Assembly (NCBI GenBank): GCA_973895155.1
Contig: OZ316899.1
Location: 1,697,573-1,761,572, forward strand
Source: Marsupella aquatica
Lineage: Eukaryota > Plantae > Marchantiophyta
DNA: 64,000 nt
Direction of reading: 5' to 3'
Positions within the stretch are counted from its first letter, which is position 1; each line of letters opens with the position of its first letter. Positions 1 through 64,000 of the stretch are shown in pieces. The notes beneath the pieces were generated by a model that was given only the letters and a program-made list of their open reading frames with translations, ran no database searches and had not been told where the DNA came from. A program made the position numbers and the translations under genes.

Positions 1-3000
1 TCTCGTGCATGTCAGAGACTACGAAAAAAATATATGGAGTTGCAATCCGCACCGAGACAGTCTGAGGAGGAGTTGAACTTTCTGAGAGATAAAGTGAGAA
101 TACTTAAGACTACTATTGTAGATGAATGCTCACTGGATGAACTGACAGAGTTTCTGCAATGGGAGGACATGCTTCACGTAGCTGAAGTTGAGACGGCGCA
201 CCAGGCCAGACGGTTAGCCAGAACTCGGTGGCTGGGAGAAGGGGAGGAATCAACTAAATTTTACTTTGCCACAGTCAAGGCTAAAAGAGAGAGAGAAGCT
301 ATGAGGATGCTAGTAAAGGAGGATGGATCGGTACTTACAGATTTCAAGGACATCATTGGGGAAGTAGAGCAGCAATGTGAGGCGCTTTACTCTCCTCGGC
401 AACCATCTGAGGAGGAGCTACTAGAAAGCAGGTGCAATAGGGATAAGCTATTGCGGAGTACTAAATCAACATTCACGGCGGCAGAGATACACAAGATGGA
501 GGCACTTCCTACGATCTCCGAGGTGCTGTGGCTTCTCCCGGAGGACAAGGCCCCTGGGACGGATGGGCTCACGGCTGAGGTTTACAGAGCCTGTTGGGAG
601 TTCATGAAGGATGATATGGTGGCAATGATACAGGATTTCTGGCTCACAGGCGAGTTGGCTGCTGAGATCAAGGATGGCCTGATAAAGCTGATACCAAAAA
701 AACCTGATAAAAGATACTTGAAGGACTGGCGCCCTCTGACGATGCTTAACACTAGCTACAAAATCCTGGCCAAAGTGATCGCTCTACGAATTAAGCACCT
801 GCTATGTAACCTGATCAGTCCTCAGCAGACCGGGTTTATCCCGGGTAGACATATCTTAGAGAATATTTCGCTTGCTTGGCTTACAAGTGACTGGGTTCAG
901 AATTGCAGGAAGGGAGCATTATTCCTAAAACTTGACTTTGAGAAAGCATTCGACAGGGTTAACCACGAGTATCTCTGGGAGTCTATGTTGCTGCTGGGAT
1001 TTAGTGGTAGGATTGTGAACATAGTTAAAGCCTTGTTCTCTAATGCCAGCTCTCGAGTACTAGTCAATGGCTTTCTTAGCAAATATTTTTTGATGTGCCG
1101 GGGGGTGAGGCAGGGATGTCCTCTCTCCCCTCTTCTATTTGTGATTTCTACCCAACCTCTCATGGATTTCTTGGATGTTGAGCTTGCGGCTGGTCGACTT
1201 GCTGGTATCCAGGTTTCAGATGTGCTTACAGTGTGCTACAGATTGTTTGCTGATGATGTGGGGATGTTCATCCCTGCAACAGAGGAAGCGTTTAGGGATG
1301 CTACTACGGCTTTGTCATGTTATGAAAGTGCATCTGGTGCTAGGCTGAACTTACGAAAATCTGTTATCATCCCACTTGCTTTGGACCTAATTCCAGACTG
1401 GCTCAAGGCTACAGGCTGCAAGATTAGTGAGCAAGGTGAAGTGCAGAAGTATCTGGGTGCTCCATTTGGTATTGGACTCTCAGTGGGTAATTTACATCGC
1501 TTCTCCCTGGATAAGGTTGCTGCACGCTTGTCCTCTTGGTCAAATAAATTGCTGTCCTTCACAGGTCGGACGTTGCTGGTGAAACATGTGCTCATGGCAA
1601 TACCAATATATCACGTAATGTATATGAAGGCCTCGAAGGGCTGGCAAAGAAACTGATTGCGCTGTGCAGGGATTTTCTATGGGGTTATAATCCTGCGGGC
1701 GGGAAGAAGATTCCGCTGGTGGCATGGGACAAGATGGCTCGCCCTAAGGTGGATGGCGGACTAGGGTTTCGTGACTTTAGAAGTCACTCTGATGCGTTAC
1801 TTACTCAGTGGTTTATGAAGGCCTTGGACTATCCCAACACGGAATGGGCTGGCATGCTTGCTGATAATCTGAGTCTTATTGGATGGCTGAATTTCAGGGT
1901 GATTAGGCGAAATCACTACACATTTGCAGATAAGCTGCTTTTATGTACTCCAAGATCTTGCTGCGGGCTGACATACACTTGGGAAATCTGGAAGGCCTGG
2001 GAGGCTTTGAGAGCAAATCTTTCCTTTGTCCCAGGGACTGCGGGCTTTCCTGGGAGATGGAGTATACAGGACGCATTACGCTGTACACAGGGCTTTAATA
2101 CTTGGCCTTCGGCACACACAGAGTTCACTGTGGAAATCTGTGGGAGGCTTGGGATACGGGTGATTGCTGACTGCTGGAATGCTGAGGCGCACCAATGGAA
2201 GGACTTTTCTGGCAGATGGTGTTTGCTTCGAGGGTGGGCGCTGGCTCACAGGGACAGATGCCATCAGTTTCTACTTGTGATTGGCAGGGGACGCTGCTGC
2301 AATGGTGGGCTGGTGCCGGGTGCTCGTTGTTGGCGTTGGCTTGAGATGGGGGTTCCACTGAAGAGGTTCACAATTCCTAACAAACACGCGTACCAACTTC
2401 TAAGACCTAAGGGCTCGGACTACCAAAGATGGAACAGAATTTGGCTCACCAACTGGACGGAGGAGGTATGGGGTAAGAGATGGCGCGCTCTGTGGGGTTC
2501 GGACCTGTCCACTAGAGGAAAAACCTTTCTATGGCGAATCATTGCTGGTGGCCTGTTTACGGGAGCAAGGGCCCTTACTATTGGTGCAAGTGATGGTATC
2601 TGTCGGCTATGCCCTGGGAGGCTTGAAAGTATTCCTCATCTGTTCGTCCAATGTGTGCATGCTGCTGAGTGCTGGAGACTATGCTGTGACTGCTGCCTGG
2701 GAGTTATGTTTGCACCTGGGCAGGATCTTCTGGACAAGGTGGTGGCCTCATTTGGTCGCAGTCCATTGAGGGTGGCTCGTCTATTCCTACTGTTTCAAAT
2801 TGTGTGGATGATTTGGCTGGGACATAACACACAGATGTTCAAGGAACTTGGGCGCAGATCCTTTGATGTAAGATTGGTTCTTTCTGAGACGGTTTCGCAC
2901 CTGCATGGGGCCTCTCTACGCTTCCCGTCAGGCAGTAAACACATTCGGCTTCTTAGGGCTAAAGAATTAATTGAAATGGAACGGAGGCGCTGGTTGGTGC

Positions 3001-3029
3001 GTAGAGATGGACATGTGACTTCGGGCTGA
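1..3029 (+). pseudogene. LINE ORF2 (reverse transcriptase + zf-RVT) with one frameshift near 1640
   Basis: Frame 1 stops at 1656; the frame of the 1719 ORF reads LAKKLIALCRDFLWGYNPAGGKKIPLVAWDKM from 1641, the normal LINE continuation. Confidence 0.88.
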
Positions 3030-3426
3030 TGATGCTTAGAGTAGGTTAGGCTCTTTGATTGGTGCTGTGGCTCTGGTGGGCTTGGGTTGGGCTCAACTGT
3101 GCGGCTCTGTTTTTTGCTTTTGAGGCTTGCCCTTGTGTTATGGCTTCAGGCCTTTAGGTTGCTCATGGATCTGGCTCTCGCTGTTGTTGACTGGCTGGCT
3201 GGGGTTGGGCTCTTTACCGGGGCCGTATATGATGTCTGGGCGAGCCCTGTTTTAGGGGTGCCCTGCTGGCCTCCTGTGGGCGTTGTCCTTTTGTGCGTGC
3301 TTGTGCTGTTTGCTTCCCCCGCCGTGGGGTTTTCACGGGTTATTTCTATAAAAGTTTGAAAAAATTTCCAAAGGAAGTTAGGGTGTAACCTCATTAAAAC
3401 CCCCCTCCTTTCTTGTGGGGGAAAAA
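1..3426 (+). mobile_element. LINE (L1-type non-LTR retrotransposon), 5' part runs off the window; GT-rich 3' UTR ending in a CCCCC..GGGGG stem and a short A run
   Basis: RT motifs (WRPLTMLN, KLDFEKAFDRV, GVRQGCPLSPLLF, LFADD, YLG) in 34..1656; KVDGGLGFRD and zf-RVT-like CRLC..ESIPHLF..C in 1719..3029; frame 1 is open back to base 1. Confidence 0.93.
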
Positions 3427-3976
3427 GAGTGTTACCACCCTGTCCTTATATGTCCTGGAATCAGCGTTTATAGAGTAATTGGGTGTTAATCATGTCTGGG
3501 TTAATGTTATAAGTCGTAGGTGGTCGATAATGTAAGGGGTGAGTTGGTAAAGTAAAGCAGGGGTGAAGAGGGATTAGGTTTCCCGCCGTGTTTGTGGGAA
3601 AATGTCGTGTGATGAGGGAAGTCATGGTGGGTCAATTGGTTTCGGTGGTGATGAAATGTCGATGAGTGCTCATTCTTGTAGTCGAGTAGATCAGGTGCGA
3701 TTGGTGTTTGTTGTCGACTTGGAGTTATTTGTCGTTGCGTTCATGCTGGTGGGAGGTCATCCTTTTCGATCGGCAGTTTGATGTCGTGGTCCAGTTTGGA
3801 TCTTCCTGCTCGATGTTCGGCTGTTCGAAGTGTTTCTGCTCGAGCTGTGGTCACTTCGCCAGGTAAGTTGGTGCTCCCCCTGAAGCCGGACGAGTTTGTT
3901 GTTGTCTCTGTCAGGGGACCTGTGGAAGTTCAACCAAAATCTTGTTTTTTCTCGTCTCAGTCGGAGGAGTTTTGCC

Positions 3977-6900
3977 TCATTCCCTATCCTGTACAAGTTT
4001 GGAGAGGCTACGCATTCCAATTGATTTGATTAGTGCTGTGTGGGTAACTGGAGGTAGGGACTTGGTGAATAGGTCCGCGCTATTCTCAGGGTCGGGGATC
4101 CATTTCACATCAATTGTATTGCCCAGTTGTTCGTGTGCAAAAAAGAACTTAGGAGCTATGTGCTTCGTCTTATCTCCTTTAATGAATCCGGCTGATATTT
4201 GTTCTACGCATGGTCAATTATCTTCATAGATTATCGTAGGCGAATTGAGTTTAGGCATACCTATGGTCTCTTGAATGTAATCAATGACGTTTCATAACCA
4301 GACACATTCCTTGCTCGCTTCATAAAGAGCAATAATCTCTGAGTGGTTCAAAGAGGTAGTAGTCAGAGTTTGTTTCGTGCTGTGCCAAGAGATTGTTGTG
4401 GGTCCGATGCGGAACATATATCCGGTCTGTGATTTGGCATTTGTCGGGTCAGACTAATAGCCCGCGTCTGCATATCCTTTGAGTGTTAGGTCCATGGTGG
4501 TGGGATAAAATAATCCGAGGTCGATTGTCCCACTCAGGTAGCGCAGTATTCGTTTGAGTCTGTTCCAGTGCCTAATCGTAGGCTACGAGCTATGGCGGGA
4601 CAGCAGGTTGACAGCAAAAGCGATATCTGGGCGAGTCTGGGAAGCTAAGAAAAGTAGTGCCCCTATAATGGACAAGTATGGTTTGTCGGGGCCAAGAAGT
4701 GGCTCCTGTTCGGTTCTTTTCCGAAATATGTCTTTCTCTTTATCCAGTGAACGTAGGTCCATTGGTGATTTCACTGATTTTACTGTATGCATATTGAATT
4801 GTTTCAGCATCCTGCGGGTATAAGTTGATTGGTGGAGGAATACTCCACTCATAAGGTGTTCGAACTGCAGTCCGAGGCAGATTGCAGTTCTGCCTAGATC
4901 TCTGGTTTCAAATACCCTATTCAGCTATTTAATTGTGTCATGTAGGATCTTTTCTGTGCCAAATAGGTTTAGATCGTCCACGTAGATGGCCACAATGATT
5001 ATTTCATGTCCTTCATGTTTAATGAATAGGCACGGGGTGATGTCTGATGTCTTGAAACCCATGGCCAACATCTCATGTTTGAAATGTTTATACCAGGTGC
5101 GTCCACTCTGCTTCAGGCCATACATGGATCGGAGGACCTGGACAGCGAAACGAGTTCTTGCATGAAGTGATTTCTCGTTCAGTTTGGGCTTAGTAGAAGC
5201 TCGCCATCCTATTGCTTTTGCAGTGTTGTATAACACTGTTTTGTTTGTGTGGCCAAAAGGGCCTTCGCTCATAGTGTTTGTGTCTGGATGCCCCTTCTCC
5301 CCCTCAATGTGGTAGTTTACTCTGGTTATAAGTTCAGGAGGGGCTTCCATATAGATCGTAGTATCAAGGTGACCGTATAGGTAAGCGGTCACTATGTCTA
5401 GTTGATGCATTATAAGTTTATGGTGTATGGCGAATGCTATTAGGTATCTGTACGTTATCACGTCCATGACCGGTGAGTAAGTTTGGTCATAGTCTCTGCC
5501 TGGGATTTGTGTGAATCCTCTGGCTACTAATCTGGCTTTGTATCTCACAATCGCTCCCTCAACATTCCTCTTTTTGATGAATGTCCATTTGTAGCCCGTG
5601 AGGTGAACTTCCGGCGGAGCTGGTTTAATTGGGCCGAACACTTGCCGTGAGATCAAGGAGTCGAGTTCAGAGTTGATTGCAGTTTGCCATTCTGGCCAGG
5701 CTTTTTGCTGGCGTGCTTCATTGATGGTCATGGGATCAGGTAAGTCCGCTATTATCGCTTGTGAGATTTGGTATGCAAATATGCTATCCAATAATACTTT
5801 AGATCTGTCCCAGATGTTGCCAGTGTGATTATAGTTAATTGCTATCTCTTCGTTTTCTGTTGGTGTAGGTATAGCAGGTACCGTGGGTGCTGATGTCGCT
5901 TGTGTATTTGGCGGGACCCTTCTCTGGCGTGGTTGTTTGTCTCCGGCTCCTATGGGTCGTCCTCTATTCTTCCTCGGTTTAGCAGTCGTAGCAGCTTGTT
6001 GTTCCATTTCGATTCTGGAGGGGGCATTGGTAGCAGGTACGTGGGACCTGGTGATCTGTGCTACATCAGCAAACGCATCAGGTAATTGTTCCATGATTCT
6101 AGTGAGGTGGAGTATTTGCTGGACCTCAGTATCGGTTTGTGCAGTTCTTGGGTCGTTCCATAATTGCGAATTAATTTGCCATGCTAGGTCTTTAGTTGAG
6201 GCGTTAGTCTTATTCTCTCCTGTACTCAAGCTTGGGAATGTATCCTCATAAAAGTGGCAGTCCACAAATCTTGCTTTGTATACATCTGCGGTGGTAGGTT
6301 CCAAGTATCGTATGATTGATGCTGAGTCGTATCCGATGTAAATTCCCTTTTGTCTTTGAGGTCCTAGCTTGGTCCGCTTGGGTCCCATTATCGGGACCAG
6401 AACCTGGCATCCGAATGTTCGGAGGTGTGCTAGGTTTGGCATGGTACCAAATGCTAGTTTGTGTGGGGAGCTCGAGTTGAAGGCCGATGGGCGATATCTT
6501 AGTAATGCTGCTGCATGTAGGATGGCATGGCCCCAGGCTGTTGATGGTAAATTTGTTTGCATGAGTAGTGGTCTTGCTATAGATTGCAGTCGTTTAATCA
6601 AGGATTCAGCTATTCCATTTTGAAAATGGACATAGGCGACTGGGTATTCCACCTCTATGCCCGCTGCTACGCAGAAGTCATCGAATGTCTTCGATGTAAA
6701 TTCTCCCGCATTGTCCACTCTGATTATTTTGATGGGATGGTCAGGGAACTGGGATTTCAGACGTAGGATATGTGCTAATAGGCGTGGGAAGACCAAGTTT
6801 TGTGTGGAGAGGAGGGAAACCTGGAACCACTTGGATGATGCGTCAATTGTTGCAAGGAAGAATCAGAAGGGGCCATTGGGGGGGTCTATAGGGCCACAGA

Positions 6901-7805
6901 CGTCCGCATGGATTTGCTCAAGAAATTGGGGTATGCACTTGTTAGTTGTGGAGGGTGATGGTCGGAGTGTAAGTTTGCCTTGTGAGCAGGCTAAACAGGG
7001 GGATTTCAATGAAGTGGGGTGCACCGTATGTGGAATGCCCTGTGTATCTTTAATAATTTTGTGGAAAGTCTGTGTGCCAGGGTGACCCAATCGGCGGTGC
7101 CATATCTCAGTGAGGGTCTGTCGGGGGCTATCTGTGTAGAAGGTATGTATTCTAACAGCATAAAATCCCAGTGGGAAAGCTATGAGGGTTTCTTTGATCT
7201 CCATGCCCCGTGAGGTCTGGGCTAGAATGTGTAGCACCTCTTGAGTTTCGTATATGCTGGTGTGAATGTGCAGGCCATTCTCACAAATGTCCTTGAAACT
7301 CAGGAGATTTCGTGTGGCCCTCGGGGCGTAAATGGCCGTCTTGATATGGATAATTGTGCCTTTGGGTAGCATTAGTTTTGTTGGGCCATTCCCCTCTTCC
7401 AACTGGTGGTGTCCCATGATTGTTGTCACTCTTCTTTGGGATGGGATTATGTATCTAAAGTAAGCTTTGGTCCTTAAGATCGAGTGAGAGGTTCCACTAT
7501 CTAGTATGCAGCAGTTTGGGTCGTCCAAAGCTTTAGACATCTCGGATTGAAAAGCAAGGTGCAATTCAAGTAATATTTCTGGGGTTTCTAAAAATGCTCC
7601 ATGTGTTTCATATGCTAAGCTGTTTTGATCTTTCTGGTATAATGCAACAAGGTGTGTTGGGGCTCGACATGCTTTCTTAATATGTCCTTTAGTCCCACAT
7701 CTGTGACAAGTTTGCGGGTTCTCGGACTTATCTGGATGTAGTTCTTGCAAGTCTAGGTATTCCGAAATCTGCCTGGTTGTGATCTCCTTTGGCTTGGGGG
7801 TTTGT
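3977..7805 (-). pseudogene. Copia gag C-terminus/pol: zinc knuckle, protease, GAG-pre-integrase, integrase, RT, RNase H; six in-frame stops, no frameshift found
   Basis: CHRCGTKGHIKKAC; ILDSGTSHSIL; WHRRLGHPG; HADVCGP; RVDNAGEF; YKARLVARGFTQ; YVDD; ADLFTKSL. ORFs 6863..7750, 4925..6796 and 4583..4852 share one frame, which ends at TGA 3977-3979. Confidence 0.93.
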
Positions 7806-8649
7806 ATGGTGCGAGGAAACAGGAGAAATTGACAGCGAGGTTAATGTTTGCTAGCGAGGTAAAACTAATGGTCAGAGTGGCAGATTGGGAGGATAGTGAG
7901 GTTTCTACAATAGAAATGAATCTTTTTTCCAGAATGGGATCATTCCATTCTATGTCCAGCGAGGTCGCTAGCCTTCAATCATTGACAAACCATATGAATA
8001 TACACAAGTGAAACACCAGGCGGATATGAAAATGCATAGTGAATCAATGAACTCAGATATCAACCCGTTTTATAAGTCATGTTTCCAAAAAATGTACTGC
8101 CTCCAATATTTTGTCAAAACTGACAGTAAGTTTGAGTAAACATTGCAGAGCTATCCTTTGATTCCCTAGAAAATCATAAGTCACTTGAATGACTTTCATC
8201 TGACTCTATATCATTCCTACTACTAGTATTGCTCTGGTCACTACTAAAATCCCGATCAGTTGACTCAGCAGACTCATCAACATATTGCTTAACAAAGCAT
8301 GCCTCATCGTCAACAAAAGGCAAGCAATACAAATTTTGTTTGGCTCCACGATGTGACCTACGACCTTTGCCTTCCCAAGTGACCACAAAAGCATTATCCG
8401 CCTGAATTGCCAATTTCTCTGCATAGCAAGGCAGAGTAAATGTCCTCTGAGGGGAAACAATCGAAGATTCTTCAACCTTCCTTCAAAGCCAAAATCTCTC
8501 TTCAGAAAACCAGTCGACACGAGTATCTTTGAAATCAGGAACAAAATCACAGCAATATGAATGACAGATCCAATCAAAAGACAATAGCAAGCTTCACCAA
8601 CCAATTGATTAAAGCAAGGGGATCTGGTATAAGCAAGAGGATCAGTACA

Positions 8650-11600
8650 TTACTCCAGGTCAAATTCATCATCGCCATCCTTTGCATCAGGAACATTAGG
8701 AGCTCCATCTTTGTTTTTTGCACTCTTTGATCCTGCAAGAGAAAATTCATCATCTGAATCGAGGTCCTCCAATGTTTCAGTGAGGTCTTCAATTTTCTTG
8801 TGTCTCTCAAGAACACTCTTCAATGCCTTCTCCGCAGCACCATGGAGAACATCCCTATCCTCGACCCCAACAACAAACCTCCCAGAGAGTTCTCCAGCTG
8901 AAAAAGAACTACCGTCTCCAACATTCCAATCGAGCACAATGTCTCTAGGCTTTGTGAGAAGCTCCATAATAGCCTGCATGAATCCAACAGATAATCAACA
9001 AGAACCAGAGAAAGCTAACTCTGCCCTGGTATCCCTTTTTGGATAACAAAGACTCAACATCATCTTATGTGATGCATCTTCAGACGTTGCCAGAGGGACA
9101 TACTTGGGGTCCTTTGGGATCTTCCCATTGAATTCAACTCGGCAAAAGACATCCAGGCTTAAGTTGCAAACCTGGAAAAAACCAAAAAAAACGTCAATTC
9201 ATGAATCCAGGAAGGCCAGCGAGATCGTTGTCAAAACAGCATACTAAATCCTATGAAATTCAGTCAAATCTCACCTCAATGTTCCTCTGTTCAACAGCAG
9301 CAAAAATTTGCTTGTGTGGTTAAATTCTCCACTGTGGAGAACGGCCACATACCCATCATCACTCAACATTGGCCTCATCACTCCAAAGAAATAGTAAGGG
9401 AGCTTCTCAACCCAGACATTCCATTGGGGAACTTCCACATCAGTAACACGAGGCCTCAGCCCAGTCGGAAGAGCTATGAACCCCAGATGGGCACCGGTCC
9501 CAGTGTAAGGCTTCCCGTTTATTTTTAAGGGATTCGGGTGTTCAGAAGAACTAGAAATATCTGAAAGCCATTGATCCCCCTCCCCCATCCAAGCAGGTCG
9601 AACCTTCTTCATACTTATCGAGTCAGCCGTCAAACAAAGATTACTCTTTGCAAGGACATGTCTTCTTCCATCCAACTGGAGTCCACAGAGCCTCGCGACA
9701 CCCTCTCGGATTGACACTTCTTCCTCATTAGAATCTGACAACACTTGAACCTTTCTCTTCTTCTTCAACCTCTGGGACCCTGACTTATCACCTCCCGGTT
9801 TAGTCACAAGTTCAAAATCGGGTGACTCAGGCTCCACATGATCCTCCGGACGACCATTATTCACAGTCTGAACACTCTCGGAACCTGAAGACTTCCTCCG
9901 TTCTAGATACAAAAAGAAACCTAAGAGCCTTAGGATATGTCATAAACTTAATGAGAAGAGCAGCTTGGGAGAGATAAGAGAAGAGAGCTTGGGAGCAATA
10001 AGAGTATATACTTACTTTTCTTTCCAGAAAGCATAGAGCCATCTCTTGATACCTCTTTGGCAGCGTCTCTCTTCAATTTCCAAGGGCGGCTCCTATCCAC
10101 ACTCGGTGCCACCCCGAGGCATGCCTGCTCCATCGACACACACCCAGCAAGTTCTACTTCCGGGTTGCACAATTTAGATTCACTAATAAAAAATTCTGGG
10201 ACCAAGCCACGATTGATCTTTTGAAGCGCAGCTTTCTCTGTGACATCAAATGTCAGTGACCAATTCTCCGAATCTAAATACCAGGGACAATGCAGCACCT
10301 CCCATTCACTTATCTTCCGCAAGGGTTCAATGTCCTCAATAGGGTACATCGAGTACTCCCCAAACTTCTCACAACTGGAATCATCTCTTGCATATTGAGC
10401 CCATTGAGAGAAACATGCCGGGTAACACCACCAAAACGATCTATTTGCCACCTCACGATCCACAAAAAACCTATAAACATACCTTTTTGCCCTCCGACGG
10501 AAAGAAACAATGTCAATCTTTTCCCCAACTTTTGGGGTCCAAATGCTCTTGAAGAACCTTACCTTAACCCGCTGCAGGAAATCTTCTAATTCATCATCAA
10601 TTTCAGCAAGGAGGGATGCCTGACTATTCTCCGGGGAAGAAAGAATTCTAGATTCAGGGACAGTGAGAATTATCTCAGATATTGCTTCACTTAGTAAGCA
10701 CCTCGCAATGGACTCTACCTGTTCCCATGTTGCCCATCGATGCAACCAGAGCTTGGTCTCACTATCCAAAAATTGAGATGGATGAAAATATTGTTTACGC
10801 AACTCTGGTCTGCACTGTGCTTCGAGAAGAGTGCAACAGAGTTGTGGACTCAAAGAAGTTACCCCGGTGAAAAGCCTTGCACGATCAAGGCCACACGAAA
10901 CATTCCCTCTCCCCTTATCATCCGTCCGCTGAGCTTCCTTCCTTTCTTTCTCACAATAATTATGCATCTCAACACATTTCTTGAAGAAATCCCCAAAGTC
11001 TGGATTCAGGAGCGGGGCAAACTTTGGAACTTTGACATTCCAGTCGGAGAGTTGCTCCTTCATCATATCTCGAACTGCAATGTCTTTTGCAGCTTTCGAC
11101 AGAGGTTCGCCCAATTCCTCCTTCAGTGCACACTTCTTTAACAAGTCAGCAGTTTGCGAAGCTATATTTGCAACAGAAAGAATATAAATGCATGCATCTA
11201 AGGTCATATGCTTCGAATACCATGACGGCTTCTTTACGTTTTGCATCTTCTGCTGAAATAACTTGAAATTTTCCGGATCAATTAAATCCTTGTAAACTGA
11301 AAGGTCCGTGCTCAGGATCTTCTGGACCCGATTAGCTTCCAGCACCCATGAATTCTCGACATGGCATTGTGTCAACCTGACAATGAGTATATATTTCAGC
11401 AATCGGCAAGAACAAATTGTGCCCGAAAATGAAGCAAAAAGATCAAATGTGTCCAGGCTCTTCTCACCGGTTGAGAGCATGCATCGCAGATTCAATCTGC
11501 ACGAAAGTATCCTTCTCTCCTTTGAAAATCTTCGAGACAACTCGAGGATGATACTTCACATCGTGAGGATTCTCAACAGCAAGTAGGTTCCACGAATAGA

Positions 11601-12168
11601 GACGGTGATTGCCATCGAATACACTAAACATCTTATCCTTGAGCACAGCAAAATCAGGATGCGAATCACACTCCCTCTCAAAAGCTTCATTCTGCGCCAA
11701 CCACATTGGATCCCAGCTCTGTCTGATTGTGTCATTCAGAAACTGCACGTCCCCATTCTCATTTGTCATTTGCACATAGAAACGAGGCGCGTCCTCAATG
11801 TACCCTTGAGCTCGGAACTCGCTCTTAAGAGTCTCTATCGCATTCAAATATGTCTGCAGAGACCTTACGAGCTGCATGTTCTGCATTCGACATAGTGGAA
11901 TTCTTGGGGGAACAAGAGGATACCCAAATTCGTCTGGCCCAAACTGGTAAAGGTGACGGTTAATTACAACTGAGAAAGGCTCGGACTTGGTAGAATCCAT
12001 CAAAGGTGGCACAATATCCATTGGATCAACAAGCTTTCGCCTCCTTGGAGTCTTCAGCCCCGAAGCAAGTGCTTTGTGGCTTGTAGAACTTCTGGTCTCC
12101 TGATGTTGAGAGGCAGCTGATTGTGAGGCAACGGATGAAATAGACTCAGGAGATGCAAAAGTTGCCAT
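8650..12168 (-). pseudogene. Spliced ~1070-codon gene: ParB/Srx-like N-terminal domain, long central region, beta-class N4C/N6A DNA methyltransferase-like C-terminus; one frameshift (~9315) and one TGA (8995-8997)
   Basis: Inferred exons 12168-11468, 11376-10016, 9902-9275, 9171-8650 with GT-AG introns (first two phase-consistent). FSVFDGNHRL motif. ELLTKPRDIVLDWNVGDGSSFSAGELSGRFVVGVE resembles the N6_N4_Mtase C-terminal block. LGFIALPTG...MRPMLSDDGYVAVLH resembles its N-terminal block. Confidence 0.72.
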
Positions 12169-13824
12169 CGACTGATAAGGAGAAGAGAACCACACGAAGG
12201 GAAGACAAGGAATTGGTACGGTGAATGCAAAGGAATCCAAAGTCACATGTGTTGGGAATCCAAAGTAAGAATTCAGGGGAATCCAAAGTAACCCATACTA
12301 CAGTGTACTTGACAGTGACAGGGAATATCAGTATTTAACACCTTGATGTGAAAGATCCATCAACAAGATCTCAACTCTGTTAATCCCACCAGCACTAACG
12401 TTAACGAAGCTCCAGTTAACGTTAACTTGGAGTCTAGTTAGTATTTACCAACAACTCGGTCGGATGAAATGTACATTCAACTTCAACGGGTTGGAGACAA
12501 TTAATCTCTAGGTGACCAACTTGGGTTGGGTGTCCGTTGAAACTAACCATTCTCCAAAAAAATATATATGCCGATGGAATAAATAAACCAAAGTATTTAT
12601 GAAATGTACTCTTTCAAATCAAGTTAACCCTTCCAACGGTAATATAATTTTGAATCTTTGGTGCATGTAGATGCACTTGGTCACCATTTGGAACGAGTCT
12701 GGATCTTTTTAATGGAAAAATGGACAAACCCCATACGTTGTTTAAGCCCAGTATTTAGACAGTTTTTTGCCAGCGACATCGCTGGCCAAATCACTGTAAA
12801 CCCTAAACCCTTAATATGATGTTTGTCCATTTAAAATGAGCTCTTAATGCTTTCTGAAAATCTTTAATACTCTACAGAATCTTTGAAACTGTTAACCCCC
12901 TCTACTAAAAGCTCTCGGTTTAACTACTATGTTATGACATTTAGGAAATATATTAGGTTTTGGATTCCTGAATTGACCCCCAAACAGAAATAAAAGTATA
13001 TGAAAATTTCTGCGGGTTCAGGCTAGCGGTATCGCTGGCCTTATTGAAGTTTTATGAATGGTTTAATTACGGGACATCTCAGATTCCTCTCTTCTGTTTA
13101 TATCATGTTGTTGGTGAACATGATGTTTTCAAATATCAAAAATATAGATCTTAAACACTGAAAACTTACCTTAATTATGTCTAGCGAGGTCGCTAGCAAA
13201 ACTATTTTTGAACACAAAGCTCCAAGTTCATTTAGCGTCCTAGTACACCCCAACTATACCCCAAGTTCAGGAAATGTGCTAGTATATCCCTCACCATACT
13301 TCTTGTAAAAATAAAATAGGCCATTTAATTAAAGAGTAAACACTAAAATTCTGGTTCATAAGCACCTCATTATTCGAGAAAATTTAGGCTAGCGATATCG
13401 CTGGCAATAATTCTTTCTTGAAGGTATTATAGCCGTTGAGGTTTTGTCGTATCTGCAACATTAAACTGACGTTCCATTATTCTATATTCATCCATGATGT
13501 TTGTGTCCGAGTATTATTCTATATATTCATCCATGATGTTTGTGTTTGGATCCTTGTCTTGGTTCTCTTTTGATGGCTCCGAGCGTCATTTTCTGGCGTC
13601 GAAGCACTGGAGACATTGTTACTCTTGAAGTTTCATGTATGAGAAAGATCACCAATGTGACCGAGGCCTTTCTTTTGACAAGATTTGGGCTCAATAACTG
13701 TGATTTCATTTCGAGGTTGTTCTTTCTTGTTTCACTTCATGGATCTAGGAAGGATGAATTCATTTCAAGAACTCTACATGGTGCAAGAGTTTAGGAGGTT
13801 GCTTCCGGAGATGTTGTTGAGGTT

Positions 13825-16800
13825 TTGTCAGGCAGAGATGATTTTCTCAAGCCTTTTCAGAATACTCGGGAAAAAGTGTTTGTAGACCTCGACTCTCCCC
13901 CGGGGCAAGGAACAAATCTTGACGCCTCTGGTTCTGGGTTTACCACTCTTGAGGATACTAATTCTGTTTTTGGAAGTTGTTCTACAGAATTGAAAGTAGA
14001 GACTCCTCTTCCAAGTGCTCCGGTTGGCCATCTTTTGCAGAAAGTCTACAGAATTGGTGCGCTTGAAGCATTTTTGAGCATTACTGGGGCTAGTGAGCTG
14101 GCACGATTTAGAAGAGATGTCTCTTGGGTTGATGTCCAAGTTGATCGTCTTCCGACAAGTTACAATGGAGACATGGTATATGAGCTTCCTCCAGTGGAGT
14201 CAAGATTTGGTCGCGGTCAAGGGCTTCTCGACATGGACCGTGACAATGATGGCTACCCTTGGACCCGATTGGTCACCACTTCGGCTAACGTGAAGCCACG
14301 TACGTAATCACTGGTCTATTTTCAAGGTCCGTTGCAGTGGTGTTGTGCAATGTCAAAATTTGAATTGTTCAAGGTTCAAGGAGACAGGAGTGAAAAATGG
14401 AGCGGCATTTCCAGGAAGATCACTTATGACCGATATCTTCAAGCCAGGAAACCTGGTTCCGGAAGGAGGTTTGGTTTGTGGGTTTTGTGATGAGAGACCT
14501 TATTGTGTCAGACCTTGTCCAGCAATGATGTTTTATGTTTATGCAAAGCCAAATTTGGACTCTCATGTCTCCAAACACATGTCTAGACTTGCAGTCCACA
14601 TGGGAGTTCATGATCATCCGATCCGGACGGGGAAGTGTCGAGTTGCAAAAAAAAAGTGGAAGATGTTATTCAAGGCGTTCAGTTAGCACATCCCTTGGCA
14701 ACCCCTTCCCGTGTGAAGAATATTTCAATAGGTACATTGATATCGCTTCTCCACCCTGAGGCATGTTATGATCTTTCAAAAGAAGAGGAGGTGGAATTGT
14801 GGAACTCAATGAAAGTTGTGTCACTAGAAACTGCATGGCGTTTAATGTTGGAAGTCGCTGCTAAGAACGGTATTTCCAATGTAAACATAGCTGGTTTTAT
14901 GGCTGACAATGCTGAAGCTGGATGGATTGTTGTGAGAAATGTTTTCTTTGATGGTGTTCGTCTCCCTGAGAAAGAACACAGTGATGCATTCCATTTCTCT
15001 CAGTCACTAAGACGTCATACCATGGAGGGAATTCGTGAAGCGAAACACTCCGAGCATTACAAAATGTGGGAGAAATTTAGGAATGCACCCACATATGTTC
15101 AGGCATACAGAGTGGCAAACGATATTCAAGAGTGGTGGAAGTGTGGAAATTGTCACCCTGGGAAATTGAGATCTTTGCAAGGCTGGATTTCTTGGTGGGT
15201 TGTCCGATGGCGACAATGGGGAAACTTCTTCAGGCTGGTAAGTAAACCATGTTTTTTTGGCTAGCGATGTCGCTAGCATTCTGTTCTTGTTTGAATGTAA
15301 TCTTGAAATCAAGTTTGTGCCTCCCAATGATTGTGTTTGTTTTTGGTTGGACTTCAGACTCAAACAGCAAAGGAGTCAGCGTTGATGCCAAATTGTACTG
15401 GAGTTGAATCTGTACATGGTTCAATGAGAGCTTGTCAAATGAAGAAGAAGATTGGACTGCTAGAAGCTTGTGAACTTGATCAAAATCGTGCTGGTGGGCA
15501 GATTGCTGCCTTTGCTGCATACATTGATGGATGCCACAGGGGACACGGACCTACCATATTTGAACTTGCATATAGGAATGCAGATACACTAGGATCCCTT
15601 GATGCTTTTGAGAAAGCAACCAATCTTCTACTTGAATCATCTCCAAAATATGATTTCCATCGCACTCAACCACTTCATGGAGATCTATGCACAAAGTCTG
15701 GAAAACGAAAAGGCCAGGCTTTGGCTAGAGTTGGTGCTGAAGATTCTCATCGACATGATAAGGTGATGCAGACGGAGACGGTGACAAGGGGCGTACATCC
15801 AAGAAATTTATATTTTGATTTCAGGAGTGTCAATGTCGTGGAAGAGAGGGATGAGTTGAAGGAAACTTCGGGCATACCCCATCCTTCAACATTCTCTAAT
15901 TGTCCAGATCCGTCCGTTGTGATTCTTCTTTCCGATAACGAAGGGAATGGCACTGAGAGCTCAGGAGATGACACTTTGGAAATTCCTAAACCATTGCCCC
16001 GCCAACATGTATCTCCTGTTCGTCCAGAGGAACCAGTTTATGTTTCACCGAGGCAAATTCCTGCGATAAATGAAGTTGATGTCCCATTTGGTACTTGGCA
16101 CTTAAGGCGGTGCGGTAAAGGAAATGGTCCAGTGTGCAATGGGTCTTTGGATCGGACCATTTCTGGAAGAGATGAGTGTCGAAACTTCATCAAAGAAGTA
16201 GGTTATCATACTCGGTCTTGCGGTGTGGTTGGGGTAGCAATCCATGGTTTGAGGATGACTTCACCACATCCTCAACTCTTATACTTCTGCCCAAACAATG
16301 TCTGTCACAAGACCAGGGGTCGCAAGTCAATTGCCCAACTTCCCGTAGTACCCTCATCTCTAAAAGTTCTTCGAGGGACAGAGTTAACTCCTCATGAAAT
16401 CAGCTTCTTGCTTGGCTTGGGTTTTCAGATTGATGGTCTCTATTACATGGATTGTGAACCAGATGGCAGTGTTGCTCCTCCAGGTCGTGTGGAACTTTGA
16501 ATTGACGTTAACTCTTTCCCAGAAAAGGTTGATGTAAACTATTTGAATAGACGACTCAGGACACGAAATGGAAAGGGTGCTCGTCAACGTTTCAACTTCA
16601 CTGCAGAACTTGTTAAAAGGATTCAGTCTGCAAATGAAGAGCAAATGAGGATTGTGAGAAGATCATCCAAGGAAATGGATGGGGAAGACAGTTTTTGATT
16701 GCGACGCATGAAAATAACCCTAGTAAATGTAGTAAATATTGGATTCAGTTGTGCGTCTTCCCATGTTGCTCCTGTGAGGATTTCTATAAGCGGCATTCGC

Positions 16801-16949
16801 ATGGAAAGCCTTACATGTCTTGTAAACATATTCTTTGGGTTTACAAGAATGTTTACCATTTGAACCTAGAGACTTCCAATGTAGTCAAGCAGCCTGTTTT
16901 AACTGTCGCTGAAGTTTCCGATCTGATCCAAAGGGGAGTTGAGGTTTGA
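13825..16949 (+). pseudogene. MULE-like transposase with N-terminal GCM/WRKY-like zinc domain and C-terminal SWIM finger; frameshifted, core apparently partly deleted
   Basis: DGYPW, RCSGVVQC and GVHDHP (GCM-like); FMADNAEAG..VRNVF, DAFHFSQSL and TGVESVH (MULE D, C/DxxH, E); CSCEDF..CKHILWVY (SWIM). Intron 15239-15357; frameshifts at the ACGT duplication (14298-14305) and the A-run near 14646. Confidence 0.82.
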
Positions 16950-17689
16950 GATTGTCCAATTTAGAGTGAGGTTTGGTTTTAATTTAAGGTTTTCATTGGT
17001 TTTTTATATATATTTAAGTACCGTTGGGAGTAGACGTTTTTTGTGCTGGTAGGAGACATGATATTTCCACTCTATATGAAATGACCTTTAATTTATATAT
17101 AAAACACCAGATATTGGTTGATCAGTTTTGCTAGCGAGGTCGCTAGCTATATTTTTGGAAAAGTTTGTAACTGGTTGATGTTTGGACCCTGGTTTGTTAC
17201 TCACTGAGAAAACAGTCATTTTGCCCCGATAAGGTTGGATATCATGTCTTTATAGACTTGGCTTTTTTAATAGTTGGCAGTTCTCCCTGAAATTACTGCC
17301 AACCTTGTAAGTTGGTTATGGTGCCAATTTTGTATGTTTATCTGAGATACCGATGACTCCCAATGTCCAGACCCATATTCAAATTGAAAGTTAAACTCAT
17401 TTCCAAGTGCTTTGGTGATGATCTTTATGTCTATTTCGGTGTCCGACTTGTTCTAAAAAAAAGTTACATTGACATACTTAACTCGAAAGGTTTATTAGGG
17501 AAATAGTAATGATTCAAATATGAACAGACTGTTGGATGGGTTTTTGCTAGCGAGGCTTGCTGTTACTAGCGGCCAACAAGTTCAAACCTTGGTATGAGGA
17601 AAAACAGACCCATTACAAGGAGTTTTTTTACTCGCAACAGCAAAAAAATTACTGTTACAAGAAGATTTTTTCCTGTTTCCTCGCATGGT

Positions 17690-18451
17690 AGTCATACCCC
17701 TTTGGCCTCTTCCTCCCTGGTATGAGCTTCTTCCTCCATGTTGGAAGGAGTTGCCACGTCCACAGTAGGTTTGTCGTCCTCTATTGTTCCCTCTCCCTCC
17801 AAATGAATTGTTAGATCCACGTCTTGATGTGTTGAAATGGGTTTCGGGATTCGCTTGTGGAGGTAGAGTGTCGGGTGGTCGTTGCTTTGTATTTTGCAGC
17901 AGCAAGATCTGATATTTTTCTGCTAACAACATATGCGCGATTAACTCTGAATATGTTGTGAATCTCATATTCCGGTATTGTGTGGATATTACCAGGTTCG
18001 TTGAGTGAAAAGTTGAAAGGGTCTTCTCAATTTGTTCTTCTTCATTAATCGGGTGGCCACAGATTGCCAATTGCGAAACAATGCAAAACAATTCGTTGTT
18101 GTATTCTGCAATCGTCTTGTAATCCTGTACACGTAGGTTAATCCAATCGTGCCACGCTGCAGGGAGGAAGATAGTGCGGGTGTGGTCAAATCTGGCGTGG
18201 AGATCATCCCAAAGTACTCTAGGATTATATGCATTCATATATTGGCGTTTCAAGGAATCGGCAAGATGATGGCAAATCAGGATTAGAGCCTTTGCCTTCT
18301 CTTGTAGTGTGGGGCCATTGTCCATCAAAATTGTATCCTCTAGGTTCTTAGATGCAAGGTGGGCCTCAACATCTAGTGTCCAAGACAAGAAATTAGAGCC
18401 ATCAATGCATAGTGCTTGGAAGTAAAGTTTCTCCATGGTGTTAGTAGTCAT
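17690..18451 (-). CDS. Bianca-type copia gag, N-terminal part (truncated by the DNA transposon insertion)
   Basis: ALCIDGSNFLSWTLDVEAHL..EKAKALILICHHL..LWDDLHARFDH..W..LRVQDYK..EKTLSTFH..QYR..YSELI..LLAE fits the Bianca gag pattern; the ORF tail after 17685 is read into the TIR. Confidence 0.88.
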
Positions 18452-18790
18452 TGTGCCCGGATTTAGATTTACGTTGGGGAGTAGGCCTTCACCGCTCAGT
18501 TATGTCTGGTGATGTTTAACTATTGGCAGTTCCTCTGCCTATAATCAATGTGGGGAATTTTTCTCGGAGATTGTAGGATTGCAGCAATGGAATGATGCAA
18601 GAATTGATGAGGATTGATTATACCCAAATTCGCCTTTTGTCTTGACAAATCTGGTGTAGAATTACTGTCTATGGTTGGTAATGGGGTTCACAGACCTCTG
18701 GCTGAGATCTCCACTGATCTGCTTACACCCATCCAAAATCAAAGCTCTCCCAAATCAATGTCGCCCTTAGGAAAAAATTGATGAGCACCT

Positions 18791-18804
18791 TCGTGCTGAT
18801 AACG
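18791..18804 (-). promoter_or_regulatory. Primer binding site of the Bianca-type element
   Basis: Minus strand reads ...TGAACA|CGTTATCAGCACGA, the Bianca-type PBS directly after the LTR. Confidence 0.8.
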
Positions 18805-18935
18805 TGTTCAACATCACAATAATGTAAACGCTTTATTCATCTCCATCTATATACATAGTAGGTTGCTAAGGGAGTTGATTGTGTAACCGCCTTAGTCCTA
18901 ACCTTTGAGTAGACCTAACCTAAGGGGTTATAACA
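18805..18935 (-). repeat. 5' LTR (131 bp) of the copia element
   Basis: TG...CA ends, TATATA-like box and AATAAA on the minus strand, adjacent to the PBS; partner LTR not seen. Confidence 0.72.
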
Positions 18936-19118
18936 AAGTCATCATTGTATTCAGAAATTCACATTCCAACATTCACAAGCCCTAGTATAGAACAATTGAA
19001 AAAACAGAAGTCTTTATGATGAAGTGATAGAAAGTACACATTTTTTCACTCGCATGAGTGAAACAATGGTAACCAAAATATTCAAAAATTCTCTGTTCTA
19101 CATGATCAGAGAAAATGT

Positions 19119-22100
19119 TCAACACTTCCGAAGAAACCTAGCATTCCACAATGTATTCATTCCTAACACATTCCGTAAGTAGAGTTGTTTCTCTTCTTTG
19201 TTGGGCATTGGCAATGCTGCATCACCACAATACACTGCCTTAATTGATACTCGCACCCAAGGACTCTCAATCATGACACAATGAAATTTATCCTCTCCTG
19301 GTAACCCTGTCATTTCACCTCTAGCAACAACTATAGAGCGATCCACAACGCTTCGTACTTCTACAACATCTCCTTTTGAAAACTGCCACACAAAATTGTT
19401 AGGAAAAAATACTGTCTCGTAGTACTGATTTGGGCATATCATCAATTTAAGAACATAAGCCAACTAGAAACAAATTCACGTTTGCTGCTGGATTTGGGAA
19501 GAGAACTGGTCCTTGTTCACTAGGTGAGATAGTGATAGGGGTTGATTTCTTGAATCTCTTTGAAGGCCTAGGTGGTGTAGCCTCTTGTTCCTGAATTGCA
19601 TTTGACACTATCTGTTCATCTGTGACAGCAATCTCATCACTCTCACCATTACCAATGCTGCTTTGTACAACGCAAGGTTCCTGCAGTGCTCCCAAATTTG
19701 CTTCTCCCATACTTGGCTTTGGCTTCTGCCTTGTGAAAGTATCTGATTTCTCTCGCTGTGATACAGGATTCTCCCCTGAAGAAGCTACCACAAAACCAAA
19801 CAATGAATGCTTAGAAAACTTCATTCTAAATTGAAAAATAAACTATTGCATATGTAATATGTTTAGAGTATAAGTTTGTATGTTCTTATCATCACCATCA
19901 CCTGAGAAAGTAAGAGAACGTTTCTTGCTACTACCTTTGGGCTCAACCGCCACCTTAGTAGCAATTGCATTTGATAATTGCATTTGAAACTGATTCTGTT
20001 GATTTTGTGCAATGAAAAAGGTCATCATAGATGTCAAATTATCCACTTTGAACTCAAGCTTGGTTAAATTCTCCACAGACTGTTCAAGCTTGAGTAATCG
20101 AGCTGGTTCCTCAATTGTAGTTTCCCTGGACAATGGAGTCTACATACACAAACACACCATACAATGTCAATCATCAATGATAATTTGAATATCATGGATA
20201 ACTGATAATCAAAATTGAATATATACACAGGTTTTCATTACATACCGCTGATCCATGTGCAGATCCAATTCCAACAAAACTATTGCCTCGATGTTCACCA
20301 CTGCCCATAGATGGACTGATCTGCACTGGGGGGACTGGACTACTAGACACAAGTTTTGATATAACAGGGCTTGTCGATCCTTTTGCTTTCTGGAAACACA
20401 TAATCACATTCAAAGCAATTAGAATATTAATGAGAACTCATCATGTCATTGTTTATTCCTGTACTAGATAAACACTTCAATTCAAATGACAGTCTAGACC
20501 TGTAGTGAGATGGACCATCTAAAGATTCCTACCAATCTTTTTTCTGCTCCAGCAGCCCCTCTTCTTCCAAAATGCTCTTTGTTCACCACTTCTGCCCTCC
20601 TTGCTTTCATCACAGCACTCCTTGCAAGCAAAGCAGGACTATCAAAATGATCCACCAGTCGTGCCCATTTCAATGGGTCAACATATTGAGGTCCTGGTTT
20701 GGAGCGATCACGTTTACATACATCCTTCCAATAAGTATTTAGTTTGTGACGTTCTCTTTTCAATAACGTCCGACAGTGACTAATAAATCTCTTGTCAGAC
20801 ATTGACTGCTTATCTGGATACTCCCAATCTGCCTCCATCAATTTATGCACATCCTCAATTATGTTTGGATCTTGTTTGTTGAGTAAAGCTACATCATCAG
20901 TTATCAGTGTTTTCCATCAGTCGACCTGATATCAGTCGCCACGTCATCTTAGAGAGGCTGCCAAGTTGGGGCGCCAAAAAAAAATGTGAAAAAAAACTTT
21001 TGCGCATCTCAGCTGACCTCGCCGAGATTGGCGTAAGGCCAAAAAAAATGAAAAAAAAAAATCAAACTTTTTTCCCAATAATTCTATAATAAAAAAAAAA
21101 TTCCCCAAAAATATTTTTTGCACTATGGGTGTCCGTACCGTACGGACATCGCTTCTCGGCGAGACCCGCCGAGATAGTCCGATGTCCGTACGGTACGGAC
21201 ACCGAATTTTGTCGGAATTTTTTTTAAGATTTTTTTTTTTAGAGAATTTTTGAAAAAAAAAATTTAATTTGTTTTCTTCGTTTTTTTTGTCCTTACGCCG
21301 ATCTGGGCGAGGTCAGCTGAGATCCTTACGCCGATCTCGGCGAGGTCAGCTGAGATGCGCGAAAGTGTGAAGGCCCTATCTCAGCTGCTCAGCTGAGATT
21401 CAGAAATTTCAAGGCGACCAAACTGATAACTGATTGGTATCAGTTATCAGCCACTGATAACTGATGATCCTCGCTACCCCTTGTTTGTTCCAATCAGGTT
21501 CTGATACATCAAAAAGCCTCAAGACATTAGCACGTAGCTCCTCCATCCAATATGGTTTATTGGAATGAGAATCATCAATATCATTGTCATGAATCTGAAA
21601 AAAAACACCACAAATGATAGTCATCAACATTGAGAATGAAACAAACACCTAATTGCTTCTGAGTACACAAACTGTAGGCCACAAATGTGAAATGTGCAAT
21701 GAAAATCTTACCGTTATCAATTTTCCCTTCTTATTGTCAGCCCTTCTTACACTACCGGTTCTCTGGAATTGTTTTTTGGCTTGCCTAGATTGCCTGCGTT
21801 GCTCTGTTGCAATCTTTCTTCCCTCTACATACACAATGAGCATCCAATATTGATCATCCACAATTGCAAAACGAGGGACAAGAAATATTACAATATAATA
21901 GGAGGACGCTTCATTGAATTTGACTTACCTGAACCCTGACTAGATGTCACTACTGTAGAGTGTCCAGATTTCCCAATCGATGTTGATGGAACCACCACTA
22001 TACACATGCAAACCACTGGAGTTATGAATCCAACATTCATATAGATCAACATTGAAAAATACATTGAAAATCTTTGAAATTACTTACATTCAAATAGCTG

Positions 22101-22700
22101 GCCAGTCACAGGGTCTTTGTAACATTGCACCATGCCACTCATGGAAGGTCCAACCTTTGTAGGGGTTTCTTTTGCATCTGCCAAGCTCTTAGATGGAGGT
22201 TGCAGATGGGCCTGTTCAGATCAAGTTAAAACCAATGTTATTAAACAGAATCACTACCAATGTCTATAGTTTCCTCATAATGTTGGTGAAATGTAATAGG
22301 AATATCACCTTGGATGAACTTTCTGGTTTCTCATCTTCACTGTACTCAGCATCAGTGTCATAATCTGATTCAGAGCCCTCATCACCAGACTCTGCCATAC
22401 TCATTGAGACAATTCTTGATAGTCTGGAGCTCTGTCTCCTCTGTGTGGTAACCTCACTTCTAGGAGTTCGACATGCACTTGTTTCCTTCTTGCGCCCTAC
22501 GGTCTGTGTTGCACCCAGTCTACATCAGAGAATATCAATGAATGAATGACAAGTACCAACAACCAACTCATATTGTTGATGAGCAATATTAACACATCTT
22601 TGCACATTCAAAACAACATGCAAGATTATACTCACATGAAATTGAAATTTTCTCCAAATATCTTCCTGAATTTTCTATTGTTGTCTGCTACCTTCTTATT
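19119..22700 (-). pseudogene. CACTA TnpA-like multi-exon gene (Ptta/Transposase_24-like and Tnp1-like domains)
   Basis: LLKRERHKL..W..LVDHF..S..MK.RR.EV..HFGRRG (20494..20850); VVARG..FHCV..WVRVSI..LPMPN..W (19119..19463); exon boundaries approximate. Confidence 0.7.
20881..21480. mobile_element. 600-bp foldback MITE, Mutator-type, inserted in a TnpA-like exon
   Basis: 9-10-bp TSD (C)TTGTTTGTT at 20871-20880 and 21480-21489; nested inverted repeats; removing 609 bp restores DVSEPDWNKQ|DPNIIEDV. Confidence 0.85.
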
Positions 22701-22817
22701 TCGTTCCTCCTCATATGGAGGTACTCGCTGCATTCACTGCTAGACCATGGCATGCCATGTTAGTATGATCCCACTACCAACTAAATGAAACCGGACTGTA
22801 CAGTATCTTCAAACCAT

Positions 22818-25287
22818 TCATTTCCTTTTATACTTTCTTTTTCCTTTGTCTGTAGTACTTGGTCCAGGCTCTTGTCTAGTTATATAGGTTTTTGCCAACT
22901 CTATGTGAAACTTAGCATTGTCATCCATAGTATCATGGAAATCAACTTCCATGTAATCACCCAACACCCTTGTAGACTTGGATTCCTTGTGGAGGATTGT
23001 CCTCCATGCAATCCCCTTATCATTTGGGTAAAAAAACACCTGTTCTATCTGTCGTGGCAATACATAGTCCATTTTCTTGGAAGCACCCAGCTCCTTCTGA
23101 AGATTTACTTGCCACAATCCAGACGCATCATATCTCATACTTGCTGTGGCTTTGGGAGTCCAAGATGGGTTTGCCCACCTTCCTTTGAAAAGGACCACTT
23201 CCTTTATCAGAGGCCCATAGTTCAGCACTAAGATGTATGTCAACACCCCCACATATTGTACAGATTCATCTATTGTTGCCCCTGACCTAAGGACCCGCTT
23301 CTCAGTGAATGTACAAGCCATCCCAGAATCAAAAGTCTTGAACCCAGATGAGTCACAATCAATCAAGGAACCTAGTGATGGAATGGTCCTCCAATGGTGC
23401 CCATAGGCTCTGCAAGCCCTATACCATAGTGCCTTCAGACTAGGTGGTACACCATACGCTGCCAACACCATTCGTACAAACTCATTCTCAAAATTATGCC
23501 TTCTAATTGTCACTTCAAACCATTCTCTAAAAGGAGGCAACTCGTCCAAATCAGAGGGATAAGGCACAGGATTCCTCCGATTTCTTGGATTCTTCATCCA
23601 TTCTTTCCGGAAATTTGCTCTGTGCTTGGTAACTGCCTCCTTTTGATCATCATAAACCCTGCATGGCAAGAATGACAGTCAGCTCCTAGGCCCACACAAT
23701 TTCTGCTCAAAACTCAATTTTGTTTAATAATAAACAACAGAGAACTTAACAATATAAACCATGCTCATACCTATACCATGGTTCCACCAGCTCTTCATTC
23801 TCCAGTATGTAATGATGCATAGCTATCATATCATTCCACTCCAAGGTGATCTATTTTCCAGCTCCTTCCAAGACAATGCCTGCAACACCAGGATTCTCCT
23901 CCAAGTCCCATGTTCTCATTCCTGTCCCCTTAACATCGATCATGTATTCATAAAGGAATCCTAAAGATTCATCTAGAAGGTAGCCTTCAGCCATAGAAGC
24001 CTCTGGACGTGCCTTGTTTTGAACATAACCCTTCAAGGTCTTTAGATATCTTTCTATTGGGTACATCCATCTAATGTTCACTGGACCACAGATGTCTAGT
24101 TGCTGAACCAGATGAATCAACAGATGGGTCATGACATCAAAGAAGCTTGGTGGGAAATGAATTTCCATAAGGTAGAGTGTGAATGCAACATCCATCATCA
24201 CAGAGTCGTACTGTGAGGGATCCCAAACCTTGGCACAGATGGTACGCCACACATTGCTCACTCTGGCTATGGCCAACCAAACACCTTCATCAAGTAATCC
24301 CATTGTTGCCAATGGAAGGATTTGTTGCATGAGGTGATGGAAATCGTGAGATTTCAACCTTGATAACTTCTTCTTAACTGTGACACATTTAGCCAAAGAA
24401 CTGTTGAACCAGTGGGCCCTTTAAAGGTCAACAATACCTCTAAGAACTTAGTCTTCTCTGTCTTACTGAGGCAGTATGGGGCTGGCGGCATGATCTTTGA
24501 ATCTTTTTTTGGATCTGGATTTGGAACCAACCACAAGTTTTTCCGCACGTCCATGACTTTCATGTCTTCTCGAATAGAAGGAGTATCCTTTGTCCCCAAA
24601 ATAGTGTGCACAATGTTGTGTGCAAGATTCTTCTCACAGTGCATGGGATCCAAACAATGGTTGATGAGAAGTTTCTACATTGGACGCACAGTTCAGTACA
24701 AACTAAGTTAGAATAAGAAATGTTACTCTTTGCTACTTAACATTAATACACACTGAGGGATTCAGTATGGGAAACCAGATACTTACACTCCAGTACGGCA
24801 GCTTGTATAATCCAGTAACCCTCTTCACTCCATTCTTCTTTACTGGAGAGTTTTCATCATCCAGCGCATTCCCTGGTTTCTTCTCCACATATTTAGCGGC
24901 CTTTTCTCCCCAACGTTTCCTATCAGAGCTAGACACTCTACACGGTGCAGCTCGTGCCTCTACCTACCATTAAAGTATTTTTCCACTTCCTCTTTGCAAA
25001 AATAGTGCCTCTGTGGTAACCAGCAACGATGGCCAACAAGCAGTAACTTGCCCAACTATTTTGAACCATGTGCCACACAATTTGGCCCACAAACCACACA
25101 TCCTTTGTACCCTGCATGTTGTTGGCCAGAGACTAATCCATATGCAGGATAATCATTGATTGTCCACAATACTGAAGCCCTTAGCTTGAACTCTTGCTGC
25201 AATCCTAGCCTTGGTAGAACATCAAAACAATCTACTCCTTCTGACCATAATGTCTCAAGATCATCCACAAGTGGAGCCATGTATACA
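22818..25287 (-). pseudogene. CACTA TnpD/Tnp2 transposase, C-terminal two thirds
   Basis: APLVDDLETLW..LWTINDYPAYG; DPMHCEKN; LKSHDFHHLMQ; FPPSFFDVMTHLLIHL; RWMYPIERYLK.LK.YV.N.ARPEAS; FKGRW..QVFF. Confidence 0.92.
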
Positions 25288-27599
25288 TGTCACGCGATTG
25301 ACATGGGTCTTAACACCAAAGACGTCACTATGGGTGCCAAAACCATCTCCTTGTACCTGAGGATCACGAAGGGATGTTGTGAAGGCCGGTAAACACCAAT
25401 TTATGCCCTTAACACCAGACTATCATAGCAAAGCTCTATCACACATCACCCAAGCTCAATCCCAAGGAACCAAGGTTGGGGATCAGATCTGCGCTCATGA
25501 TAGTTCTGGTGAGAAGGGGTCTTCATATCGGGCCCGTACACACAGGGCCTAGCGCTACGGTGCGCATAGGTCTATACGTATGCTTACTGTCATAGGTATG
25601 TTTCTATTCCGCCGCCGGAATGTACCCATAAACCAGTGACTCCTGACTGATTCCCAGCTTAGGGACTTCTAAGCCATTGCCCCACCACTCTGCCATTCCA
25701 CTCTCAGCAATCAGAGCTGTGACAGCCCTCACCCAACCCACTTCAATGCACCCGGTACACCTCTCAGTGGCGCTGCTAGTCTCATCATACACTCAGATTG
25801 CCTCACACACACACACATCCATGAGAGAAATGAGGCCTGAAAGGAAAACTCAATTGGATTCAAAGATGTGCACAATAGTTCACTGAGAACACTTGATCCG
25901 AACACTAGGCCCGAAGGCTGTCTCCTCCAGATTGCGACGTGCTTGCCCTGCAAGCCCCGTGCTTGCCATGCAAGCTCAATCCTGAACTCAACCTCCTTCA
26001 CTGCACTTCATTCTTGGGGGCACATACAGATCTCACACCTCCAATTCAGAACGTCAAGTTACGCATGCATAGTTGACTCGACTTCAAAGCTGGTACCAGG
26101 CCTAACGGCGATCTACCCCAGACTGCAATGAGGCCCGGCCTCACGCTTGCCCTGCAAGCTCAGCTCTGGCCATAGATCCCTTAGTGCTCTCCACCAGACA
26201 AAGGCCGGGACTCCCCATGGGTCACGTAGCCTTGCCAGACTGAACTGTAAATGCTCCTCCTGCTGCCCCTTACTCAGTACCTCAGCCTCCCTAATGTGCC
26301 CACCGCAAATCGAATTGAAATCCTCCCCACAGTTTACAATCACCAATACATCACCTATCACCAAGGCTCTGTATCGGGGGAAAAGAACCCAGTTGTGCTG
26401 CCCACTAGAAAGAGCCACAATCCAGCTCGCAAACCTAGCAACCCATTGTTGTGAAGCTTGGCTGATTACTCCCTGAGTAATAGCACAACCAAGCTCTCCC
26501 CAACACGCAGCGTCCAAGTCCAGCCTTGCTTGCACAGAGCTCCTCCCCGCTGCTCAGTCTAAGTGAGATCACACAACTGAAGTCCCCCCCCCATCTCTAC
26601 CGGGGGGGGCTGCTCTATATACTCTCATACTGAGCCCAAATGGCTGGGTACTACGCTGCTGGAGCCCCATCCCAGCCCTAACAGAGCCGCCACTATGTCT
26701 AACTACTGAACCCTAACTCGCCGCTTTATTTCTATCTCGAATTGGCTATGTACTTCGGATTTGGCCCTCCTCCATGGTTTTCACGAGCTTACGCCTCCTC
26801 TCCCGATTTCTGTATTCAACCATTTGCTGCGTGGATAGCAGCGTTGGAAGCGGCTTGAGCTCCTCTTTCCAATGAGGTCAATTATAGCCGATTTGGTCAA
26901 ATACACAGAGAGTTATGCCCCCGCAACCAAGAGAGGGTACTCACTGCTGTGCTAACCCGAGTTACATAGCTAACCCGAGTTCGGCTAACCTAGCTATCCT
27001 ATCTAACCCGAGTAGAGCTAACCCGTGGTCTCGGGTTAGGCCGCTACCCGCTATCCGCTAACCTAGCCTAAGCTGAGCCCGAACCCGAGCTTACCTATGC
27101 TAACCTGAGCCCGAGTTTAGGCTAACCCGAGTTCAATCTAATCCGAACCTAGGTTAAGCCTAAGCTGAAGCTGTGCTGACCTGAGCTAAGCTGAAGCCGT
27201 GCTCACCTGAGCTAAGCTGAAGCCGTGCTTACCTGAGCTAAGCTGAAGCCGTGCTTACCTGAGCTAAGCTGAAGCCGTGCTCACATAAACTAAGCCGTGG
27301 TCGAGCTTGGGTTAACCCGAAACTGAAGCCGAATCCGCTAATTCCGGCCATAAGTTAACCCGTCACACTAATCAGGCCGTATCTCTCTTAATACACCTCC
27401 GTTTCCCGAGTGTTTTATATCGATTTTACTCGCCTTGACCAGATCTTTCCAATGCTCTTTACAAATCCGGATTTGGTGACATATTGAAAGAAATATGGTC
27501 ATCGACCACCCGCGACATAGTTTTTATTTCCCTCTTGTCCATCCTGCCTATATATATATCCCCAGGGCGCACTCGACATTTTGGGCAAAAATCCTCACA
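25288..27599 (-). repeat. Putative large LTR (solo or remnant) of a Ty3/gypsy-like element
   Basis: On the minus strand begins TGTGAGG (27599) and ends CGTGACA (25288) exactly where TnpD coding is cut; TATATA box near 26616; repeat-rich U3-like part; flanks do not form a TSD. Confidence 0.45.
27161..27284 (+). repeat. 26-bp tandem repeat CTGAGCTAAGCTGAAGCCGTGCT(C/T)AC, 4 full copies plus 1 partial
   Basis: Copies at 27181, 27207, 27233, 27259; partial copy at 27161; embedded in GCTAACCCGAG-rich sequence from ~26950. Confidence 0.92.
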
Positions 27600-28076
27600 A
27601 CTATGGATACAGGCAGAGTAGCAGATCTACTGTGGTTGTACCACTCCATTATTGATTGCCACAATACAAAAACCTATGGGCAAGGGTGGAGCATCCAGAG
27701 TAATGGGACGACTATACGTGTCTCTGTGTACAGGCAAAAACTCCCATTGCACAACAGAACTGGCAGGGACCAACCTCATTCCACTCAGTTTCAGGCGTAG
27801 CCTCTTAGCTCTGCCTTCAAGGTCAGCTCCCAATCTGCTGCGCGTTCTTGGCATTACTGTAACAAATACAAGAAGCAATAATTTATCCAACCCAAACACT
27901 CAATGAAATTCATGCAACAATTTAAGATTCAACTATTTCATACAATCAGATAGTTTAGTCCATTTGAGTTTAGTCCATTAGACAGTGTAGTCCACTTCAT
28001 ACAATCAAACAATTTAGTCCACTTCATGAATACTTAATACTATGTTGTGTTTTCTACACAACTGAAGGCTTATGAT

Positions 28077-28770
28077 CTATTTGAAATCATGAGGTGGCAC
28101 ATCAGAACCCTCTGGAATGACATGGCGATTGTAGTACACCATACGCCATGGACCAATATCCCAAGTTTCTCTACCCTTAACCCCTCTCTTCAGGTGTTTG
28201 TCTGCCTCTGGTCCTTCATCTCTGCACCACGCACGAGGGCACCTACGACACTGGATAAATTCCCAGATGCCATCCCAATACTCCTTGCACACATCACAAT
28301 AATGCCTTGGGCATATCAGAGCAGCGGGATGTGCATCTGAGGTCTCTGCATAAGTTATCAGAGGCAACTCGTTCGCCCTCAATATAGTCCGCAGACAACC
28401 CACATGGTAAAAGGAATAGCAATTGTCCTGTGCACACTGAATCACAAGGGGCTCATGGGTTTCACGGTTTGGCCAAGTAACCCACAAGCAAAGCAACAAG
28501 CTCGGTTCTGCTGACAGAGGTCATAGAGCCACTCCTTGTCCCAATCATGCCCTCTAGAAATGGCAATGCGTGTGCACTCAGGCCCATGGCCATCAGGCTC
28601 CTCAGCATCCTGCCCATCAACTAAGTAATGAAAATGTCGACTGCAAGGCCCATTGCAGAACAAAACAGTACCTCCCTCATCACATTCAAAACAACAGGGG
28701 GATCCATGCAAAGGTGCTCCTTATGGGCAAACTTGGGATCCAACCAGGCAGCAGCAGCCCGTGCCATGCT
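28077..28770 (-). pseudogene. EDM2/NSD-type tandem PHD-finger module, frameshifted
   Basis: CFECDEGGTVLFCNGPCSRHFH; CFACGLLG; VIQCAQDNCYSFYHVGCL; ICPRHYCDVC..QCRRCPRAW, in the same order and spacing as the EDM2 PHD cluster; frameshifts near 28490 and 28705. Confidence 0.78.
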
Positions 28771-31700
28771 GAAGAAAATAAAATCTGCACAATTGCCTTC
28801 AACATCACTCCAAAGTCCATTCAAAAACCAAGAGACAAACACAAAGAAGGTAAGTGAAGTGTACTTACTCACAGAGCAGTTGAGCCAGCCCCAGTCGCAC
28901 CTCCAACCAGCATAGACCTGTGGTTACCACACTCATCAGTCTCCCCAATATTTATTCCCCAATTGCCCCAATATTTATTCTCAGTCTGGCCAAACCAGCC
29001 TGCAGGCCTACACCAGCTATTAAGTTTTCTCTAACGTCCCAATTGACAAAACAGCTCAGCCTCTGTTGCACTTAAACTATAACAGAACATACATCTGAAA
29101 ACATTCTGATCATCACCTCCAAACCTTCCGCTTTAACAAACAAATCATAGCCGTCCGTACGTAGCTCTCAATCAATAAACATACAAACCCTAAGAGACAC
29201 ACCCTATCAAATTACTTTAGGAGAAGTAAATATACTCTACAACTGAATTCTAGGTTTGACATGATTGTATGAATTTTAATGGGTATCCTGTTCAGGAGAT
29301 CATTAGTTGAAGTGTTCTAAGCAACTCCAATTCTCAAATACGCACCTAAGGCCTTAGCAGAATTAATAATTACAGGCTTGTTGCAAAAACTATAAGGCCA
29401 GACAGGAATACCTTAAGGGTGAAAGGTTTGCAGACAATCTGTAGAGAGCAGATTGCCTACAATCAAATCGAGACGCCCATAAACCCTGCACAACCACCAC
29501 ACAACAATTGCACATTGCTGACAGGAAATCACATGAAAGAATGCAGTATAACCAGAAGGAAGAAGTATAATGCTTCTAAAATTAACGGACTTTGAAGAGC
29601 AGAGCAGACCTCAGACATGATTTGCCGTTTGGTTCAGACAAAAATTAATAAGACAAGAGAGACAACAAGGTTCCCGAACCTTGCAGCGGGAAGGGTAAAA
29701 AGGGACGCAATGGAGGAAAGAGGAGAAGATGGGCTTTCAGAAGAGAAAACACGACCGAGCAGGGTGAGACAAGCAAGACTTCGTCAAAGGACAGAACGCT
29801 GGAGTATGAAATCCATGATTACTCTGTTTTTGTTATGACATGTAGATTACACTGTAAGAGACCATTACATTAGACCCTAATGTAATACCTAGAGATTGAG
29901 GTAGTTACCTATTCTAACCACCTCCCAATGTAACACATAAAGGTCTTCATCCATAATAGAAACGACATTCATGTTGGAGCAACCTTTGAAGTAAAACAGT
30001 TTTTAGATATATTATATTTTCAGAAGAATAAGGAAGCAAGGCCCAGTGGATCCACACTGTCTTTAAAGGTACTAGCGGGCAATATACAAACATCCAATCC
30101 CAAGCCAACAGATATAACATTGCTTGGCCAGCACAGACAGGAAGCTCGAGAGGAGCACAAAGCAAGCCGCGCAGGGTGAGAGAGAGGCATGAACACGAAA
30201 ACCTATACAGACCAGAACAAAAGCTCCCTTCAAGCTGGGACTCTGCTCTTGGTTGATCGATGTTGCTGATACTAGCTAGTGCACTTTACTGAACTGAAAA
30301 AACATTGATAGCATCGGGCAGTGTATGTGAAAATGAAAGCATTAAGAAGCAACAATAGTCTCAGGGATTGAGGTGGGGTTTTAGGTAGCTTTGGCGCAGA
30401 AAAAAATAAGGAGGGAATGCTAGGCATTTCCTAAGACCAGTAGCCCAATCAAGGTGAGCAGAGCAATAAGTAAAATACAAACGGGAATGCAAATCAAATG
30501 GCAAAGGCATGACAAGAGAAAAGGGAATGGCCAAGGCATGACCACACGCAGCTCAAACCCAAAGCAGAAATTCTAGAGCAAAGTCAAGAAGGACCAAAAA
30601 TGATGTAGCTATACACACCAGATCACCCCAGATCACCCCAAATGCCTTCTACTTTTCCAGTTCCGCTGCTGCAGACCCTAATGTCGAGCCCTCGCGCCTG
30701 CACACTTGATACCCCCAATCAATTTCATACCGTCACAAACGAGTACCGTATGCAATGTTCAAGAAGATGTTGCATCTGCGACCCAGGTCGAGACCATTTT
30801 CAGGGAGCGCAGACGACAGCGCATGTTGATTCGACAGATAAGGGAGCAACATTGAAAGAAAAGCAAGCTGCATATTGAAGACTTAACATTGAAAGCTACT
30901 GTGGGAATACTCACAGATCAGTTGCCAGCGGCCTCCAGTGCAATGCCTCCCACCACCTCCACGTTCTCCTTCAAAGCCACGCTAAGGTTGACGCTACACA
31001 CTACACTCACAGGAGAGAGATCGATCAAGGCAAAAATGCAAATCCGCAACCTTAGAGTGTACTGTACGGAGAAAAAGAGCAATAGGGAAAGAAAAGCAGG
31101 GGAAGCAGACACAAAAGCATTAAGCAAAAGACAAACGGGGATGCCAAGCAAAAAGCATGATAGGAGAGAAGCGAATGGCTGAGGCATGACAAGACGCAGC
31201 TCAAAGCCAAAACAAAGAAGGCATACATACCTTCAACCGGAAACTCTCTTTAAGCTCAAATAGAAGCTGCAGCAACTCGGAGCTTCCCCTAGCGCTCGAT
31301 CACACCAACTCACAGCAATCTGTAGTTGCTCGCAGCAGTTTGCAGCAAGTCCCTAAACTCCCAGCAGCTTGCAGCTCCCACCAACACCTCTCAGCGGCTC
31401 CCAGCGAGTCCAACAGCGCACCAGGAAATCTCCTGAGGAATACAGGTCTGAGCTCGAGCTCGATCGTCAAAAATAGTGAAGCAAGCAACTTCCTTCACAG
31501 TCCTAAGGTGCAACTCGCGACTCTATTCTTGCTGCTTTGATCACAAAAGGTCCTTTCAGGTGAGCGCCCCTCCTTCCTGGTCGTCGTTGCACTGATTGCT
31601 GGCAGCTAGAGCTCCCTTCCACAATGACGGGAGTGTGCGTGTGCTTGAGGTGATCAGCGATGGTGGGTGGTACATAAGGGCAGCAATAGGGAGTTCCCCC

Positions 31701-32719
31701 AAGAGTTACGAGCCTTTCAGAAATCACGATGGCGGCAGCAAGTAGGAACGTAGGAGCTCGGTCCTAGGGCAGCTTCCCACTGCCCACAATAACAAAGTAC
31801 GACCCTCCTCCTCCACCCTAAACCGTAGTCCCAAGTTGCAGCTGAACTCCACAGCATCCGATTAGAAGGCCAGACTAAACTCCCAAGTTGATGAGTGAGT
31901 AAGTGCACTCTGCGTCGCAACGATAAACCCTTCGACAAACTACGCAAAGGAGCAGGAAAACCTCAACATTCGATAAGCTCTTCGCAAAGTTCTTTGTGAA
32001 ACAGGGAATCCAATGAGCCGGGTGCTTCCGGCAGTTCCCGCCAATGACGAAGGCAAGGGCCGGGGGATTGAGGGGATGACATGTGGACGATGGAGATTGC
32101 ATCCAAATGCGACTATGAACGGGAAACTTCAACGGTCCAAGTGAAGGGGTTCCTAGGGCCTTATTCCCCCCATAAAGGACTTAATTAAGTATGTGATGTC
32201 ATTAGGGAGGGGAAAAGGACTTTGCACCACCCATAACTATTTTTCTCCCCCAAAAGTGCAAAAATTACTAACACACCCTCTAGAGAAAAAACAATTCCAA
32301 GAAGCCCCTTTGGGCAATCCATCAGCCATAAAGCATCTCAAATAATTGAAATGTGTGGCTAAGTTAACAGAAGGAGTTAATTGGCAGCCTAAATGATATT
32401 TGGCGGTACCTTAACGGAGTTGTGGGCGTAATTTAGCAAAAGACATAATCTGCAATTTGGGCCCCTTTTTTCTTAATTGAAATGATGGAAACTTGGTACG
32501 GAGCAGTACAATAAATCATCGAAATGAGAACTTACTCCAGAATATCTAACATAGATAGTGGAGTGTGTTTGGTATACTAAGAGACCAAAAGCTATTATGA
32601 CTCTTTTGCCCTCATGACATATATGCAATGGTATGACCCCCATTAAGTGAAGTCTGCCCATATAATGACAACAACATGGAAACAAAGTAACATAGACCAG
32701 ATTAGGGTCCAGGGTTGAA

Positions 32720-33944
32720 GTGTACCCTATCCCGCACCATGTGGAGTGGGTAGCATCCCTAATGGCGGGCTACAATCATAAATATTGCCAATCACCCCCA
32801 GGAGGCCCCAAAGAGTCATATTGTCCATGGCATGCATGACTGCAATAGTGATATCATGAATGACTTATTTTTGTGTCATTTGAATGAATGACATCTCCCG
32901 GCACTCCCTAAATGACAAAAACCTTTAGTCACGCATAGTAATGACTCAAGATCCCTTACAAATGACCTCGGGAGGGTCACTATATGAAGGGTCATACATC
33001 ACGTGCAACGGTTTAAGTCATTTATGACCCCCCTAAGTCACTTTCTATAAAGTTGTACGGCACCAATCATGTGATGACACGTATGCATTTTGCAATTAAA
33101 CAACCCTATATTTCCATAGAAGACTTAACCATTTAAATGGCCCTATACTTCGTCGCACATGATATGCCACTTCCATGGAAGTGACCCCCCCGAGCAAATG
33201 ACCAAATGGAAGTGGTTTGCACTCCTTTGGACAAATGACTCCAAAGTCATACAACTTGGGAGTGTTTTGCCCAAAGTTGGGTGATTCCCTTCCAAGGTGC
33301 AAAAATTTGGCTACAAAAAACCTTTAGGAGGAAAAGTGGCATAACTAGTGGCGCAAGGTTCGAGAGTACCCTATCCCGCACCATGTGGAGTGGATAGCAT
33401 CCCTAATGGCTGGCTACGATCACAAATATTGCCAATCAGCCCCCGAAGGCCCAAACAAGTCATATTACCCATGGCATGCATGACTACAACATTGACATCA
33501 TGAATGACTGAGTTTTGTGTCATTTGCACGAATGACATCTCTCGGCACTCCCAAAATGACAAAAACCCTTAGTCATGCGCACAAAGTTGGGTGATGCTCT
33601 TCCAAGGTGCAAAATGTGTGTTTTAAAAAGCTTTTTGGAGGCCAAGTGGTATAACTAGTGGCCCAGGGTTGTCGAGTACCGTATCCCACACCATGTGGAG
33701 TGGGTAGCATCCCTAATGGCCAGCTGCGATCACATATATTGCAAATAAGCCCCAAAGGCCCAAGGAGTCATATTGTCAATGGCATGCTTGACTGCCGCAT
33801 TGACATCATCAATGACTCATATTTGTGTCATTTGCTTAAATGACACCCCTCGACACTCCACAAATGACAAAAACCTTTAGTCACATGCACAAATGACTCA
33901 AGATCCCTTGCAAATGACCAAATTAGAATGATCTGCACCCCTTT
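32720..33944 (+). repeat. Left part of a tandem array (unit ~310-410 bp, one 644-bp interval)
   Basis: Anchor GTACCCTATCCCGCACCATGTGGAGTGGGTAGCATCCCTAATGGC at 32722, 33366 and 33676. Confidence 0.88.
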
Positions 33945-35334
33945 CACAACTACATTTTTGCATTTCAGGACCAGGTTTAACCTAACCCAAGATGACGTTC
34001 CTTCCATTTACGACGGACTATACGTCGTTAAGCTTTGGACTGTTGTCGGATGTCGTCCGGAGTTCCGACGGGATCAGATAACGTCAACTTGTGTGACGTT
34101 AACTTTACGTCCTTTAAGACACGGTAAGTTACCTTGTATATCACGTTGTACCTTACATTACGTCTTACTAGACGTGGTAACTTACCTGTTCCCAAAAGAC
34201 GTAAATGAGAACAATGTATAGGACGACATTCTTAAGTTTAGGCGTTTGGAACGACGTATCTTCAGATGCGTCGTCATAGAATACCATATGTGCATCGGGA
34301 AAAACGACGTTAATTCCACATATCAGCGGAGGACAGATTGAACTATAGGCGGGAGGCTCACTATAGCCAACATTCCCAAGTGAAGACATCAAAGGTCCTC
34401 AGTGTAGAGAAGTTGAACCGTGGGAGGCAAAGTGTTCAGCTATGGTGCGAAAGTTCTTTGCAAATGTGCATTGTTGTTTCCTCCCGCTTGGTGAGGAGGA
34501 GAAGATGGTTCGAGGGTTCTTTTGCCGTGGAGGGCTTGTTGACAAGCTATGTACCTCACAGACCGATTTCTTGATTGCAAATACGTGGAAACAGGTTGTG
34601 GAGCACTTCAATGACTATGCTGGCTTGATCGAGCATTTCGTTGAAACCGTGCATTTCATCTCTACTCGGTGGGTAGAGTGCTCCATTCTTGCCAACAAAC
34701 AGTTGGATCCAGGAGAGTTCTTGTTGCATCCGAGCAATGATCGTGGTCTAGAAGATTTGCCCGAGGATGATGATGGTGAGGCCTACCCTCCCACCTTGTC
34801 TAAATGTGACCTGTCACCCACTGAACTTCAGATTTGCTATGTTTGATTACAAGGAAAGTTGTGTAGCCGAGGTGGAGGCTCAAAGGCTACAGGCCAGTGA
34901 AGCTGTTGTGCAGAAGAATTGGAATGCTAGCCAAAGGCGTGCTTTGTACAAGAAGAGGAAAGCGGACGAGGAGTACTACTGGTCTGGAGAAGGGACTCCT
35001 TAATCAACATCAGTCTGGAGGGAGGGTGTAGAGGGATGACCATGACTCATGTAGGCTACATTTGCAGTAGAAAGGATGGTACAGCTAATGTGTATCTCTA
35101 TTTGGTCTATGTGCAACAATAAACACATCCATGAGTGCTATTTGTCGCAACAATTGTGTGGTTTGAATGTTGTATCTTTTTCCTGTGATTAACGTCGAAG
35201 AAAATTTAGTACGTTGACTAAACCATCGTATCTAATTATTAACGTCGTTCTACTCGAGGTAATATATTTTTGTCGCGCCATACATCGTTAAGAACATCAT
35301 TTTCACCGTGTTACAACGTATAGAAGGATGTTAA

Positions 35335-35356
35335 TAAACCCTAAACCCTAAACCCT
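35335..35356 (-). repeat. Short interstitial plant telomere-like repeat (TTTAGGG)
   Basis: AAACCCCTAAACCCTAAACCCT; shorter examples near 12800, 40462 and 45871. Confidence 0.6.
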
Positions 35357-35922
35357 TATAACATCGGCTGATGGTTCGGTACACGACGTTAACTACCATT
35401 ACATCAAATTTGCGTAGCTATAAACGACGTTAGAGAATTTGGTATCGACGTAAATTGTTTCGGACGACGTTAATGATAGTTATCCCTTGTAGCAAAAGGC
35501 TGAGGGATCATGTCCATAAATGTATGGTTATTACTTGTTTCTTTACCAAGTGATTAACAAGCCCATCCCACTCTGCAAATTGACAGATGCCTAGGCCATG
35601 AAATATGTCTGTTTATATGCGAACCGTGACAACAGTCAATACAAATGGGGATAGTGAGTCTATCATGTCAATCCTCATCGTCTGCGATAGCTGATGGCAT
35701 GAAGCCTTTCCTGCGGCGTGGAAAGATGGGAATCACAATGGACCATCCTCCCATGGTGTGCATCGGAACCATAAATTAATGCATTGATCCACTTGGCTAG
35801 GAAAAACTATAGTGTCACTAAACTCAGTCCCGCTTGGTGCAACACGGGTCGTGTCCACACGATAAAATCCACACTCATCCTTCACCATGGTAGCTCTTGC
35901 TGGAGGTGACATGATGGACTTG

Positions 35923-38393
35923 TCACCTCACCTCTAACACCGTGGTGGTAAACGAGCCAAAATTAACATCCAAAATATCCAAGACAATGCCACAATAAGG
36001 AACCTCAACATCACCTACATCGGTCACCATATATACTCCAGAGTTACAAGTACTCTTCTTCATATGGTCCGTCCTCCAAGTCCAAAAGTGGTGCCCTGAC
36101 TCATACATGTGAGTATGACTCATAGCCCACATCGAAGGCCCCCTAATGATGTTTTGTACATCAATGGGAATGAATGTAGGGCCATGCACTACAAGGAGCC
36201 CCTCCATGCGCTCCAAGGCCCATATGCAAAATGATGCATGAACACAGTCTCGTGCTGCCCCTATCCGCTGCTGCTCCACCCATGCCCTGCAAGTACTGGG
36301 TCACATATACATTGGATCCCAATTTGTGCCAACCACCTTGAATGTACATTTCAAATCTAAGTAGGACTCAACATGAAGGATTACGTCCCTACCTATACAA
36401 CTCTCGCCAATCTGACATCTCGGTGCGGTTCTCCAACACATAATTGTGGATCTGTTGGCGAAAAATGTCATCATGTAATGATTGCTTCTTTGACGCGCCC
36501 ATCACTCGCAACCCACCATTGTCATCATCTTGTGCCTCTTCCCAAGTTGTGGGAGCTTGTGTGTCCAAACTCCCTATCACCCCGCTTGAGTAGAACAGGC
36601 ACTCCGACATAATATACCCTGTTGCCATACTTCCCTCTGGTCGAGCGGGTTGGTGCACCCAAGACTTTAGCACTTTCATGAACCGCTCTACCGAATACAT
36701 CCACTGCGCATGCACTGGACCAGCAATGGCTACCTCATCCACCAGATGACATAGCAAATGCAACTACATGTCAAAAATACATGGGGGAAACACCTTCTCC
36801 ATATTGCACATAACATGGGCAGACTGTTCCCTCATCTTGGGAATCTCACTCTCCTTTATTTCCTTGGCGCATACCCACCTGTAAGGGGTACTCAAGATTT
36901 TGTCAAATTATTAGTATGATAAACATATGCAATGATCATATCATAAATATATGCCAACAAGACTATGCTAACCTGAAAAATGGAGCACAACTCATATACT
37001 GTATGTCGGAGTAGGCGTCGCTCTCTAGAATCATCACAACAATGCAAGACAGCAGGTAACACATGCTAAATCAACTTGTGATAATCGTGAGACTTCAAGC
37101 CGATTGGGGGTATGTGGTCTTCCCTTGTAGTGCACGCACGGAAGCCGGCTCCGTAATGGCTAGGGAATTTCATTTCACATATCATCCCGTTCATCTCCTT
37201 CAAAATCTGTTTTGGCAAAACCCAAGGAGCAGGTGGCTTCTCCCCATCTCGAGTTATCCAACAACTCTTGACCACTCCAACCTGCTTTGCATCCTCTCGG
37301 ACCCCACAAGTATCATTCATCCCATAAATGTGCTTCACCAGGTTCTTGGCAACATTTACTTCAATATGCATGGGGTCCAACAACCATTGGATGTGGAGCC
37401 TCTACAAGATGAAGAACCAGGTTGTGCTAGTGAGAAACTCATAAATAGAATACTACAAGTCACTAACTTAAAATAGGTCCAATCTGATTTTACTTACCCT
37501 CCAATAAGGCAAGTCCCACAAAGCTGAGCGACGATTGACACCATAGTGCTTAGGTTGAAGTAACTTTGCCTCCACTTTCTCCGCCATTTGAATTTGACCC
37601 TCAGCTGAAGGCCCATTGGGACATGGCCTAAACTCAGTCTCATCCCAATGTGTGGTGTTATGTCGCAATATATCGTCCATTGGCAAACGAACCCTACTGC
37701 CCTCATATGTGGTTTTGTGCAGACGCTTGGAGTATCTCCCATGCAACTCAGGACCACATGAAGGGCAAGCTGAATAACCGGCCACCTTCAAGCCAGATAT
37801 TGTGCCCATACTTGTCAATGACATTTAAAACATTCAGGCCAAAATCCATTGTCACATGCAATAGAACCATGCACAATGTATGTCTCAATTATTTCTATGA
37901 CTGAGAATTACCTGGACCATCCGTGGTGCAATGGGTGATCAATAAGTTACGTCTTTAGAAAGGACGTACGTGTGCGTACATCGGAAATGACGAGGAAAAT
38001 GGGCAAAACTACGTTCTAACAAACGTAACACCGCCAGGAGGAGGAGGACATCACCTTCTCTGGGATATTTTTGCCGATGGTATCCGGTTGGTACCGTGGA
38101 AGCTTACATTGTGCCTTTGGGCACTCTGTATGCTCAGAGTATGTCCCTCTGTACAGGATGCAACCACTTGGACACGTGTGGATAGTCTCTAAAGCCAATC
38201 CAATTGAGGTTAACAACTTCTTAGCTTCCCTCACACACCCAGGGAGAGTGTTTGGTTGGGGCAAGAGTTTTTTGTGGAATAGTTGGAATAGTGCATTTGT
38301 ATGGACATCTGAAGTGTTGAAAACTCCCTGCAAATTCAACATCAACAAAGTGGCACCCAACCTGCATTTGTGAAACCAGGGAATTGTATGCAA
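35923..38393 (-). pseudogene. CACTA TnpD/Tnp2 transposase of element 2; much of the Transposase_21 core is missing
   Basis: CPSGCILYRG; GYSACPSCG; LDPMHIEVNVAKNL; LKSHDYHKL; MHLLCHLVDEV..GPVH..WMYSVERFMK; PYCGIVLDIL. Only ~200 bp separate the N-terminal block from the ACPSCG block. Confidence 0.9.
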
Positions 38394-38927
38394 TTAGTTT
38401 GAGGTATGACATTGGGTGTGGTAAGTAATGGTCGACACATGATACTATTCAATCATGAGACTTACCGTGATGATGGAGAATCCAGGAAGAGTGGAGTTCT
38501 GGCTTCCATTTCCAACTGGTCCCAATCTTCCTGGTCTACTTCCATGGTAGGCCTCTCGCCCTGAGGTGCATGTGGTCCAAAGTGAACGTCCACAAGGTGG
38601 GCAAAAGCTTCCTCTTCAAGAATGGGTGCATCCCCCTCATCTCCATTGTCCTCATCAAAGTCTCCATCATATGCATCATGGTACTCCTCATGGTCACTAT
38701 CCCCTCAACATCTTCCTCATCAGAAAAGTGCAGAGTGGCCCGTAGGTGAAAGTCATGCGCTGACATCGTCATCATGGATGGGTGAGGTGTAGGGGTAACG
38801 TATGCACCATCCTACAATTGTTAAAATCATTATTTAATACAATATTATAATCGAACAAATAATAAAATATGATTTAATGCAATATGCAACAATGGGTCCA
38901 TATATTCTGAATGTATCATGTCCATCC

Positions 38928-39797
38928 TCAATGCCAATCATAATCTACAAAAATCTCTTCCCCTGCTTGAATGGTGCGGCTAGCATGGGTCAAGATGTAA
39001 TGAGTACAAGCCTGTGGCAAACGAGGGTGGGTCTGGTCATGGTACTCGTGCCACTCAACGTTTGGCCTAAAACCTAAACGCCGACAACCCACAGTGCTAT
39101 TGATGTAACCTGCCAAGTTTCCAGTGCGGGGTAGATAACCATCCATCTGAGCATACCTAGGGTCTAGCTTGACAGACATTCCATATCGACCAAAGGTCGG
39201 ACATTGTCGAGACAAGATGCGCCATTGCTGTGCAAAATACTTTGGCCCATAGAATGGAAAGAGCTGAGGCAAGTCCTCGGGCTGACAACCATCAGGGACC
39301 ACAATATCTACAAGTGCAAATAATCCTAATCCTATGTTGGGGCCCAATGTGGAGGGAAGGAGGACCCAAGGGCGGCCCCAGACTATGATAGGTTCCCTGA
39401 TTGGAAGGTCCAATGGGAGCCCAAATTGGGTAGGAAATGAGTCCTTTATGATGTCCAAGGCTCTCCCACGTAACTCTCTCGGTTCCCAGGCACTAGATGC
39501 ATCAAGAAAAGGGCAACGGGGTGGCCTCATCCTAGGCGGACGAGACTCCAACGACCGTGGTCTAGTACTGACCACTACTCCCCTCTCAATAGGGTGCACC
39601 CGTGCCACCCTCACCCTATCAAATACACGGTCTATTGCCCGTAAGGTGGCATCTAGTGCCGATGGGGGGACCAGTGCAGAGAGCACTCGACGTGCAACCT
39701 CTCTCATGCGGTCCTTAGGGGGAGACCGTACAATAAGAATCTGTTCCACATGTATGCAACAAAATTTCAGAAAGAGAGAAACATGAACATTGCTCAA
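38928..39797 (-). CDS. SET-domain protein (last exon; gene probably starts near 40463 with an Arg/Asp-rich low-complexity exon)
   Basis: PSTLGPNIGLGLFA, YGPKY, MDG..GNLAGYINS and ASRTIQAGEEIFVDY are SET motifs; GTAAG donor at ~39867; no stop within the domain. Confidence 0.85.
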   Translation of the reverse strand: MSNVHVSLFLKFCCIHVEQILIVRSPPKDRMREVARRVLSALVPPSALDATLRAIDRVFDRVRVARVHPIERGVVVSTRPRSLESRPPRMRPPRCPFLDASSAWEPRELRGRALDIIKDSFPTQFGLPLDLPIREPIIVWGRPWVLLPSTLGPNIGLGLFALVDIVVPDGCQPEDLPQLFPFYGPKYFAQQWRILSRQCPTFGRYGMSVKLDPRYAQMDGYLPRTGNLAGYINSTVGCRRLGFRPNVEWHEYHDQTHPRLPQACTHYILTHASRTIQAGEEIFVDYDWH

Positions 39798-40863
39798 GAA
39801 GCCAACCTACCCCAACCTAGTAAAAGTTAAAGTTACTCAAAATGGTTGTGCAAAAGGATAAAACTTACCTCTGGTGTCGGTGGAACATAACAACCGTGGA
39901 TCCCTAAGTGGCTAACGATGGTAGTGCTCTCGTGAGATACAACACCCTTGCATCATCTACAAGGGCAAGGCATCTTGCGGACTGGTCCAATACCATGAAG
40001 AGTAGCCATGGCCGCTCCAAACCCCTCCTCCACTGGCAAAGGTGAGTTGTATGCCTGGGGCTCACGTGATCGCCGACGACGGTGTGACCAATGATGGCGG
40101 CTCCTCTCTCCTTTCGTCCTCATGACTGGGACGATGATGACCTTGAGATCCACTAGTCGTCCTCCGGGGCAATGACTCACGACCCCTGCTCTCTGGTGAA
40201 TAATCCCTCCTCTATGGCGAATAATCCCTCCTATCCAGTGAGTCATCCCTCCACCTATCCGGCGTATAGTCCCTCCTCCTAACCAGTGAATGATCCCTCC
40301 TCCTATCCGGCAAATAGTCTCTACCCCTATCACGATGCCGGTATCTGGAGCCAAGACTCGTATCCCCATCATCTCTCTCATCAGACAGAGAGTCCGATGC
40401 ATAGATCACCATGCCCTGCAACAAATTAAACCGTCTTTGATTAATGCGTAGGGAAGGATCCAAACCCTAAACCTACCACACAAACCCTAACCCTAAAGTA
40501 CAATGCCATACAATACGTTACAAGGCCTTAACGTCGTTTTTCAAAGCAACCCTAACATTTAACGTCATCAATGGACCCGCAAACAATGACCTTTAAAACA
40601 CGAAGGACGATGTTTATCTAGATTAACGTCGTTAAGTACGATGTATTATGTACGTTGTTTCACCTAACAACGTCTGTAACGACGTAAAATCAGGAAAACG
40701 GCGGATCCGCGAGGTTAGGCATCCCCGGTCATTTCCTTTGGGAAACATCGGGGGAGTATTGAGGGAGTGTTTGAATGTGACTCACATTCGACATTCCCCA
40801 CCTCTAGTCCTTACCTCTCCTTGCCTCCTCTACCTCACATAGTTGCTCACAGAATAGTCTGCC

Positions 40864-42906
40864 ATGTCGTATCCAGGCTATCTTCCCTGTAGTGTGAACT
40901 TTGATGCACTGAAGGTGGTTCTAGAGGATCCAAAGGAGTTGGAGAAGGTGCATCGAGCCCTACGTTCAACACATTCACTAGTTCAAGCATTCAACCATAG
41001 CTGGCAATTCATGGGAGGACAAGGAACAAAGGAGTCTAGGTTTATAGAATACCTGGAGAGTATTGAGGCCAACACTCTTGCCGACGAGGAGGGGGCCGAG
41101 ATTGAGGAGGGGGCCGTGATTGAAGTGCCTGAATCCACGCCCGAGCTTGATGGGGCATCAATTGATATGCTGCCTTCGTTCTCGAGTCTACCAGACGATG
41201 GTTGGGATGATCCTGCCTTCACTGGGATTCAACTAGATTGTCAAGCAGAAGCTTGAACTCCTATCAAGAGTCAAGTGACAATCCCACATGAGAGATACAG
41301 GCCAGAAGATGATAGGAGGGACCATCAGCAACATAGGAGGAGGAGGAGGTGATCTCGTTCTTCGTCAAACAGCAGCACTGAAAAGGAGAAGGTGAAAGGG
41401 GAAAGGATCCAATGACCACAATGCAGGCACTTCTAGCAAGAGACATAGGGAAGATCGACATACAGGAGCAGAGAGGAGAGAAGACCACTCACGATCATTT
41501 CCTCCAGAGCGGCAACTTCCTTCTCAACAAGCTGCAGCTGCTTTTGCCAATAGGGAGCACCTTCCCACCATCACCCTTGCCGCTTTTGATGCTAGGCCGG
41601 ACGTCATGGATGAGAAAGCACTCACGAACAGAGTGCAAACGTGCGTAGCTAAACACTGTCCCGGTTGGACTACTTGGAAGGAGCTTGTGCATAACCAGAA
41701 GAAGTTCCAATTGCTCCTGAATGACGTGCAGGCTGGATTCAGAAATGGGCGAGAGATTGACTACCGCCACATTAGGAAGAAGATTGTGAATCACCTAGCT
41801 GATCGGCGTTTCAGGTGGAGAGCCAAGGTCCAAAAACTGAGATGCTTGAGGACAAGGGATTACAAGAAACCTGATGGGATGAGTGAAGAGGACTTCAAAT
41901 TGATTGTCTCCAAATTGGAAGCAGCCCCAGACACCCTAGTTGGCAAGCGAGTGCATATGGGAGACAAGGCCACTGCTGTTCGAAAAGCGAGTGGCAAGAA
42001 GGTGACTAATTTTTGGGGGCAGGGAGGATGGGGAGGATTTCTTGCAACCTATGTAAGTGCAGTGACTCACTCTATACTCATTGAAGTCTGCATTCTGTGG
42101 TTGTGTGCTGTTGCGGTGAAATCCTGTGCTTTACGTCATTTTTTAGTATTAACGTCGTCTTGGCCGCACATGACCTTCCCTCTTACAACGTTTTCTTAGA
42201 CGTACCTCGCCTCTAACTACGTTAGCACTGTATTAACGTCGTCCTATCGACGTTAATACTATGGAGTCCCCCTGAACGTCTTAATGGATGACATATGTAT
42301 TAGTAACGTTGTATGATGATAGGTAAATAACATCGCCCTGAACGACGTAACTTCCCTTTGCTGCAGAAGCGGAAGTATGGCCGAGATGCTGAGCCGAGTG
42401 AGCAGGAGCGGCTATACTCTAAGCGATATGGCCCGGCAGCCCTATGGGCAAAGCTTGACTCTGTTATGGAAGACCACCCGGTAAGTGTGCTAGCTTGTTC
42501 AGTACCATTCCATAGACCTAGACTGAAACTGTATCTTATGCAAACCTAGACTGAAATTGTATCTTGTGCACAAGTGGATTGGACTGCACCAGAGGGTTTA
42601 GTAGCACGACCCATTGAGGAGGATGAGGAGCCCAACACTGTAGCCCTGGAGGAGGGTACCCAGGAGGAGGACCCAATACCTTGCGATCAACAGGGCTCCA
42701 CTTCTCGTGACCTTTTCCCTGTACTGGAGACTCATAGGGCCAGAGGACAGGGAAGGGAGAGACAGAGGGAGGAGGGAGATAGAGATAGAGAGAGGAGAAG
42801 GAGGAGTGGTGAGAGGCGGTCCACTAGGGTAACACGTAGGGCCTCATTCACAATTGGAGGACCCAAAAGGAACGTCACACTCAAAAGTGACCATAGTTTA
42901 TTATGA
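40864..42906 (+). pseudogene. TnpA/Ptta-like gene of element 2, fragmented
   Basis: IRKKIVNHLADRRFRWR..KKPDGMSEEDFK..NFWGQGGW resembles Transposase_24-type proteins; GTAAGT donors near 42053 and 42481. Confidence 0.55.
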
Positions 42907-44337
42907 TTTAGGATATCATTTTTAGGGTGTAATGAGATGATATAGAAAATTTGATGTACTATACTTAATAAACATCCTATAGGTTTGTAACATTCATTAA
43001 ACTATCTAGCATTTAAAACTTTGAAGTTTTCCTTATATGTCCTTCAAAGATTGATAAAAGGACTTGTCACGCAACGGGTCACATCATTTCAAGACTCAAA
43101 AGGACTCTAAAAAATGCATTTTAGACAATAAAATTTTACCAAAGCATGCATACTAATAGCATAGTCTTATATTTCACTTAAATAGTGACACACACTAAAC
43201 CTTTATGTACAGGACAAAAATAATCAATAATTTTGGCTTATTTAGGGCCATCAATAAAAGGATCCCTTCAAACAGTTGAAAACTTGATGTATCTACATGG
43301 TGAGGTAGGTTACACCATGTAAAATAGTCTTGTGAAAAAATTAGACTTAAATGTCTTGAGATAAAATCATGATGAACCTTTTTCCATGTTATGAAAGTCA
43401 TTTTTCACTAAAAAAGCATGTTTTTGAGTCCTAAAAGTGGTTCCTGCTAGGTACACCCAATTGTGAATGAGGCCGTAGCACCAGGCAGATAGTGCCAAAA
43501 CCTAGAGGCAAGGCTCCACCCTTGGCTGCACCAGAACCCAGAAGGCAGTAGCAGTGCCTCAGAGCAGGATGACCAACAGTATCTGTTGCGTCGGCGACGA
43601 GGCGGAGGATCAGGACGTGATAGGCCCCATTCTCAACGACATTAGGTTGTAGGTATTTCAGTAGCAGGAGGTCCTCCATGCATTATGTACATATTTTTTG
43701 CCATTTTGATTCAGGCCACCCATTTGTGGTGGCACCTCATTCCGGGTTACAATATGTAAAAACACATGGTTATATTGTGTGTGAGCTGAACCCTAACAAG
43801 GACCCCACCCAGACAGTGCAATGTGTAATAGGATGTATGTACTCTCGTATACGTCCTCCTTTATAAGACCTTTAACCACCACAATACATTGTTGAGCCCT
43901 ACATAAGCCAACGTACGTCGCATAACAAGAGCACGATACATCGTCCCCTACTATGTCAACTTACCCAAACGTCTCAAAGAGGTCATAATATACCGGCCAC
44001 GGATGATGCTAAAATAATACGATGTTTAGTGCATTGCACATTACGACGTACTAGACGTGCTTAATGTTTCGTTACGTAGCCTGACACGACGTTTATGGGT
44101 AAACTTAAACACGAGCATTGGGTTTATTTTACGTAGCCTAACACGTTGTAAAATCATATACCTCCTATTGTACGACGTTAAGAACAATGTTCTGGACGTG
44201 GTAAAGAGCGTCTCCCCAAATGTGGTAATTAACGTCGCTCTATTAACGTCGTGAATGAGGTCTTTCCTCCGCTGGCCATATACGTCGTGATTAACGTCTT
44301 CTAAAAGTCCGTTAATCAACCGTAAAATGTAGTTGTG

Positions 44338-45400
44338 TTTGGGCAAATGACTCCAAAGTCATACAACTTGGGTGATGCCCTTCCATGATGCAAAATGTGT
44401 GTTTTAAAAAGTGTTGTGGAGACCAAGTGGCATAACTAGTGGCTCAGGGTGTACAAGTACCCCATCCCGCACCATGTGGAGTGGGTAGCATCCCTAATGG
44501 CCGGCTACGATCACGTATATTGCGAATAAGCCCCAAGGAGTCATATTGTCCATGGCATGCTTGACTGCCGCCTTGACATCATCAATGACTTATTTTTGTG
44601 TCATTTGCTTAAATGACACCTCTCGGCACTCCACAAATGACAAAAACCTTTAGTCAAGTGCACAAATGACTCTATATCCCTTGCAAATGACAAAATGCGA
44701 GTGGTTTGCACCCCTCTAAACAACTTGGGAGTGTTTTGCCCAAAGTTGGGCCATGCCCTTCCAAGGTGAAAAAGTTGGGTCATAAAAACTATTGCGAGGC
44801 CAAATTGAGATAACTAGTGGCCCAGAGTTTAGGTGTACCCTACCCCGCACCATGTGGAGTGGGTAGCATCCCTAATGCTGGGCTACAATCATGGATATAG
44901 CCAATTGACCCTCGAAGGCCCCAAAGAGTCATATTGTCCATGGCATGCATGACTGCAATAGTGACATCATGAATGACCTATTTTTGTGTCATTTACATGA
45001 ATGATGTCTCCCAGCACTTCCTAAATGACACAAACCCTTAGTCACGTGCACAAATGACTCTAGATCCCTTGCCAATGACTCACAATAGTGGTTTGCACCC
45101 CTGTGGGCAAATGACTTCAAAGTCATACAACTTGGGAGTGTTTTGCCCAAAGTTGGGTGATGCCCTTCCATGATGCAAAATGTGTGTTTTAAAAAGTGTT
45201 GTGGAGTCCAAATGGCATAACCAGTGGCCCAGGGTTGTCAAGTACCCTATCCCGCACCATGTGAAGTGGGTATCATCCTTAATGGCCGGCCCCTATCACC
45301 AATGGGGTCAATCAGCCACCAAAGGCTCTTAAGAGTCATATTCTGCATGGCATACATGACCACAACATTGACATCCCAATTGAAATGACATTTGCATAAA
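44338..45400 (+). repeat. Right part of the same tandem array
   Basis: Anchor copies at 44457, 44835 and 45242, in the same orientation as the left part. Confidence 0.88.
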
Positions 45401-46316
45401 TGACATCTAGCGGCACTTGTCAAATGACTAGAAAGTTGAGTGAGAGCAAAAATGATTGGGAATCCTTTGCAAATAACATGAATATTATATTGAAAAAATG
45501 ACATGAGCAAATATAGGCATGTAGTATCTAAATTCTAAACCTTAAACCCCAGACCTATGCCCGAGAGTGTTATTTGGCAACCTTGCATGCCCCCATATAT
45601 ACTCCAACATGTGAAATGTGAATACAACTTAAGGAATGTAAACACTTCAGGAGTCCTTGGCATATATAGGAAAGATGTAATAAATGGGTGCAAGTATATA
45701 TAAATGTACATACTTATTAGAGATTATCAAGCCTTTAAGTTGTACATCAATTTAATGATGAGACTCACAACAAAAGAAGGCTTGTTAGGTCTCTAAATGT
45801 ATTTCAAATCTAATATGTGAGTGCCACTAGTCTTTATATATACTACCATACGTTTTGGATGACTAATCATACCCTAAACCCTAAAACATATACTAAACCA
45901 TAAACCTCAAAATAGTCATATGTTGTTTATCATGTCATTTATCACTTTTGGTTTAAATGACTACTAACATTTTTAAACACTGATATTTGCATATTTGATT
46001 TATTAGTCATTAGTCACCGTCGTCTAAAATGACTTCCCATATGTGAAACACTGATATGACAGAGTTTTTGTTAATTGTGTCATTCACAAAGACTGTCCAA
46101 AATGACTACAACTCATGATTGTTGTCATTATAGCAGTCAAAGTCATTTGGCTCATTGGTTTAAATGACACTATTGCAAGTATTAGTCATTTTTTGCACCC
46201 CGTCATTTTGGACAGTCATTTCAATGTCATTTATGTCATGTCATTTACATATTTTGTCATTTGAGCACATAAGTCATATGTGTCATAGTCATAAAAGGCC
46301 CCATTTTCTACTAGTG
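45400..46316. mobile_element. Terminal region of a canonical CACTA element
   Basis: Ends TTTTCTACTAGTG at 46316 (reverse complement CACTAGTAGAAAA); dense ATGAC/GTCAT subterminal motifs; matching left end not found. Confidence 0.72.
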
Positions 46317-47519
46317 CAATCAGAGCTTTGTGAACCCGCCTTTCACAGATTGTGATCCAACCTTTAGTGCAGATCGACGATAGCTAACAATCAACACGAT
46401 AGCCTCAACATCCCAAACTGATTTCCTTCGATAGCCAGCCCACGATAATGTCCAAACTCAAAACCTGTCACCAATCATAGATCTGTACATCGATCGGTAA
46501 GTAGGCTGATCGGACAGCAACTCAACATCGCTACAGATCGAGATAACAACGATCTGTTCGGTAACAACACACGATCCGGGCTACCACGAACCGTCGACAA
46601 CTCAATCAATCGAACTTCTGTCCGCACAGTCCGTACAACAGATTTCAAATCTGATCTTTCAATGTAATCTCCTCAACAATCGGCACAACGATCCTGGTCA
46701 ACAATACCCCATCGATCCCGCACCAATCCGATCACACACGTATGTCAAGCCAGCGCACCTTGCACTACTCAAGGAATCCACGTTACACAAGCGGAGCTCA
46801 CAGCCACCATAGCCACTTAAGCTCCTCTCTCTCCAAGGCTCAACATTGAAAGATGACCTTTCAATGCCTCACAAGTGAGAAGTACCCTCTCACACAAACC
46901 TGACGGAACCTTATCGGCTCATATAGTACACATACCAAACATACAGATCTAGATAGTACGATACACTCTAACACTACCTAGAATGGTGTGACACAACCGA
47001 CACCGGCCCGGTTGGCAGACAGAAGATCTGTGCTAGCCTATGCTCCGTGAGTGATAAGGTTTGCCCTAAAACCTTGTTGGTCAATGCATCAGTGTCGAAA
47101 TTGGAGATGAACTCACAAATCTCCTTTGGCCCGACTGCGCACGGTGTCGTGCCGAAAGATTTCGGCTCAGGAATGGCTTTTATAGGGGATGATGGGTGAG
47201 GCCTCCCGGTTGGGTTGCGTGCATGCTGACTTGGAGGGGCTGCTTGGTTGGATGGATTGAGGTTTGGTGATTGGGTGACTCGGCGTCACCAGGTTTGGTG
47301 TTTGGGTGAGTCACCAGGCTTGGAGTTTGGATGAGCCTCGCTGCTGGCAGTTGGCTCAGGCTGGATGGTTGGGTTTCTGATGCTACTTAAGACTTGACCC
47401 TCGGCTCATTGAGGTTGGCGGTTGTCTATTGAGATATGTTGAGTTGCGTTCTGTGCGTTTCGCTCCGTTTTGCAGAACTCGACTGTTGTGCGGCGGTTTT
47501 GGAGTTTCGAGTGAGTTTT

Positions 47520-47670
47520 TGATCCAGGTGGGGATTTTTCGATCCAGGCGGGGAATTTCTCGAGTCTGGAGTCTCATTGATCCAGGCGGGGATTTCTTGA
47601 GTTTGGAGTCTTGTCGATCCAGGCGAGGATTTCTTGAGTTTGGAGCCTCGTTGGTCCAGGCCCGAGTTCC
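47520..47670 (+). repeat. ~36-bp imperfect tandem repeat (GATCCAGGCGGGGATTTCTTGAGTTTGGAGTC...)
   Basis: GATCCAGG recurs about five times, with 3-4 fuller units. Confidence 0.75.
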
Positions 47671-50600
47671 GTGCGAGCTGTTTTAGACTAGTGGAGTAGC
47701 TAGTCAAGTTTTTGGTTTTGTGAGCTAAGGAGGATAGTTTTTCCGTCAGATTTGGAGTAGTTAGTCACTTGAGGAGTTCTACTCGACAAGTTAGAGGTAG
47801 CGGCCCGCCGTAGGGCCAGCTACCAGACTCTTGCGGGCAAGCTTACTCGAGGGCACCTATTGTAACCTTTGTGAGAAAAGTAAAAAATATAAAGGAGTGA
47901 GAGTTCGCTCCAAAAAGTGCTTGTCACCTGTCCCGATCGCAGCCAGAAACGCATAGTTTTCCCGAGGAGCCCCTAACTTTAAGTCCTCGCGACAACGGTC
48001 TCCATAGCAAGTGAGCAAACTGCTCCAATTGATGCTCCTTGAGATAGTCCGCGTGGTCGAGTTTCTTGATCGCAATCCAGACTACCTTGGGGACGCGGAT
48101 TACCTGTAATAAGTTAAACTTTGGATTATCCACGGGCCGTCGGGTCTGGTTGGTCGGGGATTTGTCGGGGTAGTTGCAGGGGTGGCGTTAGTTGGCGTTG
48201 TCGGTTTGGGGGCCGACGTCGTCCTTGACCGCTTCCAAGAACGCTGCTCAAGCTGCGGACTAGCACGCTCGGAACCCAAGGAACACTCAGTGTTGTTCAC
48301 GGGACGGACTTGGGACCGGTTTGGTGGTACGCCGATGGTCATCGGCTGAGGGGCTGGGGGTGGTGTCGGGGTAGCCATATCCCAGTTGAAGGTGTTGGAG
48401 CTTTCCTTGAGGAACGTAAGGTTATGCGCCGCTTCCCATTGTCTTCTGATGTCTTCTTCACGCTTCTCGGCTGTAATCTGCTGGTCGATGTATCCCGGAA
48501 TCTTGTCAAACTCTGCTAGAGTCAGTCTCTGGTTGCCCTTCAGCCTAAAGAACTTTGCGGGAACTTCAAGAATTGCCTCTACCACCGATCTGAACCCTTC
48601 CTCACTGATATATAGCTCGGTGATGTAATCCCATAGCTCGTTGTAACTGGAATCCCTAGTGATGGTTGTCTTCTCACAGTTAACCTGTGCTATCTTGGTC
48701 ACCAGCTATCTCGCCACAATCCACTCTCATCCCTCGATAATCTTCTCGTAAAGGTCAGCTTGATTCGAGAAAAGGTGAGAGTGAATGGCAGCGTCTGCAA
48801 ATTCCAAAAGGTAGAAATGAGCAAATGGCCCGCAGTGCCATCGACTCCGCTCTTATGGAGGTGCAGGGTGAGCTTGATTGTGAGAGGGCAAGGCCGTTTT
48901 GGTCGTTGATAATGAGCTGAAGTCGGCGTCTCGGTCCAAGCGTGATCCTCCTAACGGATTTTTACTCCGCCGCTGCCACCGTACCTTGGTCGAGCGTAAT
49001 AATCCTCTCCCTTAATTTGTAATCATTCGGTCAACTAACCTACTCCTAATCTATTCATAAGGGCAAAGATGGCTATTCGTGCTATTCTACGCTACGGCTA
49101 CGGTCCTAATGACCGTATAAGTCCTAATCTAGACCTGCGTTCGGTTAAGTGACACGTTGCCCATGTCACACCTTATCGCAATCCTCCTTATAACACATTG
49201 CAATCGGCTTTGGTCTTTATTCCTACCTTATACTATTTAGTCATTATCTTTATTTAGCCATTATTTTAGGCTTAACTAAGTATTTCATGATCCTGGCAAG
49301 GCATCACAAAAGTGATCCAGGTGCATGAGATAAGTTTGAGTTCTGATTTTGGTTCAAACTTAGACAAATTTGAGTAAAGTGGAGCAGACCGGAGGCTGCT
49401 TAGGTTTATTGGGGGAGAATGTCATGACGAACCATTTTGGTACCGAGACCAGGGATGAGGAAATTGATTGGTGTATTCAGTGAGCTGTGAGTGATGTGGA
49501 GTCAAATTTTTTTGACTTCAAGCTCAATTCTGAGAGTCGATTGGTGTTCCGTTTTCAATGAGTTGCAAATGCTCAGGAGTCGAATCATTTCAACTTTGAG
49601 CTCAAACTTTGAGTGACGATTGGTGTTTTGTTTTTGATGAGTTTTGGGCATACGAAAGCTAAGGAGTTGGGAGTTGGTTGTGAATGGAATGCAAAAGGCT
49701 GTTGGTTTGTCTTCAGGCAACCAAGAGTCTGGCCATTGGGTTCTGAACCCGCCTGGCGGTGACTCGTTGGGCGGGGATGCTGCTTCTAAGGTGTATTTCA
49801 GGCCTGGGCTTTGGCTCAATCCAGGGGAGTCAATTGTTTATGGAGATTTGGATTGAGGATTAAGGTGCCAATTGTGAACCAGCGAGCTTAGTGTTGGATC
49901 GTTGGTGATGCAAACTGATAGACTTTGAGTAGGATTGAAGTTCTAAGCTTGAGCACTTGAGGAATTGGATTTTTGTGGTTTTCTAACCTGATAGCCTTTG
50001 AGAGGACGATAGCTCGATGGAAGATAGATAGTAGCCCGCCAAAGGGTCAGAGATCAGACTTTCACGAGTATCCCGCCCAAAGGCACCCATTATATTGATC
50101 ACGAGATTTTCAGAAAGTAAAGTGTTTGAGTTTGGGCCACAAATTGTGTTTATCACTTGTCTGGATCGCAGCCAGAAACAACTCGTTTTCCCAAGGTGAC
50201 CCTTGCATTCAGTCCACGCGACACCGTTTCCGGTTTTCATGGAAGGAAAAGTAACTGTCATTCAAAATCCGAAAGTCACAAAGGAAGATCCATAAATGAG
50301 TATAAGGCAAAATCCGAAAATGGATTTTTGGGTTTACTACAAAATCTGAATTTTGATCATAACAGGATCCGGAAATCCTAAATCTAATTTCTAATGAACT
50401 ACAAAGCTACTAAACTACTGGAGAATTATCTTCTATCTCTACTCAAACTGGTTCACGTGTAGTATCAACTGGACTAACAGGCTTCTGAGAAGTTGGGGTC
50501 CTAAAATCAATAGTAGCCTCCATATTCTTTGGGTCCAAGGGATGGGGGACTGATAGTCAAAGGTGAAACAGACGGAAAACAAAACTCAACCTTCTCAAAT

Positions 50601-51017
50601 CCGGGTAGGGTATCTTCTGCTTTGATTGCAACTGTAATTACAGGGGACATACTAGATTTTGACAAGGGTCAACATAACATCTATTTCGACAATACTAGTA
50701 TATTCGTTGAATTCCATTTTTTCCTAAATACTTGAAAATATTAAGTTAAATGATTAAATTAACTCATAATTAAGAATAGAACATTATAAAGCATCATTCA
50801 AACAATAAATTGTGAACACAACACAATATTCCATAAATGAATCACAATGTAAGATTCTTGGGTATCCATATTTACATCAATTTTATGTTCTAAATGGCAC
50901 TTAGAACTACGAGTAATATTTGAAACCATCATTCTCTTAGACTTAGTCTAGTACATGTGTACATCTGAATTGTCACAAATTCCTAGCCACCATAACCCCT
51001 ATTTATGAGAGGAACTT

Positions 51018-54000
51018 TCATTTGTCCCCACATTGATTTGCTTGTCCTTCTTGGTGAACCACTTGAGCATCTACTTCTTTACATCTCTCGAGATTGTCTT
51101 GTGCTTTTACCAAAACAGATTCTTGAATTAAAACCAAACCAGATTTAGTGTTTCGAGAGTTGAAGCACCACAAAACACTATTCACAGCTATTTTGTGAGG
51201 CATGGGATATTCTCGTTCATCTCGCTCCCATTTTTTAGTCCAACAATTTTTCCACCTTTCTTTCTGCCCCACTTCATTCTTGCCCATATGAGGCCGGAAC
51301 CACCCCACTGAACACACATGCTCAAGCTTGTTCTCATCATTCAGCCCTCCTTCTTCCACATCGGTTACAACTCTTCCCAAATGAATAGGATAGTTCTCTA
51401 TATCCTCCGTTGCTGGTCTTTGCAAAATAAAATGACCTTTGATAATATCCACTCTTGGTTGAAAGGCTTCTCGTGGCCTATTCTTCACAGGTCCAACATA
51501 GTCCTCTCTTGCATCCAACTCACATGCAACATTCCAAAAAGTGACAGGTTCATTGTCTCTCCAATTTGACCGAGGCCAAAATCCGCCTTTCAAGTTGTCT
51601 CCATCTTCTTGCCTATATTGTACAACCTCCGTTTCCAATGTAGCTAAGACAACCTTCCAGTATTGGATGAGATCGTCCCAAGATTCTCTTGATTCCTCTG
51701 TCTTGCTTCTATCCACAATCAATTGGAAGAACTTTAAAGGTTTTTGTATCCCTACACGGACATCAGCCAACATGCTTATTTTTGTCATGGGAAGTCTTTT
51801 TGGCATCCCATGTGGAAGGTTTGGACATCCATCCTTTCCCCACCTCCACATTTCAATCCCTTCCTTTGGCACCCATGGCACAGCATCATTTGACTTGAGC
51901 TTATACTGAAAGCATGGCATCCCATCCTCTCAAACATAGAATCAAAATAGTCGGGGCTTTCCATGCCCCACCAATGAGTCTGGGCCTCTTAGTAGAAAAG
52001 GTTCTACATACCCTTTGAAATCGGGTACTTCTTGAACAAAATGTGGAACCGGACTTGGCGTTTTTGCTTTCATGAACAAGCTCATCAAATCAGGTAATGT
52101 CCATGTTGGATTGTGCATAAGAGATTCTGAGAAATGCCCAAACATCCCATCAACATCCTCATGAGTGTGCCCAACCATAAGGAATCCAAGTTGAACCTCC
52201 TCAAATACCTTCCTTGCTGTTAACAATGATAAATATGCCATAACAAATGTGTTCTTGTTGTCACTTGGTGCATTGTCAAGTTGTAATTTCAATGTCCGTG
52301 GGAGAGGCCTGAAACAATCACTCGGGGGTGAAGATGATGACTCGACTGCATTGTTACAAATCCCAATGTTTTAGAAAATTATGGACACAAAGTAGCCTTG
52401 TTGTACATGGATTCACAAAAAGGGACATAATGCTACAAAATCATAGGATTGAGCGTCGTCAATATTTAGAAGACTTTCATACCTTGCTCCGCAATGAATC
52501 TGGTGTTGTCATTAAATGCTTTCCTAACATCTTCCTCAAGAACATCTTTTCTCCCCCATAGAAGATTGTTGAAAACGTTTGTGGAATCCGGCCCTTCCAG
52601 AAGTGAATTGATCATAGGTTCAGGATTTTCCAACATACGAAGAATTGAGTCTATAGACCCAATGCTTGCATTTGAATCCGTAGCCCAACAAGCAAGATTG
52701 TACTGAGCCACAGCCTTAGGCCCATGACCATGAGTTAAAATGCCGGTTACAGTGATGGGCAGTCGAACAGAGCCATCGCAATCTTTTGGATTCATGGCAT
52801 TTTTGGAAGAGCAGTCTTACAATGGTCCATTTTGTCATGGATGATACAAACTGACTCTTTGGGATGTGCAACAGAATGCGACCTCCAAGCATGATATAAG
52901 AGTCTCCCCTGCGTGTGATCTTCATGATGCTCCTCCTCATCTCGTCTGAAAATCTCCAACTCTTCCTTTCCTCCAGAAAGGCGAGACCTTCATTGTTGCA
53001 ACTCACTACAAGTGTTGCATTTCAAAAAGTTGTTTCCCTTCTTGTGAATCAGAACTTCTTTAAAATATTTCTGGTGAAGGAAAGTCATTGTTGGTTGGGA
53101 TATTGGGCGAAGGCCAAGGGCAATTTTATTCTATTCACCCGATCCCTGATAGTCTCCCAAGTAACGCTTGTCGGCAACTCCCGAAGACCTACCCGAGAGT
53201 TGTCAGCCAAAGTTCTTTGTTTCGCAGGATGATTATCTGCACTCTCATCAATAATCATTTTCATTGACATCAATGATTGCGAGACTCTCTCTGACATCCT
53301 TTTTTTCCCTTGGTTGCCATGTTGTGATATCTTCAATCCTTCCCGAACCTGCTTCTTCATAATATCAAATTGGGTCTTCTTCTTGGCATGCAATACCTTC
53401 CAGGCCTCAAGATAAATTGGAACTCTTTCAATGCCTAACAACCTCTCTCCTTTGGATGTGTCCAACGCATTCTGAATCGCCAAAACTTTTTCCTCTTTCC
53501 TTTCTTGAAATGACTTACTAAAGTACTTCTCCCTAATTTTTAGAGCCAAGTCACGGTCAAAGTATTGACAACATTTACGCCGACAACAATTGTTCGTACT
53601 GATCAATAGGATGTCCTCGGGTGACAAGGCTCGTTCTTTCCTAGTCAGATCCTTCCGTGGTTTCTTTCGAGGTCTCACTTTACTAACATATGACGTCTTT
53701 CCGCTTGAGACGTCCTGTCGTTCTAGCCTTTGATTCTGAAAATGGCAATGTAAACTTTTTCCCCCGGTGCAATTAACCTTGTAATTGGCCATGGTACAAG
53801 GCAATCTTTATGTTTCAAATGCTCTCTTCGAGCACCATCAACGAATTCCGTGATGAGTATGCCAACATGTGTCTCTCCAAGCAATGTGCCTTGCAACACC
53901 ACATCCGAATTGGTCGTACTCACCATCGCATTTGAGAAGTTGACATTATTGTCATCGATGACTTTTACAGTCATCTCTCTCCAATCACACCTACGTATTA

Positions 54001-54175
54001 TGATCTCGTTTTGGTGCTCCCTCCCCTCTCCAATTCCATCCTGACCTTCATTTCCATGTTCATACCCTCCAATATTAGAATTTCCAAAATCTCCAGAAGC
54101 AAGCGGCACAAGATCGGTCCTTCTCCAAGGTCTCGTGGAGTTTGAGTCAAATATCGGATTCTCTCTCATCGCCAT
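51018..54175 (-). pseudogene. Sola-like DDE transposase, broken into several ORFs; termini not identified
   Basis: LQLDNAPSDNKN..FLMVGHTHEDVDGMF; MNPKD..VTGILTHG; CCRRKCCQYF..EAWKVLH; KWTIVRL. Confidence 0.75.
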
Positions 54176-54542
54176 TACTCAGAACTTTGTCAATCCTTAC
54201 CAACACTCTATCCGAACCAAGTGAGCAATCATCTACCTTGACTGCCGGATCAAGATTTATGATCGTCCCTTTCGCAACCAAAGAGGCTCCAACACATAAC
54301 CCAACCTTCTTCCCAAATCAAATCCAGCTCTTCGAGTTTACCATTTTCTTGTCAGAATAGATGGACAAATTACAATTAAATCCAAAACATCCTTACTGAT
54401 AAGAATAATGTATCTCTCTCATAAATTAATTGACAAATACAATGGAACACTGTCATGTAGGTAATTATCCATCACGACTCAAAAGTCCCTCACGATTAAA
54501 TGAATACCCCTCTCTCATTTCAAATATCCTCCGACACCGCAC

Positions 54543-55112
54543 GGAACAGTGTTCCACCGATTGTTTTGAAATGCACATCAATAATTTTTAGCAGGACAAC
54601 GTTAAAATGTCACATCTCTCTCGTGGTCTCTCCATCAAAATACCCTCAAACCAAACCAGATAACAAAGGATTTTTTGAAACCCAAACTCCGCCCTTCCTT
54701 CCAAATTCACTTCCTGCATGTGTCAATAATCTTGAACTCTGCTGGCAGAACACTGTTCCGTCAGTCGGTCAAAATCAATGGGAGGTATCTCAAATAATAG
54801 ACATCCTCATCATTAAAACTGGAAAACTTTCATCACACCAATTTGGAACGGTGGAGGCGGAACACTATTCCGTGGGCCACTCAAAATATATTGTAGGGAT
54901 CTCAAAAAACACATCATCATAAATAAAACTCAAAAATATCAATCAAACCAATCTTGAACTGTGCCGGCGGAACACTGTTCCATCGGTCAGTCAACATCAA
55001 CTAGTGGTATCTCCAAGAAGAGTCATCCTGAGCAATTTAATGTAACTATCACTGCTCGGCTAACATCCATTCCTTGAAACCACAACTCACGAACCCCACG
55101 GGACGGTGTTCC
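54543..55112. repeat. Cluster of 13-bp palindrome GGAACA-N-TGTTCC upstream of the Sola-like gene
   Basis: Variants at 54543, 54747, 54859, 54969 and 55100. Confidence 0.75.
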
Positions 55113-58100
55113 GTCGCCCTCTCCCTCTAAGTTTTTAACATTCTTCTGTCCGACTCTGTTAAGAGATTTCATCAGAGGAATCTCTCAGATCCCCACGAGA
55201 CCTAGATTATATTTTTGAGCAGAGTGAAACTAGGACCCAGTCACAAGAACTCGAATATCTCAAGAATCCAATGAGATTATTCAGAATAAATTCTAATCAA
55301 GCCATAAGTTGGGATGTGAAGTTGGGATTTTAATTGAAATGAACCGACTTTCTAGTCTAAGAAGTGGACAATCTACTCTTAAATGATAGAAATTTCAAAA
55401 GAACCCTCCCGAGTACCTTATTCAATGACAACGTTGAGTACTCTCCCACTCCTGAGTTTGAGATTGTGGACGCAAACGATGAATCTCTGATGCCCCTTTC
55501 AATCAATCGTCGAGTCTCTGGGATTGTTCATTCACATACAAACTCTCCCAAGCTCAACCAAGCTCCAAACCTCCAAGAAACGCAAATGTTGAACTTGTTC
55601 TTAGCCTCGCTCCACAATTCACAATTGCCAAATGAAATGAAAAGATGGGACGACAAACAAAATACTCATCCCGTCTTGCTCACCTTCGCGGTTTTGGGGG
55701 GAAGTTTGAAATTTGAAATTTGAAAGTAACACTTGTACTTGATGCACATGTGCGGGGACAAATCTGAAGTTTGAAATTTGAAAGTGAACACTTGTACTTC
55801 ATGCACATGTGAGCGGACCTAATATGAAATTCAAAATTCATATTTTACCTTGTGAAGACCTTGGTGGGGACCTTGTTGGGGACCATTTTTACCTGTGATG
55901 GTCTCTCTCTTATATCAATAGTGCCATGCAATTACGATTGACCACTCAAATATGATGTCTTGTAGATGTGAGCAGACTGTCCGATTTCATGTACACATAT
56001 GACCGTAAATGTTCAGGTATTGAATCCGGTAATGTTCGGACCAAAGTAACCATAATTTTCATTGTTAGTCAAAAAAGTTTCCAATATCGCATAACAAACA
56101 TTAAGCAGGCCTGTGACAAAGGGGTTTGGTCACATTACTTAGGCTTCACAAATTGGAAAAAGAAAGAAAGAATGAAGTAAAACAAAAAAGACAAATCATT
56201 AAATGTTAGGTCCGGTCATCATTAAATAGTATATACATCATACTTAGTTATAATACATTGGTTAGTGTGTTTTGGTCTCTTTAGAACAATGGAGACTCTA
56301 TACTTAGAAGTTCTAGTCTTGCAGTAACTAATTATGTATTTTTCACAAAAGTATTATCCTTGGACCCCTATCACATAGTTGAACCTAGTTGAGCCAACTA
56401 TTGTGGGTTATTAGGGGTTAATGGTTGAGGGACAAATGAGAATGTTTATCAAATACTTAAAAAGTATACTTCTGGATTTATTAATTTTAAAAAATAATTA
56501 ATATTCAATGTATATTATTTAACTAATCATCATGATTTAATTACACATATAACCATCATCATGATTTCCTAATCTGAATAATACATTGATACCAATCTGA
56601 AAGATGTCAACACATGAAGGCCGGACATGCGGGAAAATAAAGAACTATAATAAAGAGTTGCACCCTTTTTTGAAGTGATGTTATTTACAGACCCCACTAG
56701 AGGTCCCTTCCAAAATTCCTGGCACCAGAGCGTGCCACATCAACAACAACCGCAACAAACAAGACTCTTCGGTTTTGTGAATCAAATTTACAGTTTTCCT
56801 TCATGTTTGCGTCAATTTGGGTGTAAAATTTGGGACGTCGTGCCATAAAAATAAATGTAAAATAATTAGAAATACAAAGAGCAACACGGTTAAAATTGTC
56901 ACTATGTAATCGTTTTAGATACAATTCCAATTTTAAAACTTCAATTCAAAGATTTATAAAAAGCATTTTTCATATAATAAATAATGGCTAGTAACTAACT
57001 TGATAACTTCCTTGTTAAAGGGTAATTGGCACTTGGAGTAAGATTTATGGCCCAATGCAATCAAGGGAAAATGCTAGCCATGGTCCGAACTTGAACATTG
57101 AACGACCTGGTACAATTCATTTGATCAGACATTCATCTAATTACAAATGGATTTGTCACACATTGACTTTTGACTCTTGTAGCTTGAGAATTTGGTAGCA
57201 TGTATCGAAAAAACCTTAGTTTGACAACTCTTTGTGATAACCATGCTGTCAATTAGCCAAGGCGTCCACGAACTAATTGAATTTGCAGTTTGTGTGTCAG
57301 AAAAATTCTAAAGAAACTTAGTATAATAGGAGAAACAAATGAACCAAACCCTGCAAAAAGGTAATTCTGCAAAACAAGTACAAGTATTCTTCCCTCTATA
57401 TTTTCCTTATTGTAGGCCAATGGATTCCCCCCTCTATCCTCCCATTGTACTTGCAAGTACATACCCCGACCTAATGTATTTGAACCTAATGTATTTGTCA
57501 ATCCCAATCTCTCAATCTTCTCTATACAAAATTTACCCTTGCCCCAATGTACAACTGGTTCTGTCCAAGAGCCCATTTGGTTTTGTCTTTCTTCTCATTT
57601 TACAAGAAGTTTTGCATTATTTTTTTCCACCTTATCTAAGGCCAAATAAATATCAAGTCATTTAGCTACATGATAACTTTATTAAATGCAAAACAATTTA
57701 TAAGTGCGTTACTCAAACTAAGAAAGATGGTACAGTTATCAGGAAGCACATAATCCAATGAGATTGCATTTACTGATAAGTGCACACCCTTTTTTTTAGT
57801 AAAGGAAAATTTGGACTTATGGACATCAAATTTATGGCAAGTAGTCACATTTTGTGTAATGAGTCACACGGCTGCTCACCTGTGGAGATGCCATTTATTA
57901 GTAAGTGAAAATTTTAGGGGATGTGCACTTATCAAGGAATGGAAAAACAAATTAGTGTAATCGGATAGTGAGAGTGTCACTTATCTAGAGTTTATTGTAT
58001 TTGCATGTGCTCTACAATGAACATACAATGAACTCAATTTGGACTGTGTCGCCCCTCCACTTGGTACTTGCTCCAAGAGAACAAGTACACTAAAAAAATT

Positions 58101-58230
58101 GAATATGTTTTTGAATGAAATGGCAACACATTGAGGGCAATAACTAAAGTTTCATCATTTGCAGTTTCTTCACATTTTAAAATCTTTAATTAGAAGGAAT
58201 TAAAAAATACAAAATACAAAAAATAAAATC

Positions 58231-58800
<570 letters not shown>

Positions 58801-61800
58801 GGTGATAGTTTGTGGTTGTTGTTACTCATTTTCTGCGCCCTTTTTGTGCGACAGTTTTTTTCTTAAGAACATCTTATGTGACACCACATCTATATTTTCT
58901 TAACGGCATCTTGGGCGACACAACATCTTTTTTCTTAAATAACAACAGCTTGGGCGACACAACGTCTGTTTTTCTCAATGACATCTTGTTAGGAATTGAC
59001 TCAAGTTCCCAACTATTAGTTAGTCTGGCCTTACTACTTAGGGTTAATTGACCCTTGGTTAGTTGGGGATAAGATCCACTTATTTAGGACCACACACCTT
59101 AGTCCCCCTTGGGGGGTATAGGTTAGAGGGAGAGCATTCTCTCCCTCATTCTTCACATGTTCAATCTCAATCATTCATGAGCTATCAAATGGATCCTTAC
59201 GGAGTTTCTCCAAGCATGATCGTGGTGTCATGTTGGTGTAGTGTGAGATTGAGTGCTCTCGATCATTTTCCGCATTGCCGTTTTCTTACACCAAGTGCTC
59301 AAACAATGTTTGTTAGAGTTGGCTCATTGTGTGAAGTTATATTATTCTTGGATCAAATTTAATAGGAAAAGTTAATACTTTAATTGTCATTAACAAGGGA
59401 TCTTTTTGTAAGCAAAAATATTAAGAAGGGGTACATGGGGGGTGTTTGTTCTGCTCTTAGTCTTGTCACTCATAGGTTACGGCAATTAGGCTAACCACTT
59501 GTAGGGACTTAGGTGAGGTAAATAGGTTAGTAAGTAAGTTGTGTGTGACCTTGCATATACCAGGGCTAGTGTAAGCCACTTGTGTGATAATGCATGCTCA
59601 TTGCAATGAAGTGGCTTGAGGGAGAGAGTGAGCTCATGTGTGGAGAGTGTTGGAGTATTTACAGTAAAGTAAAGAACGGTTGTATTACTGAGAAATGGGC
59701 TCAAGGCTTTATACAGTAGAGCCAACTGAAGTAAACAACTGACATGACACATGGCATACTATAAGATTGCATGGCCTACTGCATCCCCCGATATATGGAT
59801 GCATGCAACATGATTTAGTCAAATCTAACCTAGTACTCTATCTACTCTTCCATGTACGCAATCAACTCAAATGCGGTGCGGCGCCTATTAATTGGTGCGG
59901 CGCGGGCTATCAACTCAATTGCGGTGCCAAGAGCGTAGTCTCTAATATTCTAATAAAAGTCATCCAAAGTCACATGAAAGAGTACACCAACTTGTAGAGA
60001 AATTCAAGAGTTCTAAGCTTACCTATCACCATAAGCTTGACCAACTCCTTCATTCTTGATGGAGTCGGACCAAGGGGCATGCCCTCGGGGGCCTCAATCA
60101 AAGGGGTGTCCCATATCACGCTCGAAGTTTTGGGGGAATAAACACCCTAAAAGTTAAGTCAATAAAGTTATTTTTTTAGGAATTTTTTAACCCCTAACTT
60201 TTTGGAACATTCCAAGAATGTTCCCATATTTGATTTTAAAAAACCCTATGATTCTTATAATTCTCAAAATTGGATTAAAATAACCCTAATGTTCTTCAAC
60301 AAAAATTTAAAAGTATTTCACTAAACCCAATAAAAACCCTATACTTATTTGCGCGTGATGGGTTGGAAGAAAAGAAGTGAGGACCCCGGGGGCATGCCAC
60401 TGGTCTCGAGGAGGGCATCCTCCAGAACCCTTGCATCTATACCAACTATAGGGTTGCTCTTCACCCCAAAAAGGGAAAATCTGTGAAATGGTCGAACCCA
60501 TTCCCAAGGAACTGGACCCATGCCACACCTAAGGGCCATGGCCACTGGTTCTCTCTACATGGTGGTTCACATCTCGCATTTTGATGTGTGGTGGGTTCAT
60601 AACCTTCCTGATTTTCTTGAATGCTATTTGTTGGTTTCCACTTAGGCTCATCAGGAGGGCATGATGAATGGCATGAACCAGTATTCATGCTTGTGAATTT
60701 CTGAATGCAATCTATCTTCTAAAGATTATTTTGGAGCTGCTTTATTTGTGTTGATTGTGTGCAGTATGGAAATTATTGAGTTGGTCAACATGTCTTATGC
60801 TAGGTTTCCACTGTTTATCACCATGTGATCACAACAAAAGACAGATAGTGCAAGGATGAGTTTTGAATATTGTACCCAATTGCCATGTTTGAGATCATGG
60901 AGTAAGTAAACATATTCTACATATGTGACATTAACCTGGGGTGGAGCCATGTCACACGAGTAGGTAATAAAGATTGAAAAAATTTAAAGATCATATTAAG
61001 CAGATTCCTTGTGATGGTGTGATATGAGTTTTATTATACTCAATAGCCCTAACTTGCTAAGATGGGAAATTATCTATTTAAGTATGTCCATTCAGTGCTC
61101 CTGTGGTCCTGTTTAGTTGGGTTTTGGAGAATACACAAAATCTTGGCATGATCACTCTGTCATGCCAAGACTCTTGGAGTGACCAGGGCCATTTCTCACA
61201 TCTTCTGAGATTGGTTGTTCTATTGTCCATCTCAACTCGACCCTCTTTTTTTCAATGTATATGCTGGGGGCTCGAGTGGTTTTGTGGTCGTTTGTCAATA
61301 CTAAAAAATTTCCCACTTTCAATGGAGGAAGCGGTGTTGGTCGTCTCCCTTATTTATGATAATTTTGGCAATTCATTCATTTTTATGGTCTTTATTGCTG
61401 GTCTCTCGGTGCTGCCTTTGTGCTCCCAATATTAGACAAGCTTTTATTTGTTGACTCTATGGACAGATATGTTACTCTATGGCTGACTTCCACTAGGTTC
61501 TTTGAGTAGTGAATTCATTTGTGTTTCTTCATCTGTGAAAATGCTAGCCCAACAATTGCCATTTTTGATCGTGCTTTTTAGACCACTTTGGCACGAATGA
61601 ATCTCTACAGCATGACATTTTTAAGAGTGGTTTACGGCTATGGAGGATGTGGCACTTGGTTTGAAGTTGCATGAAATGATATTTATTGGACTCTAATACT
61701 AGTGTATAAGTTTGTAGTTCTACAATTTGTGGGGAGATTTACATATTCTACTAACAGTTATTGGAGAGTGACAATTATTTAATCCACTCAATCTGATTCA

Positions 61801-62559
61801 AAGTTGTTTGTAAGAATTTCTCTCTCTCTAACTAATTTTTTTTATTAATGATAACTGATTTATGTGGTTGACACCACCTATGAGTTGTTTAAATAGGCAA
61901 AGCAGTTGGAGGGCCTGTTGTAAATTAGTGTAAATTAGTTGCCTGGGCTCTGACTCTCAATTTAATGTATGTTTTGTCCATGCTATTGTCCAAAAATGTA
62001 ACCAATTCCATTAATACCAAATAGTGTGACTACTTGTACAAAACAAGATTCATGATTGGTTTCATGCAAAAAAATTGGTATCAATAGACACTCCATAGAT
62101 GTTGTCGTTTGTAAGAATAACCGTCAGGCCAAAGTGAGGACGGCTTGGCCTTGCCCACAACTGCAAAATAATCATGGACTAATGCTGAACATGTCAATGG
62201 CCATGCATGGGCCTCACTATATACACAATGTCTGAATGATATTTATGGGAGTTATAGGGTATCCACTTACTAACATATAGTAATACTTAGTTTTAGTTCA
62301 ATTACTTTGTAACCATTCCCAAGGGTCCTTTTATAAGGAATATGTACCATTTTGGATCCATGCTATTTGCACCAACTTATTTGGAGATTGGAGGGCCTAT
62401 ATGAGGGGTCCAAATCCCTCCTCCATAATGTATTTCCTAATCTAATTTAGGGGTGCCCTAACACATGCCTCAAGGACTCACTTAGAGGCACCACTTAATT
62501 ACGCTCTCACTAACCCTAAACAAGGGAGTTCCATTACTTCCGGATTCCCTCTTGATGTT

Positions 62560-62900
62560 CTCACTTCTCACTTCTCACTCTCTCGCTTGCGCTCTCCCTC
62601 TCGCTCTCTCGCTCACGCTCTCTCGCTCGCGCTCTCCCTCTCGCTCTCTCGCTTGCGCTCTCCCTCTCGCTTGATTATTTGCTTGCGCTCGATCACTTGC
62701 TCGATCACTCGCTTGATCACTCGCTCCTCCTTTCATCAATTGATCGATCACTCGCTCCTCCTTTCATCAATCGATCAATCACTCACTCCTCCTCGCTCAT
62801 TCCTCCCTCGATACCTCACTCGCTTGATCATTCGCTTGCTCATCTGGGCACTCGCTCAAGCTCATTGCTCACTCATTCCATTTGTGCTTTAGCTCTACTC
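62560..62900 (+). repeat. CT-rich low-complexity repeat (CTCTCG/CTCGCT-like units)
   Basis: Direct inspection; it explains the spurious ORFs 62587..62892 and 62679..62984. Confidence 0.85.
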
Positions 62901-63558
62901 TCGCTCTGCTACTATTGCTTGTACTTCTGCTCGAACTGTGCTGTTGTTGCTCTCCTGCTGCTCCTCAGTCCTCTGGTTAGTTGAGCTGCTCATTCTGTGG
63001 TTGATTGTCTCCGACTACTTCAGCTCCTCAGCTCATCGACTGGTTTAGGGCATCAACAGTTTCAGGTGATCAACTCCTCCTGCTTGACAGCTCCTTCTCC
63101 TGAGATTGGTAATGTCAGATTTATCCTGTAACTTCAATTGTCCACTTTGTGTATGTTCTACTGTACATGTTTGAACACTTGAAGAGGTCTTTTCATGGCT
63201 TCTTGTTTTAGGGCTTGTAGTTTCCAGCTGCTTCAGTCTACTAGTGATAGTTTCCATTGTTCTTATGACAATTCAGTCTCAGTGGATGTTAATGGATGTT
63301 TTAAGTAACGCTAGGTTTCCTCATTCAGGTGCAGGCCTCTCTTTCATCAATCACTCACAAAGATCTCACCCAACTATATCATTTGCGGATTTAGGTGACA
63401 ATCCACTCTCTCTTTTAGGAACTAGTCCTTGATTTGATGCATTAAACAAATCCCGTGCTTTCTTGTACGAATATAATTTTGGGTTTAGATTATCTTTAGT
63501 AGAATCTCAGATCCTCTTCATAAGTCTTCTCCTTCTTGACGGGATCCACTTATTCCAC

Positions 63559-63886
63559 GGAACGGTGTCCCGCCTGCTCTTGAACGATGTCGCACACCCC
63601 ACAGCACAGTCTTCCGCCCGCTGTGAAACCACGTCACACACCGAATGGCATACTCTTGGTGTCTCGCTGATCGATGGGGTCAAAAAACCCCACGAAACGG
63701 TGTTCCGCCTGCTCTCAAACCTCTTTGAGAGAATATATAGGACGGATGTTGTTCCGCCCTGGATGAACCTTCATCCAACATCAGGCTGAACGTTGTTCCG
63801 CTTGCTCTGAAATTCAATCCAGCCAAGGAAAGAAAATGTTCACCCCACGCAGGTCCTCAGTTGAACACCTGGCGGGACGGTGTTCC
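63559..63886. repeat. Second cluster of GGAAC-NNN-GTTCC motifs, probably the end of a related element running off the window
   Basis: Variants at 63559, 63694, 63744, 63787 and 63874; AACCCCACG..ACGGTGTTCCG is shared with ~55093. Confidence 0.6.
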
Positions 63887-64000
63887 GCCAACTCTGAAAT
63901 TCAGTTCCGCCCAGTAAAGAAAAATCTTCGGCTCAAGGTGAATCTAAGTGGTCCACCCACTCAAATGCACTTCCGCCTCCTCTGAAATTCAGTGCGGGCC

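Follow-up and report, generated by a model that had tools for sequence, protein, structure and literature searches.

A transposon of about 9.9 kb in a liverwort, Marsupella aquatica, raises the question of what an accessory gene that joins ParB-like and methylase-like parts does for the element that carries it, and whether palindromes repeated in that element are its sites. The element lies within the window, the 64 kb stretch of DNA analyzed here, where it is bounded by inverted repeats and sits within copia gag, with gag sequence on either flank. The terminal inverted repeats are 19 nt long and 95% complementary, and the limits of the perfect repeat are 7811-17684. The first-pass annotation had described an element bounded by terminal inverted repeats and a target-site duplication; the repeats are confirmed, but the duplication and the exact ends are ambiguous between two candidates. 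A 5/3-bp repeat (ATGGT/TGG) lies directly at the perfect inverted repeat and keeps the copia frame open, and a 9-bp repeat with one mismatch (CTTTGGCTT/CTTTGGCCT) flanks the element on each side at 15 nt beyond that point. The widest limits (Table 1) apply only if the 9-bp repeat is the target-site duplication. In the Mutator (MULE) superfamily, these duplications are 8–10 bp long, and relatives of the element in Riccia have perfect duplications of 10 bp (L001) or duplications of 9 bp (L005).

As first described, a MULE-like transposase gene on the plus strand and a divergent cargo gene on the minus strand are both present. The reading frame of the transposase is broken, compared with a single open reading frame in Calypogeia, and its last part (16695-16949) contains a CxCxnCxH (SWIM-like) motif. 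Pfam searches for the MULE transposase domain (PF10551) and SWIM gave zero matches, even with the long Calypogeia open reading frames. By Atlas language-model features, the nearest clusters are all MULE/SWIM families (0.93–0.94, with 167–168 shared features). The element is best explained as a member of a liverwort family of DNA transposons of the Mutator superfamily. The four-exon cargo gene is confirmed by splicing in silico, with DGNHRL near the N-terminus (encoded in exon 1) and GT-AG introns joining the exons, although this copy is broken. Four sequencing runs aligned to the region consisted of DNA contigs and showed no splice joints. Exon 3 has one base fewer than most other genomic copies, at 9311/9312, so the junction of exons 3 and 4 is out of phase. 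At 8997-8995, exon 4 reads TGA in frame at a codon that encodes Arg in relatives. With breaks in both genes, the copy in the window is non-functional: it is a dead, decayed member of its family.

Table 1. Positions of the element, its genes and its repeats in the window.
Feature	Position	Strand	Basis
Transposon, widest possible extent	7796..17699	.	Inverted repeats; copia gag on both flanks
Second target-site duplication candidate (9-bp repeat)	7787-7795 / 17700-17708	.	9-bp direct repeat
Left terminal inverted repeat (TGCGAGGAAACAGGAGAAA)	7810..7828	+	Inverted-repeat search
Right terminal inverted repeat	17667..17685	-	Inverted-repeat search
Mutator-like transposase gene, several open reading frame pieces with frame breaks	13825..16949	+	Open reading frames; comparison with homologues
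Cargo exon 1: predicted N-terminal ParB/Srx-like domain; IPLCR, DGNHR and AMHALN motifs	11468..12168	-	Open reading frame and splicing; fold from homologue model
Cargo exon 2: helical region	10016..11376	-	Open reading frame and splicing; 120 homologues
Cargo exon 3: basic KKKRK linker followed by start of methylase-like domain (ALPTG replaces DPPY)	9275..9902	-	
Cargo exon 4: remainder of methylase-like domain, acidic tail	8653..9171	-	Weak N6_N4_Mtase match
Palindrome, left subterminal	7955..7972	.	Motif search
Palindrome, spacer between the two genes	12769..12786	.	Motif search
Palindrome, spacer	13022..13039	.	Motif search
Palindrome, spacer	13180..13197	.	Motif search
Palindrome, spacer	13388..13405	.	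Motif search
Palindrome, between transposase pieces	15260..15277	.	Motif search
Palindrome, right subterminal	17130..17147	.	Motif search
Degenerate palindrome relic, cargo intron 3	9214..9236	.	Inverted-repeat search

The fold of the N-terminal half of the cargo protein was examined with an AlphaFold model (pLDDT 87.8) of a homologue (P0123:130-700) that is 33–35% identical to the window protein. Against nine ParB/Noc chains, the model gives VIA Z-scores of 8.4–7.4 and covers 176–200 of their ~180–200 residues; the match appears to span both the N-terminal and the helix-turn-helix domains, with large insertions in the model and with the first part of exon 2 aligned to the helix-turn-helix DNA-binding domain of ParB. 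Scores are 6.3 for the pNOB8 ParB-N domain, 5.3 for sulfiredoxin and 5.6 for the best unrelated match; a Z of about 8 is just moderately above background. Noc, ParB and Srx top the Foldseek list against the PDB with weak E-values (0.03–1.5), nearly all of the top 30 Swiss-Prot structural matches are Noc or ParB, a DGQHR protein is matched among AFDB clusters at E 8e-4, and the Atlas matches are DndB and ParB_N. At the level of sequence, neither Pfam nor NCBIfam gave a ParB_N (PF02195) match even with E as high as 10 allowed, and an N-domain profile run against PDB sequences found nothing. The motifs of this region are conserved: DGNHR, which is nearly invariant, in 38 of 44 cases and MHNLN in 39 of 40. 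In the model, DGNHR (G-x-x-R, box II) sits between a strand (138–140) and a helix (144–154), and GNHR and HNLN stand where partition-type ParB, which loads at parS and spreads in dependence on CTP, has GERR and ENLQR for binding and hydrolyzing CTP. These structural matches, led by ParB/Noc/Srx, bear out the earlier suggestion of a ParB/Srx fold, and the model supports a ParB/DndB-like, putatively nucleotide-binding domain, after which comes a helical stretch that probably corresponds to the helix-turn-helix of ParB.

The palindrome, GCTAGCGAnnTCGCTAGC, occurs seven times in the window. When all 64 kb were searched for GCTAGCGANNTCGCTAGC with up to three mismatches, 7 matches were observed against 0.02 expected by chance. 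All seven lie within the element and none overlaps conserved coding DNA, which upholds the annotation's claim of an 18-bp palindrome restricted to the non-coding DNA of the element. The Calypogeia intron homologous to the region of the copy between the transposase pieces likewise contains palindromes.

Relatives show that gene pair and palindromes belong to the family. Exon 2 has 120 homologues (Riccia sorocarpa, Calypogeia fissa and other contigs), and the divergent pair of transposase and cargo is kept in L001, L004 and L005 at 30–55% protein identity; it is conserved across both major liverwort classes. Every full-length element carries a palindrome of 16–24 bp that is specific to its lineage, in 7 to 32 copies: 7 in the window, 23 in L004, 20 in L003, 12 in L002, 8+12 in L001 and 32 in L005. 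Across these six elements, 110 of 114 palindromes lie outside conserved coding DNA, in the subterminal regions, in the spacer/promoter between the genes and in the introns of both genes. Cross-matches between elements occur only between near variants, and all palindromes have an invariant CpG at a fixed distance from the dyad. In Riccia, L005 has amplified its palindromes in tandem units of 64–95 bp, and L001 combines a subterminal type with a different type in the spacer, which could mean two binders. No palindromes were found in the truncated Riccia fragment L006 or in the distant relative L007/L008, in which no methylase part is detectable. In the test that the annotation had proposed, cargo gene and palindrome co-occur and co-vary in 6/6 elements with a full-length cargo gene, window included; since the two genes move as a pair, this result does not distinguish between their proteins as readers of the palindromes.

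We infer that the cargo protein binds the palindromes. A dimer of the accessory protein would recognize these parS-like sites with its ParB-type DNA-binding region and would thereby mark every cognate copy of its own family; the protein also has a basic linker with KKKRK, a putative nuclear localization signal. The most likely outcome would be regulatory, with the promoters and termini of the element kept accessible by anti-silencing or activation, in the way that VANC proteins act on VANDAL elements, and the methylase-like domain would bind DNA/CpG or AdoMet without acting as an enzyme. As a whole, the best explanation is this VANC-like regulation by an accessory ParB/methylase-like protein that reads the palindromes of its own family, and we give it about an even chance of being right.

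The chief rival candidate for binding the palindromes is the transposase, which could use them directly or in assembly of the transposition complex, leaving the ParB-methylase-like protein to do something else. The subterminal repeats of Ac, En/Spm and Mu elements are transposase sites. Consistent with such a role, the palindromes are densest in the subterminal regions and the shared promoter, the distinct type in L001 is limited to both subterminal regions, and the co-variation is compatible with either protein. Transposases can also regulate cognate copies in a sequence-specific way (10.64898/2026.08.24.746577). However, both genes have copies in their introns, at a distance from the ends, which is the pattern of accessory targets (VANC) and not that of known transposase sites, and palindromic sites of 16–24 bp suit a ParB-type protein that binds as a dimer through a helix-turn-helix. 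In addition, inverted-repeat arrays in red algae track a ParB-like gene across different transposase superfamilies. Binding by the transposase is a serious but rather unlikely alternative to reading by the cargo protein.

A profile of the C-terminus matches a beta-class adenine methylase in the PDB (5hek, E 1.3e-7) and CcrM (E 4.4e-4), in line with the beta-class amino-methyltransferase-like C-terminus first proposed. For exon 4 of the window, the N6_N4_Mtase match is weak, with E 0.0016 in Pfam and 6.5e-5 in NCBIfam; several Riccia copies bear a precomputed PF01555 assignment, and in Riccia the domain scores 23.7–26.2 bits, slightly below the gathering score of 26.7, over the motif X-I end only. 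The motifs are in permuted order, with an LPTG block (exon 3) ahead of a D-x3-G-x-G block (exon 4). In AdoMet motif I, G-x-G and the following E of motif II are conserved and F is replaced (DWNVGDG, DFAGGWG); the window has VLDWNVGDGSS and the E in exon 4. At motif IV, the catalytic (D/N/S)PP(Y/F/W) is absent, and its aromatic residue occurs nowhere among the copies compared: the window has ALPTG, L002 ALPTN, L003 CFPHN, L004 FLPNS and Riccia D[LMI]P[ST]G, and the branch of the window also lacks the polar first residue. The comparison supports homology to beta-class N6/N4 DNA methylases with degeneration at motif IV.

An active amino-methyltransferase that tags its own element by writing 6mA/4mC on or close to the palindromes (the invariant CpG being one candidate site) would fit this significant homology, the retained G-x-G and acidic motif II and the strong conservation of D[LMI]P[ST]G in 29/32 Riccia copies, where some enzymatic activity may persist. 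A beta-class 4mC methylase does operate in liverworts, but this active Marchantia enzyme carries TSPPY (10.1101/2021.02.12.428880). With the catalytic motif missing, the self-marking with 4mC/6mA proposed at first is very improbable, and its other proposal, a catalytically dead factor, is favored by the motif comparison. It is just as doubtful that the ParB/Srx-like domain serves transposition or host conflict as a nuclease or NTPase and does not bind DNA at specific sites, with the palindromes as host-factor promoter elements or sources of hairpins or small RNAs: the ParB superfamily includes nucleases and NTPases (PMC10853773) and the nearest structural cluster is of DGQHR/DndB type, but the structural match appears to continue through the ParB DNA-binding domain, and lineage-specific change of the palindromes points to an element-encoded reader and not to a conserved host factor.

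A more specific form of reading by the cargo protein, which we consider improbable, would make this ParB descendant a nucleotide-gated clamp. Such a clamp would load at the palindromes of the element and spread across its full length, its dead methylase domain would occupy the invariant CpGs, and the element would be shielded from silencing by host cytosine methylation; palindrome and reader would co-evolve, each sub-family protecting only itself.

The closest parallels come from four systems. VANDAL elements (PMC5735166; PMC10398659) belong to the Mutator superfamily, as the liverwort family probably does, and both carry an accessory gene. In both, non-coding DNA is where short motifs cluster, introns (as for VANC motif arrays; PMC5735166) and sequence upstream of the transposase among it, and the motifs vary by sub-family and are multiplied by tandem duplication. 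VANC is neither ParB-like nor methylase-like, whereas the liverwort cargo is both, and the motifs of VANC measure 9 bp, lack palindromic symmetry and all point the same way, in contrast to the 16–24 bp palindromes with their invariant CpG. Anti-silencing has been shown for VANC, whereas for the liverwort cargo we only infer it.

In red-alga Plavaka elements, ParB-like and PF01555 accessory genes occur with inverted-repeat arrays: PAG3 joins a ParB-like domain to a 2OG oxygenase and PAG2 a PF01555 methylase to SET, and self-binding at the arrays has been proposed for the ParB-like genes in a 2025 preprint (10.1101/2025.02.11.637652). The PAGs and the liverwort cargo are alike in being accessory genes of eukaryotic DNA transposons with a PF01555 methylase module and inverted repeats inside the element; in PAG3 as in the cargo, the ParB-like domain is seen only by remote or structural comparison, with 7BNR as the best PDB match. 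Unlike the PAGs, the cargo fuses ParB-like and methylase-like parts in one protein, lacks oxygenase and SET domains and has a degenerate motif IV (the PAGs being compared by their published description). Its host is a land plant, its transposase is Mutator-like, and its palindromes are scattered over introns and ends, whereas the Plavaka repeats form one adjacent array.

The third parallel is with the bacterial proteins. The cargo has the predicted N-terminal fold of ParB/Noc and DndB, with G-x-x-R (DGNHR) where strand meets helix and a helical, putatively DNA-binding region behind it, and the cognate sites of ParB/Noc are palindromes of ~16 bp in several copies, like the liverwort arrays. The cargo differs from them in the missing Pfam ParB_N match, the changes GERR to GNHR and ENLQR to HNLN, large helical insertions, introns, a predicted nuclear location in a eukaryote and the methylase-like fusion; searches for bacterial relatives at the sequence level found none. 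As a fourth parallel, phage ParB-Tls loci and the reported ParB-HTH-methylase (Dam) fusions of chlorophytes and chytrids (PMC4738411) also place a ParB-type module N-terminal to an amino-methylase module, but these are of the Dam/M.EcoKI group with intact catalytic motifs, whereas the cargo is beta-class (PF01555-like) without DPPY. The first-pass annotation knew no description of the combination, a statement that the Plavaka genes and these fusions qualify.

In red algae, ParB-like and PF01555 modules were recently seen to accompany DNA transposons; the liverwort family extends this to land plants, which hints that this toolkit is old and widespread, and the Starship DUF3723 genes may be part of it. 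The family is present in both major liverwort classes and has clear lineage-specific DNA sites, which should make it easy to set up tests of binding and swaps. The mechanism by which transposons escape silencing has been worked out in very few cases, of which VANC is the chief one. If the reading given here is true, the liverwort elements would add a second system of self-recognition, one that evolved independently and was assembled from bacterial components for partition and modification.

The cargo gene, which combines a ParB-like and a methylase-like part, is accompanied by a recurrent palindrome of its own at every locus where it is full-length (the window and L001-L005), and the co-occurrence and co-variation of gene and palindrome that the first-pass annotation had put forward as a check are found at all of these loci. 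In the window, all copies within the 64 kb lie inside the element, against 0.02 expected by chance; 0 of the 7 fall in conserved coding DNA, and a degenerate relic is present in cargo intron 3. Counting all loci, 110 of 114 copies are located outside conserved coding DNA, in the subterminal regions, the spacer and the introns of both genes. The transposase intron between ORF pieces t3 and t4 carries palindromes in both the window and Calypogeia fissa (L004), and those of L005, from Riccia sorocarpa, are arranged in tandem units of 64-95 bp with up to 7.3 copies. Cross-matches between loci are limited to near variants. By-eye reading indicates that a CpG at positions 4-3 from the dyad, with a purine after it, is common to every variant, and that the differences fall on the outer positions. 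L001 (Riccia) has two related but distinct palindromes, one found only in the intergenic spacer and the other almost only subterminally; these may reflect two readers or a recent change in specificity. Within the sequence available for each locus, no such repeats were detected in L006 or in L007/L008. In L006 (9001-10972), a Riccia copy, truncation has left just the N-terminal and middle parts. L007/L008 represent a distant relative in which no methylase part could be detected, on contigs of 2.7-5.3 kb, with 27-47% identity over the exon 1/2 matches.

Features of the element, its insertion site and the palindromes of related loci
Locus	Feature	Position	Strand	Remarks
Window	Terminal inverted repeats	7810-7828 / 17667-17685		19 nt, one mismatch; enclose ~9.9 kb
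Window	Transposase ORF pieces	13825-16949	+	End in CxCxnCxH motif
Window	Cargo gene, four exons	12168-11468, 11376-10016, 9902-9275, 9171-8653	-	Placed by GT-AG sites and phase
Window	Copia gag ORF	17685-18451	-	Ends near 17685; RG-rich tail
Window	Copia zinc-knuckle/integrase ORF	6863-7810	-	Runs from 7810 downwards
Window	Perfect 24-nt direct repeat	13483-13506 / 13522-13545		39-nt spacing; in intergenic spacer, adjoining palindromes
Window	Palindrome			GCTAGCGAnnTCGCTAGC; 7 copies
L004	Palindrome			ATTGYTAGCGAGCTCGCTARCAAT; 23 copies
L003	Palindrome			ATTACTAACGAYRTCGTTAGTAAT; 20 copies
L002	Palindrome			CTAACGGnnCCGTTAG; 12 copies
L005	Palindrome			CCGGCGGASTCCGCCG; 32 copies
L001	Palindrome, spacer	8505-9250		ATTCCGGCGAGnCTCGCCGGAAT; 8 copies
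L001	Palindrome, mainly subterminal	4014-4270 and 14352-15100		TCCAGCGGAnTCCGCTGGA; 12 copies; one extra copy at 12453 inside cargo gene

The gene family was traced with an exhaustive HMMER search, in which exon 2 matched 120 proteins (named sources R. sorocarpa and C. fissa, the others from ENA or Logan contigs), and with profile searches, which contributed over 100 further annotated fragments from Riccia and yielded no relative outside liverworts. In word-indexed protein searches, all matches were Riccia proteins, with no bacterial, algal or fungal relatives. Among the eight loci compared, a transposase homologue stands head-to-head with the cargo gene in L001, L005 and L004, matching the divergent arrangement in the window. 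The transposase has no Pfam match, and every one of the clusters closest to it in language-model features is MULE/SWIM. Perfect direct repeats of 10 bp and 9 bp flank the Riccia elements, and flanking direct repeats of 9-10 bp are a hallmark of Mutator. Element ends were also sought in L004, where none could be placed. In L003, a DUF659 (hAT-type) gene (6035-6451) lies at the end of the contig with the cargo gene and may belong to a neighbouring or nested element.

The window element is flanked by the two halves of one minus-strand copia gag-pol. This host is a Ty1/copia element in the order gag, zinc knuckle (CHRCGTKGHIKKAC) and protease/integrase, and it is itself not intact because its pol ORF stops at 6863. 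Two candidates compete for the target-site duplication. The first, ATGGT (or TGG), lies right at the perfect inverted repeat; joining the flanks there, as upon excision, makes the copia gag a single open frame again that extends across the zinc knuckle. The second, CTTTGGCTT/CTTTGGCCT, lies exactly 15 nt farther out on both sides and would provide a Mutator-like 9-bp duplication with GGG termini as in Riccia, but leaves the copia frame broken.

The window, which holds no second copy of the element, carries a relic, because both of its genes are disrupted. The exon 3/4 junction of the cargo gene is one base out of phase, exon 4 has at 8997-8995 an in-frame TGA in place of the Arg found in L002 and L004, and transposase pieces t1-t3, a single ORF in Calypogeia, lie in different frames. 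Contigs from four public DNA sequencing runs of two organisms, which show no splice joints, match this stretch as hundreds of short fragments that are 90-99% alike; therefore, the element family is multi-copy. Relative to the window, most matching contigs have an extra base at 9311/9312, with which the frame would continue into that of exon 4 and the local sequence resembles the relatives. An apparent joint 13197->8005 in these contigs was discarded, as a left-end palindrome contig had merely matched another palindrome copy.

Exons 1-3 have no match in Pfam, NCBIfam or PDB sequence searches, and exon 1 folded alone without an alignment gave an uninformative model (pLDDT 35). Residues 130-700 of P0123, a Riccia homologue 33-35% identical to the window protein, were modelled with AlphaFold2 from a 64-sequence alignment at pLDDT 87.8. 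In VIA-align, the top nine matches to this model are ParB/Noc chains (Z 8.4-7.4), with alignments spanning 176-200 of ~180-200 residues, i.e. the N-terminal and DNA-binding domains; these are followed by the pNOB8 ParB-N domain at Z 6.3 and sulfiredoxin at 5.3, and among unrelated rows the highest Z is 5.6. The ParB/Srx-like N-terminal part proposed from sequence alone is thus supported, at moderate scores, on the Riccia homologue. Foldseek (PDB, Swiss-Prot models, AFDB clusters and ESM Atlas) likewise places ParB, Noc, DGQHR/DndB and ParB_N families first, at weak E-values of 8e-4 to 1.5. The nearly invariant DGNHR of the family occupies the position of ParB GERR, and we infer that AMHNLN, a conserved helix after a strand, corresponds to ENLQR. 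Among AFDB clusters, five uncharacterised A0A388... proteins (555-1172 aa) and several eukaryote-looking entries share the fold of the N-terminal half (probability 0.66-0.97). By language-model features of exon 1 (11469-12168) and P0123:150-330, the nearest Atlas clusters are fungal DUF3723 (0.96) and cnidarian and mollusc clusters, with ParB_N ranking behind them. DUF3723 is a recurrent accessory gene in fungal Starship giant transposons (10.1101/2021.12.13.472469); this link, drawn from language-model features without Pfam support, was not adopted and is kept as a lead.

The methyltransferase-like C-terminus had been proposed, as one of two possibilities, to mark the element itself. Its homology is upheld: the family profile matches the beta-class adenine methylases 5hek/5hfj (E 1.3e-7) and CcrM (4.4e-4), PF01555 scores slightly below threshold in several members, and D-x3-G-x-G with the subsequent Glu is kept. 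The DPPY position, however, reads ALPTG in the window, ALPTN, CFPHN or FLPNS in other copies, and D[LMI]P[ST]G in Riccia; this makes self-methylation improbable, at least for the branch to which the window copy belongs. In Marchantia, the active 4mC enzyme MpDN4MT1 has TSPPY (10.1101/2021.02.12.428880), which is absent in the cargo family, and on comparison of that motif alone identity with or origin from this enzyme was rejected. The cargo protein also has a KKKRK stretch. An acidic tail is conserved at the extreme C-terminus (window 8653-8700; P0123), with DDEFDLE in the window and DDIFGDRE in Riccia at ~30% overall identity, and possibly serves in interaction or activation.

Palindromes in this size range are bound by dimeric proteins of the ParB type, and by this analogy the cargo protein is the favoured candidate for the palindrome reader. 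It is also favoured because the sites spread through introns, as do the targets of VANC, the anti-silencing proteins of Arabidopsis VANDAL elements (PMC5735166), and because red-algal transposons of several superfamilies combine inverted-repeat arrays with a ParB-like accessory gene (10.1101/2025.02.11.637652). A serious rival is that the transposase reads the palindromes instead: linkage between the two genes is constant, a distinct type of site occupies the subterminal regions of L001, and transposases are capable of sequence-specific regulation (10.64898/2026.08.24.746577). The ParB-like domain might also be a nuclease or NTPase, activities represented in the ParB superfamily (PMC10853773).

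Part of this combination, for which the first-pass annotation named no earlier description, has precedents: ParB-methylase fusions are known from prokaryotes, chlorophytes and chytrids (PMC4738411), and self-binding by a ParB-like transposon gene has been proposed for red algae in a preprint (10.1101/2025.02.11.637652). What is new is the fusion of a ParB-like part to a degenerate PF01555 domain, the Mutator-like setting in land plants, and direct evidence of a palindrome that changes with lineage. This anatomy is consistent with a reader that the element itself encodes and whose sites are specific to that element.
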